Shown piece by piece: positions 1 to 64,000 of a DNA stretch of 64,000 nt. The first letter of the stretch is position 1. Each line of letters opens with the position of its first letter. Origin of the DNA: Deltaproteobacteria bacterium (GTDB lineage: Bacteria; Myxococcota; JACPTQ01). The notes beneath the pieces were generated by a model. It searched no databases. It had not been told where the DNA came from and was given only the letters and a program-made list of their open reading frames with translations. The stretch lies in assembly GCA_016192705.1 (NCBI GenBank), contig JACPTQ010000004.1:9398-73397 (forward strand). Direction: 5' to 3'. The translations under genes were made by a program, and so were the position numbers.

Positions 1-760
1 GCCGGGCGAACTGGCGCCGGGATTTGTGTTCATTCCGGAAGGGACGTTTTTATCGGGAGGCGATCCGCTCGCGTTTAACTCGGCGCCGCTCGGTGTCGCG
101 TGCGTGGGCGACTTCGCGATCTCGAAGTTTCCAGTGACGTGCGCAGAGTACCTCGCGTTCATGAACGATCTTGTCGGGCGCGATCCGGCGCTCGCCGAGA
201 AGCACGTTCCGCGTGTGCAGCCGACCGCAGGGTTTATTTGGCAGCGCGGATCCGACGGGCTTTACACGTTGCCGGAAGCCGATCCCGAAGGTGACCGATG
301 GCTGCCCAATTGGCCCGTTATCGGGATCAGCTGGGAGGATGCGGAGGCTTACGCCGAGTGGCGATCGTCGCGGCCCGACGCGGGTGGGCGGCGGTTTCGG
401 TTGCCGACGCCCGATGAGTGGGAGAAGGCGGGGCGAGGCGTGGATGGTCGGCGCTTCCCGTGGGGGAACCATTTCGACCCGACGTTTTGTCACATGTCGA
501 ACACGTTCCCGGGCCGGCCGCAGATGTTGCCCGTTGGAACGGTCGAGACGGACGAATCGCCTTACGGCGTACGAGATCTCGCGGGGTGCATTCGCGAGTT
601 TTGCGCCGGTTGGCAAGACGAGGCGTCGGGGCTCCGGTCGCTTCGCGGTGGGTATTGGGGCGGGAGCGAGAACATCGCGCGGCTCGCGAGCCGCGGCTAC
701 CGCCGCTCGTACGAAATCGTGATGGATGTGGGGTTTCGTCTCGCCCACGACTTGGCGTAG
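1..760 (+). CDS. FGE/SUMF1 (sulfatase-modifying factor) domain protein, 5'-partial; gene begins upstream of the window
   Basis: Translation from nt 2 gives ...FIPEGTFLSGGDPLAF.. and FRLPTPDEWEKAGRGVDGRRFPWGN...GYRRSYEIVMDVGFRLAHD, the characteristic FGE-sulfatase/EgtB-type fold motifs. Stop TAG at 758-760. Confidence 0.8.
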   Translation, partial: PGELAPGFVFIPEGTFLSGGDPLAFNSAPLGVACVGDFAISKFPVTCAEYLAFMNDLVGRDPALAEKHVPRVQPTAGFIWQRGSDGLYTLPEADPEGDRWLPNWPVIGISWEDAEAYAEWRSSRPDAGGRRFRLPTPDEWEKAGRGVDGRRFPWGNHFDPTFCHMSNTFPGRPQMLPVGTVETDESPYGVRDLAGCIREFCAGWQDEASGLRSLRGGYWGGSENIARLASRGYRRSYEIVMDVGFRLAHDLA

Positions 761-762
761 TT

Positions 763-3700
763 TTATTCGATTGACCACATCTCGTACTTGTTCGAGATCG
801 GCATCCACTCGCGCATCGGGCGATTGACGCCTGCGCGCGAAAGCTGCTGCCGGAGCACCTGATTTGAAATCGTTTCCTTTTCGATAAGAACAAATCGACG
901 GCCGGGGGTTTTCGCGAAATTGATCATGCGCCGCTCGGCGCCCGCCTTGTGGATCGGATCGACTTCGTTTTTCGAGTAGTAGGTCTCTGTTCGCCAATTC
1001 ATTTGGTATGCGGCGAGAGCGTCTTCATCGAGCACATCGGGAATGAGATGCGTCGCGGCAAGTGGGGCGGCCAGCGCAGCGCCGAACGGTGAATGCACAG
1101 CCGAAAGTGCTGCGATCGCAAGTGGGGCCGGGAGTTCGCGCTGATCGGCGCGCAGATTGTGAAGTGTCGCAAAATACTCGCGCTGCGTCCACGCGTTGTT
1201 GAGCTGGATCATATAGTCGTGCATGGCCCATCCCGCCCAAACGAGCGCAAACCCCGCAAACGCCACGATCGCGCGCCACGTCGCGCCCGGCACGAAAACG
1301 AGCGCTGCGATCATGGCGAGGATCACAAAGATGACGAGGCCCGGCGCAAAATTGAAGACGTCGATGAACGACCGTTTTCCCCAGCGTTCGCAAAGGTCAG
1401 CCAGCATCGGCGCGACGGGTCGCCCTTGCGGGTCCGCGCAGTTTTTCGCCGCGAGCTGCTGCGTCATTCCGGCGATTTCGCCGACGAAGCGACGGACAAC
1501 ATTTCCACCGGGCGTCGGAACGGCATGGTCAAATGCCGTCGCATATTGCTGCGCCGTTTGGTTCGCCTGGTTGTCGTCGCCAACGGGCAGATAAAGAAGT
1601 TGTAGCGGGAGCGCGGCCGTCCGTTCGGCTTTTGAGAGCAAATGGAAGCCGCCGACGCCGCCCACCACGAGCAGGCCGACCGCGGCGACGGACCACTTGA
1701 AGCGCGCGTGCCCTTCGGCGAGGCGCGTTCCAAGCCAGGCACCGGCGACGCCAATCGCCCCAGCCCCCAAAAGAAACCGAAGCGTTGAGTCGGGCCAAAT
1801 CGCGCGAAGGATGACCGCGCCGATCCCAAAGCCCAAAAGGAATCCGGTTGCGCGGAGAATTGTTCGCGCGCGGACGTTCTCGCGATTCGGAATGAGGCCG
1901 AGCATCAAGATGAAAACCGCGAGCCCGAAGAGCGGAACCATCGTTCGCTCGGGTGTGATGCCCCACGGCCACGGGCGCTGATACTTGTAAATGAAAAGGT
2001 TAACCATCTGGACTGAGTCGCGCATCGGATCGTTGCCGACGAAAATTCGGACGAGGTCGTAGCCGACGAACACGAGAATTCCGGCGGCCGCGAGGAACGG
2101 AAGCCGCGACGCTTGCTTGTCGTTCCAAAATTCCGAAAGACCATAGCCGACCGCGATCGCGAGCGCCGGCATCATCGGCATAATGTAGTGGTGGAACTTC
2201 GTCGCCGACATCGTAAAGAGCGTAAACGTCACCGCCATCCAGACGCCGACGAGAACTTTTGCGCGCCGCTCGGGGCTGTCGGGCGACAGCGACTTCCAAA
2301 ACCGCGCTGCCGCAACCGGCAAGAACGCGACCCACGGGAAGGCGCCGTACGCTCCCCACCTCACGAAGTAGTCGAAGCCCGTCAGGTTGTCGCCGTGGAT
2401 TCCAGCGCTCAAGCGGTTCAAGTGGTGTTGCTCAAAAAACTCGCGCCACCAATCCATTCCGTGGCGCGCCCACATCGCGATGTGCCAGGGCAGCGTGGCA
2501 AGCGCGACGATCGCGATGCCGCTCGGGATTCGTGCCTCGATGACGATTCGCCACTCGGCGGTGACGAGGATGTAGCCGAGGATGATCGCGCCCGGGAGCG
2601 CGAAGCCGAGGAGGCCTTTCGAGAGCGTTGCGATGCCGCAACAGAGATAAAAAGCGTAAAGATAGGCGCTGCGCGCGTCGCGGCGCGTCGAGATGAAAAT
2701 GGCGACTGGGATAAAAACTGCGAGGTAGACAAGGGCATGGAGTCCGCCGAAGACTTCGAGCTCGTCCGCGACAAGTGAATACTGCGGCAACGTTGTCAGA
2801 AAAAGGAGAGGGTAAATGACCCAGGTGAGGCGTGGGTTTTCGCCGTCGCCCTCCTTGTGACGAAACATCGCGAGGCCGAAAAAGCCGAGTCCCGCGGTAA
2901 CGAGGGCGACGTACGGCATGTCGGTTAAGCCTTGACGCGACACGAAGAACCAGAACGGCATCGTTGCGAGGATGAGCGCCGATAAGACGGCCACGCGGCG
3001 GCCCAGGAGCTCGCGGCAGAACAGGTAGACGACGGTAATGGCGAAAACGCCGAGCATGACGTGCGGAATGCGAATCGCGAAATCGCCAACGCCGAAAACG
3101 GTGAAGCTCAAGGCTTCAAGCCAGAAGAGGCCGACCGGCTTTGACCAAAACCACTCGTTCTCCCAGAACTGCGAAATCCAATCGCCGCGAACGATCATCT
3201 GACGCGCAACTTCGGCGTAGTGTCCTTCCCACGGGTCGAGGAGACCGAACGTCGTGAGGGTCGGCAAATAAAACGCGAGGCCGAGGCCAGCGACGATAAG
3301 GATATCGAGGCTCCCGCAATCTGTTGTTGGGCGCGGCGTGTTGACGCGATGCGCGCGATAGGCGTGGACGGCGGCGCCAGCCACGGCGAGCAGCAGAAGG
3401 AGCGAGGCGATCGAAAAACCGGTCGCGGGGGGTGGCTGGTTGAAATGTGTGGCGAGTGGACGCGTGAGCGCACCGACCGAGAACTCGAGTCCGGGCGCGA
3501 TGGCGCCGGGGTGAAAGCCGATTGCGGCAAGTGAAGCCGCGCCGAGGTTTTCGGCGAGCGATATCGGCGCATCGAGCGACGTTGCGAAGGCGGCGCGCGG
3601 GCCGAGCGATTCGACGAACGACGCGCCGAGGCCAACCACGAAAAGCGCGGTGCTCGCGAGTGCGAAGAGGCGCTCTCCGGGAAGGTCCGTGCGCGTGAGT

Positions 3701-4209
3701 CCGTGGTGCGCCGAAAAGAGCGCGACGGCGCCGCCCAGCCAGATCCCGACGTCGAAAAGTGAAAATGAGCCGAACGAGCCGAAGCCAAACGCGCCAGCGA
3801 GCGCGCTCCCCGCGTGCGCGACAGCGGACACAACGAGGAGCGCGAGTCCACCGCGGTAAACAAGCGACGCGGGCGCGGGGCGGTCGCTGCCGTGGCGACG
3901 TTCGGCGAGAAGAAGGATTGCCCCGACGAAGATGGCGACGACGCCGAGGTCGATTGATGTGCCGCGCACGTAAAGGCGCGGGCCGGCGCCGCTTCGCAAG
4001 TTGAAATAGTTTTCAGCGACGATCGCGAGCCCAACCACAAACCACGTGAGCGGGACGCGCATCCAGATGACTTCGTCGCGCACGAATTTCCAGGCGTCAC
4101 CCGCGAAGTCGAAGAGGAACTCCGTCGCGCGATCGAGCGCGTTCGGCTCGGGCGGCGCGGGCGTCTTTTGGGCGTTGGATTCAGCTTTTTTCTGCGTGGA
4201 TTTCGACAT
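763..4209 (-). CDS. Large polytopic membrane protein with a GT39/PMT_2 (ArnT/PMT-like) glycosyltransferase domain
   Basis: 1148-aa ORF. N-terminal ~300 aa are hydrophobic helices. Followed by LLDPWEGHYAEVARQMIVRGDWISQFWENEWFWSKPVGLFWLEA, typical of dolichyl-phosphate-mannose/ArnT-type GT-C transferases. ATG at 4209. Convergent with feature 1. Confidence 0.75.
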   Translation of the reverse strand: MSKSTQKKAESNAQKTPAPPEPNALDRATEFLFDFAGDAWKFVRDEVIWMRVPLTWFVVGLAIVAENYFNLRSGAGPRLYVRGTSIDLGVVAIFVGAILLLAERRHGSDRPAPASLVYRGGLALLVVSAVAHAGSALAGAFGFGSFGSFSLFDVGIWLGGAVALFSAHHGLTRTDLPGERLFALASTALFVVGLGASFVESLGPRAAFATSLDAPISLAENLGAASLAAIGFHPGAIAPGLEFSVGALTRPLATHFNQPPPATGFSIASLLLLLAVAGAAVHAYRAHRVNTPRPTTDCGSLDILIVAGLGLAFYLPTLTTFGLLDPWEGHYAEVARQMIVRGDWISQFWENEWFWSKPVGLFWLEALSFTVFGVGDFAIRIPHVMLGVFAITVVYLFCRELLGRRVAVLSALILATMPFWFFVSRQGLTDMPYVALVTAGLGFFGLAMFRHKEGDGENPRLTWVIYPLLFLTTLPQYSLVADELEVFGGLHALVYLAVFIPVAIFISTRRDARSAYLYAFYLCCGIATLSKGLLGFALPGAIILGYILVTAEWRIVIEARIPSGIAIVALATLPWHIAMWARHGMDWWREFFEQHHLNRLSAGIHGDNLTGFDYFVRWGAYGAFPWVAFLPVAAARFWKSLSPDSPERRAKVLVGVWMAVTFTLFTMSATKFHHYIMPMMPALAIAVGYGLSEFWNDKQASRLPFLAAAGILVFVGYDLVRIFVGNDPMRDSVQMVNLFIYKYQRPWPWGITPERTMVPLFGLAVFILMLGLIPNRENVRARTILRATGFLLGFGIGAVILRAIWPDSTLRFLLGAGAIGVAGAWLGTRLAEGHARFKWSVAAVGLLVVGGVGGFHLLSKAERTAALPLQLLYLPVGDDNQANQTAQQYATAFDHAVPTPGGNVVRRFVGEIAGMTQQLAAKNCADPQGRPVAPMLADLCERWGKRSFIDVFNFAPGLVIFVILAMIAALVFVPGATWRAIVAFAGFALVWAGWAMHDYMIQLNNAWTQREYFATLHNLRADQRELPAPLAIAALSAVHSPFGAALAAPLAATHLIPDVLDEDALAAYQMNWRTETYYSKNEVDPIHKAGAERRMINFAKTPGRRFVLIEKETISNQVLRQQLSRAGVNRPMREWMPISNKYEMWSIE

Positions 4210-4300
4210 GCGCGAGGGAAACTATCTTCTGATCCGGCCGAAGTCAAAGGCGGTCATCGCTTCCTGGGCGCGGTCTTTTTATTATCGCGCGAATCGACGA

Positions 4301-4864
4301 AATTCCCCAATCCCCGGTTAAGCGGTTCGTTCGCTCGTGAGCGTGAGGGTCGACAGGAGCCCGCTTCGGCGCGCCGACGTCCTCGGGTCTGAACGCGAAC
4401 GAGCGCCCGAGCCACTGTTTTGTGGCGTGCGAAATCTCGGAGATTCCCATCCGATATCGCGCTGCAGACCCTGCGGAGGCGCGCCTGCGCGGCGCCCCTG
4501 CCGACCCGACGCAAATCCGGGCGGACCGCTTTTCGGGGACGCGTCTCCTGAGCTTGAGGGCGGTACGAAGAGTTCACCCGCTGGGTGTCGGCTGACGATC
4601 GATCGACCCCCAAGTCTCCTAACCGCCATTCCAGGAAAACGGCCGGGTTCTGATTGGGCGGGCGGGGATTGGGCAAGCGGAGGCTCGCATCCGCAGGGGA
4701 TGAGGTGCCGATGGGGCGTTGGATTGCCGTTCTCATGATGTTTGACTCATTTCGTGCAGACTCACATTTCATGTCAGACCCGAGGACTTTTGCGAGCCGG
4801 AGCGAGGCCAACCCCGACCGCCCCGCGCTGGTCATGGCCGCTAACCGGGAATTGGGGACGAAAT
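4301..4864. repeat. ~565-bp non-coding segment bounded by a 20-bp imperfect inverted repeat (MITE-like or regulatory element)
   Basis: 4301-4323 aattCCCCAATcCCCGGTTAaGC. The reverse complement of 4839-4864 is aatttcgtCCCCAATtCCCGGTTAGC. The only ORFs inside are R-rich antisense-type artefacts. Confidence 0.35.
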
Positions 4865-4917
4865 TGGGTTGTCGTGGACTCGGGTGGTCGATAAAGTGCG
4901 TCGCTGGAGGTGTTGCC

Positions 4918-6018
4918 ATGCATGTCATTTGGGTTGGGACGAGAAAGGGGGTGTTCAAGTTGACGTCGGCCGAACGCAAGGCGTGGGCGCTCGAGGGACC
5001 GCTCTACCTCGGGAATCTCGTTTACCATATCGTACGCAGCGCCGCGGGGACGCTGATCATGGCGACGAGCGCGGGTCACCTCGGCCCGGCGCTTTTTCGG
5101 TCGACCGACGGTGGCAAAACTTGGGTCGAAGTCGCGGCGCCGCCGAAGTTTCCAGAAGGGGAGCCTCGGAAGCGCGCCGTGAAGCACGTTTTTTGGCTAA
5201 CCGCAGGACCGGCTTCGGCACACGGGCTCTGGTACGCCGGCACCTCGCCGCAGGGACTCTTCGTTTCGCGCGACGACGGGCTCACGTGGGAAGGCGTCGC
5301 CGGCTTCAACGACCACCCAAATCAGCTCGCGTGGGTTTACAACGACCAAGACCAAACGCCCGACGGCGGCAAACTCCATTCGGTCAACGTCGACCCGCGC
5401 GACGTTAATCGCCTTTTGCTTTGCATGTCGGGCGGCGGCGTCTTTGTGAGCGACGACGGCGGTCGCGATTGGCGCCCGATGAACCGCGGCTGCGCGGCCG
5501 ATTTCATGCCCGACCCGAACGCCGAGTATGGCCACGACCCGCACTCTGTGGTGCAACACCCCGCGAACCCAGACCGTTATTGGATGCAAAACCACTGCGG
5601 CATCTACCGAATGGACCGCCAGGCGGGCGAAACGTGGCGGCGCGTCGGCGACCACATGCCGAAACACGTGGGTGACATTGGGTTTCCGATGGTCGTGAAC
5701 CCGCGAAACCCGGACGCCGCTTGGGTTTTCCCGATGGATGGCACGGCGGTTTGGCCACGCACAAGCCCGGATGGGAAGCCGGCGGTTTACGCGACGCGCG
5801 ATGGCGGCGAAAGTTGGCAGCGGCTCGACCGCGGGTTTCCGGCGGCGCAAGCGTGGTGGACGGTCAAGCGACAGGCGATGTGTTGTGACGGCGAGGCGAC
5901 GGCTGGGCTCGTCCTCGGGACCACGTCGGGCGAGGTTTGGGCGAGCGCCGATGAGGGCCAAAGTTTCGCGTGCATCGCGCGCCACTTGCCCCACATCTAT
6001 AGCGTGACGGTCGGCTGA
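4918..6018 (+). CDS. BNR/Asp-box repeat beta-propeller protein (Ycf48-like or BNR glycosyl hydrolase-like)
   Basis: Repeated S-x-D-x-G-x-T-W Asp-box motifs (STDGGKTW, SRDDGLTWE, SDDGGRDW, TRDGGESW). GGAGG RBS at 4906-4910 with ATG at 4918. The longer track ORF starting at 4654 is an R-rich leader. Confidence 0.8.
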   Translation: MHVIWVGTRKGVFKLTSAERKAWALEGPLYLGNLVYHIVRSAAGTLIMATSAGHLGPALFRSTDGGKTWVEVAAPPKFPEGEPRKRAVKHVFWLTAGPASAHGLWYAGTSPQGLFVSRDDGLTWEGVAGFNDHPNQLAWVYNDQDQTPDGGKLHSVNVDPRDVNRLLLCMSGGGVFVSDDGGRDWRPMNRGCAADFMPDPNAEYGHDPHSVVQHPANPDRYWMQNHCGIYRMDRQAGETWRRVGDHMPKHVGDIGFPMVVNPRNPDAAWVFPMDGTAVWPRTSPDGKPAVYATRDGGESWQRLDRGFPAAQAWWTVKRQAMCCDGEATAGLVLGTTSGEVWASADEGQSFACIARHLPHIYSVTVG

Positions 6019-6022
6019 GCCC

Positions 6023-6283
6023 GTGAAGGTCCACATTCCGACGCCGCTTCGATCCTATACGAATGATGCGAGCGAAGTTGAGGCGTCCGGCGCGACCGTC
6101 GGCGAGCTGCTCCTCGACCTCGATCGGCAATTCCCTGGCCTACGGTATCGCATGGTCGACGAACAGCAACGGATTCGGCCGCACATGAAAGTCTTTGTAA
6201 ACGGCGAACAGACGTTTGATTTGGCGCACCCGATCAAGGCGACGGATTACATTCATATCTTGCAGGCGCTCAGCGGCGGCTAA
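6023..6283 (+). CDS. MoaD/ThiS/CysO-family ubiquitin-like sulfur-carrier protein (C-terminal GG)
   Basis: 86 aa, MKVHIPTPLRSYT...VFVNGEQ...ILQALSGG; CysO-like beta-grasp pattern ending in Gly-Gly. GTG start 5 nt after the BNR gene stop, consistent with translational coupling. Confidence 0.8.
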   Translation: MKVHIPTPLRSYTNDASEVEASGATVGELLLDLDRQFPGLRYRMVDEQQRIRPHMKVFVNGEQTFDLAHPIKATDYIHILQALSGG

Positions 6284-6342
6284 GCGGCTCATGGCGCGAA
6301 GACGTTGCCGCTTTCCGCAATTGTCGCCTTACTTGCAGCCTG

Positions 6343-7557
6343 TCAGTGTTGAACGGTGCAGGTCCACGGAGGATGTCCCCCGTCGTTCTTAAACTGGTTG
6401 ATGACCTGAATGCAGGCGTTTTGTTGCGTCGAGACGACGTCGAGCGCGGGATAAACCTCGAGCGCGTAGCTCACAGGACAGCTGTCGCCCTTCCACACAA
6501 AACACTTCGGCGTCGAGCCGCCATCGCCGGTCGACACCGGGCCAACCCCATACCAACTGAAGTAAGCTTCGCTGGTGATTTTTCCGTCGCAATTGGCGCC
6601 GCCGTCGTTGATGCCGCTGTACGTGTAGGTGCCACCGTCGCGAAAGAGACCGGCAAAAACCGCTGAGTTGACCGTGGTCAGACTTCCGAACGACGCATCG
6701 GGCTCCTGGCCATAGGCGCACCCGCCCCAATCGCCACCGTCCGTCGGGTCAGTGCTGGCGGGACCCACGCCCGTCACACCGGCGTCCTTCGCCTCCTTGT
6801 AAGCCATCTCGAGGTCGGAGACCGCGAAGCACGGGCAACCACCATTCGCTGTGGTCACGCACGTTTGAAGGGCAGACCGCTGACTGGGGCACGTGGTTTG
6901 GAGCGGCATCCGGTCGACGGAGCACGCGAATTCCGACGAACTGCCGGCGTCGATCAGGCAGTCGCGAAGGAGCCCGCGCTCCGTGGGGCACGAGGCCCGG
7001 CCCTTCGCGGCGATGCGCGTGCAGGCGCTCAAGCAGGTCCCATGCGTGGTGTCGGCGGTGCCGCCGTCGCACACTGTTGCGGCATGGCTGCAGAGCGGTT
7101 GGCACTGGTTCACGACGATAAAGAGCGAGAACCGCGAGGTCGTAAACGTGACGACGCCGCTCGCGAATGTGGCGCCCTCGATCGGTTCCCAGCTCGTATC
7201 CTGTTCATTGTCTAAGCGCAGGACCGTGTCCGCCGAACCCGCGTACGGCAACCGGATGGTTACGGGCGCAAGGAACGTGGTTCCATGCGGTGTAAAGGCA
7301 AACGTGTTGCCCGCTGCGGACATCCCCGTGGGCAGGGTGGACGGGATCGGCACCTGCGCGACGCCAATCGTGACGCTCGAGGACAGTGCGCCCGCTTGCA
7401 CCTCGACCGACGCACCGGACGAAGAGACCGTTCCGCCGCCAGTTCCAACCGTTGCGCTCGCCCCCGTCGTTGTGTTCGTCGAACTGCTGCACGATGCATC
7501 CAACAGGAACGCGAGCACGACTGTAACCGCGCCGCATCGAATCAGAGGCTGTCCCAT
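6343..7557 (-). CDS. Secreted Cys-rich lipoprotein, hypothetical
   Basis: Signal peptide plus lipobox-like LLDASC, Thr/Gly/Ser-rich linker, and more than 20 Cys in the mature part. Protein-like composition, unlike the overlapping R-rich frames. Confidence 0.65.
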   Translation of the reverse strand: MGQPLIRCGAVTVVLAFLLDASCSSSTNTTTGASATVGTGGGTVSSSGASVEVQAGALSSSVTIGVAQVPIPSTLPTGMSAAGNTFAFTPHGTTFLAPVTIRLPYAGSADTVLRLDNEQDTSWEPIEGATFASGVVTFTTSRFSLFIVVNQCQPLCSHAATVCDGGTADTTHGTCLSACTRIAAKGRASCPTERGLLRDCLIDAGSSSEFACSVDRMPLQTTCPSQRSALQTCVTTANGGCPCFAVSDLEMAYKEAKDAGVTGVGPASTDPTDGGDWGGCAYGQEPDASFGSLTTVNSAVFAGLFRDGGTYTYSGINDGGANCDGKITSEAYFSWYGVGPVSTGDGGSTPKCFVWKGDSCPVSYALEVYPALDVVSTQQNACIQVINQFKNDGGHPPWTCTVQH

Positions 7558-7653
7558 ATCGCCCTCGCCTTTTTTTCTCTGGTTTTAAGAGGGTGGCACC
7601 TATACTGGATTGATCAGGTCGTGTCAAAGACGCGAGAAACGTATCGACGAAAT

Positions 7654-8187
7654 TCACGGAACCAGGCGAATGGTCACTTCGTTGGAACGAAGCGGGCCGA
7701 GCTCGGCGTGGACGCGAAGCTCGCGTGGCGCGGTCGGCTCGGTGAGGTAAAAGCCGATGTCGACTTCGAACGGACCACCGTCGCGGCGCCCATTGTCGTC
7801 GGGGATCGACGGTGTCGGTGGCTGTGGCTGCGCGTAGCTGATACTCATTCCGTCGACGATCGCGCGATACTCCGCGTGGATGCGGTCGACGCTTGCGCGC
7901 TTGATGAGCTCGCCGGTCGCGCCGTCGCGAAGCACGAGCATCGGCGACGGGTAAGTCGAGAACGCCCAGTCGGATTCGGCCCCGCGTCGAATTGAGGGGC
8001 GGGACATCGCGTAGCCAACGACGACCATGCGGGCGAACTTTTTCCCGGACGGGTTGTAAGGTGGCGGCGAAACGAGCGCGCGGGCCCACGAGACTTCGCG
8101 CGGCGCACGAAGGACGATGCCCTCCCATCCGGGCACCGCGGCGGCTGCGGGTCGAAGGGGCGTTCGCGGTTTATCGTCGTCGGACAT
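7654..8187 (-). CDS. Hypothetical protein
   Basis: 177-aa ORF with balanced composition, co-directional with feature 6. No recognisable domain. Overlapping ORFs in other frames are R-rich. Confidence 0.4.
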   Translation of the reverse strand: MSDDDKPRTPLRPAAAAVPGWEGIVLRAPREVSWARALVSPPPYNPSGKKFARMVVVGYAMSRPSIRRGAESDWAFSTYPSPMLVLRDGATGELIKRASVDRIHAEYRAIVDGMSISYAQPQPPTPSIPDDNGRRDGGPFEVDIGFYLTEPTAPRELRVHAELGPLRSNEVTIRLVP

Positions 8188-8240
8188 TTGATCGGAATTT
8201 TTATCATGGATCGAAAGCGTCCGTGAATCGTGGACAGGAA

Positions 8241-8275
8241 TTGTCGTTGACAGAAAACGACAAAAATGTTGATTA
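8241..8275 (+). promoter_or_regulatory. Candidate sigma70-type promoter with overlapping 8-bp perfect inverted repeat (operator-like) upstream of the 8313-17421 operon
   Basis: TTGACA at 8246-8251, 17-nt spacer, TGATTAT at 8269-8275. Palindrome TTGTCGTT-N7-AACGACAA at 8241-8263. Lies in an AT-rich gap, and GGAG occurs 8 nt before the ATG at 8313. Confidence 0.4.
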
Positions 8276-8312
8276 TTCCCCTTTCCGGGCCCGGAGATTG
8301 GGGAGTAAGAAC

Positions 8313-18093: not shown

Positions 18094-21036
18094 CTATGGC
18101 TTGTAAGGCGCGTTGTAGACGCCGTTGCCGTTCAAATCGAGGAGGATGGCGTTTGTGATGGCGATGGGGCGCACGCCCGAGGTCGGCGTTCCGTTCACGT
18201 AGTCGGTTGTCGCCCACTGAATGTTGTCGGGCACGACCGGGAAGAGAATCGTTCGCCCGCGCACGACCGCCACGACCCAGGCATCTTTGCCACCCGCGTC
18301 GACCACGATGTTGACCGTCGCCTCGGCTTCGATGCGCGACGACGCGCCGACGGGAACAACGTTCGCGACGACCGTCATCCCCGCGTCGATCGCCCCCGCG
18401 TCCGGATCCGCGCCGCCATCGGTCACGACGGCGACCACAAACGTCGGCACCAAAGACGGCACGCCGCCATCGACGCTCGCGGGGTAGGTGTTGTTCACGT
18501 AAAACTCGATCTGCGCGATGTCCATCCAACTTGGGACCTGCGCCTTAACGTGGACTTCGACCGCGCCACCGACGGTCGGCACGAGGCGCCCCATGCCACC
18601 GTCCGCCTTGCTTGCGCCGGCCCAAAACTCGACAAACGGCCCGTTCGTCACGATCGCGTCGTGCGCGAGAATGCCGTCGATGACGCTTTCGCCCGAAAGC
18701 GCCGCGACGGTGTCGTTCGCGACGCGCACGTACGTTCGCGGAAATCCACCCGGATCGCCCGCGAGTTTGTGCGTGTCGCTTGTTCCGACGATCGTGATGA
18801 CCTTGCCGATCGACAGGAAGTTGAACCAATCGCGCAGAATCGTGTCGATCTTTGTGTCGCGCCCGAGCCCGTCGGGATTTGACGACGGCGAACTGTAGCC
18901 GTTGTACACCTCAACCGCATCGAAATCGGCCGACCAGAGTGATTCGCCCGGGAGTCGAAGAAGTGAGTTCGGGACCGGTTGCCCCGCGTCGTTTCCCCAC
19001 GCGACCCCGTACGTAAAATCGAACGTGAGCGCGGCGCGATCGAAATAGGCCTGAAACGTGAACAGGCCGGTCGATCCTGGATTGGCCCGCGGGTGATTGA
19101 CTTGGACCACGCGAGCTCCCGCGTCTCGCAGAAGGACGAAGACATCCGCCGGAAGTTTATTGAGGCCCGTGCCGCCGCCCCAATCGGGCGCGCCGTTCGA
19201 TGGCATCGCGGGATTTGGCGTGAGCGGATAGCCATTAAAATGCCCGTAATCAAACGGCGTGGTTTCGACGCCCGGAACGAACTTAATGAGGTCTTGCACG
19301 CCGAGCGCCGCAATGACCGACGTGTAGTCGGTGATGACATCGTGGTCCGACGACGCGAAAAACTCGGTCCCCTCGGCGAGGTAGCTCTTCACGCGGTCTT
19401 CGAGCGGAACCGGGCTGTCGGGTGAATTGAGCGTGTGTTGGTGAAAGTCGGCGGCGACGTATCCGGTCGTGTCGAGGACGCGTGTCAGCTGGCACGTGAT
19501 GGGCGCGTTCAAACCCGCGTCGACGACGTACGGCGTAGTCGTGCAGAGTGAATATTCGTTTCCGCGCGAGACGACGACTTTATAGGTGCCCGGTTTCACG
19601 AGGAGCAGGCCATCGAGGTCGCTCGTGCCGCGTAACGTACGGTAAATTGCGGCGATCCCGGTCGCCGGTCCGTCAAATGCCTCGCGGTGATTCTGTGACG
19701 TTGGGCTCGGGTCGCTTCCGATAAACGAAATCCGCGCGGCGATGCCGGCGTCGTTTGAGTCAACGATCGTGTATGGCACGGTGCCGAGTGGCGGGACAGT
19801 CAGGTCGACGGCTGTGCTCGCATTGCCGGTCACCGTAACGGCAACGCCCGCGTTACTCGGTACGCCCTCAGCGAGGAATCGATAACTCCCCGTGGGGAGC
19901 ACACCCGAGAAGTTTCCAAGCGCGTCGGAGTCGAACACTGTGGTTCCGGCGTCGGTCGAATCGAAGACGGCGATGCGCAAGCCCGCTCGGCCCGCATCGG
20001 TCGCGCTGTCGATGACACGCCCCGTGACGCGTCCGGTTGTTTTGGAGCGGAGGCGCGAGACCACCGCGTCGACCGCCGCGAGGTCTGGAACGCCGACGAT
20101 GAATATGAGCTCGTAAGTGAGCGAGCCATTTGCGGGCACCGTGAACCGCGAGATGTTGACCGCCGAGAGCAAATCGTCGGTGTCGAAAACGGTCGCGGTA
20201 ACGCCCGCGATCGAGAGCGCGACGTGACGCGGGAATGTGCCGTCCTGGCGGGCCGCAAGATTCGGGAACAGACCGTAAGCCATGCCGGACGTGACGTGCG
20301 CGATGTAAGGCGTCGTCGCGGTGGTTGATTGGATAAGGCTCTCGAGGTCGGTCATGGCAGCTTGTCCAAAGCCGAGGCCCGAGCGGAAAGATTCGACGGC
20401 ACCACCCGAATCGATGAGGAGACCAATGGCGGGAGTCACGCCTGCGTCGCTCGAGTTTTTGAGTGTGTATTGAACGCGAACGAACGTCTCGTCGGGTTCG
20501 AGCGTGTAGAGGGCCTCGATTTGGAAGTTGAGCGGCGTGTCGGCTTTGTAACCGATGAGGCCCGTAAAGGCGGGGAGGTTGATGTAGTCGTTGAGCTCGT
20601 CGGTGCCGGTTGCGAGGATGCGCGCGGGGCCGCCGCGCGAGCCGTCGTTGATCACCGTGACGCTCGTGAATTGCGCGGTGCGTCCGATGTTAAGGAAGAG
20701 CGACACTTCGCCGACGTGGTCTTTGCCGGTTTCGCCCGCGTCGCGCGCGCGGTCGGCGTCGATGATGTTGCCGCCGTAGGGCGAGGGGCCGACGTCGCGG
20801 CCGGGGCCTTGGATAATGACGCGGATTTTCGAGTTTTGCATATAAAAATCGCCGACGCGGCCGGTTGCGCCGGGGCCGCCGATGAGACGCGTCGCCTTGT
20901 TTGCGTCGGTGATGAGGCCGGCTTCGACGGTTTGCGGACCAGAAGGCGGTGAGTCGGATTTACCGCAGGCCGCGACGGCGCCAGCGAGGAAAGCGAGGAG
21001 GAATCGAGATGGTGTGAGGGTGTTTTTGATTTTCAC
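18094..21036 (-). CDS. Large lipoprotein with CehA/McbA-type PHP metallohydrolase domain and carboxypeptidase-regulatory-like beta-sandwich repeats
   Basis: GTG start at 21036 gives VKIKNTLTPSRFLLAFLAGAVAAC (lipobox). PHP signature ADFHQHTLNSPDSPVP...SSDHD. TGRVTGRVIDS motif. The track ORF continues to 21807, but that part is R-rich and antisense to the E1-alpha gene. Confidence 0.75.
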   Translation of the reverse strand: MKIKNTLTPSRFLLAFLAGAVAACGKSDSPPSGPQTVEAGLITDANKATRLIGGPGATGRVGDFYMQNSKIRVIIQGPGRDVGPSPYGGNIIDADRARDAGETGKDHVGEVSLFLNIGRTAQFTSVTVINDGSRGGPARILATGTDELNDYINLPAFTGLIGYKADTPLNFQIEALYTLEPDETFVRVQYTLKNSSDAGVTPAIGLLIDSGGAVESFRSGLGFGQAAMTDLESLIQSTTATTPYIAHVTSGMAYGLFPNLAARQDGTFPRHVALSIAGVTATVFDTDDLLSAVNISRFTVPANGSLTYELIFIVGVPDLAAVDAVVSRLRSKTTGRVTGRVIDSATDAGRAGLRIAVFDSTDAGTTVFDSDALGNFSGVLPTGSYRFLAEGVPSNAGVAVTVTGNASTAVDLTVPPLGTVPYTIVDSNDAGIAARISFIGSDPSPTSQNHREAFDGPATGIAAIYRTLRGTSDLDGLLLVKPGTYKVVVSRGNEYSLCTTTPYVVDAGLNAPITCQLTRVLDTTGYVAADFHQHTLNSPDSPVPLEDRVKSYLAEGTEFFASSDHDVITDYTSVIAALGVQDLIKFVPGVETTPFDYGHFNGYPLTPNPAMPSNGAPDWGGGTGLNKLPADVFVLLRDAGARVVQVNHPRANPGSTGLFTFQAYFDRAALTFDFTYGVAWGNDAGQPVPNSLLRLPGESLWSADFDAVEVYNGYSSPSSNPDGLGRDTKIDTILRDWFNFLSIGKVITIVGTSDTHKLAGDPGGFPRTYVRVANDTVAALSGESVIDGILAHDAIVTNGPFVEFWAGASKADGGMGRLVPTVGGAVEVHVKAQVPSWMDIAQIEFYVNNTYPASVDGGVPSLVPTFVVAVVTDGGADPDAGAIDAGMTVVANVVPVGASSRIEAEATVNIVVDAGGKDAWVVAVVRGRTILFPVVPDNIQWATTDYVNGTPTSGVRPIAITNAILLDLNGNGVYNAPYKP

Positions 21037-21129
21037 AGTGCCCGATCGTCTAACATAGCCGCCGCGGAAGCGGTAGCGGGCGCGGGTGTGGACGCGAGTG
21101 GTCAAGCGCCGCGGGCGCGTGATAACCCT

Positions 21130-22182
21130 ATGGTCCCGATGGCTTCGACGATGCGAAGAACGAAAAAGCGGCCGGGTCTCGCGAAGGCGGCGTCGCAGTT
21201 TCGGGTGCCGCGAAAGACGCTCGAATCGATTTACGGATGGATGGTCCGGCTGCGCGCGCTCGATGAGCGGATGCTGACGCTGCAGCGTCAGGGGCGCGTC
21301 GGGTTTTACGGGTCGGTGACGGGGCAGGAGGCGGTGCCGATTGCGGCGGCGCACGCGGTTGAAGCGACCGATTGGGTTTTCCCAGCGCTCCGCGAGTCGT
21401 CGATCATGCTCGTTCGCGGGTATCCGCTTGCGCGTTATGTCGCGCAGGTTTTCGGCAACGCGGGCGACGGTCAAAAGGGACGGCAGATGCCGTCGCATAT
21501 GGCGGCGCGCGAGGTGAACGTTGTGTCGTGGTCGTCGTGCATCGGCACGCAACTTCCGCAGGCGGTTGGCGCGGCGTACGCGATGAAGCTCCGTCGGGAG
21601 AGGAAAATCGCGCTCGCTTTTTTGGGCGATGGCGCGACGTCGACGGCGGATTTTCATTACGCGATGAACTTCGCGGCGGTGTTCGGTGCGCCGGTTGTGT
21701 TCGTTTGCCAAAACAATCATTGGTCGATCAGCGTGCCGACGAAGGCGCAAACAGCGAGCGAGACGCTGGCGCAAAAGGCGGTTGCGTACGGGATGCCGGG
21801 CGCGCAAGTCGATGGCAACGATGCGGAGGCGGTTTTCGTCGCGGTGCGCGAGGCAGCTGAACGTGCGCGGGCTGGCGCCGGGCCGACGCTTTTAGAGGCC
21901 GTGACGTATCGCATCGGCGCGCATTCGTCGTCGGACGATCCGACGCGGTATCGGGATGAGCGGGAAGTCGCTATGTGGCGCGGGTGCGATCCAATCGAGC
22001 GGCTTCGGGGGCGGCTTGGTGTCAGTCAGCGCGATGCGGAGAAGGCAGGGCGGCGCGCGGCCGACGAAGCGGCGAAGGTTGTGAGCGACGTTGAGGCGCT
22101 TCCGATGCCGGACGCGGTAACGCTGTTCGAGGATGTTTATGCGGAAAGGCCATGGAACTTGGTTGAGCAGCAGGGCGGATAG
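21130..22182 (+). CDS. Thiamine-diphosphate-dependent 2-oxoacid dehydrogenase E1 component, alpha subunit
   Basis: MVRLRALDERMLTLQRQGRVGFYGSVTGQEA...FLGDGATSTADFHYAMNFAAVFGAPVVFVCQNNHWSIS (TPP-binding GDG...NN motif). Start codon uncertain among ATGs at 21130, 21139 and 21151. Confidence 0.85.
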   Translation: MVPMASTMRRTKKRPGLAKAASQFRVPRKTLESIYGWMVRLRALDERMLTLQRQGRVGFYGSVTGQEAVPIAAAHAVEATDWVFPALRESSIMLVRGYPLARYVAQVFGNAGDGQKGRQMPSHMAAREVNVVSWSSCIGTQLPQAVGAAYAMKLRRERKIALAFLGDGATSTADFHYAMNFAAVFGAPVVFVCQNNHWSISVPTKAQTASETLAQKAVAYGMPGAQVDGNDAEAVFVAVREAAERARAGAGPTLLEAVTYRIGAHSSSDDPTRYRDEREVAMWRGCDPIERLRGRLGVSQRDAEKAGRRAADEAAKVVSDVEALPMPDAVTLFEDVYAERPWNLVEQQGG

Positions 22183-22331
22183 GGGAGTGGGTTTTAGTAG
22201 TCGTAGTCGTGCTCGTACACGTACTTCGTGCACGTTTCACGAGGACGACAACGAGGACGTGCTCGGCTACGACGACGAGGAAGAGCACGATTGAGTTCGG
22301 GCGCGGGTGACGTGAAGGCGAGGGCTGATTG

Positions 22332-23822
22332 ATGGCGACAGAAAAAGTTGACGCGGTGGTTGTGGGGGCGGGGCCGGGCGGCTATGTCGCGGCGATTCGG
22401 CTTGCGCAGCTTGGGCGGAAGGTGATTCTCGTCGACCGCGAGAAGGTTGGCGGCGTTTGCTTGAACTATGGCTGCATCCCGTCGAAGGCGCTCATTCACG
22501 CGGCGTCGCTCGTCGATGACGCCCGGCGCGCGAAGGAGTTTGGGATCGACGCGGTTGTGAGCGTCGATGTCACGCGGCTTCAGGCGTGGAAGGCGGGCGT
22601 CGTTGAGAAGTTGGTCGGTGGCGTAAAACAGTTGCTTAAGGGGAACGGCGTTGGATTTGTTGAGGGGGCCGCGAAATTCGTAGGCCCACGAACTTTGGAA
22701 GTCACAACGCGCGAGGGCGGGGCCCGCGAGGGCGTGCGGCGACTTGAGGCGACGACGATCATCGTTGCGACGGGGGCGCGGCCGTTTGAGGTGCCGTCGT
22801 TGCCGTTCGATGGTGTGCGCGTCGTTGGGGCGCGCGAGGCGCTCGCGTTCGATCGCGTTCCTGCGCGGCTGCTCGTGGTGGGCGGTGGCGTCATCGGGCT
22901 TGAGCTCGGGACGGTCTACGCGAAGCTCGGGTCGAAGGTGACCGTTGTCGAGATGATGGACCAGCTTCTTCCAGGGGTCGACCCAGACGCGGTGCGGATC
23001 GTCGCGCGCGGGCTCAAGCGGTGGGGCGTCGAGGTGTATGTGAAGTCGAAGGCGATTGGGGTTTCGGGGGGGGCGGATGCGAGAACGAGTACGAGGACGA
23101 GCACGGGCACGACTACGACTACGGGAGCGGGTGCGGGGGCGGGAGCGCGCGGCGTGATTGCCGTGCGCGTAGAGACGCCCGAAAAGGAAATTGTGGTCGA
23201 CGCGGACCGTGTGCTGGTCGCGGTTGGGATGCGGCCGAACACCGAGGGGCTTGGGCTTGACGCCGCGGGGATTGCCGTCGACGCAAAGGGATTCGTGCGC
23301 GTGAACGCGCGGATGGAGACAAGCGTGCCGGGGGTGTTTGCCATCGGCGATGTTTCGGGGCCGCCGCTCCTAGCGCACAAGGCGTCGAAGGAGGGTGAGA
23401 TCGCGGCCGAGGCGTCGTCGGGGCGCGGGGCGACGAACGATGTCGCGGCGATGCCCGCGGCGATTTTCACCGACCCCGAAATCGCGACGGTCGGGATGTC
23501 GGAAGCGGATGCGAAGGCGAAGGGAATCGCCGTCAAGGTTTCGAAGTTTCCGTTTGGCGCGAACGGGCGCGCGCTCACGACGGGTGCGGGCGAAGGGTTT
23601 GCAAAGATCGTCGCGGACGAGGCGACGAAGCGCGTTTTGGGCGCGACGATTGTTGGTGTCGAGGCGTCGAACCTTGTGAGCGAGGTGGCGCTTGCGATCG
23701 AGATGGGGGCCGAGGCTGGCGACATCGGGCTCACGGTGCATCCTCACCCGACGCTGTCCGAGGCGCTCATGGAGAGCGCGAACGCGGTTTTGGGCGAAGC
23801 GATTCACGCGCTGAATCGATGA
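22332..23822 (+). CDS. lpdA: Dihydrolipoyl dehydrogenase (E3) carrying an in-frame low-complexity insertion
   Basis: VVGAGPGGYVAAIRLAQLG...GGVCLNYGCIPSKAL (FAD and redox-disulfide motifs), NAD-binding GGGVIGLE, C-terminal HPHPTLSE. Insertion SGGADARTSTRTSTGTTTTTGAGAGAGARG at ~23066-23150. Confidence 0.95.
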   Translation: MATEKVDAVVVGAGPGGYVAAIRLAQLGRKVILVDREKVGGVCLNYGCIPSKALIHAASLVDDARRAKEFGIDAVVSVDVTRLQAWKAGVVEKLVGGVKQLLKGNGVGFVEGAAKFVGPRTLEVTTREGGAREGVRRLEATTIIVATGARPFEVPSLPFDGVRVVGAREALAFDRVPARLLVVGGGVIGLELGTVYAKLGSKVTVVEMMDQLLPGVDPDAVRIVARGLKRWGVEVYVKSKAIGVSGGADARTSTRTSTGTTTTTGAGAGAGARGVIAVRVETPEKEIVVDADRVLVAVGMRPNTEGLGLDAAGIAVDAKGFVRVNARMETSVPGVFAIGDVSGPPLLAHKASKEGEIAAEASSGRGATNDVAAMPAAIFTDPEIATVGMSEADAKAKGIAVKVSKFPFGANGRALTTGAGEGFAKIVADEATKRVLGATIVGVEASNLVSEVALAIEMGAEAGDIGLTVHPHPTLSEALMESANAVLGEAIHALNR

Positions 23823-24859
23823 CCCGTCCGCTTGCCGTGCGAGACTTGGGCCTCGTCGAGTACGACGATGCGCTCGAGATGCAGGAGCGGTTTGTCGCAT
23901 CGCGGCTTGCGCGAGAGTGTTCGGACACGCTCCTCCTTGTTGAGCATCCGCCCGTCATCACGAAGGGTCGCGGCGCAAAGGCGGAGCACATCCTTTCGAC
24001 CGAAGGCGTCGAGGTGTTCGACACGCCGCGTGGCGGCGACGTCACGTATCACGGGCCGGGTCAGATCGTCGCGTACCCTGTTTTCGATCTGAACCCCGAT
24101 CGGCGCGACGTGCGAAAATTCGTCTGCGGGCTCGAACGCGCGGTGATCAAGGCGCTCGCGCGGTTTGGCATCGCGGCGACGCTCCGCGACAAGACGATCG
24201 GCGTGTTCGTTGGCAACGACAAGATCGCGGCGCTCGGCGTGCGGCTCTCTCGCTGGATCACAAGCCACGGCGTGGCCTTGAACGTCTCGACCGATCTCGC
24301 GAGCTTCAATCGCATTGTGCCGTGCGGCCTTCGCGATGTGGGCGTGACGTCGATGGAGCGCGTGCTGGCGTCGCCGGTCAATTTCGTGGAGGTCAAGAAG
24401 GCGCTTGTCGACGAGGTCGCGACGGAGTTTGGCTTGTCGGCCGCTTGGGAGCCGGTCGACTGCAGCTCGATCCTCGTCGTCGTCTGCGCGGGACGTCGCG
24501 TTTTGCTTCTTAAGCGACTCGAGGAGTGGGGCGGTTTTTGGCAGCCGATCACGGGGCGCATCGATCGCGGCGAATCGCCGCATGCGGCGGCCGTGCGCGA
24601 ACTTCGCGAGGAGACGGGACTCGGTGACAACGTTCGCGTCGATCCGCTCGGCTACGTCCACGCCTTCGCGCTGAGTAAGCCGGGCCCTGCGCGCATCGGT
24701 CGCGAGCACGCGTTCGTTGCGCGGCTCGAGTTCGAGAGGCCAGTCCAGTTGTCGCCGACCGAGCACAGCCTACAGATGTGGCTTGACGTTGACGAGGCGG
24801 TGACGAAAGTTCCATACAAGGGGCTCAAGCGCGCGATGCAGCTCGCGACGGGGAGATGA
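23819..24859 (+). CDS. lipB: Lipoyl(octanoyl) transferase LipB fused to a C-terminal Nudix hydrolase domain
   Basis: N-terminal ~215 aa carry the LipB motifs (RGGDVTYHGPGQIVAYPV, KIAALGVRL, VPCGL). C-terminal domain has a perfect Nudix box GRIDRGESPHAAAVRELREETGL. Start overlaps the lpdA stop (ATGA). Confidence 0.9.
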   Translation: MTRPLAVRDLGLVEYDDALEMQERFVASRLARECSDTLLLVEHPPVITKGRGAKAEHILSTEGVEVFDTPRGGDVTYHGPGQIVAYPVFDLNPDRRDVRKFVCGLERAVIKALARFGIAATLRDKTIGVFVGNDKIAALGVRLSRWITSHGVALNVSTDLASFNRIVPCGLRDVGVTSMERVLASPVNFVEVKKALVDEVATEFGLSAAWEPVDCSSILVVVCAGRRVLLLKRLEEWGGFWQPITGRIDRGESPHAAAVRELREETGLGDNVRVDPLGYVHAFALSKPGPARIGREHAFVARLEFERPVQLSPTEHSLQMWLDVDEAVTKVPYKGLKRAMQLATGR

Positions 24860-24901
24860 AAGATTTATCAGGAATACAGGAACGCAGGAAGGGAGCCACT
24901 C

Positions 24902-25741
24902 ATGGTCGATACGAAATGGGAACGGATCGTCGAGGTGCTCAGATGCGTGCGATGCGATGCCGAAGAGGTTCGGCTCTGTGGCAAGGGCGTGCAGTGCGGA
25001 CGGTGCGGCGTCGTATTCCCAATTGAAGACGACGTCTTGGATGTGAGGGGCGACGCGGGCGATCGCGCGGTGACGCGCGCGCAGCGTTGGTTTGAGTCGG
25101 CGCTCGGGAGCCGCGGCTACGCGTGGGCACGACGCACGCTTTCGTACGCGATCACGGGGCGATCGTTCGACGGCGAAGTCGAGGCGCTCCTTGCGCACCT
25201 GCCGATTCCGTCGCACGCGTTGGTCGTCGACATCGCCTGTGGCCCCGGAAATTTCACGACGGCGTACGCGCGCCGGAACCCAGAGACGCTGTTTGTTGGA
25301 CTCGATCTGTCCACCGCGATGCTTCGATGCGCGCGGGCCGAAGCGGAGCGCTCAGACCTCGAAAACGTCGCGTGGATCGCGGGCGACGCACAGAATCTCC
25401 CCTTTCGACGATCGTCGCTCCTCGCGGTGAGCTCGGTCGGCGGCTTCCACATGCTCCCCGATTTGTCGAAGGCGCTGAGCGAAATCGCACGCACAACGAA
25501 GCCGGGTGCGGCCGTCGCGGGTGGGGCGTTTGCGCGCATTCGGTCGAGACTCGCGCCGCTGCAGTCGGCCCTTGCTACGCCAGCCGGCCTTAACCCGATC
25601 GACTTCGACGCGCTTGGGCACACCCTGTGTGAGCTCGGGTTTGAGGACTATGGCAGCGACGGGCGGCGCCCGGTTTTTCAGTATTTTTGGGCGAAAAAGT
25701 GCGATCCGCGTCCCTGGTCCGCGCAAAGAAAAACCAATTGA
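24902..25741 (+). CDS. Class I SAM-dependent methyltransferase with N-terminal Trm112-like zinc-ribbon
   Basis: CVRCDAE...CGRCG zinc ribbon. Motif I VVDIACGPGNFT. Post-I acidic residue in FVGLDLS. Confidence 0.8.
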   Translation: MVDTKWERIVEVLRCVRCDAEEVRLCGKGVQCGRCGVVFPIEDDVLDVRGDAGDRAVTRAQRWFESALGSRGYAWARRTLSYAITGRSFDGEVEALLAHLPIPSHALVVDIACGPGNFTTAYARRNPETLFVGLDLSTAMLRCARAEAERSDLENVAWIAGDAQNLPFRRSSLLAVSSVGGFHMLPDLSKALSEIARTTKPGAAVAGGAFARIRSRLAPLQSALATPAGLNPIDFDALGHTLCELGFEDYGSDGRRPVFQYFWAKKCDPRPWSAQRKTN

Positions 25742-25781
25742 CGATCGGCGACGCGATCCGTAATATAGGAGGTCTACCTAC

Positions 25782-27773
25782 ATGCGCGCACATCGTCGAA
25801 ATTTGAAAATAATCGCTGGGCTCGCCGCGGCGTTTCTGCTTGCCTGCGGTGGCGCGAGCGGCGATAAATGCGCGTTCGAAATCACGGGGCTCGATGCCGA
25901 GTACACGCTCCTCATCGGCGCGCGCTTTGAGCTGAACGTCGCGGTTGAGAACGCGTGCGGTGGCGCGGCGTCGCTTCGTCTCGACGGCGAAAAACCGCGC
26001 GGCGCGACGGTCACGGCGGATACGTCGAACATCTCGGCACCCAAGCTCCAGCTTGTTTTGACGCCCGACATCGCCCACGTCGGCGACATCAATGTCGCGT
26101 TCGCGGCGACGAACGGGCGCGAAGCCGTGCAGAAATCGACCGTGCTTCACGTCGTGACCGTGTTGTCGCGGCCGCAGGATGCCGGTACGACGCCAACGCC
26201 GCCACCACTGGGGCCGCTCGATCCGGCGGGCGATGCCGACGGTGACGGCATCTCGAACGGCGATGAGCTGACGACCTACCACACAAATCCGCGAAGCCGC
26301 GACACGGATCACGATGGCACGCCGGACGGTGACGAGAAGGGCGACAAGGACGGCGATGGGCTTGTCGACGCGCTCGAGAATCGCACGGCCGATGCGAACG
26401 CAAATGGAAATCTCGATGAGACCGACAGCGCCGCGGGGCCGCAGGTGTCGTGGGCGAGGTTCCGTCCGGCTGCGGTTTGGAACGCGCAGGGGACGACCCG
26501 CGTTGAGATGATGGTTGTAGGCGGCGCGGGGATCACGCGCGTTGCGCTCGTTAATCCTTATACGCGTGGCGAAATCATGGTCGACGGGCAGCTCGTGAAC
26601 GAAATCGAGATGTACGACGACGGCACGCATGGCGATTTGGTCGCGGGCGACTTTACGTACACGCGCGGCGGCATTGGCGCGAATGGACGTCTCCCGTATT
26701 TGAACGCGAAGGTCGGGCGGATGAGTTTTCGAACGCTGAAGGTCACGCACGGCGCGGGCAATGCGACGATCGATCTCACGGATATTTTCAGTTCGACGCC
26801 GATGCTCGATTTGATCACGGTCGACCCGGCGGCGCGCTCGACGGTCACGAACGTCGACCCCGCGGGAACGGTGCGGATCGGTGAGCGCGCGGTGAATGTT
26901 GTCGACGCGGCACTCGTGCGAACGTACGCGCTCGAAGACGACAGCTCGGCGCGGCGCGCGTTGCAACGGGTGGCGACGCAAGATGTCGCGAAGCGCTACT
27001 ACCAATACTTCAAGGATGACGTCGATTGGTTTTATCTCATCTCGGACGAGGCGTTTGGGATGGTCGGCGCGTACGGCGTTCACATCAACGTGCGAAACGC
27101 GGCCGACGGCGTGGGGCAACAGAAGTTCGACATGTCGCGGGGATACGGGTCGACGAGTGTGCTGCAAGGGATTTCGTGGATCAACTATTCGACGAACGGC
27201 GCGTATTTGCACGAGACGATGCACCAGTGGGGCGTTCACCTCGACCCGAGCTTTGGGTTTAGCCGCGACTCGCACTGGGGGAACGCCGATGTCGACGGGC
27301 ATATCGGCGGTTTTTCGTCGGAGGGTTTTGTCGACCACGGAGATGGGACGTATACGTACAAGTGGGGCCAAACGGGTGGGGACCGGGGACCGTACGGCAA
27401 AATCGAACTTTACTTGATGGGGCTGATTCCGAAGGCCGACGTGCCGCCGATTCGCGTGCTGATGTCGCCGGTCACGCGGATTTCGTCGACGAACGATGGC
27501 GCGACGGTGCGCGCGGCTGCGCTGAAGACGTGGACGATCGACGACATCATCGCGAAGCACGGCGAGCGCGCGCCGGGACCCGCGACGAGCCAAAAGGCGT
27601 TTCGCGCGGCGTTTGTCGTGGTGTCGGATGAGCCGGCCGACGACGCGTTCATGACGTACCTTGATTTACGGGCGGCGCTCACTGGGGCGGCGCAGGGCGA
27701 CAGCCTGACGTGGAGTTTCGCGCAGGCGACGGGCGGGCGCGCGACACTCGACACGAAGCCGAATCTTAAGTAG
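25782..27773 (+). CDS. Lipoprotein zinc metalloprotease (HExxH) with thrombospondin type-3-like calcium-binding repeats
   Basis: AGGAGG RBS. LAAAFLLAC lipobox. DADGDGISNGDE / DTDHDGTPDGDE / DKDGDGLVD repeats. HETMHQWGVH zincin motif. Confidence 0.8.
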   Translation: MRAHRRNLKIIAGLAAAFLLACGGASGDKCAFEITGLDAEYTLLIGARFELNVAVENACGGAASLRLDGEKPRGATVTADTSNISAPKLQLVLTPDIAHVGDINVAFAATNGREAVQKSTVLHVVTVLSRPQDAGTTPTPPPLGPLDPAGDADGDGISNGDELTTYHTNPRSRDTDHDGTPDGDEKGDKDGDGLVDALENRTADANANGNLDETDSAAGPQVSWARFRPAAVWNAQGTTRVEMMVVGGAGITRVALVNPYTRGEIMVDGQLVNEIEMYDDGTHGDLVAGDFTYTRGGIGANGRLPYLNAKVGRMSFRTLKVTHGAGNATIDLTDIFSSTPMLDLITVDPAARSTVTNVDPAGTVRIGERAVNVVDAALVRTYALEDDSSARRALQRVATQDVAKRYYQYFKDDVDWFYLISDEAFGMVGAYGVHINVRNAADGVGQQKFDMSRGYGSTSVLQGISWINYSTNGAYLHETMHQWGVHLDPSFGFSRDSHWGNADVDGHIGGFSSEGFVDHGDGTYTYKWGQTGGDRGPYGKIELYLMGLIPKADVPPIRVLMSPVTRISSTNDGATVRAAALKTWTIDDIIAKHGERAPGPATSQKAFRAAFVVVSDEPADDAFMTYLDLRAALTGAAQGDSLTWSFAQATGGRATLDTKPNLK

Positions 27774-27836
27774 CGCGCAACAACCGTGCCTCGGTCGACT
27801 TGAGGCCACGGGGCATCACCGTTAGACTTCGCGCTC

Positions 27837-28475
27837 ATGTTCCATTCACTTCTTCTGATCGTGGGTTTGTCGGTTCCTCGCTCGGGCTCCGCAGAGTGCC
27901 CGAGAAACTTGGCGGCGCCATCGCGGCTTTCGAAAGTACCGTGTCACGCGTGTGGCAACTATCGAAATTTTCGAATGCCGATCGCGCATGAGAGCGTGAA
28001 GTTCTGGTACTGGGCCGACTTCACGAAGACACATCGCGCGAAAGACATCGGTGCGCCTATCGGAACGCCGGTCGTTTACGATCCCGAGATTTTTTGTTAC
28101 GCGATCGCGAAGACCGAAGTCGTTTATGCGGCTGACGTCGCCGCGAAAAAACCGCTTCCTGTCGATCCCGCGGTCGTGCTCAAGCACACGACGAAATCGC
28201 GCGCCATATTTTTCTCGTTTTACGCGCACCTCTCGAAAGTCCTCGTGAAGATCGGCGATATTCTGGTCGCGGGCGCCGCAATCGGCGAAGTCGGCGACAT
28301 CGGCGCTATCCGGTTCTTTAAGACGATTCGCGGCGTCGTGAAGGCCGGCGAGAAGATTCCGCACCTTCACTTTGGCATCACCACCAAGGGCGACAAGGGC
28401 GAAGTTTTCGTCGATGATGGTCGCCACTTCATCGATCCACGGCGCGTGCTTCGGCGGCGCTCGGTCGCGCGTTGA
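27837..28475 (+). CDS. M23/LytM-family metallopeptidase
   Basis: HRAKDIGAPIGTPVVY (HxxxD) and PHLHFGI (HxH) motifs. N-terminal signal-like segment. Confidence 0.7.
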   Translation: MFHSLLLIVGLSVPRSGSAECPRNLAAPSRLSKVPCHACGNYRNFRMPIAHESVKFWYWADFTKTHRAKDIGAPIGTPVVYDPEIFCYAIAKTEVVYAADVAAKKPLPVDPAVVLKHTTKSRAIFFSFYAHLSKVLVKIGDILVAGAAIGEVGDIGAIRFFKTIRGVVKAGEKIPHLHFGITTKGDKGEVFVDDGRHFIDPRRVLRRRSVAR

Positions 28476-28548
28476 ATAAAAACGACAACGTCGCCGTCTA
28501 TGTTTGTGGACCCTAAACATCGATGTCGTTTTCGACGGAGGTAACCGA

Positions 28549-29208
28549 ATGAATGGAACTGTGCGTGTTGGTGGAATACTCGGGTGCGCCGGTCTCTTTT
28601 TGACGATCGGCCTTACATCGGCCGCCAGCGCCGCGCCCCAAAAGCCCCCATCCAAAGACGAAGGCTCAGGTCTTCCGGCGGCCCTCGTTAAGAAGCTTGG
28701 CCTTCCAGACGGCTGCAAAGTTGCGTTGCCCGACCCCAAAGGCCGCTCCGCGCGAGTTGCGCGCGTGGCATCGCGGATGAGCGCGTGGGTCGCCTCCCAA
28801 GCGCCCGAAATCAAAGATCCGCCGAAAGTTTTTCTTCACCGCGAGGGCGATAAGCGAGTCCTCCTTCGCGGGCCAGCGATCGATCCCGTCAATATGGGTG
28901 TGACGCCCAAGTTGGCCATCTATCAGCGCGAGGACAATCTCATCCCAATCGGCATCGTGGATCACTCGCAGGAAGTGCACTGGATCAGCATCTCCAACAT
29001 CGGCGAGCTCAGGGATCGAATCAGCGAGTACAAGGATGGCTTGCTGGACGGCGGGATGCTTCAAAAAATGTCGTTTGGCGTCAGACACGGCCGAATCTAT
29101 CCGGCGACAATCGGGCATGGTCCAAAACTCAAGGAGGGGACGTACACCGTCACGGTGCTCGTGATAAAACTTGGCGGTCAGGTGCGCGTTTTTGGTATTT
29201 GCATGTAG
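28549..29208 (+). CDS. Secreted hypothetical protein
   Basis: GGAGG RBS 7 nt before ATG at 28549. Signal peptide MNGTVRVGGILGCAGLFLTIGLTSAASA. Confidence 0.55.
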   Translation: MNGTVRVGGILGCAGLFLTIGLTSAASAAPQKPPSKDEGSGLPAALVKKLGLPDGCKVALPDPKGRSARVARVASRMSAWVASQAPEIKDPPKVFLHREGDKRVLLRGPAIDPVNMGVTPKLAIYQREDNLIPIGIVDHSQEVHWISISNIGELRDRISEYKDGLLDGGMLQKMSFGVRHGRIYPATIGHGPKLKEGTYTVTVLVIKLGGQVRVFGICM

Positions 29209-29242
29209 TGGGCGGCACTTCCGTTAGCCAAGGAGTCCTTTG

Positions 29243-32200
29243 ATGGGTACGGCGCGCCGCGCTGGCAGGTTGTTGAAAAACGCCCGTCTGCGCTCTGCCG
29301 CGCCTCGGTGGGCCAGCGTCGCGTTTGCCACCGTGGCCGTTTTTGCCGCGCCCGCTCGTGCGGATTTCAAGGACGACCTCCTCAAGTCGTTCGTAAAGCG
29401 AATCACGCAGGAATCGCTGAGCCGAATTCTCGGAGATCAAGTTTGCGCGACCGAGAGCGCGGCAAAAGGTAAGTCGGACGAATACTGCGTACGAATCAAA
29501 GATGGGCTGGAGAAATCGATCGCTGGGATCATGAACCGCGACTTCTACTCGGTGTCGGCCGGGGTCAAGGAGATTGCGGTCACGTACCTTGAGAAGAAAT
29601 ATATGGACTGGCTCGGTGAGACGACGTTCGCCAAGGAGCTGGAAGATTTTCCGTACCTCGGCATGAAGGGCGCCAACTCGGAGGTCGGCATCGAGAGCGT
29701 CGTGCCGCGCGCGGAGGTCATCGGTGGCCTTGTCGGGGTTCTAGAGGCGCTTCCCGTGTGCGTGCGCTGGATCGCCGAGGCGGGGAAGGGCGACGCTTCC
29801 GCGTGTCGGGCGCTTGTGCGGCCCGAGATGCTCGCGAAGATCGGATGGCCCGACCGTGCGAGCCCGGACGACCAAGAGAGACTTTCCGACTACGTGAGCG
29901 CGCTGCTTGCGGGGGCGCAGCCCGAGCTTCACGTGACGGGGCGGCTCATCGGACTTTTCAAAACGACGTCGCTCCCGAGGCGTATCCCGGATCTCTTGCC
30001 GCATCTCAGGACCGTCGTCGAGAAACAGACCGCGCGGCTTGTTGCGGACTATCCGCTCCTCGGGAAGCCGTTCCGCGAGGGTTTCCCGACGATGCTTCGA
30101 ATCGCGATTGGCGGCGCGCCGTGTAAGGTCGACGAGCAGACGGGGTATTTGTCGACGTTTGCGGCGTGGGTCAAGAAGGGGTGCCCGGCCAACGAGGCGT
30201 CGTACCTCAAGATCGTGGCACAGATGATGTTCTACGCGTTCCCGGGGCCGGCTGAGAAGGACGACAAAGAGACCGAGGCGGCAGACCAGTTCGTGACGCC
30301 GCTCCTTAAGGTGGCAAAGCAGTTGAACCTGATTCGTAATTTGGCCCACGCGTTGGTTCGCGATCGGTTGCGGCCCGCCGAGCGCCAAGACGCGGCCCTC
30401 GCGGTTGAGCTGATGCGGCGCATCAGGATTCTGGCGGCGCGCGCGAGACAGAAGTTGCCGTCCGCAGCCGAATCGGAAGCCCTGACGGGCGCAGACGAGC
30501 TCAAGCGGTTGCGCGAGGAAGGCGCGGCGATGTTGCAGTCGTACGCGGAGTTTGCGGGCGCGATCACCAACCGCAAGGATCTCCCGGGTGTCGTCGATGC
30601 GCTCAAGGCGCGCGAGAGGAAATACGACGACGCGCTCGAGAAGTCGCAGACGAAGCTCGCGCATCTTCTTTGGATGAAGAACACGCTGCGGTGCCGCCAC
30701 AATTTTGAGGAGACGATCCTCGACTCGTCGAGCCCGGAGAGAATCGTCGGGTGGCTGCGGCAGCTTCCGTGGGAGGTGGCTCAGACGCTGGTGTTGGCGA
30801 CGACCCGCGGGGGCGATCTTCAGCAGAGCGCGCGGTTCGGGCATTTGGTGATGTTCCATTCGCTGGGGCCGACCCTGGAGGTGCGGGCCTTCGAGGAGAT
30901 CATCAATCTTTGCCCGCGCGGTGCGGCGGCGCCGTGCAAGAAGATCCAGAAGCTTCTGCTTCGGTCGGCGGTTTTGCGCTCGGTGGTGTGGACGTTGCGC
31001 GCGCTCATCGAGGGGAATCTGAACCGTGTTCAAAGCGAGTCCCAGAAAACGCTGATGCTGATCTCGGCGTATTTCTACCAGGAGATTTCGACGTCGCTCG
31101 AAGAGCCGATCCTGGCGGCGCTGGACCTGACTGCGGCGGCCGAGAAAGCGTTCGGTCGGACAGGGTGCGATGCGGATAAGGCCGGTGCGGTGCGGGTTCT
31201 CGATGATCTCGGGCGGTGTGTGCGCGATGAATATCTCAAGGCGCTGTTGGTGTTCGGCTTCGATCCGGCATCGTGGTCGGGGCGATCGAAGGCGGTCGTC
31301 GAGAAGATGCGGCAAGGGTGCGCGGCTGAATTGGAATACGTGACGTCGTTCGCGCACGGCGTGGCGATCGCGGGGGCCGAGCGTGTGGAGAAGGCGGCGC
31401 GTGACGATTTGCGGGGTTTCGCGAACCCGGTGATACGGCGTGTAGAGGATCTGGCAACAAAGATTCAGGATGTGGCGTCGCGCTGCGGTGCGAGCGTCAA
31501 CGTCAGCGGTTTGGGAAGGAGCGTCGCGCAGCTGTCGGAGAGTCTCGCGTCTGGATTGCAGACGGGGGCGAGGTTTGCGAGATGGAGGGACGAAGTTGCG
31601 CGGCGACGCCTCGACGAGCTTTCGGGATCGATGTGTCTGGTCGACCGCGTGGCGAGTGCGGCGTTCGGTCAAGGCGTGAGGGCGGCGCGGGGCATCGTCG
31701 CCAAGTTTCGCGCGGAGATCGACGCGGGTGCCTTGGGCGGCTCGCCCAAGAAGAGAGCGGCGTGCAAGGAGGCGACGCAAATTGTCTCGCGGCTCGAGAT
31801 GGAGTTGGCGAGGCTTGCGGTGCAACGCCCACGGACAGGCGGCACGGAAGACTCAGCCGCTTCGCGGACGATCGCGTCCATGGATCGCTATCAGCGACGC
31901 CTCTTTCGTGCGGTGAGCGATTCTGGAAACGTCGAGACCCGGTTCCCGCTGCTCCTCGAGTATTTGGCGAACACGATGCAAGACCTCCCGACGTTTTCAA
32001 CGCTCGGGGATTTCGGCGAGCCGGTGAAGAAATACTTGGTGAGGCTCATTCGCGTGATCGACCCGCGGTCGCGCGCGGCGGTCGACCGCAAGTTCGTCGC
32101 ACCGTTTGGACGGGACGTGCTCGACCTGTTGCTGAAAAAACTTTTCGTGTCCAATCGGAAGCCCGTTCCGCCGCTTCTCAAGGCGGTTGCGGATGTCGCG

Positions 32201-32872
32201 TCAAATCAACTGGCGAATCTCATGTTCGACGAGAACCGGGATGGGCTCCCCGAGAAGCTCGCCTCCGTCAAGCGTGGGCTCATCGATGTGTTCGAGCGAA
32301 AGAGCGAATTTCGGACAACGCCGGGGCTGCAATTTCGGCTGGCCCTCGGATCGCCGTTTCAGATCGGCTGTCCACCCGGGCTGCCATGCGACCCAGCCCT
32401 GAAGACGATTTATCGCGAGGAGCTGAGCGTCGACGCAACGCTCGCGTGCGTGGACGGCGGACTCTTTTGCGCCGGCCTCTCGATCCGGCTGCCGTCGATG
32501 ATTGAGAACGTGACGCGCGTCATCGAAGGCGGCGACAAAGGGCCGAAGCTCGAACTCGAACTGTTCCAGCGGAACACGATTCAGGGGAACACGCTGTCCT
32601 TGGCATTCGGACCGGTTGTCCGCTTTCTTCACCTCAAAGAAAAATTCCCGGACGTGAGCGACGGGGCCGTTAGTCGAAACTGGCTGGCGGTCGGCGCGGG
32701 GGTTGATGTGACGTTTCGTTTTTTCGGCAACATCTTGGCTGGCCTTCGCGCGCGCATCATGTACGACCACCGCACGTTCATCCACACCGACCCCGAGTGG
32801 GACCGCGTCTTGGAGGTCGCGCTCACGTTGGCGTACGGCTTCAACGCGGTGAGCTGGGGCAAGTCGCCGTGA
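29243..32872 (+). CDS. Large (~1210 aa) secreted protein, mostly alpha-helical, C-terminal beta-rich segment, hypothetical
   Basis: AAGGAG RBS 7 nt before ATG at 29243. Signal peptide ending AAPARA. No recognisable catalytic motif. The overlapping 694-aa minus-strand ORF is R-rich antisense. Confidence 0.8.
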   Translation: MGTARRAGRLLKNARLRSAAPRWASVAFATVAVFAAPARADFKDDLLKSFVKRITQESLSRILGDQVCATESAAKGKSDEYCVRIKDGLEKSIAGIMNRDFYSVSAGVKEIAVTYLEKKYMDWLGETTFAKELEDFPYLGMKGANSEVGIESVVPRAEVIGGLVGVLEALPVCVRWIAEAGKGDASACRALVRPEMLAKIGWPDRASPDDQERLSDYVSALLAGAQPELHVTGRLIGLFKTTSLPRRIPDLLPHLRTVVEKQTARLVADYPLLGKPFREGFPTMLRIAIGGAPCKVDEQTGYLSTFAAWVKKGCPANEASYLKIVAQMMFYAFPGPAEKDDKETEAADQFVTPLLKVAKQLNLIRNLAHALVRDRLRPAERQDAALAVELMRRIRILAARARQKLPSAAESEALTGADELKRLREEGAAMLQSYAEFAGAITNRKDLPGVVDALKARERKYDDALEKSQTKLAHLLWMKNTLRCRHNFEETILDSSSPERIVGWLRQLPWEVAQTLVLATTRGGDLQQSARFGHLVMFHSLGPTLEVRAFEEIINLCPRGAAAPCKKIQKLLLRSAVLRSVVWTLRALIEGNLNRVQSESQKTLMLISAYFYQEISTSLEEPILAALDLTAAAEKAFGRTGCDADKAGAVRVLDDLGRCVRDEYLKALLVFGFDPASWSGRSKAVVEKMRQGCAAELEYVTSFAHGVAIAGAERVEKAARDDLRGFANPVIRRVEDLATKIQDVASRCGASVNVSGLGRSVAQLSESLASGLQTGARFARWRDEVARRRLDELSGSMCLVDRVASAAFGQGVRAARGIVAKFRAEIDAGALGGSPKKRAACKEATQIVSRLEMELARLAVQRPRTGGTEDSAASRTIASMDRYQRRLFRAVSDSGNVETRFPLLLEYLANTMQDLPTFSTLGDFGEPVKKYLVRLIRVIDPRSRAAVDRKFVAPFGRDVLDLLLKKLFVSNRKPVPPLLKAVADVASNQLANLMFDENRDGLPEKLASVKRGLIDVFERKSEFRTTPGLQFRLALGSPFQIGCPPGLPCDPALKTIYREELSVDATLACVDGGLFCAGLSIRLPSMIENVTRVIEGGDKGPKLELELFQRNTIQGNTLSLAFGPVVRFLHLKEKFPDVSDGAVSRNWLAVGAGVDVTFRFFGNILAGLRARIMYDHRTFIHTDPEWDRVLEVALTLAYGFNAVSWGKSP

Positions 32873-32908
32873 GGTCAAGCGCACGTTCGACACCCATGAA
32901 AACTCGGT

Positions 32909-33379
32909 TTAGGAGACTTGGTCCTTAAGTCGCGCGAGGCAACGCTCCATCGCCTTTTGAAAAAAGAGGCGCATGAGGAGCCACCCGAAAGGTCGCGCGA
33001 TGGGCGACGTCAGCTCGAATCGAAAACTCCAATCGACGCGCGTCCCGGTGGAGGTTTGCGAAAACACCCAGTTTCCTTCAGCGCTCCGCACGATAAAGGA
33101 AAACGGCTTCTTGAAACCGCCGGGTAACCGATACGCTTGCCGCGTTGGGCGCACGAGCGCGGTGATCGCTTCGTCGATCACGCTGCCATCGGAATTCTCT
33201 ATCGTACGCGTCGCTCCCTCGCGCAGAATACCATCGCCGCGCACCGTCGCTGACACGACCGCCGGGATCGGGCCGTACCCGACGAAGATGCGCGGGATGT
33301 TTTCGCTCGTGACCGCGTAATCAAAAACGGTCTCAATCGGTTTGCCAATTTCAATCGAGGCGGCTGCAGTGACGTCCAT
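32909..33379 (-). CDS. SRPBCC (START/Bet v1/polyketide cyclase-like) family protein
   Basis: Start at the internal Met MDVTAAASIEIGKPIETVFDYAVTSENIPRIF, 2 nt from the upstream gene stop. Fold-typical pattern. The track N-terminus is R-rich. Confidence 0.7.
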   Translation of the reverse strand: MDVTAAASIEIGKPIETVFDYAVTSENIPRIFVGYGPIPAVVSATVRGDGILREGATRTIENSDGSVIDEAITALVRPTRQAYRLPGGFKKPFSFIVRSAEGNWVFSQTSTGTRVDWSFRFELTSPIARPFGWLLMRLFFQKAMERCLARLKDQVS

Positions 33380-33381
33380 GG

Positions 33382-34113
33382 TCAAACTCCAATGAAAAGT
33401 CGTTTTGCGAAAATCGGCGATAGCCCAGCCGCGAGAATCTTCGCGGCGGCGGCGTCGATGTCGTACGGGACGCGCACGAGCTGATAAAACCCCGCGTCCA
33501 CATCGTAAAGGCCGCATGCGGCGCGCGGATCGTAATCGCGTGGCTGCCCAACGCTTCCCACCGAAACGATGTACTTTTTGCCCGCTTCGATTTTCAGTTC
33601 GACGGGTGTCAGGTCACCAACGCCCGCAAGCGTGAGTTCAAACGCGCGGCAGAGGTGCGAATGCCCAATGAACGTGAGCGGCGGTAGGCGTTCGTAAACG
33701 GGGAGAAGATCTTCGGCGTGCTCCTCCATGAAGATGTACTCAAACGCCGACGGCTCGAGCGGCGAGCCGTGACAAAACCCGACCCCGCGATGCGTGTGCG
33801 TGTATTCGAGTCCGCGTAGCCACGCCATGTTTTCTTCGGACAAAATCTTCTTATGGTAGTCGAGCACTTCGCGCGCGTCGTCGCGGTAGTACGTGTAATC
33901 CATGCGCCCCGCGACGGCGGCGTCGTGGTTGCCGAGGATCGTGAAGACGACTGTTTTGCGAATCAGGTCGGCGCACTCGTTCGGATTCGCGCCGTATCCC
34001 ACGGTGTCGCCCAAACAGACATACTCCTCCGCCCCGGCCTCCTTGAGCGTCGCGAGGCACGCCGTCAGCGCTTCGAGGTTGCCGTGCGTGTCGCTGATGA
34101 TCCCGATCTTCAC
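33382..34113 (-). CDS. Calcineurin-like metallophosphoesterase (YfcE-type)
   Basis: MKIGIISDTHGNLEAL...CLGDTVGYGANPNE...GNHD...GHSH motifs. Starts 5 nt after nuoI. Confidence 0.85.
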   Translation of the reverse strand: MKIGIISDTHGNLEALTACLATLKEAGAEEYVCLGDTVGYGANPNECADLIRKTVVFTILGNHDAAVAGRMDYTYYRDDAREVLDYHKKILSEENMAWLRGLEYTHTHRGVGFCHGSPLEPSAFEYIFMEEHAEDLLPVYERLPPLTFIGHSHLCRAFELTLAGVGDLTPVELKIEAGKKYIVSVGSVGQPRDYDPRAACGLYDVDAGFYQLVRVPYDIDAAAAKILAAGLSPIFAKRLFIGV

Positions 34114-34118
34114 GTGAG

Positions 34119-34652
34119 TTAGCCTTCACCGTTGTCCGGTCGCACGCCCCCTTGCACCGCGACCGACGGTCCGCCGAGCTTCATGAGATCGATTTTCGTT
34201 GTCAGGAAGCCGTTGCGATCGATCTGCGGCTTGGGGTGTTCGCCCGTGTCCATGCGAATCGCGTCGCACGGGCACGCGTCGACGCAGAGGCCGCAGTAAA
34301 CGCACCGCAGCCAATCGATGCTGAACTCGATCGGGAACTTTTCGATTCGGTGGTCGTCGTGTTCGCCCGCTTCAATCTTGATGCAGTGCGCCGGACAAAC
34401 GGTCGCGCAGCACATGCACGCAACGCATCGCACTTGGCCGTCGTCGCGTTTCATGAGGCGGTGAAGGCCGCGAAACCGCTCGGGGTAAGGTTTTTTCTCC
34501 TCCGGATAGTTGAGCGTCACGGTGTTTTTTCGCGTGAGTGTGTTTTCGAGAAAATGCCTGAGCGTGATCGAGAGACCCTTCAGCGTCTCGGTCAGATAGG
34601 AACTCTCGAGCGCCGTCATTCGGTCGCCGTATTTCTCACGCACGCGAATCAA
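34119..34652 (-). CDS. nuoI: NADH-quinone oxidoreductase subunit I (2x[4Fe-4S])
   Basis: CVACMCCATVCP and CVYCGLCVDACP ferredoxin motifs. TTG at 34652 sits 7 nt from a GAGGAGG provided by the repeat element; an ATG (MTALES) lies 10 codons downstream. Confidence 0.9.
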   Translation of the reverse strand: MIRVREKYGDRMTALESSYLTETLKGLSITLRHFLENTLTRKNTVTLNYPEEKKPYPERFRGLHRLMKRDDGQVRCVACMCCATVCPAHCIKIEAGEHDDHRIEKFPIEFSIDWLRCVYCGLCVDACPCDAIRMDTGEHPKPQIDRNGFLTTKIDLMKLGGPSVAVQGGVRPDNGEG

Positions 34653-35815
34653 TGCACTGCCTCCTCTGACCTCTGTGTTCTCAGTGCCTCTGTGGTTACT
34701 CCTATCTTATTTTCTCCTTTCATTGCCGCAGCAACGGCCAGCGCCACGAGAACAACGACGGCGTTCCCGACGAGCAGCGCGACTCTCTGCAGAACGCCGC
34801 CAGCCGGGGTTGCGATGATGACCACCGCTGTCACTACGACATTCCCAATCGACGCCGGCAAAAGCATCTTCCAGCCGAGGTCCATCACTTGATCGTAGCG
34901 GAAGCGAGGCAGTGTCCATCGCACCGTCATCTGCAAAAATGCGATGGCGACGAGCACGGCCAAAAACTTCGCAACGCCCGCAAATTCATACCAGGTCTGC
35001 CCCTCAAACGGCACCCACGGAATCTGCCAGCCGCCAAAAAAGAGCACGGTCGCAAGCGCGCTCCACAAAAACATTTCGATGTATTCGCCCATATAAAACA
35101 TAACGAACTTCATCCCGCTGTACTCGAGAAAATAGCCGGCGACGATTTCTGATTCGCCCTCGGGCAGGTCGAACGGCGCACGTTTTGTCGCCGCCATCGC
35201 CGCAACGAAAAACAGCACGAACGCAACCGGCTGTTTGAAGATTCCCCAGTTCCAGATGGGGCCTGCCTGCGCGACGACGAGTTCCTGCGCGCCGACGGTG
35301 CTAAAGCAGATGAGCACGCCGACGACGGTCAAGCCGAGCGTGACTTCGTATGACAGCATCATCGCCGACGCGCGAAGCGCTCCGAGGAGCGAGTATTTGT
35401 TGTTTGACGCCCACCCCGCGATTGTCGCGCCGTAGACGCCGAGCGACGCGATCCCGAAGATGAAGAGGACGCCGATGTCGAGGTTCGCGATCTGAAGCCA
35501 CGGCCCGAACGGAATGACGGCGAACGTCACAACGGCCGACCAGAACGCGATCATCGGGGCCGCCGTGTGGAGGTAGCGATTTCGTGTCGCGGGGACGAAA
35601 TCCTCCTTTGTCATGAGTTTGATGACATCGGCGATCGGGTGGAAGAGTCCCCACGCGCGAAAGCCGCCGATCGATGCGCGGTTCGGGCCGACGCGGTCTT
35701 GAATCATGGCGCTCTGGCGTCGTTCCGCCCAGCCGGCGAGCGGCGACAGCGCGCCGAGCACAATCGCGAACACGAGAATGACTTTGAGTGTCGAGATGAG
35801 GAGGAGTTCCATCAA
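34649..35815 (-). CDS. nuoH: NADH-quinone oxidoreductase subunit H with ~45-aa C-terminal extension
   Basis: AERRQSAMIQDRVGPNRAS...GGF... and later family motifs. Extension ends ...GENKIGVTTEALRTQRSEEAVH, encoded by the repeat element. Confidence 0.95.
   Translation of the reverse strand: MMELLLISTLKVILVFAIVLGALSPLAGWAERRQSAMIQDRVGPNRASIGGFRAWGLFHPIADVIKLMTKEDFVPATRNRYLHTAAPMIAFWSAVVTFAVIPFGPWLQIANLDIGVLFIFGIASLGVYGATIAGWASNNKYSLLGALRASAMMLSYEVTLGLTVVGVLICFSTVGAQELVVAQAGPIWNWGIFKQPVAFVLFFVAAMAATKRAPFDLPEGESEIVAGYFLEYSGMKFVMFYMGEYIEMFLWSALATVLFFGGWQIPWVPFEGQTWYEFAGVAKFLAVLVAIAFLQMTVRWTLPRFRYDQVMDLGWKMLLPASIGNVVVTAVVIIATPAGGVLQRVALLVGNAVVVLVALAVAAAMKGENKIGVTTEALRTQRSEEAVH
34658..34725 (-). repeat. 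Copy A of a ~60-bp AT-richer repeat element, in frame at the nuoH 3' end / nuoI RBS
   Basis: cctcctctgacctctgtgttctcagtgcctctgtggttactcctatcttattttctcc; ~85% identical to the copy at 36563-36630. GC content clearly below the flanking DNA. Confidence 0.6.
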
Positions 35816-37461
35816 TGCGCTCCCGGTGCAGCGGTTGCGGGCGACGCGGCCGAAGCTTCCCGTGCCGGCCGAAAATCAAACCCCATCTTCGCCGCGAGTT
35901 TCTGGACGATCTGCGTCTCAGGGAGCGCTCGCCCCACGAGCGCGATGCCGCGTCGGAGCTTTTGGTGCATCCCCATCGCGTTGACGAACGTGCCTTCTTT
36001 CTCCGCAAACGTCGCCGATGGAAGCGCCACGGTCGCCGCGTCGACGAGCTCGGATCGATTCGACGCCATCACGATGACCGCGTCCAGCCGCGCCGCGGCC
36101 GACACGAGCCGCGCGCGCGCATCGGGCGACACAGGCAAATTGTTTCCCATGACGATGAGCGCTGACAGCTTTCCGCTTTCGACGTCCGCGACGACATCGT
36201 CCGCCGTGCGCGCCGCGAGTCCGCGTGCAACCGCGCCCATTTCAAGCGCCGCGAGAACGCCGGCACGATTCGGGTTCTTGTCGGCCAAACGCAAAAATGC
36301 GTCGCCTTCGCCGTCGAGCCGCCCGCCCATATAGAACGCGGTCACGCCCAGATGGTCGGCCGCGAATCGCACCACCGCGCGGTTGTCTTCAAGCGTCGCT
36401 TGTGGCGACAACACGACGCCGATCGCCGCGCCTCCTTTCGTCGCGACAACTTTCACCAACTGCTCCGCCGCCACCGCGAGCGCCCGCTCCCACGTCACCA
36501 CGACCGCTTTTCTAGTATGCGGCTCTCGGCTCCCGGCCTTCGCTTCTTCCTTCTTAACGTAGGCTTTCCTCTCCTCCGACCTCTGTGAACTCAGTGTCTC
36601 TGTGGTTACTCCTTTCTTTTCTTCCCTCACCACCGGATCGAGCAAGCGCCCCTCATTCACAAACTTGTAGCTCGCGCGCCCCTCATCGCACATCCAGCAC
36701 TGATTCACCGCCTCGTTGTCGCGCGGTTTCAGCCGAAACACTTTCCCCTCGTTGTGCTCAACCGTGACGTTGCATCCGCGCGCGCACCCGGGACAAACGC
36801 TCGCCGCCTTCTCCAAAAACCACACGCGACACTTGAACCGAAAATCTTTCCACGTGAGCGCCCCGACCGGACACAAGTCGACGACGTTTCCGCAGTACTC
36901 GCCGTGGAGCGGCGAATCCGGAAAGATCGACACCTCGACGCGATCCCCGCGGTTAAAAAAACCCATCTGCGCGTCGCCCGTGATTTCGTCGAAATAACGC
37001 ACGCAGCGCGAACACATCACGCACCGCTCCGAGTCGAGCACGACGCCACCGCCGATGTCTTGCACCTTCGGCTTATGAACCTTGCCGACCGTCGAGCGCG
37101 AGCCGGTCAAGTCGTACACCATGTAATAGTCCTGCAGCGCGCACTCGCCCGCCTGGTCGCATATCGGACAATCGACCGGGTGATTGAGCAGCAAAAACTC
37201 CATGACGCCCGCCTGTGCGGTCTTCACGCGCTCGCTGTCGGTCTTGACGACCATCCCCTCGGCGACGGGCGTCTGGCACGCCGGCACGAGTTTGGGCATT
37301 TTCTCGACTTCGACCAAGCACATCCGGCACTGCGCCGCGATCGACAACTTCGGGTGGTAACAAAACACCGGAATCTCAACGCCCACCTGCTTCGCCGCTT
37401 CGACGAGATTCGTTCCCGCCGCCGCCTCGACATCCTTGCCGTTTATCGTCAGCTTCGCCAT
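35812..37461 (-). CDS. nuoG: NADH-quinone oxidoreductase subunit G (short form, 549 aa) with internal insertion
   Basis: 2Fe-2S CYHPKLSIAAQCRMC, 4Fe-4S HPVDCPICDQAGEC, CVMCSRCVRY. Insertion EEKKGVTTETLSSQRSEERKAYVKKEEAKAG encoded by the second repeat copy. TGATG overlap with nuoD. Confidence 0.9.
   Translation of the reverse strand: MAKLTINGKDVEAAAGTNLVEAAKQVGVEIPVFCYHPKLSIAAQCRMCLVEVEKMPKLVPACQTPVAEGMVVKTDSERVKTAQAGVMEFLLLNHPVDCPICDQAGECALQDYYMVYDLTGSRSTVGKVHKPKVQDIGGGVVLDSERCVMCSRCVRYFDEITGDAQMGFFNRGDRVEVSIFPDSPLHGEYCGNVVDLCPVGALTWKDFRFKCRVWFLEKAASVCPGCARGCNVTVEHNEGKVFRLKPRDNEAVNQCWMCDEGRASYKFVNEGRLLDPVVREEKKGVTTETLSSQRSEERKAYVKKEEAKAGSREPHTRKAVVVTWERALAVAAEQLVKVVATKGGAAIGVVLSPQATLEDNRAVVRFAADHLGVTAFYMGGRLDGEGDAFLRLADKNPNRAGVLAALEMGAVARGLAARTADDVVADVESGKLSALIVMGNNLPVSPDARARLVSAAARLDAVIVMASNRSELVDAATVALPSATFAEKEGTFVNAMGMHQKLRRGIALVGRALPETQIVQKLAAKMGFDFRPAREASAASPATAAPGAH
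36563..36630 (-). repeat. Copy B of the same repeat element, in frame inside nuoG
   Basis: cctcctccgacctctgtgaactcagtgtctctgtggttactcctttcttttcttcc. Same orientation as copy A; translated as KGVTTETLSSQRSEE. Confidence 0.6.
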
Positions 37462-38675
37462 CAGCGATCCAGCTCCCCGGCGATCATGTTGATCCCGTCA
37501 AACGTCGGAACGATGTCCGCGATCATTCCGCCGATGAGCATCTGCGGCAGCGCCTGCATGATCGCGAAGACCGGCCCGCGCACCCGCACCCGATAAGGCT
37601 TTCCGGTGCCGTCCGCAACGATGTAGAAACCGAGTTCACCGTTCGCGGCCTCCGAGAACGAATAGACCGCGCCCGGTGGCACACGGATTCCGTCGTAAAC
37701 GAGCTTGAAGTGGTTCATCATCGATTCGATCGTGTTGTACACGGGGCCCTTCTCTGGCAGCGCGACGCGCGGATCGCTCGACACCACGGGCCCGCCCGGC
37801 ATGCGGTCGAACGCCTGTTCGATGATGCGCCGCGACTGCTCGATCTCTTCGAGTCGAATCAAGTACCGGTCGTAGTTATCGCCTTTGTCACCGACCGGAA
37901 TGTCGAAGTCGAACCGGTCGTAACACGAATACGGGTGCGCCTTGCGGATGTCGTAATCGATCCCCGTCGACCGCAAACACGGCCCCGTAAAGCCCCAGGC
38001 GAGCGCGTCTTCCTGCGAGATGATCCCGACGCCCTCCATGCGATCGAAGAAGATGCGGTGTCGTGTGACGAGCTTGTGAAACTCGCGCATCACGCCCGCC
38101 GCGTCGGTGAGTGCCTGCCGAACCGCGCCGTCCCATCCGTCCGGCATGTCGAGCCACACGCCGCCAACGCGCATGTAGTTGACGGTCAGGCGGTGCCCGG
38201 AAATTTTTTCAAGCAGCTCGTACAGAAATTCGCGCGCCTTGACCGCATACAAAAACGCCGTGAACGCGCCGAGCTCCATGGCGCCCGCGCCGACGCACGT
38301 GAGGTGGTCGCAGATGCGCGATATTTCGCTGGCGATGACGCGGAGAAACTGCGCGCGCTCGGGAACGTCGACCCCCATCAGCTTTTCGACGGCCATCGCG
38401 TACCCAAGCTCGTTCAACATCGGCGAGTTGTAGTTCAACCGGTCGGCGTACGCGAAGACTTGGTTCCACGTCGACACTTCGCCCATCTTCTCGAACCCGC
38501 GGTGCAAGTAGCCGATCTCGACGTCGGCCGCGCGAACCGTCTCGCCATCGAGGCGCAGCGTGAGCTCAATGACACCGTGCATCGTTGGGTGCGACGGGCC
38601 CATCTTGAGGACCATCGGCTCCATCGGCAGGTCGTCGACGTCGAGCGGGTCGCGCGCGGTTTCAGGCGTCGCCAT
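37461..38675 (-). CDS. nuoD: NADH-quinone oxidoreductase subunit D
   Basis: [28 protein letters not shown]... is the canonical NuoD N-terminus. 404 aa. Confidence 0.95.
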
Positions 38676-39234
38676 CGGATTTCTCCCTCACCACCCCAAG
38701 CCCCACCACAAACGGATCGACCGGATTATTTTCGAACACGTGGACCTCGGACTTTCGAAGCGGCACAAGCGGCTGGCGCCCCGCGACGGGATAGTCTTTG
38801 CGGAGCGGGTGCCCCTCGAATCCGTCCCACATCAAGATGCGGCGCAGGTTCGGGTGTCCATCCACGCGCACGCCAAACATGTCCCAGAGCTCGCGCTCGA
38901 ACCAATCGGCGCCGCGCCAAACGCCCGTCACGCTCGGCACCCACGCGTCGTCACCGTCGTCGACGCGCACCTTCAACGTGACGCGGTGGCGTTTCGTGAT
39001 CGACTTCAATTGAAAGACGACATCGAACCGCGGCGTGCGGCGATCGAGCCAATCGACAGCCGTCACGTCGACGAACAGATTCATCGCGAAATCGGCGTCG
39101 TCCTTTAAGAAGCGGCAAACATCGACGAGAATCTCGCGCTTCAAAACCGCGCAGTCATCGCCACGTTCTGTTGCCGTTTCAACAACGCCGTCCTCGTATC
39201 GCTCCTTCAGCCGCTCCAGAATCGCCTGACTCAT
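38662..39234 (-). CDS. nuoC: NADH-quinone oxidoreductase subunit C
   Basis: Internal start [19 protein letters not shown]... The track N-terminal 75 aa are R-rich. [12 protein letters not shown] motif. Confidence 0.9.
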
Positions 39235-39779
39235 TTCGACGCCGCCTCGCGACGCGCCCAGCGCTCGGGTCCCTCGCGGTCGATCTTTTCTTGGAGCAAC
39301 ATGACCGCATCGAGCACCGCCTCCGGCCGCGGCGGGCACCCTGGGATGTAAACGTCGACCGGCACGATGCAGTCGACGCCCTGCACGGTCGCATAGTTGT
39401 CGTAAAAGCCGCCCGACGACGCACACGCGCCAAACGCGATGACCCACTTCGGCTCGCACATCTGATCGTAGACGCGCTTCAAAACCGGCGCCTGCTTGTG
39501 TGAAATCGTCCCGACCACGAACATCACGTCGGCTTGGCGCGGCGAAAACCGCGGCGCCTCGGCCCCGAACCTACCCGGGTCGTAGTGCGAGCACATCCAA
39601 CTCATGTACTCCATGCCGCAGCACGCCGTCACAAACGGGTACTGAAATATCGACCAGCGCCGCCCCCAGTTGATGATGCCCTGCGCGCCACCGGGCTTCG
39701 TAACCTCGTCGAGCCGCGTGACCATCACGCTCCCCTCGAGGAGCCCAGCGCCGCTTGACTCGCCGTTGTTCAATCCCAT
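39231..39779 (-). CDS. nuoB: NADH-quinone oxidoreductase subunit B
   Basis: [22 protein letters not shown]...GACASSGG...CPPRPE motifs. Start placed at MGLNNG (39779), overlapping the nuoA end by 10 nt. The upstream 124 aa of the track ORF are R-rich. Confidence 0.85.
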
Positions 39780-40126
39780 TCGAGCGCTCCCTTTTTCCAT
39801 ACATAGATGAAGCCGAGAACGAGCACGCCGAGGAAAACGCCCATCTGAACGAGCCCGACGACGCCCAGGCCTTTCGCGACGACCGCCCACGGATAGAGGA
39901 AGACGATTTCGATGTCGAACGCGATGAAGAGGAGCGCGACGAGATAGAATTTTATGCTGAAGCGCGCGTGCGCCGAGCCGGTCGACTCGCGACCACACTC
40001 GAACGGTTTTTGTTTTTCTGGGGTGGCGTTGCGCGGGCCGAGCAGCGATTTTAGGGCCAGCATGCCGCCCGCGACCGCGATTCCAGCGACGATCATAAGG
40101 AGGACGGGGAGGTAACTGGACAACAT
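39770..40126 (-). CDS. nuoA: NADH-quinone oxidoreductase subunit A
   Basis: 118 aa, three TM helices, conserved FECG...FDIE...VFLYPWA pattern. Confidence 0.9.
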   Translation of the reverse strand: MLSSYLPVLLMIVAGIAVAGGMLALKSLLGPRNATPEKQKPFECGRESTGSAHARFSIKFYLVALLFIAFDIEIVFLYPWAVVAKGLGVVGLVQMGVFLGVLVLGFIYVWKKGALEWD

Positions 40127-40216
40127 AGGTCCACATCCTTTCCTTCGTCATGATTACACATTTTCCCTAACGCTGGAAGCAAGTTGGAGTGTCGTTGGAG
40201 CGTTGAGACGGGGAGG

Positions 40217-41116
40217 TTACTTGCCGCCGGCGGCGCGCAGATCGGCGATGCAGTCGGCGTCGAAGTCGTTCGGCACCGTGCCAAGGAGTTGCGACACGAG
40301 GCTCGACTCGACGGCCCAATACATGACGCAACTTTGGCTGGTGTCGTGCGCGCCGTGCGCCGCGTCCTGGTGCGGGCGCTGCATCGCGACGCCGTTCCCG
40401 ACGAGCCCCAAGTTGTGGCCGGCTTCGTGGACGATGACCGCCTCCTCGATCACGTTGCCCGTGACGAGGACCGTCGCCGATTCGCTCATCGCGTCTTTGA
40501 ACATCGCGATCGCCGAGCCGGTGTGCGAGACGCCGAGGACGCGCGCGTTGCTCGTGTCGCCTTCGTAGCCGCCGCCTATATAGAGGAGGTAGAGGACAGC
40601 GGTGTCGCCCGCCGTGTAGCGGCTGCGGTGCTGTCGCTCGAGGTCGCGGAGGTCGGCGAGGCGCCAGGTGGTTGTCGCTTGCGTTGGGATTTCGGTGTCG
40701 ACGATGACCGTGATGCCGTCGGGTTTGTTGCAGCGTGCTTCGAGGCGCTGTTTGAGGAGGTTGAGCGCACCGGTGTTGGGCGCCTTCCCGCGAACGTAAT
40801 CGACTTCGACGACGAGGCGGCGGTAGCGCGTGGCGGTGAGGTAGTCGGTCGCTATCGAGCCGCTCCAACCTTGGTCGGGGGGGCCGATCGGCACGCCTGC
40901 GTCCGCGCCCGCCCCCGCGTCCGCACCCGCGCCCGCATCCGTAGCTGCATCCGCGCCCGCACCCGCGTCCGCTCCCGTTCCCGCATCCGAGCCCGCGTCC
41001 ACCGCGCGTTCACCTGGCGAAGTCGGGAGGTTCGGGGAGTCAAAGGTTCGGGGCGGAAGCCCAGTGCAGGCGAGCAAGCTGAGAGCGAGAAGTTTAGACA
41101 GAATTAACGATTTCAT
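40217..41116 (-). CDS. Lipoprotein with (DAG)n repeat linker and metzincin-like zinc-peptidase motif
   Basis: Start MKSLILSKLLALSLLAC at 41116. AGSDAGTGADAGAGADAATDAGAGADAGAGADAG. HEAGHNLGLVGNG...H. Confidence 0.7.
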   Translation of the reverse strand: MKSLILSKLLALSLLACTGLPPRTFDSPNLPTSPGERAVDAGSDAGTGADAGAGADAATDAGAGADAGAGADAGVPIGPPDQGWSGSIATDYLTATRYRRLVVEVDYVRGKAPNTGALNLLKQRLEARCNKPDGITVIVDTEIPTQATTTWRLADLRDLERQHRSRYTAGDTAVLYLLYIGGGYEGDTSNARVLGVSHTGSAIAMFKDAMSESATVLVTGNVIEEAVIVHEAGHNLGLVGNGVAMQRPHQDAAHGAHDTSQSCVMYWAVESSLVSQLLGTVPNDFDADCIADLRAAGGK

Positions 41117-41159
41117 AGAACCCACCTTTACATCCGAGAATTCGCCCATTGTCAAAGGG

Positions 41160-42800
41160 TCACGGCCGAAACGTCACCGAGAACGACTCGCCACCCGCGA
41201 TGACGCCGCCGTCCGCGACGAACTGCGCAACGCAGCCGCCGGGAATCGTGTCGAAAGCGACGGGGCCGGGCGATGCGGCCACAATCCCCGAGCACGAGCC
41301 GGTACGTCGCACAACCGGCGCGAAGGCGACGGCCCCAGTTGGCACCGGCTGCGAGAACGAGTAGTTGCCGCCCGAAATCGTGAAAGCGCCTTCGGTGGGC
41401 GCGTACGGGGCGCTCTGCGCGCGGCGCTCGAGATCGTCGCCGATCGATGCGAGCGTTGGTGCGCCGAGGCCCAGGGGCGACACGAGGAGGAGCTGCGTCG
41501 CGCTTCGGGCGGTCGTCGGGAAGGCGCCAATTCGGAGCGACAACGATGTGAATCGCCCGGCGCTCGTTTCGCACGTTGCGCTCGTTGCGCCGGGGAACCC
41601 ACCGAAAAGCGCGAGGGCGTGCGGTGGGATTGCGTTCGCCGCGCGGAGGGCAATCCAATCCATCGCACCTGCGATCGAGCAGCCGCTCTGCGGATTTGCG
41701 ACGGTTACGAGCGCGCCGCCGTCGGCGACTTGAAAGAGGGCGGTCGCGGTCGGCTCGTCGCGGCCGGCGAGGACGATGCGGGCGGGTGCCTGCGATTGGA
41801 AGAGCCCGCCGGGCGGCGTGACGGTCGTTTGAACGAACATTTGGCCCGTCGTGTAGACGGTGTAGTCGCGCGCAATGTCCCAGGTGTCGTCGTGGTCGCT
41901 GGCGCTTGTGCAGGTGGGCGTTCGTCCGGCGCGCGTCGGGTGTGAGACGGAGCGCAGGCGGGCGCGCACGCGATTCGCCTCGAGGAGCGTGAGGTGCGCT
42001 GTCGGGCCATCGGGGTCGCAAGAGTCAGAGCCCGCGGCCATTTCGTATGGGGTGCCGGAGACCGGCGACTCGAGCTTCGCGAAATCGATGAGCGTAAACG
42101 AAGCGCCGCCATCGGCGCCGGGCGCTCCGGCCGCGAGGTTATCGGTTGGCGATGAGGAGGCGAGGTCGTACCAGCCTGTGATGCCACCGCCGCCCTTTGG
42201 GTCGAAGACCAAGCGCAATGCGCCGGCATCGCTCGCGATCATCGTGTGGAGCTCGACGGTTTCGTCGAACGGGATGGCGAGCGGCGTCGCGTTCGACGTG
42301 ACGCGCGTGCACGTAGACGAGCAGCGAAGGATTTTGAGCCACGGCGGCGTGATTTCGGTCCCCGCGTCGTTCCCCGCATCCGCCCCCGCGTCCGCTACCG
42401 CGTCGGCACCCGCATCGGCATCCGCACCCGCGTCCGTTTCCGCTCCCGCGCCCGCATCCGCTACTGCTACCGCCCCCGCGTCCGCACCCGCATCCGCGCC
42501 GGCGTCTGCGCCCGCTACCGCCCCCGCGTCCGTCACACGTCCGGCGTCCCCGCCCGCATCCGCCCCCGCACCCGCGTCCACACCCGCGTCCGCAGGCCAC
42601 GCCACGCGCGAAGGAGCTTCGCTCGGCGCCATGCACAGGCCGCCCGCGCCGGTATCGACGCACAACTCGCCGCCGGGGCACGGCGCGCCGCCGACGTCAC
42701 ATCGATATCGGCCATCGCTCAAGTCGACGCCGACTCCGCAGCCCACGAAGGCGATCGCGACGACAGTGGTTCCAAATCTAAGTGGTAAACGTCGAGTCAT
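41160..42800 (-). CDS. Lipoprotein with Cys-rich N-terminus and long (DAG)n repeat linker, hypothetical
   Basis: AAGGGAGA RBS. MTRRLPLRFGTTVVAIAFVGC lipobox. ~70 aa of D-A-G-based repeats. The track ORF starts at 42974, but that part is R-rich. Confidence 0.7.
   Translation of the reverse strand: MTRRLPLRFGTTVVAIAFVGCGVGVDLSDGRYRCDVGGAPCPGGELCVDTGAGGLCMAPSEAPSRVAWPADAGVDAGAGADAGGDAGRVTDAGAVAGADAGADAGADAGAVAVADAGAGAETDAGADADAGADAVADAGADAGNDAGTEITPPWLKILRCSSTCTRVTSNATPLAIPFDETVELHTMIASDAGALRLVFDPKGGGGITGWYDLASSSPTDNLAAGAPGADGGASFTLIDFAKLESPVSGTPYEMAAGSDSCDPDGPTAHLTLLEANRVRARLRSVSHPTRAGRTPTCTSASDHDDTWDIARDYTVYTTGQMFVQTTVTPPGGLFQSQAPARIVLAGRDEPTATALFQVADGGALVTVANPQSGCSIAGAMDWIALRAANAIPPHALALFGGFPGATSATCETSAGRFTSLSLRIGAFPTTARSATQLLLVSPLGLGAPTLASIGDDLERRAQSAPYAPTEGAFTISGGNYSFSQPVPTGAVAFAPVVRRTGSCSGIVAASPGPVAFDTIPGGCVAQFVADGGVIAGGESFSVTFRP
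42340..42600 (-). repeat. Tandem 9/18-bp coding microsatellite (DAG-repeat); a second array at ~40880-41000
   Basis: Iterated gcgtccgcacccgcgcccgcatccgc-type units on the + strand in both adjacent lipoprotein genes. Confidence 0.6.
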
Positions 42801-42810
42801 TTTTTCTCCC

Positions 42811-43932
42811 TTAACGAGAATTTGTGAGAAGTAGAACGAGCCCGGTCGCGAATGACGCGCCCGCCGTGATGAACATCGTGTTCGCGACCGTCGCCTGGGA
42901 CGATGCGCGGCCGCTCGCCGCGTTCGCATCGTCGACGGTGAGGGCGCCGCTCGACTTTTGCGCGTTGAAATCATTTGCCGTCGCGCGATTGAGAATTCCG
43001 AACACGGTTCCGATCGCGAGCGAGGCGCCAGCCGTTCCGAGTAGGCTCCAGCCGATGATGCGTTTCGCGCGGCTCCGCGGCAGAGGTGGGGACGGTTTCA
43101 TGGTGGCGATGGCGATCGGCGCCGGCTGTGCGGCGCGCGTCACGACAACAGGGACCGCGAGTTTCTCGAGCATGAAAGAGAGCGCATGCGGTGCGTCGGC
43201 CTCAACGACCATCTCGGTTTTCACCGATTTGTAGCCGCGGTGGTCGATGGCGATTCGAAGGCGACCGGGTGCGACGTCGATGTTGTCGATTGGGGTGGCG
43301 CCGATCGTCGCGCCGTCCAGCCGAACCGTCGCGCCGCGCGGCGATGTGACGATCGAAACGCGCCCTGCGATGGGGCCCAGCTTAACGTCGACGTTGGCAA
43401 CGGTGTCGAGTGCGACGACGACGCGCCGCTCCTCGAATCGACGTCCGGCGCCGACGCGCACAGCGTGCACGCCGACTGCGATGTCGACCGCGCCGCCGCA
43501 GCGCCCGCTCGCGCGACCATCGATTTCGACGATCGCCTCCGCTCGGTCACAGCGTACGACTATCTTTCCGCGCATCGACGCGCGCACATGCTGGAAAAGA
43601 TCGACGAGCGCCGGCGGGAAGCGGGTTGGGTCGTACGCTGCGCTCGCGTCGAGCTCGAGCGCCCGTCGCACACTCATGCGCGCTTCGCGCACACGATCGG
43701 ACGCCGATTGGACCGCACCGAGAAGCAAGTAGGCTTCTGCGAGTTGCGGCGGCGATGCTTGTAGGCGAACGGCGTGGAGCAAGATCTTGTTCGCGCGTTT
43801 TGTTTCGCCATCCATATAGGCGCGCGTCGCCTGTTCGACGGCCGACTCGAATTCGGCGGCAACTGCGGTTGTGGGTGCGAGTGCGCCCACGATTTGCGCG
43901 ATGAAAAGTGCGTATGCTAATGGTCGATTCAT
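42811..43932 (-). CDS. PEGA-domain secreted/membrane protein
   Basis: Signal peptide. PEGA-like strands (IVTSPRGATVRLDGATIGATPI). C-terminal TM helix. Confidence 0.75.
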   Translation of the reverse strand: MNRPLAYALFIAQIVGALAPTTAVAAEFESAVEQATRAYMDGETKRANKILLHAVRLQASPPQLAEAYLLLGAVQSASDRVREARMSVRRALELDASAAYDPTRFPPALVDLFQHVRASMRGKIVVRCDRAEAIVEIDGRASGRCGGAVDIAVGVHAVRVGAGRRFEERRVVVALDTVANVDVKLGPIAGRVSIVTSPRGATVRLDGATIGATPIDNIDVAPGRLRIAIDHRGYKSVKTEMVVEADAPHALSFMLEKLAVPVVVTRAAQPAPIAIATMKPSPPLPRSRAKRIIGWSLLGTAGASLAIGTVFGILNRATANDFNAQKSSGALTVDDANAASGRASSQATVANTMFITAGASFATGLVLLLTNSR

Positions 43933-44636
43933 CGGTTCTCCAGATCGATCGAGAGGCGTTTTTGTTCGCCAGCGTTTAGGACAACAGATTTCGAGACGGT
44001 TTTTCGCCCGGCCTTTTCGAAGCGAAGCTCGTGCGTGCCCGGCACAAGTGTCATCGTCGTCGGCGTTGCGCCGCGGGCCTGGTCGTCAACAAAAACGTGG
44101 GCCCAGCTCGGCTCGCCGCGTTCATGCACGGTGACGAAGAGTTTGGCGGGCGGCAGTCGGCGAAGCGCGATCGAGCGCACGATCATCTCGCCAGGCTTCG
44201 CGTCTATGGGCAACGTTGTCGACGCGAATCCCGGATGCGTCGCAACGAGGGTGTGCGCGCCGGGACGAATCTCGACCGCCGATGCCGTTGTGATTGGGCG
44301 AAAGCCGTTCAGCGTGACCCGCGCAGTCCGCGGTGTCGCGACGACGACGAGTTTGGCCGGCGCGGGACTTTGACGCAAAGGCGCAGAGCCGCAAAGGGGA
44401 GAGGGTTCCTTTTGTGCGTCTTTGCTCCTTTGCGCCTTGGCGTTGGTATCCACTGTGGAATCGGCAGTCCTGGAGTCGAATCCAGTCTTATTCGGCTGAT
44501 TGCCGATCGCAAACGCGACGAGCGCGAGACCTGCGGCGCTCGCGAGCGTGGTCGCGACGAACGCGAATCTTCGGCGTCGCCGGGCGGGTTGAGCGAGCGT
44601 CTCTTCGACGAACCAGTCGATTCGCTTGTCATCCAT
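43929..44636 (-). CDS. PEGA-domain protein with N-terminal membrane anchor
   Basis: N-terminal TM FAFVATTLASAAGLALVAFAI. PEGA-like VATPRTARVTLNG and VATHPGF. AGGAGG RBS. Overlaps the next gene start by 4 nt. Confidence 0.7.
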   Translation of the reverse strand: MDDKRIDWFVEETLAQPARRRRRFAFVATTLASAAGLALVAFAIGNQPNKTGFDSRTADSTVDTNAKAQRSKDAQKEPSPLCGSAPLRQSPAPAKLVVVATPRTARVTLNGFRPITTASAVEIRPGAHTLVATHPGFASTTLPIDAKPGEMIVRSIALRRLPPAKLFVTVHERGEPSWAHVFVDDQARGATPTTMTLVPGTHELRFEKAGRKTVSKSVVLNAGEQKRLSIDLENR

Positions 44637-44659
44637 TGTCGGTGTTGCACCTCCTGAAT

Positions 44660-44674
44660 CCCACCCAAAGCAGC
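44660..44674 (-). promoter_or_regulatory. Possible sigma54 -24/-12 element (TGGCACG-N4-cTGC) upstream of the PEGA operon
   Basis: On the minus strand 5'-TGGCACGCTGGCTGC-3' has GG-N10-GC spacing, and an FHA-sigma54 activator gene lies immediately upstream. It lies only ~24 nt from the annotated ATG and overlaps the RBS, so the call is weak. Confidence 0.25.
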
Positions 44675-44940
44675 CAGCGTGCCAGACTTCGAATTCAGAA
44701 ACGGCCTAAATTACCGACGATTTGACTTCGCGATCCCGTGGTGCAACGCATTGCACCTTTGGCTACATCTGTTGCGGATGTTGCAGTTGTAGGTTGCTGA
44801 AAAACGCCCATCTGCGGCGTTGGCGCGTCGCCGCTCGCTTCCGCGTATATCTGAATACAGCGTCAGCTCGCGGCTTTCCGCGCCTGCCTTGCATCTGGAC
44901 GTTTTTGAGCAACCTCCCCTAACACCTCTTCAGCATCCTG

Positions 44941-46383
44941 TTACCCGAGAGTTTCGTCGCGGCCGAGACGAAAGCGCTTCATCCACCGCTGGATCTGCAT
45001 CCGCGCTTTGCCCATCTCGCGCGCGACGGCGCTCACGTTGCCGCTGTGTTCAGCAAGGAGACGCACGAGCTCCGCGCGAAGGCGTCGATCCGCGTCAGAC
45101 AACCGTGCGTCGTCCGGCTCCACGTCCTCATCGGCTTGACGATCCTTCGCAACGATAGGTTGCACCGCGGCCGCCTGCACGGCCTCGGGAAGATGCGTGC
45201 GCAGTACCGATCGCCCGCCCGCGAGCACGGCGGCGGCGCCGACACATTTTTCGAGCTCGCGGATGTTGAGCGGCCAGTCGTACTGCAAAAGCGCACGCGC
45301 GGCGTCCGTCTCGAACGTCACGCCCGCAAATCGCGCCGCGTCGAGGCGCGACAGGATGGTGGCGATGAGAAGTCCAATGTCCTCGCGACGTGTGCGAAGC
45401 GGTGGCATCGTCAGCGTGAAGCCTGAGATGCGCGCCAGAAGATCGGGGCGAAATTTTTCGGAATCGATGAGGTCGCCGAGATCGCGGTGCGTCGCCGCGA
45501 TGAGCCGCAAGTCGACGGGGACCGCGCGCAAACCGCCGACCGGCATGACTTCGCGCTCTTGCAAGACGCGGAGGAAGGCCGCTTGCGAAGTGGTTGAGAG
45601 GTCGCCGATCTCGTCGAGGAACAAGGTGCCACCATCGGCCGCGCGCACAAGGCCGAGGCTGTCGTCGACGGCGCCTGAAAACGAACCGCGCCGATGCCCG
45701 AAGAGTTCGCTCGCGATGAGGTTTTCGGGGATGGCGCCGCAGTTGACGGCGACGAAGGCGCCCGTGCGACGCGAGAGCTCGTGGACGGCGCGCGCGACGA
45801 CCTCCTTGCCGGTGCCGGTCTCGCCGCCGACGACCACTGACACCGGTGATGCGGCGATTCGCGGAATGGTGGCAAAGACGAGCGAGAGTCCCGGCGAAAG
45901 CGTGGAGAGACGCGGGGTTGCGACGGCTTCAAGCGCGTCGGCCGCAACATCGGGAGGGCCAAACGCATCGAGCGTGGCGCCGAGCTTGAACAAGAGGAGC
46001 GTGTGCCCAATCTCGATGACGTCGCCGTCGACGAGGGCCTGCTTGGCGATCGGCCGGCCTCCAACGCTCGTCCCGTTTTTCGATTGGAGATCCTCGAGGA
46101 CCCATTGTCCGAAGACGTGCACGATTCGCGCGTGCGTTCCAGACACCCAGTGGTCGGGAAGTCGCACGTCGAGGTGCCCTGCGGCATTCCCACCTTCGCG
46201 CTCCACGCTTCTCACCGTCCCGCGACCGATGACGACATCGTCGAGCCCCGCGAGGGAATGGCGTGACGGCGCGGCGTACGGGTGTTCGCAGTCAAGAACG
46301 ACGAAGAGATACGGCACGGTGCGCGCGCTCGGCGTTTCGCGGCTGTTCGCGCGGGTGATGGTCGGTGGGACGAGTTCAGACAC
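44941..46383 (-). CDS. Sigma54-dependent transcriptional activator with N-terminal FHA domain (FHA-AAA+-HTH)
   Basis: FHA: VVIGRG...HARIV...QWVLEDLQSKNGTSVGG. AAA+: GETGTGKE, GAFVAVNCGAIPENLIASELFGH. C-terminal HTH (SGNVSAVAREMGKARMQIQRWMKRF). Confidence 0.9.
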   Translation of the reverse strand: MSELVPPTITRANSRETPSARTVPYLFVVLDCEHPYAAPSRHSLAGLDDVVIGRGTVRSVEREGGNAAGHLDVRLPDHWVSGTHARIVHVFGQWVLEDLQSKNGTSVGGRPIAKQALVDGDVIEIGHTLLLFKLGATLDAFGPPDVAADALEAVATPRLSTLSPGLSLVFATIPRIAASPVSVVVGGETGTGKEVVARAVHELSRRTGAFVAVNCGAIPENLIASELFGHRRGSFSGAVDDSLGLVRAADGGTLFLDEIGDLSTTSQAAFLRVLQEREVMPVGGLRAVPVDLRLIAATHRDLGDLIDSEKFRPDLLARISGFTLTMPPLRTRREDIGLLIATILSRLDAARFAGVTFETDAARALLQYDWPLNIRELEKCVGAAAVLAGGRSVLRTHLPEAVQAAAVQPIVAKDRQADEDVEPDDARLSDADRRLRAELVRLLAEHSGNVSAVAREMGKARMQIQRWMKRFRLGRDETLG

Positions 46384-46508
46384 AGCGATCGAAAAAGTTA
46401 ACCAATTTGGTCATGATTGTCACGCCGACGTTTGGGTGCTCGGCGGCGCGAGCGGCGCGCTTTAAGGGGCCGCTTGGTTTTCGGGCGGCGGGCCCCTAAA
46501 GTACGGCC

Positions 46509-49202
46509 ATGACACGCAGCCAATCGGATTACTTTCGCCCCGACGACAGCGACACAAGTCCCGACGAGACGCGCGAGTGGATCGAATCGCTCGACGCCGT
46601 GATCGCGCGCGAAGGGAAGGAGCGCGCGGCGTTTTTGCTCGAGACGCTGCTCGAGCGTGCGCGCGTGACGCACACGCCGTCGCCGGCGCTCGTGCAGACG
46701 CCGTACGTCAACACCATCGCGCCCGAGGATGAACCGGCGTACCCCGGCAATGAGGCGATCGAGCTGCGCATCCGGCGCATTGTTCGGTGGAACGCGGTCG
46801 CGATGGTGCAGCGCGCGAACACGCTCTTCGGTGGGATCGGCGGGCACCTCGCGACGTATGCGTCGGCCGCGACATTATATGAGGTGGGGTTTAACCACTT
46901 CTTTCGAGGGCGCGGCGATGAGGGCGAGGCGAGCGGCGACCAGGTGTTTTTTCAGGGGCACGCGTCGCCTGGGATTTACGCGCGCGCGCTTTTGGAAGGC
47001 CGGTTGTCGGTCGAGCAGCTTGAGCGGTTTCGGCGGGAATGCGAGGCGGGGCGCGGGTTGTCGTCGTATCCCCATCCGTATTTGATGCCCGAGTTTTGGG
47101 AGTTTCCAACGGTGTCGATGGGGCTTTCGCCGCTCGCGGCGATCTATCAGGCGCGCTTCAATCGGTACTTGCACCACCGCGGAATCAAAGACACGAGCGC
47201 GTCGCGCGTTTGGGCGTTCTTGGGTGACGGCGAAACCGACGAGCCGGAAGCGCTTGGGTCGCTTTCGATCGCGGCGCGCGAAAAGCTCGATAACTTGGTG
47301 TTCGTCGTGAACTGCAATCTGCAGCGACTCGATGGGCCGGTGCGTGGGAACGGAAAGATCATTCAAGAGCTCGAGGCGGTGTTTCGCGGCGCCGGGTGGA
47401 ACGTCATCAAGGTGATTTGGGGGCGCAAATGGGATGCGCTGCTTGAGGCCGATAAGACCGGGCTCCTTGTGAAGCGGATGGGCGAGGTGGTCGATGGCGA
47501 ATATCAAAAGTATTCGGTCGAGCCGGGGGCGTACACGCGCGAGCATTTTTTTGGGAAGTATCCGGAGCTGCTCACGCTCGTTGCGGGGATGACGGATCGC
47601 GAGATACAGCGGCTTCGGCGAGGCGGGCACGACGATCACAAGGTGTACGCGGCGTTTCATGCGGCGGTGAATCACACGGGGCAGCCGACGGTTGTACTTG
47701 CGAAGACGGTGAAAGGGTGGACGCTCGGCGAGGCGGCGCAAGGGAAGAACGTTGCGCATCAACGGAAGAAGATGTCGGTCGAGGAGCTGAAGGCGTTTCG
47801 CGACGAGATTCAGTTGCCGATTCCCGACAGCAAGATCGCCGATGCGCCGTTCTATGTGCCGCCACGGGATAGTCCCGAAGTCGAATATGTTGTCGAGCGG
47901 CGTCGCGCGCTCGGTGGGTTTGTGCCGCGTCGGCGCGTCGTGGCGAAGGCGGTCGAGGTGCCGTCGATCGCGGATTTTGGCGCGTTCCTCGAGGGGAGCG
48001 GCGAAGCGGAGGTGTCGACGACCAACGTGTTCGCGCGGCTGCTCGCGCAGATGCTCGCGGACAAGCGCTTCGGGCGGCGCGTCGTGCCGATCATTCCGGA
48101 CGAGGCGCGGACGTTTGGGCTCGACGTGCTGTTTCGGCAGTACGGGATCTACTCGGCGGTTGGGCAGCTTTACGAGCCGGTCGATCACGGGATGCTGCTC
48201 CGCTATCGTGAGGCGCTCGACGGCCAGGTGCTCGAAGAGGGCATCACCGAAGCGGGCGCAACCGCGATGTTCACGGCCGCCGGGACGGCGTACGCGACGC
48301 ACGCGGAGCCGATGATTCCTTTCTATATCTTCTATTCAATGTTTGGTTATCAACGCGTCGGCGACCAGCTGTGGGCGTTCGGCGACCAGCGCGGGCGCGG
48401 GTTTTTGTGCGGCGCGACGGCCGGGCGCACGACGCTGAACGGCGAGGGGCTCCAGCATCAAGACGGGCACTCGCTGCTTGTTGCGAGCGCGCACCCGACG
48501 GTTCGCGCGTACGAGCCGGCGTTCGCTTACGAACTCGCGGTGATTGTGGCCGACGGCTTGAAGCGAATGTATGGCGACGGCGTCGACACTTACTATTACC
48601 TGACGCTGCAAAACGAGACTTACACGATGCCGCCGATGCCCGCGGGCGCCGCGGACGGCATTGTGCGCGGGCTGTACAAGTTTTGCGATGCGCCGGCTGG
48701 AGCGGGCGAAATGCGCGCGACGCTCCTCGGAAGCGGCTCGATTCTAAATGAAGTCTTGGCCGCGCAGAAGTTGCTCGCGAAACATTTTGGCGTTGCGGCC
48801 GAGGTTTGGAGCGCGCCGTCGTATTCGATGCTTCGGCGCGACGCGCTCCGGTGCGAACGCCACAACATGCTTCACCCCGAAGCGGAGCGGCTTGTGCCGT
48901 ACGTTGCGGCCGCGCTCGCCGAGGCGCAAGGCCCGATCGTCGCGGCAAGCGACTGGGTCACCGCGGTGCCAGACCAGATTGCGCGCTGGGTGCCCGGCGG
49001 ACTCCACACGCTCGGCACGGACGGGTTTGGCCGCAGCGACACGCGGCAATCGCTTCGCCGCTTCTACGGCGTCGACGCGGAAACGATCGCGGTCGCGACG
49101 CTTTTCGCGCTCGCAAAACGCGAAGACATCCCGATGTCGCGCGTCACCGACGCGATTCGCCTCCTCTGCCTCAACCCCAACGCCATCGACGCTCGCTCGT
49201 AG
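46509..49202 (+). CDS. aceE: Pyruvate dehydrogenase E1 component, homodimeric type
   Basis: 897 aa. DPDETREWIESLDAVI..., GGHLATYASAATLYEVGFNHFF and other AceE-family motifs along the whole length. Confidence 0.95.
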   Translation: MTRSQSDYFRPDDSDTSPDETREWIESLDAVIAREGKERAAFLLETLLERARVTHTPSPALVQTPYVNTIAPEDEPAYPGNEAIELRIRRIVRWNAVAMVQRANTLFGGIGGHLATYASAATLYEVGFNHFFRGRGDEGEASGDQVFFQGHASPGIYARALLEGRLSVEQLERFRRECEAGRGLSSYPHPYLMPEFWEFPTVSMGLSPLAAIYQARFNRYLHHRGIKDTSASRVWAFLGDGETDEPEALGSLSIAAREKLDNLVFVVNCNLQRLDGPVRGNGKIIQELEAVFRGAGWNVIKVIWGRKWDALLEADKTGLLVKRMGEVVDGEYQKYSVEPGAYTREHFFGKYPELLTLVAGMTDREIQRLRRGGHDDHKVYAAFHAAVNHTGQPTVVLAKTVKGWTLGEAAQGKNVAHQRKKMSVEELKAFRDEIQLPIPDSKIADAPFYVPPRDSPEVEYVVERRRALGGFVPRRRVVAKAVEVPSIADFGAFLEGSGEAEVSTTNVFARLLAQMLADKRFGRRVVPIIPDEARTFGLDVLFRQYGIYSAVGQLYEPVDHGMLLRYREALDGQVLEEGITEAGATAMFTAAGTAYATHAEPMIPFYIFYSMFGYQRVGDQLWAFGDQRGRGFLCGATAGRTTLNGEGLQHQDGHSLLVASAHPTVRAYEPAFAYELAVIVADGLKRMYGDGVDTYYYLTLQNETYTMPPMPAGAADGIVRGLYKFCDAPAGAGEMRATLLGSGSILNEVLAAQKLLAKHFGVAAEVWSAPSYSMLRRDALRCERHNMLHPEAERLVPYVAAALAEAQGPIVAASDWVTAVPDQIARWVPGGLHTLGTDGFGRSDTRQSLRRFYGVDAETIAVATLFALAKREDIPMSRVTDAIRLLCLNPNAIDARS

Positions 49203-49203
49203 C

Positions 49204-49626
49204 TCAGTTATCGGTTCTTTCTTCGGTGACGACGATACAGCCGTCGCCCTTGCCGGCGCAGATCGTACGGTCGCTCGTCTCGGTCCGCTTGAGGATGTAC
49301 GTCTTGATCCGCTTTCGCTCTGTCGCGCCCGGTTGCGTGCCGACGGACCCTTCGGCGATGAGCGTTTTCAGCGACGACAGGCTGACGTAGCATCGTTTTC
49401 CGGTCGCCTGCCCCGTGCTGACCGATTTCACCTTGTAGCGCGTTCCACGAACGCTGAACATCACGCCGACCGGGTTTTCAACGACGTCGCCCTTGAGCGC
49501 CGCGCCTTGTGCGTCGACCACATCGTTGTCAGCGAAAACATCATCTCCAAGGCTCTCGGTGCCGCCACACGCCACAACGCCGATCAGCCCGAAAACCGCC
49601 AAACCTGAAATCACATTCGTTCTCAT
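49204..49626 (-). CDS. Small lipoprotein, hypothetical
   Basis: MRTNVISGLAVFGLIGVVAC lipobox. 140 aa. Slightly lower-GC region. Confidence 0.5.
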   Translation of the reverse strand: MRTNVISGLAVFGLIGVVACGGTESLGDDVFADNDVVDAQGAALKGDVVENPVGVMFSVRGTRYKVKSVSTGQATGKRCYVSLSSLKTLIAEGSVGTQPGATERKRIKTYILKRTETSDRTICAGKGDGCIVVTEERTDN

Positions 49627-49910
49627 TTTTCTCTCTCCTCATTTCCTTCCGCCGCACCATCGCGACGACCGACACGGGAAGTACAGGGGGCCGGCCAACC
49701 GAAAAGCCGCCATATTGCGGGGTTGTCGGACAGGTGGTGCTCAATTTTTGATGATGGGCCGATCAAGAATCGATTACGGCGTTGATATTGCTTCGGCAAG
49801 TGGAACCTAGCAAAAGCTGGATTTGTGCGAACGGCGCGGATGAGATGCGAGCCCCATTTCGCTGGGGCGCTCGTTGTCTCGCCTTCACGAGTCGGTTATT
49901 GTTTTGACCC

Positions 49911-51743
49911 TTGCGCGTCCTTTTGACATGCCTCAAAGAGACTCAAGCTTGGGTCTACGCCGCTGTCGTCGTCACTTCTACGACCGTCGCCTACTTCGCT
50001 CTTGGCATCGGCGGCGTCGATCTCAATATCCCCTTCGATTACAACTGGGACACCATCGCGCTCAGCGCGGCGGTCAAGGGTTTGGCCGACGAACCCTGGT
50101 ACCTGCACAACAGTTTTCTCGGGATGCCGGGCGGCTTCGATGCGTGTGACTACCCGACTCCCGACAATTTCCATTTTCTCGTTCTGAAAATCCTCGTCAA
50201 CCTTCTCCCAAACTTTTCAATCGCGATAAACACCTACTACCTCATGACTTTTCCGCTCGCATCGATGACGTCGCTTTTGGTTTTTCGTCACTTCCGCATC
50301 CCGTTCGGCCCGGCCATCGTGGGAAGCCTTCTCTACCCATTTCTCCAGTACCACTTTCGCCACGGCGTCCAACACCTTTTCCTTTCCGCGTATTTCATTG
50401 TTCCGCTCATGGTGATGGTCGCGCTCTGGACCGCCTCCGCGCGTCCGCCCCTTTTTGACGGCGCCACGGCGGAACGCTGGCGACCCCGGCTGGCCGCACC
50501 GCGCGCACGATCCGTCGCCGCGTTGCTCCTTTGCTTTTCGTTCTCTGGATTCGGCGTTTACTACGCGATGTTCGCCGCGTTTATCATCCTGGTCGCTGGA
50601 GCCTATGGCGGTGCTGTGCACCGTTCTCCGCGCGGCTTCGTGTCGGCGGGGGTCCTTGTGGCATCCCTCTGCGCCGGGCTTTTCCTCAATCTCGCCCCCG
50701 CCGTGCTCCAACGCGCGAAACACGGCCCCAATCCCGACGCCGTGATTCGAACAATCGTTGATGCGGAGAAGTGGGGACTTAGAATCACGCCGATGCTTCT
50801 TCCCATCTCCGAACACCGGATTGCGGCCTTGGGAAAGCTCCGCGACAAATACAACGAATCGGTACGACCCGCGGGAGAGAACGATTGGTGTGCTCTCGGA
50901 CTTTTTGGAACGGCTGGATTCTTGCTTCTTCTATGGCGACTCTTCGGCCGCAGGAACGACAACACCGACGAACACGATGGAATCCTCAGTCCACTGAGCG
51001 TGTTGAACGGCGCCGCGCTTCTCCTAGGCACGATCGGCGGACTCAGCGGGCTGTTTGCGCTGCTCGTTTCCACGTCCATCCGTTCGTACGCCCGCATCAG
51101 CATCTTCATCGCATTTTTCGCCTTCTTTTCGGTCACGATCGTTTTGGCGAAGATTTGGAGCAGATATGTGAAAACTCGGCGCCAAGCGATACGGGGTGCC
51201 GTGGGTCTTGCGGTTTGTACGATTCTCGGCCTTCTCGACCAAACAACACCGGCATCGAAGCTCAAACAGGACGCCCTCAAGGCGGAGTATTACCAAGACG
51301 CAGACTTCATTCGGCGGATCGAGGCGTCGGTTCCACCCGGTTCTAAAATCGCTCAGCTCCCGTACTTCCCTTACCCTGAAGGAAACTACGTTCACCGGAT
51401 GGCGGACTACGAGCATTTCAAGCCGTACCTACATTCTAAGGCGCTGCGTTGGAGCTATGGCGCCATGAGGGGGCGCGCGACCGATCGGTGGCAACGCGAA
51501 ACGTTCGCGAAGCCGCCCCGAGAGCTGGTGTCGCTCGTTATCGGCGCGGGGTTTAGTGGCATCTACATCGATCGCCTGGGGTTCGGAGACCAAGCGATCG
51601 CGCTCGTGTCGAACCTTCAAGTTATCCTCGGCGAGACACCGCTTGAAAGCGGCAATCGACGGCGGGTCTTTTTCCCGCTTCACCGTTTCGCCGAGCGGAT
51701 GCGCGCAGAGCGATCGCAACCGAGTAATCCCAGTGGACCATAA
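49911..51743 (+). CDS. Polytopic membrane protein with C-terminal extracytoplasmic domain (possible GT-C fold glycosyltransferase)
   Basis: More than 10 predicted TM helices followed by a ~200-aa soluble domain. No catalytic motif I can name. Confidence 0.65.
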   Translation: MRVLLTCLKETQAWVYAAVVVTSTTVAYFALGIGGVDLNIPFDYNWDTIALSAAVKGLADEPWYLHNSFLGMPGGFDACDYPTPDNFHFLVLKILVNLLPNFSIAINTYYLMTFPLASMTSLLVFRHFRIPFGPAIVGSLLYPFLQYHFRHGVQHLFLSAYFIVPLMVMVALWTASARPPLFDGATAERWRPRLAAPRARSVAALLLCFSFSGFGVYYAMFAAFIILVAGAYGGAVHRSPRGFVSAGVLVASLCAGLFLNLAPAVLQRAKHGPNPDAVIRTIVDAEKWGLRITPMLLPISEHRIAALGKLRDKYNESVRPAGENDWCALGLFGTAGFLLLLWRLFGRRNDNTDEHDGILSPLSVLNGAALLLGTIGGLSGLFALLVSTSIRSYARISIFIAFFAFFSVTIVLAKIWSRYVKTRRQAIRGAVGLAVCTILGLLDQTTPASKLKQDALKAEYYQDADFIRRIEASVPPGSKIAQLPYFPYPEGNYVHRMADYEHFKPYLHSKALRWSYGAMRGRATDRWQRETFAKPPRELVSLVIGAGFSGIYIDRLGFGDQAIALVSNLQVILGETPLESGNRRRVFFPLHRFAERMRAERSQPSNPSGP

Positions 51744-51753
51744 TCCGAACGTC

Positions 51754-53286
51754 ATGATGCGGCTCCGTTCTCGACTCATCTCAGACCCCGATAAGTCCGT
51801 CCATTTCTTATTTCTCGGAGTCATTGCGATCGCTCTTTTCATGCGCGTGGTTTGCCTGGGCCATATCGCTGGCGTTAATGGGGATGAGGCCTGGGCGGGC
51901 GTTCAACTCCAAGCCGTCGCGACGGGAAAGGCTCCTGAAAATGCTCCCTCGGGCCTCGCGATTGAGCCCTTTTATTCAGGGTTTCTGAGTTTTCTTCAGA
52001 AGATTTTCCCACCATCGTTCGAGGTGCTGCGTATTCCACCGCTTGCGGCTGGGATACTCGCCGTGTTGCTCGCGTATATCTGGCTCTGTCGCGTCTTACC
52101 GAAGAACACGGCGCTCTTCTGCGCGCTCGTCATGGCCATTCTACCGATGAACATCGCTTACTCGCGAATGGCCTGGGGACCCAGCCTCATCCCTCTCTTT
52201 ACCCTTTTCCCCATTTACTATGCCCTGAAGGGGAAACCTCTGGGCGCTGCGATGGGTTTGTACGTGGCGCTTGCGATCCATCCAACGAGCATTTTCGTCG
52301 TGCCCACCGCGGTTGGACCGTTGGTCGCGCGCGGCATCGCTCGCATCGCGGCCGTCGGTCCGCGGAAGGCGCTCGCGCAATGGCCGAGCGTGGAGTGGAC
52401 TTTGACGGCGTTGGTCTTACTGGCCTGTGCGTTCATCATGCCCTCCGAGGGCACAATGCGCACCGCAGCCGGTCCGAACCGAGGTCTCGAACTGAGCCAA
52501 TGGTCGGTCGTTCCGGGCGTGTTGACGGATTTCTTCTCGGGCCTGACCGCGTACCGATATTTTGCCAGCGATCCGAGCCCGTTGATGAGCCAAATTCATT
52601 CGATAGGGTTTGCGACGCTGATGGTCTTCCTTGCGTGTACCGCGCTCCCGCATCTTGTTCGTGCGCGTAAACCCGAAGAGATCGGACTCGTCGTTGGTGC
52701 GTTCGCGACGTTCGGCGGTTTTCTCCTGCTTGGGGGGAATTCGTTCATGGGCGCAGGTTATTCCCGATATGGAATGGTTCTTATTACGCCGTTTGTGGTT
52801 AGTGTTGGGGTTCTCTTGGGGCAGTTCGTTCAAGTGCGGCGCGTCAAACTTGTTTTAGCCGGCTGCGGAGCGCTCTTCCTTTTGAGCTTCGGTATCAATT
52901 ACTTTGGCGCGTTCTTAAAGACCGGTGGGACGAAGGGCGCCATGTTTTGGACCGGTCCAACTGAGCCGAAAGCTCGAGCGTTGCAAGTGATTCTCGAGAA
53001 CTCACCGCCGGAGGGACCCATTCGCGTCGTCGCAGACGATTGGTGGACGCATTGGCCGATTCGATACCTGGCTCGAGCGCAGCCTCGCGTCGAGGTGACG
53101 CAGGCGAATGCGCCCCAACAGGTGGTGATGGGTTTTCAGGGAGGCTCGTGGATTGTGGGTTTTACGAACGGACTTGTAGACCATTACTTACGCAGCGTTG
53201 GCGCGGGGGGCGGTGCGGAAATCTGGCATGTCCCCGCCTATTCCGGGCGTCCCGCCATTGTCGTTGGTCGGCGAGGCAGAAAATGA
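51754..53286 (+). CDS. Polytopic membrane protein, ArnT/PMT-like GT-C family (putative glycosyltransferase)
   Basis: ATGATG 8 nt after the upstream stop. Many TM helices. LPMNIAYSRMAWGPSL motif region. Confidence 0.65.
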   Translation: MMRLRSRLISDPDKSVHFLFLGVIAIALFMRVVCLGHIAGVNGDEAWAGVQLQAVATGKAPENAPSGLAIEPFYSGFLSFLQKIFPPSFEVLRIPPLAAGILAVLLAYIWLCRVLPKNTALFCALVMAILPMNIAYSRMAWGPSLIPLFTLFPIYYALKGKPLGAAMGLYVALAIHPTSIFVVPTAVGPLVARGIARIAAVGPRKALAQWPSVEWTLTALVLLACAFIMPSEGTMRTAAGPNRGLELSQWSVVPGVLTDFFSGLTAYRYFASDPSPLMSQIHSIGFATLMVFLACTALPHLVRARKPEEIGLVVGAFATFGGFLLLGGNSFMGAGYSRYGMVLITPFVVSVGVLLGQFVQVRRVKLVLAGCGALFLLSFGINYFGAFLKTGGTKGAMFWTGPTEPKARALQVILENSPPEGPIRVVADDWWTHWPIRYLARAQPRVEVTQANAPQQVVMGFQGGSWIVGFTNGLVDHYLRSVGAGGGAEIWHVPAYSGRPAIVVGRRGRK

Positions 53287-53921
53287 GCGCAGCTCGTCCG
53301 GGGGCCGACATCACTTACTGGAAGAAGAACGCGCGTCGCTACGATCGCTTCACGCTGTTTTGTAACCGGCGGTTTTCAGCGATGGCGACGCGTGCGGCCG
53401 AGGTTGTCGATGGTTCGCTCTGCGTCCTTGAGGTCGCCGCGGGAACGGGCCTTGTTACGACGGCGCTTTCCGCGCGGGTTAAGGAGCTCGTTGCGACCGA
53501 CCGTTCTGGCGACATGCTCGACGTGCTCTGCGCGCGGCTCAAAGCCGACGGTCGCGGCGCGGTCGAGGTGCGGACCGCGGATGCGCTTGCGCTCGATTTC
53601 GCCGACGGCACGTTTGACGCGGTTGTGGCCGCCAACTTGGTTCATCTGCTCCCCGAGCCGAGTCGTTTTTTTTCGGAGGCGCGCCGCGTTCTCAAAAGCG
53701 AAGGCGTTGTCGTGCTCCCAACTTTTTGCCATGGCGATACGCTTGGGGCGCATATCGTTTCTCGTCTCCTTCGGCTCACCGGTTTCCCGCTCGTCACGCG
53801 GTTCAATCGCGCGTCGCTTCGCGCGCTCATCGAGGCGAACGGGTTTTCGGTCACCACCGAAGAACGTTTCCCTGGCCTCCTTCCGATCTGGCTCATGGCC
53901 GGCCGCAAGCAGCGCCCGTAA
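53283..53921 (+). CDS. Class I SAM-dependent methyltransferase
   Basis: ATGA overlap with the upstream stop. VLEVAAGTGLVT motif I; acidic VATDRS motif II. Confidence 0.8.
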   Translation: MSAARPGADITYWKKNARRYDRFTLFCNRRFSAMATRAAEVVDGSLCVLEVAAGTGLVTTALSARVKELVATDRSGDMLDVLCARLKADGRGAVEVRTADALALDFADGTFDAVVAANLVHLLPEPSRFFSEARRVLKSEGVVVLPTFCHGDTLGAHIVSRLLRLTGFPLVTRFNRASLRALIEANGFSVTTEERFPGLLPIWLMAGRKQRP

Positions 53922-53933
53922 CGAAGTTTTCAA

Positions 53934-54908
53934 TCAGCGTTTCTTTTTGAGAAGGTCGATCGCGTCGTGCGCCGCTTGGCGAATCGCTGGGTGTTCGTGA
54001 CCCTTTTCGAGCGTCCATAAAAACGCCTCCGCCTTTGCTCCGCCCAGATCGCCGAGCGCATAAATAACTTCACGCAGCGTCTGGGGATCCTTGCGTGCCG
54101 CGAAATCGATGAGGGGATTCACCGCGCGAGCATCCTTGAGCGACACGAGGGCGCCCACCGCGCGTCGTGCAACGGCGGGCTCATCGTCTTTGAGCAGCGC
54201 GACGAAAAGATCAAAGTGGGCAGGGTCGCGTCTCTCCGCGAGCTCGTTGGCCGCAATCAGTCGCCGTTCGCCTTCCGCCCCTCCGTCGGGGCGCGACTTC
54301 AGCAAGGCCACCAGTTGGTCAACCGGCAGCTTCGGGACGCGGACTTTCAACGCGAGCGACTCTACCGTGTCTCGAACGGCCCGCTCCACGATCTCGCGGT
54401 ACGTCCTGTCCGCGCCTTCGCCCTTTGGGACTGGGCGAAAACCGATCGCGTTGGCTTCGAACCGGTCGTCGTCGAGGCTGAGGACTCCGCTCACGGCCAC
54501 GAACGACTCATGCTTCTTTCGCGTCGCGACCGCAACGCGAACTTGCAAACGACCCGAAGCCGCCGTCTTTTGGCGTCCTCCCTGCGCGCGAAACGCTTCG
54601 AACACAATTCGTTCGAGCTCCGCCTTCTCCATCGGGCGCCGGTCGCGTGGAACAGCGGCGCCGGTCTCGTCGCTGACCCAGATCTCCCCGACGACAATCG
54701 GTTGTGCGCCTGCGCTGACGGCCACCTTCACTATTTCTTCGCGAGCGTTCGTGGTCGTCGTCGTGCCCGTGCTCGCCATCGTTCTCGTGCTCGCGATGTT
54801 GGCATCCGCACGGGTCGGTGAATCACCATGGTCCTTGCATGAAGCCGAGATCAACAAGATGCCAAGAACGATCGCACGGCCAGACGAAAGATGATCAACC
54901 GCTCCCAC
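53934..54908 (-). CDS. HEAT/PBS-lyase repeat protein, possibly a lipoprotein; start uncertain
   Basis: C-terminal HEAT-like repeats (DPAVARRAVGALVSLKDARAVNPLI). A candidate GTG start at 54908 gives VGAVDHLSSGRAIVLGILLISASC. Upstream of this the 518-aa track ORF is R-rich. Confidence 0.5.
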   Translation of the reverse strand: MGAVDHLSSGRAIVLGILLISASCKDHGDSPTRADANIASTRTMASTGTTTTTNAREEIVKVAVSAGAQPIVVGEIWVSDETGAAVPRDRRPMEKAELERIVFEAFRAQGGRQKTAASGRLQVRVAVATRKKHESFVAVSGVLSLDDDRFEANAIGFRPVPKGEGADRTYREIVERAVRDTVESLALKVRVPKLPVDQLVALLKSRPDGGAEGERRLIAANELAERRDPAHFDLFVALLKDDEPAVARRAVGALVSLKDARAVNPLIDFAARKDPQTLREVIYALGDLGGAKAEAFLWTLEKGHEHPAIRQAAHDAIDLLKKKR

Positions 54909-54921
54909 GCGATTCGGCTCG

Positions 54922-55548
54922 TCACCTTCTTCGCTTGCTGCGACCCTGCAGCGCGCGCGCGACGACGTTCGCATCGACGATCGTGACGAGGGATTCGCCG
55001 GGGTGTCGCGCCTCAGCGAGCGCACGTCCGCCCGCGCGTCCGCGACACACCAAGACCCCCGCAAGACACGAATTCTCGCGAAGCGCCTGCCGATGTTCGC
55101 GGACCGCCTCGGCCGCCAAGTCGCTTGTTCGCGCGTCGAGCTGAACCAGAACATCGGTCTCCGCGCTCCCCCAGCCGATCTTCGCGCGCCACGCGCCCTC
55201 CCGGATCGGCTCTGCGCCTCGATACCCCATGGAATCGAGAAGTCGAAGAACGTCGGCGCGCCACGCCTCGTGCGACTCGCCGCCGAAGGCGCCGTCATCT
55301 GTTGGGACCGTTCCGTTCGTTCCAACTTCGTCACCGGACGCCGCCGCCCACAGCCCCGGCCCAACCTCGTAACATCCGCCTTCGCTGCCACGCGCGCTGC
55401 GAAGCCGCGCCGCCACGGTGATTCCGGGCCGCCGCCCTGGAAAAACGACGTCGCCCCGCTCCGCGAGCAGAGTGCCAACCTGTTCAACATCGAGAGGTCG
55501 CGCCGCCGCCACGAGCAGGCGCCTTGTTTCCGACAAGAAATCGCTCAT
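54922..55548 (-). CDS. Hypothetical protein
   Basis: Protein-like composition. Start MSDFLSE overlaps the lepB stop (coupling). No recognised domain. Confidence 0.45.
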   Translation of the reverse strand: MSDFLSETRRLLVAAARPLDVEQVGTLLAERGDVVFPGRRPGITVAARLRSARGSEGGCYEVGPGLWAAASGDEVGTNGTVPTDDGAFGGESHEAWRADVLRLLDSMGYRGAEPIREGAWRAKIGWGSAETDVLVQLDARTSDLAAEAVREHRQALRENSCLAGVLVCRGRAGGRALAEARHPGESLVTIVDANVVARALQGRSKRRR

Positions 55549-56630
55549 TCCACCGCCCCAAAAAAACGTCCCCATCGCACCCACTTTGAAAAGTTTTCCC
55601 AGAAGCTAACATCTTGGCACCCGTTGTTGGTTGACGCTCCGCTCGAAAACCAGACGAACAGTGCCTTTCCTTTGATGTTCTGAATGTCGACAAACCCCCA
55701 CTCGCGGCTGTCCTTGCTGTTGTCACGATGATCGCCCATCACGAAAACGCTTCCGGGCGGAATCGTTTTCTCGTAAACCGTCTCATCGCCGTCCGGCTCC
55801 GAATCGGCGCTCAGCGTGTGAAACGTTGTGCCGTCGATCGTCTCTTCATAGAGCGTTTTTGTTTCGAGGTCCCACGGCCAGCGGTCGCCCGCACTCCCCG
55901 ATTCGTCGCCGCTGAAGTTGCAATATTTGAGCGCGCCAACTGGTTTTCGCTTGATCTCTTCTTCTTTGCCTGTTCCCGCGCGCGTCAAAAAAACGGTGTG
56001 GTTGCGAACGCGAATCTTGTCGCCTTCGATCGCAATGACGCGTTTGATGAAGTCTTGATCGGGATTGACGGGATAAACGAAGACGATGACATCGCCGCGC
56101 TTTGGATTTGAGGCCCAGAATTTTTTCGGAGGATTGCTGGTGAACGGGATGCGAAGCCCGTAAACAAACTTATTGACGAAAATGTGGTCACCCACCTCGA
56201 GCGTTGGGATCATCGATCCCGATGGGATCTTGAACGCCTCGATCACGAACGCGCGCAGAATGAGCGCAATGAGGACGGCGATTGCGAGCGCTTCGATGTT
56301 TTCGCGCGTTGAGAGGCGCCGGCGCTCCTTCTTGAGGTGCGCGTCGATCACGCCGTCAAGAACCTCTGCGGCGTTTCTCATTTCGTCGAGGCGGTTTCCC
56401 GCGAGTGCGGTCTCGACTTCCGTTTTCCCGCGTGTGAAATCCTCGCGGATCTCGGCGGACCACCGCTTGCCGTATCGGCGCTCCAGCTTGTTCGCTGTTT
56501 TGAGAACATGTTTCGCTTCTTTTCGCGTGCGCCGATGGCGACGCCACTGAACCAAGCGCTGCCACGCGCTCTCCGGGACGACCAGCGCCGCCTCGTGTTT
56601 CGATCGTTTGCCGCGCTTGTCCATCGACAT
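55545..56630 (-). CDS. lepB: Signal peptidase I with ~100-aa N-terminal cytoplasmic extension
   Basis: IPSGSMIPTLEVGDHIFVNK (Ser box), VMGDHRDNSKDSREWGFV (box E). Confidence 0.9.
   Translation of the reverse strand: MSMDKRGKRSKHEAALVVPESAWQRLVQWRRHRRTRKEAKHVLKTANKLERRYGKRWSAEIREDFTRGKTEVETALAGNRLDEMRNAAEVLDGVIDAHLKKERRRLSTRENIEALAIAVLIALILRAFVIEAFKIPSGSMIPTLEVGDHIFVNKFVYGLRIPFTSNPPKKFWASNPKRGDVIVFVYPVNPDQDFIKRVIAIEGDKIRVRNHTVFLTRAGTGKEEEIKRKPVGALKYCNFSGDESGSAGDRWPWDLETKTLYEETIDGTTFHTLSADSEPDGDETVYEKTIPPGSVFVMGDHRDNSKDSREWGFVDIQNIKGKALFVWFSSGASTNNGCQDVSFWENFSKWVRWGRFFGAVE

Positions 56631-64000: not shown

Follow-up and report, generated by a model that had tools for sequence, protein, structure and literature searches.

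The locus raises the question of whether a low-complexity tract carried in frame by lpdA and a similar tract in the spacer upstream of that gene have one origin. The window, that is, the whole 64-kb stretch of DNA that was analysed, contains a pdhA-like gene followed on the same strand by lpdA, and a sequence-only reading had proposed that one short repeat lies in both the spacer and lpdA in opposite orientations, that this hints at local recombination, and that the event may relate to the absence of E1-beta and E2 genes. The three parts of the locus are the following.

21130..22182, plus strand: pdhA-like E1-alpha gene (Pfam E1_dh, 7e-83), of the orphan "second E1-alpha" type
22183..22331, no strand assigned: pdhA-lpdA intergenic spacer of 149 nt, read directly
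22332..23822, plus strand: lpdA, dihydrolipoyl dehydrogenase (E3) of 496 aa, assigned from Pfam, the match to 2eq6 and invariant catalytic residues

Aside from its insertions, LpdA is a canonical E3, as had been proposed. Pfam recognises the domains Pyr_redox_2, Pyr_redox and Pyr_redox_dim, the NCBI name of the identical protein is dihydrolipoyl dehydrogenase, and the closest solved structure is 2eq6 (2e-130), a canonical bacterial E3 from Thermus thermophilus with which LpdA has all domains and catalytic residues in common. The motifs GAGPGG, GGVCLNYGCIPSK, GGGVIG and HPHPTLSE fall in invariant alignment columns, and the redox cysteines C43/C48 and the pair H472/E477 are invariant as well, so that the FAD/NAD Rossmann motifs, the redox-active CxxxxC, the C-terminal His-Glu dyad and the dimerisation domain of the E3 family are all in place. 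No protein more than about 60% identical to LpdA was found in the protein database, JGI metagenome proteins included. The differences from 2eq6 are 25 additional residues in the hairpin whose Thermus sequence is ...EKKKDGLHV..., and 5 more that come from a short tandem duplication. They correspond to the following features.

23067..23150, plus strand: low-complexity in-frame insertion of about 25 codons, GGADARTSTRTSTGTTTTTGAGAGAGA, with exact ends uncertain by a few codons
23079..23126, plus strand: (ACG-NNN)x8 array, Thr alternating with Ser, Arg, Gly or Thr; TRF period 6, 7.3 copies, 81% matches
23122..23147, plus strand: (GCG-GGN)x4 array of Ala-Gly repeats; TRF period 6, 4.3 copies, 85% matches
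22710..22739, plus strand: 15-nt tandem duplication, CGCGAGGGCG-GGGCC / CGCGAGGGCG-TGCGG, read as REGGA|REGVR

Across the insertion the frame of lpdA reads ...ADARTSTRTSTGTTTTTGAGAGAGARG..., and the alignment of LpdA places 25 gap columns there in all of the aligned homologues (17/17). The two hexanucleotide arrays are diverged, with TRF matches of 74-85% for periods 6 and 12, the latter being a second period at which the (ACG-NNN)x8 array was detected. The units run head to tail in multiples of three, in frame, and are missing from orthologues, as expected of an insertion of the slippage type. In the structural model, pLDDT falls below 50 at residues 248-272, which are flanked by strands 240-245 and 276-281 of an otherwise confident fold; the insertion is thus predicted to be a disordered stretch capping a solvent-exposed beta-hairpin in the NAD-binding domain, which agrees with the surface loop suggested earlier. 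Its codons are unusual, 5 of 26 being rare compared with 15 of 470 in the remaining lpdA (p = 0.0012), and two of the rare ones are ACT, which also occurs in a spacer arm. An 8-nt direct repeat, GGGGGCGG, is found on both sides of 66 nt of the insertion; this repeat is G-rich and low in information. The tract shows no self-complementarity: its z is +0.6, and as many as 146 of 200 shuffles fold equally well. Two independent Logan assemblies (SRR12113426 and SRR12113422) are identical to the window across the spacer-lpdA region, so the sequence is no assembly artefact. The 15-nt duplication is likewise a lineage-specific insertion of five residues relative to all homologues (alignment columns 154-158).

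From these data, the tract in lpdA is probably an ordinary, lineage-specific low-complexity insertion in a tolerant loop, grown by slippage or duplication, which is the standard account of how low-complexity regions expand (PMC3523016). Mutations of this kind would lengthen the arrays, and the extra disordered residues would presumably be tolerated at this position; the same process may have produced the 15-nt duplication 350 nt upstream in lpdA and, in other parts of the window, the linkers of secreted proteins that are rich in Thr, in Gly/Ser or in Asp/Ala/Gly. The lpdA tract resembles other slippage-grown regions in its in-frame hexamer arrays, predicted disorder, surface-loop position and restriction to one lineage, and differs from them in being a composite of two arrays with rare codons and in matching, in hexamer order, the linker of an unrelated gene, for which pure slippage in place predicts no match.

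The spacer contains, at 22197-22224, the sequence GTAGTCGTAGTCGTGCTCGTACACGTAC to which the sequence-only reading had drawn attention; both this sequence and its partner in lpdA are present where they had been placed. The spacer can be divided into two arms.

22197..22239, minus strand: left palindrome arm, an ACG-NNN hexamer tract on the minus strand with TRF period 6, the copy first noticed
22240..22285, plus strand: right palindrome arm, an ACG-NNN hexamer tract in direct orientation

The proposed match between the reverse complement of the spacer sequence and lpdA is real, as an inverted repeat of 29 nt (22197-22225 / 23094-23122) with 86% complementarity. In addition, the right arm forms a direct repeat of 39 nt with lpdA (22240-22278 vs 23080-23118, 79%), and since one half of the spacer matches lpdA directly and the other in inverted orientation, the spacer is an imperfect palindrome. 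Neither the direct match of the right half nor the palindrome had been mentioned in the sequence-only reading. A contig break falls at 22224. The palindrome folds with a dG of -41 kcal/mol as RNA (z -2.1) and with z -3.0 as DNA, and the entire spacer gives a z of only -0.2. We found no Rfam match in the spacer, no promoter-like site and no U-tract at the hairpin; the scanned region held six terminator-like matches (3.9 expected), none of them within the spacer. No other hairpin of this type occurs in the 64-kb window, so that a family of the REP kind is not seen over that distance. The small reading frames of this region were considered and rejected: a 35-aa frame with a GTG start ending in HEDDNEDVLGYDDEEEHD, an Arg-rich frame overlapping the start of lpdA and the frames on the minus strand of the spacer have no usable ribosome-binding spacing, and rare codons make up half of each, as is to be expected where the palindrome is what is being translated. 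A His/Asp/Tyr-rich reading in an alternative frame was also rejected, as it arises automatically when ACG-rich Thr codons are read in the +2 frame.

How good the match between spacer and lpdA appears depends on the null against which it is measured. In a search for 18-mers with up to three mismatches there were 5 matches where 0.04 were expected, and nhmmer, given the lpdA tract as its single query, returned the right arm at E = 5e-4 and the left at E = 5e-3, with background beginning at E = 1.3. When the Thr part was permuted by its eight hexamers, the values were p = 0.097 for the direct arm and p = 0.073 for the inverted arm, and thus the likeness is significant against shuffled sequence and not against permutation of its own hexamers, which is how it fares once its low complexity is corrected for. 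ACG accounts for 58% of Thr codons and, being the dominant one, makes Thr-rich tracts automatically resemble each other as DNA. As background we used at least 120 unrelated GC-rich genomes containing the 20-nt core, found by a contig scan with ACGRGCACGACNACGACNAC that contributed a single match each, none of those listed being from the source organism itself; the core reads in them as His/Asp tracts, Thr runs or poly-Val. Among the 122 unrelated core-sharing sites listed, the median score against the lpdA tract was 17, nine in ten sites scored no more than 21.5 and the best one reached 29; the 19-20 of the spacer arms fall inside this range. Downstream of the Thr part, spacer and lpdA share a second collinear block, which is weak in that about 1% of window tiles score as high. 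This block is also G-rich and low in information. The likeness of spacer and lpdA therefore exceeds that of random sequence but does not clearly exceed the hexamer-composition null (p = 0.07-0.10), and appears to be mainly compositional; the palindrome itself repeats the hexamer word of the lpdA tract, together with its complement. Of the idea of a single element linked to local recombination, the inverted match stands, whereas the common identity of the two copies and their tie to recombination are weak with hexamer composition kept, the spacer match being typical of unrelated ACG-periodic tracts and the best match of the insertion lying elsewhere in the window.

The proposed link to the missing E1-beta and E2 genes finds no support in comparison with related loci, designated here L003, L125, L126 and L127, in which the gene order is lipA-E1a-E1b-E2-[second E1a]-lpdA-lipB. 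Of the two E1-alpha paralogues of L003, the pdhA of the window is nearer the second (56% identity) than the first (51%). In L003 and L125, pmbA/tldD lies between the second E1-alpha and lpdA; in L126 and L127, an orphan second E1-alpha is immediately 5' of lpdA-lipB, separated from it by a spacer of 196 and 145 nt, respectively, with neither E1-beta nor E2 in between, so that a spacer of 149 nt is of normal length and shows no scar of a deletion. No remnants of E1-beta or E2 were detected by tblastn in the whole window. Since pdhA is closer to the second paralogue and the spacer is of normal length, the break in synteny lies upstream of pdhA and not in the spacer. Judged from the sequences of these loci, the absence of E1-beta and E2 is unrelated to either the spacer palindrome or the lpdA insertion.

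The closest match to the lpdA insertion within the window was found 31 kb away.

54747..54797, minus strand: linker of a HEAT-repeat lipoprotein, …CKDHGDSPTRADANIASTRTMASTGTTTTTNAREE…

The linker and the insertion agree in 39 of 45 nt ungapped (order-permutation p = 0.0006; blastn E = 1.2e-6; nhmmer E = 1.5e-5 to 2.9e-4), and the score of 30 lies above the maximum of 29 among the 122 unrelated core-sharing sites listed. The two tracts have an irregular ACGGGC unit at an equal position, this ACGGGC / TCGGCT unit being common to three copies, and an 8-mer, GCGGATGC, just upstream in both, 9 nt out of register. From its hexamer order, this pair looks like the product of common descent rather than of independent slippage. 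A profile built from the four copies, a circular test, scored its own sites at 40-45 bits against less than 8 for background and matched only the four known sites in the 64-kb window; no further copy was found in the 2.9 kb beyond it that one Logan contig covers. A search of the protein database with 41 aa of insertion and flanks retrieved three candidates, none of which scored. The DAGAGA and GSG linkers at 40.9, 42.4 and 61.5 kb are similar to the (GCG-GGN)x4 array, and further hexamer-period tracts of the window are in secreted proteins.

Several of these observations sit badly with ordinary slippage: within 64 kb there are four collinear copies, well clear of background, the rare codons of the insertion, including the two ACT in common with the spacer, would fit a recent non-coding source, and a codon-like hexamer tract in a spacer 860 nt from the sole tract-bearing cytosolic enzyme is an odd coincidence. 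An alternative would be that illegitimate recombination, gene conversion or the templated repair of a break had transferred a copy of a Thr-linker segment of about 50-60 nt, like that of the lipoprotein at 54.7 kb, to the loop of lpdA and to the spacer, the spacer segment being later duplicated in inverted orientation, in which case the four copies would be homologous. Such ectopic copying is an explanation to be kept in mind, although we regard it as unlikely. The agreement of lpdA and the lipoprotein linker in hexamer order argues for it, together with the unit aligned in three copies, the 8-mer present in two, and the fact that nhmmer with the lpdA tract returns exactly the other three copies (E at or below 5e-3, against 1.3 for background); the rare codons, the direct repeat bordering 66 nt of the insertion and the second collinear block point the same way. 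However, the conservative null leaves the spacer-lpdA pair without significance, unrelated genomes match nearly as well (29 vs 30), albeit from a far larger search space, and both the bordering repeat and the downstream block carry little information, while the closest LpdA, at about 60% identity, leaves no relatives by which the events could be polarised. A small selfish element, dispersed and tolerant of reading frame, with copies in lpdA and the lipoprotein gene and an inverted pair in the spacer, seems to us very improbable. Elements similar to Rickettsia palindromic elements, MITEs or REPs would agree with four copies in 64 kb, one of them in frame at a protein surface, and with the palindromic spacer copy, and a precedent exists in the Rickettsia palindromic elements, selfish DNA that inserts in frame into housekeeping genes, metabolic ones among them (PMC10969869). 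The likeness consists in a short repeat that occurs both in a spacer and, where the protein fold allows it, in frame in a metabolic enzyme (PMC10969869). Those families, however, are defined, about 150 bp long, palindromic at every copy and present in tens of copies, whereas here four copies are known, the common core is a mere 45 nt or so of low complexity with undefined ends, and the coding copy lacks hairpin potential, the inverted pair in the spacer alone being able to fold. Neither terminal inverted repeats nor a convincing target-site duplication were seen, the window and the 2.9 kb beyond it contain no more copies, the window holds no family of like hairpins, and the core is generic across the unrelated genomes. 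A variant of these ideas, which we consider improbable, is a "Thr-linker cassette" of about 50-75 nt that preserves the reading frame and spreads by copying among the genes and spacers of this uncultured deltaproteobacterial lineage, its sites being lipoprotein linkers, the LpdA loop and an inverted pair in the lpdA leader; the cassette might then be a low-complexity counterpart of Rickettsia palindromic elements or the footprint of templated break repair.

The hairpin of the spacer calls for a separate judgement, as it might be an intercistronic stem-loop, either an mRNA processing or stability element or an attenuator, whose likeness to lpdA is incidental; this is compatible with ordinary slippage in lpdA, and we consider it possible but doubtful. 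The suggestion comes from the equivalent E1-alpha-lpdA spacers of L126 and L127, which at the same position have long, strong hairpins (z -6.5 and -4.4; 0 of 200 shuffles reach either) of unrelated sequence, most other spacers at these loci being without structure; moreover, the arms of the L126 hairpin are, like those of the window, made of short tandem repeats (ACGCAGAG x3). Nevertheless, the hairpin of the window is much weaker than either, in its core and still more over the whole spacer, it has neither a U-tract nor an Rfam match, and the sample is of three loci. The E1b-E2 spacer of L127 is also highly structured, with REP-like hairpins (z -10), so that hairpins may be generic to intergenic regions here and not specific to this position. 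Repetitive extragenic palindromes and intercistronic stem-loops share with our spacer an imperfect palindrome between co-directional genes, with hairpins in the relatives at that position, and differ from it in that the window has no multi-copy family in 64 kb, only a weak gain in stability over shuffles, and arms made of hexamer arrays instead of a compact GC-rich stem.

Taken as a whole, we regard the finding as largely ordinary. If slippage does explain the lpdA tract, its value is mostly cautionary: in GC-rich genomes, ACG-periodic tracts resemble each other on either strand and in any frame, whether they are read as Thr runs, His/Asp tracts or poly-Val, and short matches between them should therefore not be counted as recombination scars. 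The locus would also be a clean example of a conserved enzyme that tolerates repeat-driven growth at the tip of a hairpin, and its lpdA contains another, independent tandem duplication besides. Ectopic copying, if true, would document the movement of low-complexity linker sequence between unrelated bacterial genes, and this is the sole part that would be of specialist interest.

The genes around the spacer between pdhA and lpdA are as follows.

21130-22182, pdhA-like E1-alpha gene (Pfam E1_dh, 7e-83)
22183-22331, pdhA-lpdA spacer, 149 nt
22332-23822, lpdA (Pyr_redox_2, Pyr_redox, Pyr_redox_dim)
23819-24859, lipB-NUDIX fusion (octanoyltransferase LipB plus a NUDIX domain), its start overlapping the lpdA stop

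The LipB-NUDIX fusion is also present in an Anaeromyxobacter-type locus. The contig has a GC content of 62% and its source is labelled in NCBI as an uncultured 'Deltaproteobacteria bacterium'. When the sequence was read directly, the strings quoted by the sequence-only reading were found where it had placed them, and its translation was correct. Over the lpdA-spacer region, the window agrees in every base with two Logan assemblies made independently from different runs, so the lpdA tract is not an assembly artefact. One of the two assemblies breaks at 22224, where its contig begins, exactly where the left arm of the spacer palindrome has its inner edge; possible causes are strain variation at the repeat, a drop in coverage and a branch in the assembly graph.

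We aligned LpdA with 17 homologues, the best about 56-61% identical; a database of 5.8 billion proteins held none closer. The 25 extra residues of the window protein, GGADARTSTRTSTGTTTTTGAGAGA, correspond to a gap in all 17. No catalytic cysteine, nucleotide-binding glycine or member of the His-Glu dyad has been lost in the alignment, so that the earlier description of an in-frame insertion into an otherwise canonical E3 stands. The nearest solved structure is Thermus E3 (2eq6, 2e-130). In the AlphaFold model, residues 248-272 have a pLDDT below 50, the remainder being confident, and link strands 240-245 and 276-281; the insertion is thus modelled as a loop, the predicted hairpin tip of the NAD-binding domain, which we take from general knowledge of E3 structures to be solvent-exposed and distant from the active site. 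No other cytosolic enzyme among the window genes called carries such a low-complexity tract. About 350 nt upstream of the tract in lpdA, a 15-nt tandem duplication (22710-22739, CGCGAGGGCG-GGGCC / CGCGAGGGCG-TGCGG) translates as REGGA|REGVR and adds 5 residues, the second lineage-specific insertion of the gene, missing from 17 of 17 homologues.

The DNA of the tract comprises two hexamer arrays that have diverged, (ACG-NNN)x8 followed by (GCG-GGN)x4, with periods of 6 and 12 at 74-85% matches (TRF). As ACG makes up 58% of the Thr codons of this genome, any Thr-rich tract will be ACG-periodic. Rare codons (AGA, AGT, AGG and ACT twice) account for 5 of 26 in the tract vs 15 of 470 in the remaining gene (p = 0.0012). 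Within 23082-23147, array variation falls almost entirely at one unit position, which in the lpdA frame is the third base of alternate codons; the ACG/GCG codons keep their third base throughout, and the first four variable bases are, in order, A, T, G and C. An 8-nt direct repeat, GGGGGCGG, at 23069-23076 and 23135-23142 flanks 66 nt of the insertion, and deleting one copy with the interval leaves ...KAIGVSGGAGARGVIAV...; being G-rich, this repeat is low in information content.

The inverted match reported by the sequence-only reading was recovered (22197-22225 vs 23094-23122, 29 nt at 86%). A match to lpdA in direct orientation also exists for the spacer's right half, 22240-22278 (39 nt at 79%), which makes the spacer an imperfect palindrome built on one and the same hexamer word. 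Its 111-nt core folds at -41 kcal/mol (z -2.1 as RNA, z -3.0 as DNA), but the entire spacer folds no better than shuffles (z -0.2). Neither an Rfam match nor a promoter-like site was found in the spacer, and none of the six terminator-like matches of the scanned region lies inside it. Elsewhere in the window, a clean terminator-like hairpin occurs at 58161-58192 (AAAACCCGCGGCGA ... TCTCCGCGGGTTTT, 93% complementary). Small ORFs in the spacer were rejected, as they equal the translated palindrome, with good codons in one half and rare codons in the other.

Against random sequence, the shared repeat exceeds chance: an 18-mer search gave 5 matches where 0.04 were expected, and nhmmer queried with the lpdA tract alone found three other sites (E = 3e-4, 5e-4 and 5e-3), with background from E = 1.3. 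Under nulls that respect low complexity the spacer match fades, permutation of the Thr part's eight hexamers giving p = 0.097 for the direct and 0.073 for the inverted spacer arm. A scan of 185,000 genomes for the 20-nt core ACGRGCACGACNACGACNAC gave at least 120 loci, with only unrelated GC-rich organisms among the matches listed. Against the lpdA tract, the 122 listed core sites scored 17 at the median, 21.5 at the 90th percentile and 29 at most, compared with 19-20 for the spacer arms. Read by a longest-ORF heuristic, 47 of the listed matches give His/Asp tracts, 29 give poly-Val from the opposite strand and 20 give Thr runs. The core is a generic low-complexity word and does not mark any single element.

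A linker, rather than the spacer, matches the lpdA tract best.

54747-54797, minus strand, linker following the lipobox of a HEAT-repeat lipoprotein, …ADANIASTRTMASTGTTTTTNA…

The two are identical at 39 of 45 nt, ungapped. Both contain the irregular unit ACGGGC in the same position, as well as the 8-mer GCGGATGC, whose register differs by 9 nt. Order permutation gives p = 0.0006, and the linker's score of 30 is above those of all 122 unrelated core sites among the matches listed; a generic Thr linker at 10.4 kb gave no match to the tract. The lipoprotein linker is the one observation that points to shared ancestry over independent growth of two tracts. The second half of the insertion, GAGAGAGA, is similar to DAGAGA and GSG linkers in other secreted proteins of the window. 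Long hexamer-period linkers occur in secreted proteins and lipoproteins at 40217-41155, 41160-42797, 60701-61996 and 9836-15496: DAGAGA repeats in two adjacent genes, a GGGSGS linker with an 18-nt period (88% matches) and a Thr-rich linker in a protein of 1886 aa.

E1-beta and E2 are absent from the full 64 kb by tblastn, and no E2 adjoins the aceE-type E1 or lies elsewhere in the window.

46509-49202, aceE-type homodimeric pyruvate dehydrogenase E1 (PDH_E1_M, 2e-87)

It had been suggested that the absence of E1-beta and E2 may relate to local recombination at the spacer. In four distant relatives the gene order is lipA-E1a-E1b-E2, then a second, orphan E1-alpha without a partner E1-beta, then lpdA-lipB.

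Orphan E1-alpha genes in the window and in four relatives' loci
Window, 21130-22182
L126, 5839-6804
L127, 5740-6855
L003, 4161-5186
L125, 3034-4152

The orphan gene abuts lpdA in L126 (spacer of 196 nt) and L127 (145 nt), and pmbA/tldD lies between them in L003 and L125. The window pdhA, whose thiamine-diphosphate motif GDG...NN is intact, is closer to the orphan paralogue (56% vs 51% for the other). This places the synteny break upstream of pdhA, and the spacer is not a deletion scar. The corresponding spacers hold strong hairpins of unrelated sequence (L126 6860-6931, z -6.5; L127 6885-6950, z -4.4; 0 of 200 shuffles each), the arms of the former being three tandem ACGCAGAG octamers and their complement. 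These hairpins hint at a positional role for a stem-loop. The hint is a weak one, since L127 has hairpins in another spacer too: its E1-beta/E2 spacer (3474-3729) is packed with short GC-rich tetraloop hairpins of the GCCCCTTCGGGGC type (z about -10), which resemble repetitive extragenic palindromes of the L127 genome.

How the tract arose may be read in several ways. A mobile cassette akin to the Rickettsia palindromic elements (PMC10969869) seems very improbable, as the coding copy in lpdA lacks a hairpin, no defined ends are seen, and the 64-kb window with 2.9 kb beyond it yielded no further copies. Ectopic copying between low-complexity tracts, which the lipoprotein linker match, the rare codons and the nearness of the spacer keep in play, is a less unlikely alternative, one we would put at about a quarter of the weight. 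We somewhat favour ordinary repeat-driven low-complexity growth, by which the lpdA tract would probably have expanded in a tolerant loop of the enzyme, its likeness to the spacer being largely compositional.

Follow-up and report, generated by a model that had tools for sequence, protein, structure and literature searches.

Translated solo repeat arms in nuoG and nuoH, probable members of a MITE-like family that brackets GxxExxY genes

Two genes of a nuo cluster, nuoG and nuoH, each carry in frame a copy of the same short repeat, and both segments are probably tolerated solo terminal arms of a MITE-like repeat family. The core of the copies is common to many phyla, is usually housed in intergenic hairpins and forms the ends of cassettes around GxxExxY genes, which marks the nuo copies as solo arms and not complete elements. 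The source genome was covered here by the 64 kb stretch of DNA analysed, hereafter the window.

The repeat copies in the nuo cluster

A repeat search of the window gave a two-copy direct repeat at 34661-34714 and 36571-36624 (54 nt, 87% identity, 1910 nt apart), which pairwise alignment widened to approximately 34658-34717 (copy A) and 36568-36627 (copy B). The preliminary description had picked out this pair of similar low-GC copies 1.9 kb apart, and the composition bears it out: GC is 0.47-0.52 in copy A and 0.50 in copy B (about 50%), against 0.62 in the window. The copies match each other in blastn-short with E = 7e-11. A 24-nt core pattern with at most three mismatches has two sites in the window, on the same strand, and none in 100 dinucleotide-preserving shuffles, which disposes of chance similarity, raised earlier as the observation's possible undoing. 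An independent assembly, Logan contig L001, contains both copies as well.

The shared 26-nt core, CCACAGAGnCACTGAGnnCACAGAGG (34670-34695 in copy A, 36580-36605 in copy B), consists of three units of 7 nt, set at fixed distances. The arm sequence is GTAAC-CACAGAG-G-CACTGAG-AA-CACAGAG in copy A and GTAAC-CACAGAG-A-CACTGAG-TT-CACAGAG in copy B, both on the minus strand. An internal direct repeat CACAGAGG...CACAGAGG had been described; the repetition is real, but there are three units, CACAGAG / CACTGAG / CACAGAG. The copies are translated in one common minus-strand frame, as had been claimed for a single dispersed repeat lying in frame in two genes. The three core differences between them all fall on the three spacer positions and are all nonsynonymous (A/T, R/S, T/S). 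Because the differences are confined to spacers and change amino acids, conservation of the core tracks the nucleic-acid unit pattern and not the codons.

Each copy consists of a solo forward arm with flanks found in the other copy only. No inverted partner arm lies near either one, and the only two core matches of the window are on the same strand; the copies should thus form no stable stem in mRNA. RNA folding, suggested earlier as a check, gave z between +1.2 and -0.5, that is, an unstructured element. Candidate decayed partner arms beside the copies (CCGGTGGTGA, CTGCGGCAAT) were dismissed, since these resemblances fall in conserved codons.

The cluster has the gene order nuoB-C-D-G-H-I; the gene upstream of nuoG is nuoD (PF00346), not nuoF. 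Copy B lies inside nuoG (35812-37461, minus strand; NCBI MBI3070615.1) and is translated as KKGVTTETLSSQRSEE, in the context ...REEKKGVTTETLSSQRSEERKAYVKKEE... It forms the 5′ half of an insertion of approximately 33 residues (~100 nt, about 36514-36615, minus strand, with fuzzy boundaries) in the linker that joins the Fe-S domain to the molybdopterin-like domain. Alignment with orthologues agrees with the view that this segment is a lineage-specific insertion, since it is missing from 17/17 aligned homologues. In the AF2 model of NuoG the insert has pLDDT 43-59 and the flanking blocks 92 and 97. The nearest NuoG homologue is just 49% identical, so that the boundaries given for the insertion are approximate. 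About 58 of the ~100 inserted nucleotides belong to the shared repeat and the remainder lies outside it, a point against reading the segment as a solo arm.

Copy A lies in nuoH (34649-35815, minus strand) and encodes the final 24 residues of NuoH, GENKIGVTTEALRTQRSEEAVH, the protein ending in ...AAAMKGENKIGVTTEALRTQRSEEAVH directly before the stop. Comparison with homologues places this tail past the conserved C-terminus, in line with the C-terminal extension first reported. The next gene, nuoI (34119-34652, minus strand), has a TTG start (34652-34650) that overlaps the nuoH TGA stop (34651-34649), and the NuoI N-terminus read from this TTG aligns with the N-terminus of a homologue. GAGGAGG (34660-34666, minus strand) stands 7 nt 5′ of the TTG, on copy A's inner side; it is well placed, as had been proposed, and is probably the Shine-Dalgarno (SD) sequence of nuoI. 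Copy B has no start codon in reach of its SD-like motif. No arms were found in the homologous nuo clusters examined.

Architecture and distribution of the arm family

By our definition, an arm has a TT(C/A/G)AC outer end and a run of three CRCNRAG units, each 7 nt long and separated from the next by 1-2 nt. Copies A and B fit this definition and have no partner arm, which makes them solo arms. The full element has two inverted arms of ~30 nt each, TT(C/A)AC followed by three CRCRRAG units; these enclose a few bases (a hairpin directly 3′ of a gene), a 120-260-nt non-coding core, or a GxxExxY gene of ~125 residues, forward and reverse arms being 3-600 nt apart. The spacer pattern is 2,1 in 176/218 arms, with an outer end GT(G/T)AA. 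Every unit carries an SD-like AGAGG, and at four loci (L035, L067, L101 and L046) a forward arm lies directly 5′ of a host start codon.

A cross-genome scan found the exact 26-nt core at more than 118 genome loci in at least 10 phyla, against a chance expectation of ~0.02 by our own arithmetic. Carriers include Acidobacteriota, Chloroflexota, Planctomycetota, Bacteroidota and Cyanobacteriota, and further Verrucomicrobiota, Desulfobacterota, Gammaproteobacteria, Armatimonadota, Cloacimonadota and others. The exact core also occurs in 26 viral contigs and on plasmids of Nostoc, Anabaena, Calothrix, Gemmatirosa and Bacteroides. Among the matches listed, copies in other genomes are nearly always intergenic; convergent gene pairs are enriched as their setting (15) and divergent pairs depleted (5), and at least 45/122 copies (at least 37%) have an inverted partner arm within 150 nt and are arms of hairpins. 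Long ORFs running across the core in other genomes were rejected as genuine in-frame insertions, being junk frames of high-GC DNA or 5′ leaders.

The window holds three further elements. E4 (44370-44447) has both arms, with units of the CGCAAAG type, and forms a full hairpin (dG -45 kcal/mol, z -2.9), in frame within ORF 43929-44636 (minus strand; MBI3070623.1), which encodes a membrane anchor and a PEGA domain; E4 is translated as TNAKAQRSKDAQKEPSPLCGSAPLRQS. A homologue search with this PEGA protein found none. E1 (17705-18072), between convergent genes, is a truncated cassette whose forward arm (17705-17732) and reverse arm (18044-18072) enclose the C-terminal ~85 residues of a GxxExxY / PF13366 protein (minus strand, 18020-17754). 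E5 (58217-58296) lies between genes, downstream of a TrkA-like gene, and is a hairpin whose units are of the GCCAAGA/CGCCGAG type (dG -45 kcal/mol, z -5.9). Thus 3/5 elements in the window are within ORFs, against almost none of the 122 copies in other genomes among the matches listed, and this too counts against reading the nuo copies as solo arms.

We found no description of the arm family in Rfam or in the searchable literature. The window has no Rfam match at gathering score, and 17 element-bearing loci gave sub-threshold matches to miRNA hairpins only; literature searches by arm sequence strings returned nothing relevant, and those by concept returned analogies only. To our knowledge, none of DnaA boxes, integron attC sites, the RNA polymerase elemental pause consensus, Rho rut sites and HutP/TRAP-like ring proteins matches all of the unit variants.

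GxxExxY cassettes

The sole recurrent cargo of the arms is the PD-(D/E)XK-like GxxExxY family (TIGR04256 / PF13366), whose function is listed as unknown (PMC3424549). Arms with unit variants CRCRRAG bracket these genes as inverted repeats. At loci selected on the arms, 4/4 GxxExxY matches among those listed adjoin arms, three of them with a forward arm on one side and a reverse arm on the other, the fourth cut by its contig end. At 80 metagenome loci picked on protein similarity alone, the upstream side bore arms in 52/76, the downstream side in 60/77 and both sides together in 44/73. The two arms of one cassette pair with 93.8% Watson-Crick matches, against 81% with shuffled partners, and one cassette RNA folds with a terminal stem of ~28 bp (z -4.7). 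G.U wobble was considered as a sign of an RNA-level stem and rejected, as G.U makes up 1% of arm pairs, below the level for shuffled partners.

In the cassettes a purine-rich leader and a start codon come directly after the forward arm, at the place where copy A has GAGGAGG; the nuo copies carry no GxxExxY cargo. The cargo proteins are ~60-70% identical, while the 26-mers are identical across phyla. Such invariance beside diverged cargo points to a strong sequence-specific constraint, which a purely selfish, neutral reading of the arms does not explain. Comparison of GxxExxY with PADLOC, PHROGs and PDB sequences gave one weak Cas4-like match only. No rRNA was found in 20 cassette loci, nor in the window.

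Evidence bearing on mobility

Arm pairs have the terminal inverted repeats and small size of MITEs. Between two plasmids an arm-bearing intergenic segment differs while the flanking genes are 97% identical; the cyanobacterial plasmids offered no clean empty site, the whole intergenic segment being replaced. The outer flanks, TTCAC...GTGAA, prolong the arms palindromically and are not direct repeats, and neither a transposition event nor a target-site duplication was seen among the loci examined.

Origin and persistence of the nuo copies

We infer that a forward arm with its purine-rich inner leader arrived at the nuoH/nuoI junction and in the NuoG linker, either by insertion and then loss of the partner arm or, for one of the copies, by duplication from the other. 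The segments may have persisted because the frame in use is one in which the arm is open, because with no partner arm no stable stem would form in the mRNA, and because both sites, a C-terminal tail and a linker with low AF2 confidence, could accommodate added residues. The arms would then be merely translated, presumably with little effect on their hosts, and at the nuoH/nuoI junction the GAGGAGG of the element's leader may now act as the nuoI ribosome-binding site.

A broader proposal, which we put forward tentatively and with clearly less confidence than the solo-arm reading, is that the triple-heptamer arms and the GxxExxY gene belong together as a very small selfish element of a pan-bacterial and so far undescribed class. 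At each end the three CRCRRAG units would be recognised by the ~125-residue PD-(D/E)XK-like protein, which would work either on DNA, as a transposase or homing nuclease, or on the RNA stem formed by the two arms, and the hairpins, non-coding cores and solo arms would be non-autonomous derivatives. If so, such derivatives are a source of terminator-like hairpins, of ribosome-binding sites that travel with the element and of peptides inserted in frame (NuoG, NuoH, the PEGA protein), and the large PF13366 family gains a role.

Among the alternatives, the one that survives best, though we consider it unlikely, is that the nuo copies are functional cis-elements kept by selection to coordinate expression of nuoG, nuoH and nuoI. 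They could be binding sites for a conserved factor, the GxxExxY protein or some other protein or RNA that recognises CRCRRAG triplets being the most plausible, or could act as unstructured purine-rich translation enhancers. The core that stays invariant across phyla while the cargo diverges would suit sequence-specific recognition, and the AGAGG in each unit, the arms directly 5′ of host starts at the four loci named above, the only good SD of nuoI coming from copy A and the sense orientation of both copies in one operon all lean the same way. Against this, the SD-like motif of copy B has no start codon to serve, solo arms that lie between tandem genes in other genomes favour neither strand (10 sense versus 9 antisense, among the matches listed), the homologous nuo clusters examined have no arms, and no binding factor is known.

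Slightly less probable still is a local duplication or gene conversion within the operon, by which a single family insertion would have given rise to the second copy through ectopic repair and not mobility. Copies A and B, 1.9 kb apart in the same orientation, have flanks in common (~22 nt on the 5′ side, 9 nt on the 3′ side) that occur in none of the other 122 family copies among the matches listed, and a metagenome scan for the core with the window-specific flank (GGAGTAA / TCnGAGGAG) returned 0 matches. However, their identity is just 87%, the differences sit on spacer positions as is typical of independent family members, and nothing is shared beyond ~58 nt; moreover, shared flanks are equally expected from one genome-specific subfamily, the check here covering 64 kb.

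That the similarity reflects a shared functional peptide, codon-usage chance or an assembly artefact is effectively refuted: the copies do encode similar peptides in the same frame, but with two of three sense frames open a common frame is expected by chance about one time in two, the shuffles gave no match, the core differences are all nonsynonymous and on spacers, the same DNA is non-coding at more than 118 other loci, and both copies are in the independent Logan assembly.

Reading the nuo copies as solo arms, the nuo finding alone supplies a case outside Rickettsia of a dispersed repeat translated inside essential respiratory genes, with the repeat predicted to donate a ribosome-binding site at an operon junction. 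The wider point is a 26-nt sequence that is base-for-base identical in at least 10 phyla, with a fixed three-unit architecture and many post-gene hairpins, whose arms bracket GxxExxY / PF13366, a very large family without known function. If the protein recognises the arms, three matters become testable: the function of PF13366; where many of the hairpins between genes in Acidobacteriota, Chloroflexota, Planctomycetota, Bacteroidota, Cyanobacteriota and Desulfobacterota come from; and one source of the spurious small ORFs and inserted peptides annotated in those phyla.

Comparison with known systems

Rickettsia palindromic elements (RPE) are 100-150-bp palindromes known only from Rickettsia, which lie in frame within unrelated protein-coding genes, housekeeping genes included, adding a peptide at permissive sites and leaving the ORF intact. 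The likeness to RPE drawn in the preliminary description is fair for behaviour, since the nuo copies and E4 likewise lie in frame inside ORFs, but it does not extend to membership: the nuo copies are ~55 nt, solo, unstructured and without self-complementarity, and do not form the stable 100-150 bp hairpin of an RPE. The arm family differs further in spanning many phyla, in its tandem three-unit architecture and in its associated gene, and the host is a 62% GC MAG labelled Deltaproteobacteria, the distinction from RPE being made by description.

Some 23S rRNA intervening sequences carry an ORF inside a long stem, the classical ORF family being PF05635. The GxxExxY cassette is similar in being a small ORF between inverted repeats whose transcript has a long terminal stem; identity of the two was rejected on the lack of rRNA in the 20 cassette loci and on the ORF family, which is not PF05635.

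The small dispersed repeats (SDR) and STRR heptamers of Nostocales and the TAACTGA repeats (7-27 nt) are dispersed or tandem, intergenic and present in distant phyla, their spread being unexplained (PMC4679880). The arms are equally short, intergenic and spread across distant phyla, but their sequences differ; cyanobacterial arm copies are set apart from the SDR families by description only.

The 'global regulator binding sites' of Geobacter metallireducens are paired tandem octanucleotides of 4-5 units of 7-8 nt (PMC2700814). They resemble the arms in forming opposite-strand pairs at variable distance, between and within genes, and in belonging to a deltaproteobacterium, but their consensus is GTTGCTYN or MTYCTGA, they are known from one genus, they have been read as regulator sites, and no associated gene has been reported for them (PMC2700814).

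The REP / REPIN system has arms of ~25-30 nt as singlets and inverted doublets and hairpins just 3′ of genes, with many REP copies per genome and a small REP-associated gene, RAYT, that is itself flanked by repeats (PMC3116915, PMC3733652). The arm family likewise has arms of about this length as singlets and inverted doublets, post-gene hairpins, many copies per genome and a flanked small gene. REP sequences, however, are species-specific imperfect palindromes with a GTAG or CGTC tag, whereas the arms are direct CRCRRAG triplets, without tag or self-complementarity and exact across phyla; and RAYT is a Y1 HUH protein (IS200-like), whereas the gene flanked by the arms belongs to PF13366 / TIGR04256 and is PD-(D/E)XK-like.

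The nuo copies

We examined two copies of a short repeat within the complex I genes nuoG (35812-37461; NuoG is MBI3070615.1), nuoH (34649-35815) and nuoI (34119-34652), all on the minus strand with nuoD, nuoC and nuoB upstream. A repeat search of the window yielded a single two-copy family of this kind, a direct repeat of 54 nt and 87% identity (34661-34714 and 36571-36624), confirming the same-orientation repeat in two genes of the preliminary description; pairwise alignment of both copies brings it to about 58 nt. As also described there, its GC content (0.47-0.52) is below that of the window (0.62). A 24-nt core pattern, allowing up to three mismatches, finds two sites in the window, both of them nuo copies, and none in 100 shuffles of the window, which argues against chance similarity. 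Both copies are also present in an independently assembled Logan contig.

Copy A ends nuoH and copy B lies within nuoG, and both are translated in one common frame (GVTTEALRTQRSEE and GVTTETLSSQRSEE), as previously proposed. Each is a forward arm (an arm being a repeat of about 30 nt and three units) with an inner purine-rich leader (GTCrGAGGAG), in sense orientation and with no inverted partner. The arm can be read through in two of its three sense frames, which makes the common frame roughly a coin toss. The 26-nt cores of the two copies have three differences, all non-synonymous and all on the spacers between units; conservation is therefore at the nucleic-acid rather than the protein level. 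The copies have additional flanks in common that occur in no other genome, among the fetched loci or in a metagenome scan for flank plus core, and thus either belong to a single subfamily specific to this genome or derive one from the other.

The closest NuoG homologue in a search among 5.8 billion proteins is 49% identical. An insertion of about 33 residues is private to the window NuoG, being absent from all 17 homologues aligned, as expected of the lineage-specific segment proposed earlier. It falls in the linker between the Fe-S and molybdopterin-like domains, with pLDDT of 43-59 in an AlphaFold2 model (flanking blocks 92 and 97), and about 40 nt of it lie outside the repeat. The NuoH extension likewise holds: 46 residues follow the conserved C-terminus, first an extra hydrophobic helix, which is also found in one other lineage, then 24 repeat-encoded residues. 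The nuoI TTG start overlaps the nuoH TGA, with GAGGAGG 7 nt upstream. Because the NuoI N-terminus predicted from TTG aligns with that of a homologue, the earlier suggestion that GAGGAGG is the nuoI ribosome-binding site is reasonable; the spacing is observed, the use we infer.

The nuo cluster consists here of nuoB-C-D-G-H-I only (37461-40151 and 34119-37461); nuoE/F and nuoJ-N are absent at this locus. NuoG is of a short form (about 525 aa), and the same gene order is repeated in the two nearest homologous contigs.

The repeat family

The core reads CCACAGAG-n-CACTGAG-nn-CACAGAGG on the gene strand. This exact pattern (23 specified bases; by our own arithmetic, about 0.02 matches expected by chance) was found at more than 118 loci, a lower bound, in a scan of one genome per species. 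The matches listed include Acidobacteriota, Chloroflexota, Planctomycetota, Bacteroidota, Cyanobacteriota (Calothrix isolates), Verrucomicrobiota, Desulfobacterota, Gammaproteobacteria, Armatimonadota, Cloacimonadota, Fidelibacterota and Bdellovibrionota. The core also occurs in 26 viral contigs and on plasmids of Nostoc, Anabaena, Calothrix, Gemmatirosa and Bacteroides. It is nearly always non-coding in the matched genome loci; the few long ORFs across it elsewhere were set aside as spurious frames in high-GC DNA or as 5′ leaders. Convergent gene pairs are enriched around core copies (15) and divergent pairs depleted (5), and at least 45 of 122 copies form hairpins with an inverted partner within 150 nt.

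A sequence-independent search of 822 kb of these loci found 263 clusters of three similar 7-mers spaced 8-10 nt; shuffled versions of the first 40 loci contained no such cluster. On the reverse strand the arm is unit-NN-unit-N-unit-GT(G/T)AA, a spacer pattern found in 176 of 218 arms. Among the unit variants are CACAGAG, CGCAGAG, CACGGAG, CGCGGAG, CGCAAAG, CACGAAG and CGCCAAG. The 26-mer is identical across phyla while the cargo proteins described below are just 60-70% identical or so, an indication that a conserved factor recognises it sequence-specifically. No Rfam family matched the window at gathering score, 17 element-bearing loci gave sub-threshold miRNA-hairpin matches only, and none of the papers searchable as text contained the arm strings.

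At four loci (L035, L067, L101 and L046), forward arms lie a few nt ahead of the start codons of host genes, where units containing AGAGG could be Shine-Dalgarno sequences, as proposed for nuoI. A Holophagaceae contig (L037) has two arm-bounded elements (2412-2636 and 3159-3390) with a common non-coding core of about 180 nt and different arm unit types (CACAGAG and CACCAAG), which suggests that arms can be swapped independently of cores.

Other elements in the window

The window holds three further elements of this family. E5 (58217-58296) lies between genes and forms a hairpin (dG -45 kcal/mol, z -5.9). E4 (44370-44447) is a complete and very stable two-armed hairpin with a stem of 30 bp (dG -45 kcal/mol, z -2.9), in frame within the minus-strand ORF 43929-44636, a PEGA-domain protein according to NCBI (MBI3070623.1) with an N-terminal membrane anchor before E4 and a Pfam-matched PEGA domain after it. 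No start codon is read directly after E4, the third in-frame family insertion within the 64 kb. Three of the five window elements are thus inside ORFs, a location rare in other genomes. E1 (17705-18072) has forward and reverse arms around a coding segment for the last 85 residues of a GxxExxY (PF13366) protein. It lies between convergent genes, its arms decayed and of mixed unit types and its gene truncated; the window has no intact GxxExxY gene.

GC-rich repeats of 6/12-nt periodicity (CGCCCCCGCGTCCGC-like), common to three regions inside long ORFs (40846-41012, 42353-42621 and 61521-61651), are probably low-complexity coding repeats. A 45-nt GAC/GAG/CAC-rich inverted repeat, 87% complementary, has its halves 31.6 kb apart (23079-23123 and 54750-54794).

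GxxExxY cassettes

The E1 protein fragment, used as tblastn query against all fetched loci, led to the cargo gene. There were four matches: three full-length ORFs of 125-150 residues with a forward arm on one side and a reverse arm on the other, and one directly after a forward arm, cut by the contig end. In an independent set of 80 metagenome loci, picked by GxxExxY protein similarity alone, arms were found within 260 nt upstream at 52/76, downstream at 60/77 and on both sides at 44/73. Cassette order is constant: TTCAC, three CRCRRAG units, start region (a direct start codon, a purine-rich leader or a subterminal hairpin), ORF, three CTYYGYG units and GTGAA. Arms within one cassette match in unit type (93.8% Watson-Crick pairs, 81% for shuffled partners), and a cassette transcript folds with a terminal stem of about 28 bp (z -4.7).

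Non-coding versions of 180-310 nt in Desulfobacterota keep the arms and subterminal hairpins and are devoid of the ORF, fitting the pattern expected of deletion derivatives. In the hairpins of the Desulfobacterota versions (L061, L118, L082, L094, L087, L050, L076 and L070; also L150, L157, L172, L175, L192, L196 and L216) the stems vary and covary, while the loop sequences, GGGAGAC on the 5′ side and GTCTCCC on the 3′ side, are conserved and complement each other; they might represent kissing loops or a second module for recognition. PMC3424549 lists PF13366 under "function unknown". We found weak Cas4-like similarity only, no solved structure related to GxxExxY by sequence, and, in 20 cassette loci, no link to 23S rRNA intervening sequences.

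Origin and known systems

The nuo copies are most likely tolerated solo arms of a MITE-like family. Folding, suggested in the preliminary description, gave no significant RNA structure for them (z +1.2 to -0.5), so nothing should hinder transcription or translation, and they may have persisted at sites that were permissive in both genes. The nuoH/nuoI junction has the geometry of a cassette 5′ end (arm, Shine-Dalgarno sequence, start codon), and nuoI seems to have co-opted the element leader as its ribosome-binding site.

Mobility of the arm family we infer from dispersal within and between genomes, derivative forms, the unique NuoG insert and one plasmid presence/absence difference. In the latter, Anabaena cylindrica pANACY.02 (L148, 1100-1950) and a Sphaerospermopsis plasmid (L229) have flanking genes 97% identical and entirely different intergenic segments, one of about 350 nt that carries a solo arm and one of about 95 nt that has no arm. 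No clean empty site or target duplication was seen.

The nuo find alone is modest; the repeat family behind it is clearly weightier. The earlier likening to Rickettsia palindromic elements stands for the in-frame behaviour of the nuo copies and fails for structure, the arm having no palindrome. The paired tandem-octanucleotide sites of Geobacter metallireducens (PMC2700814) are alike in architecture, with a different consensus. REPINs and RAYTs (PMC3116915; PMC3733652) have a similar population structure of singlets, hairpin doublets and an associated flanked gene, but the arms here lack both a palindrome and a GTAG tag, and no HUH gene accompanies them. We rate the family as a MITE/REPIN-like repeat that lacks defining features of Rickettsia palindromic elements, REPIN-RAYT systems or the Geobacter sites.
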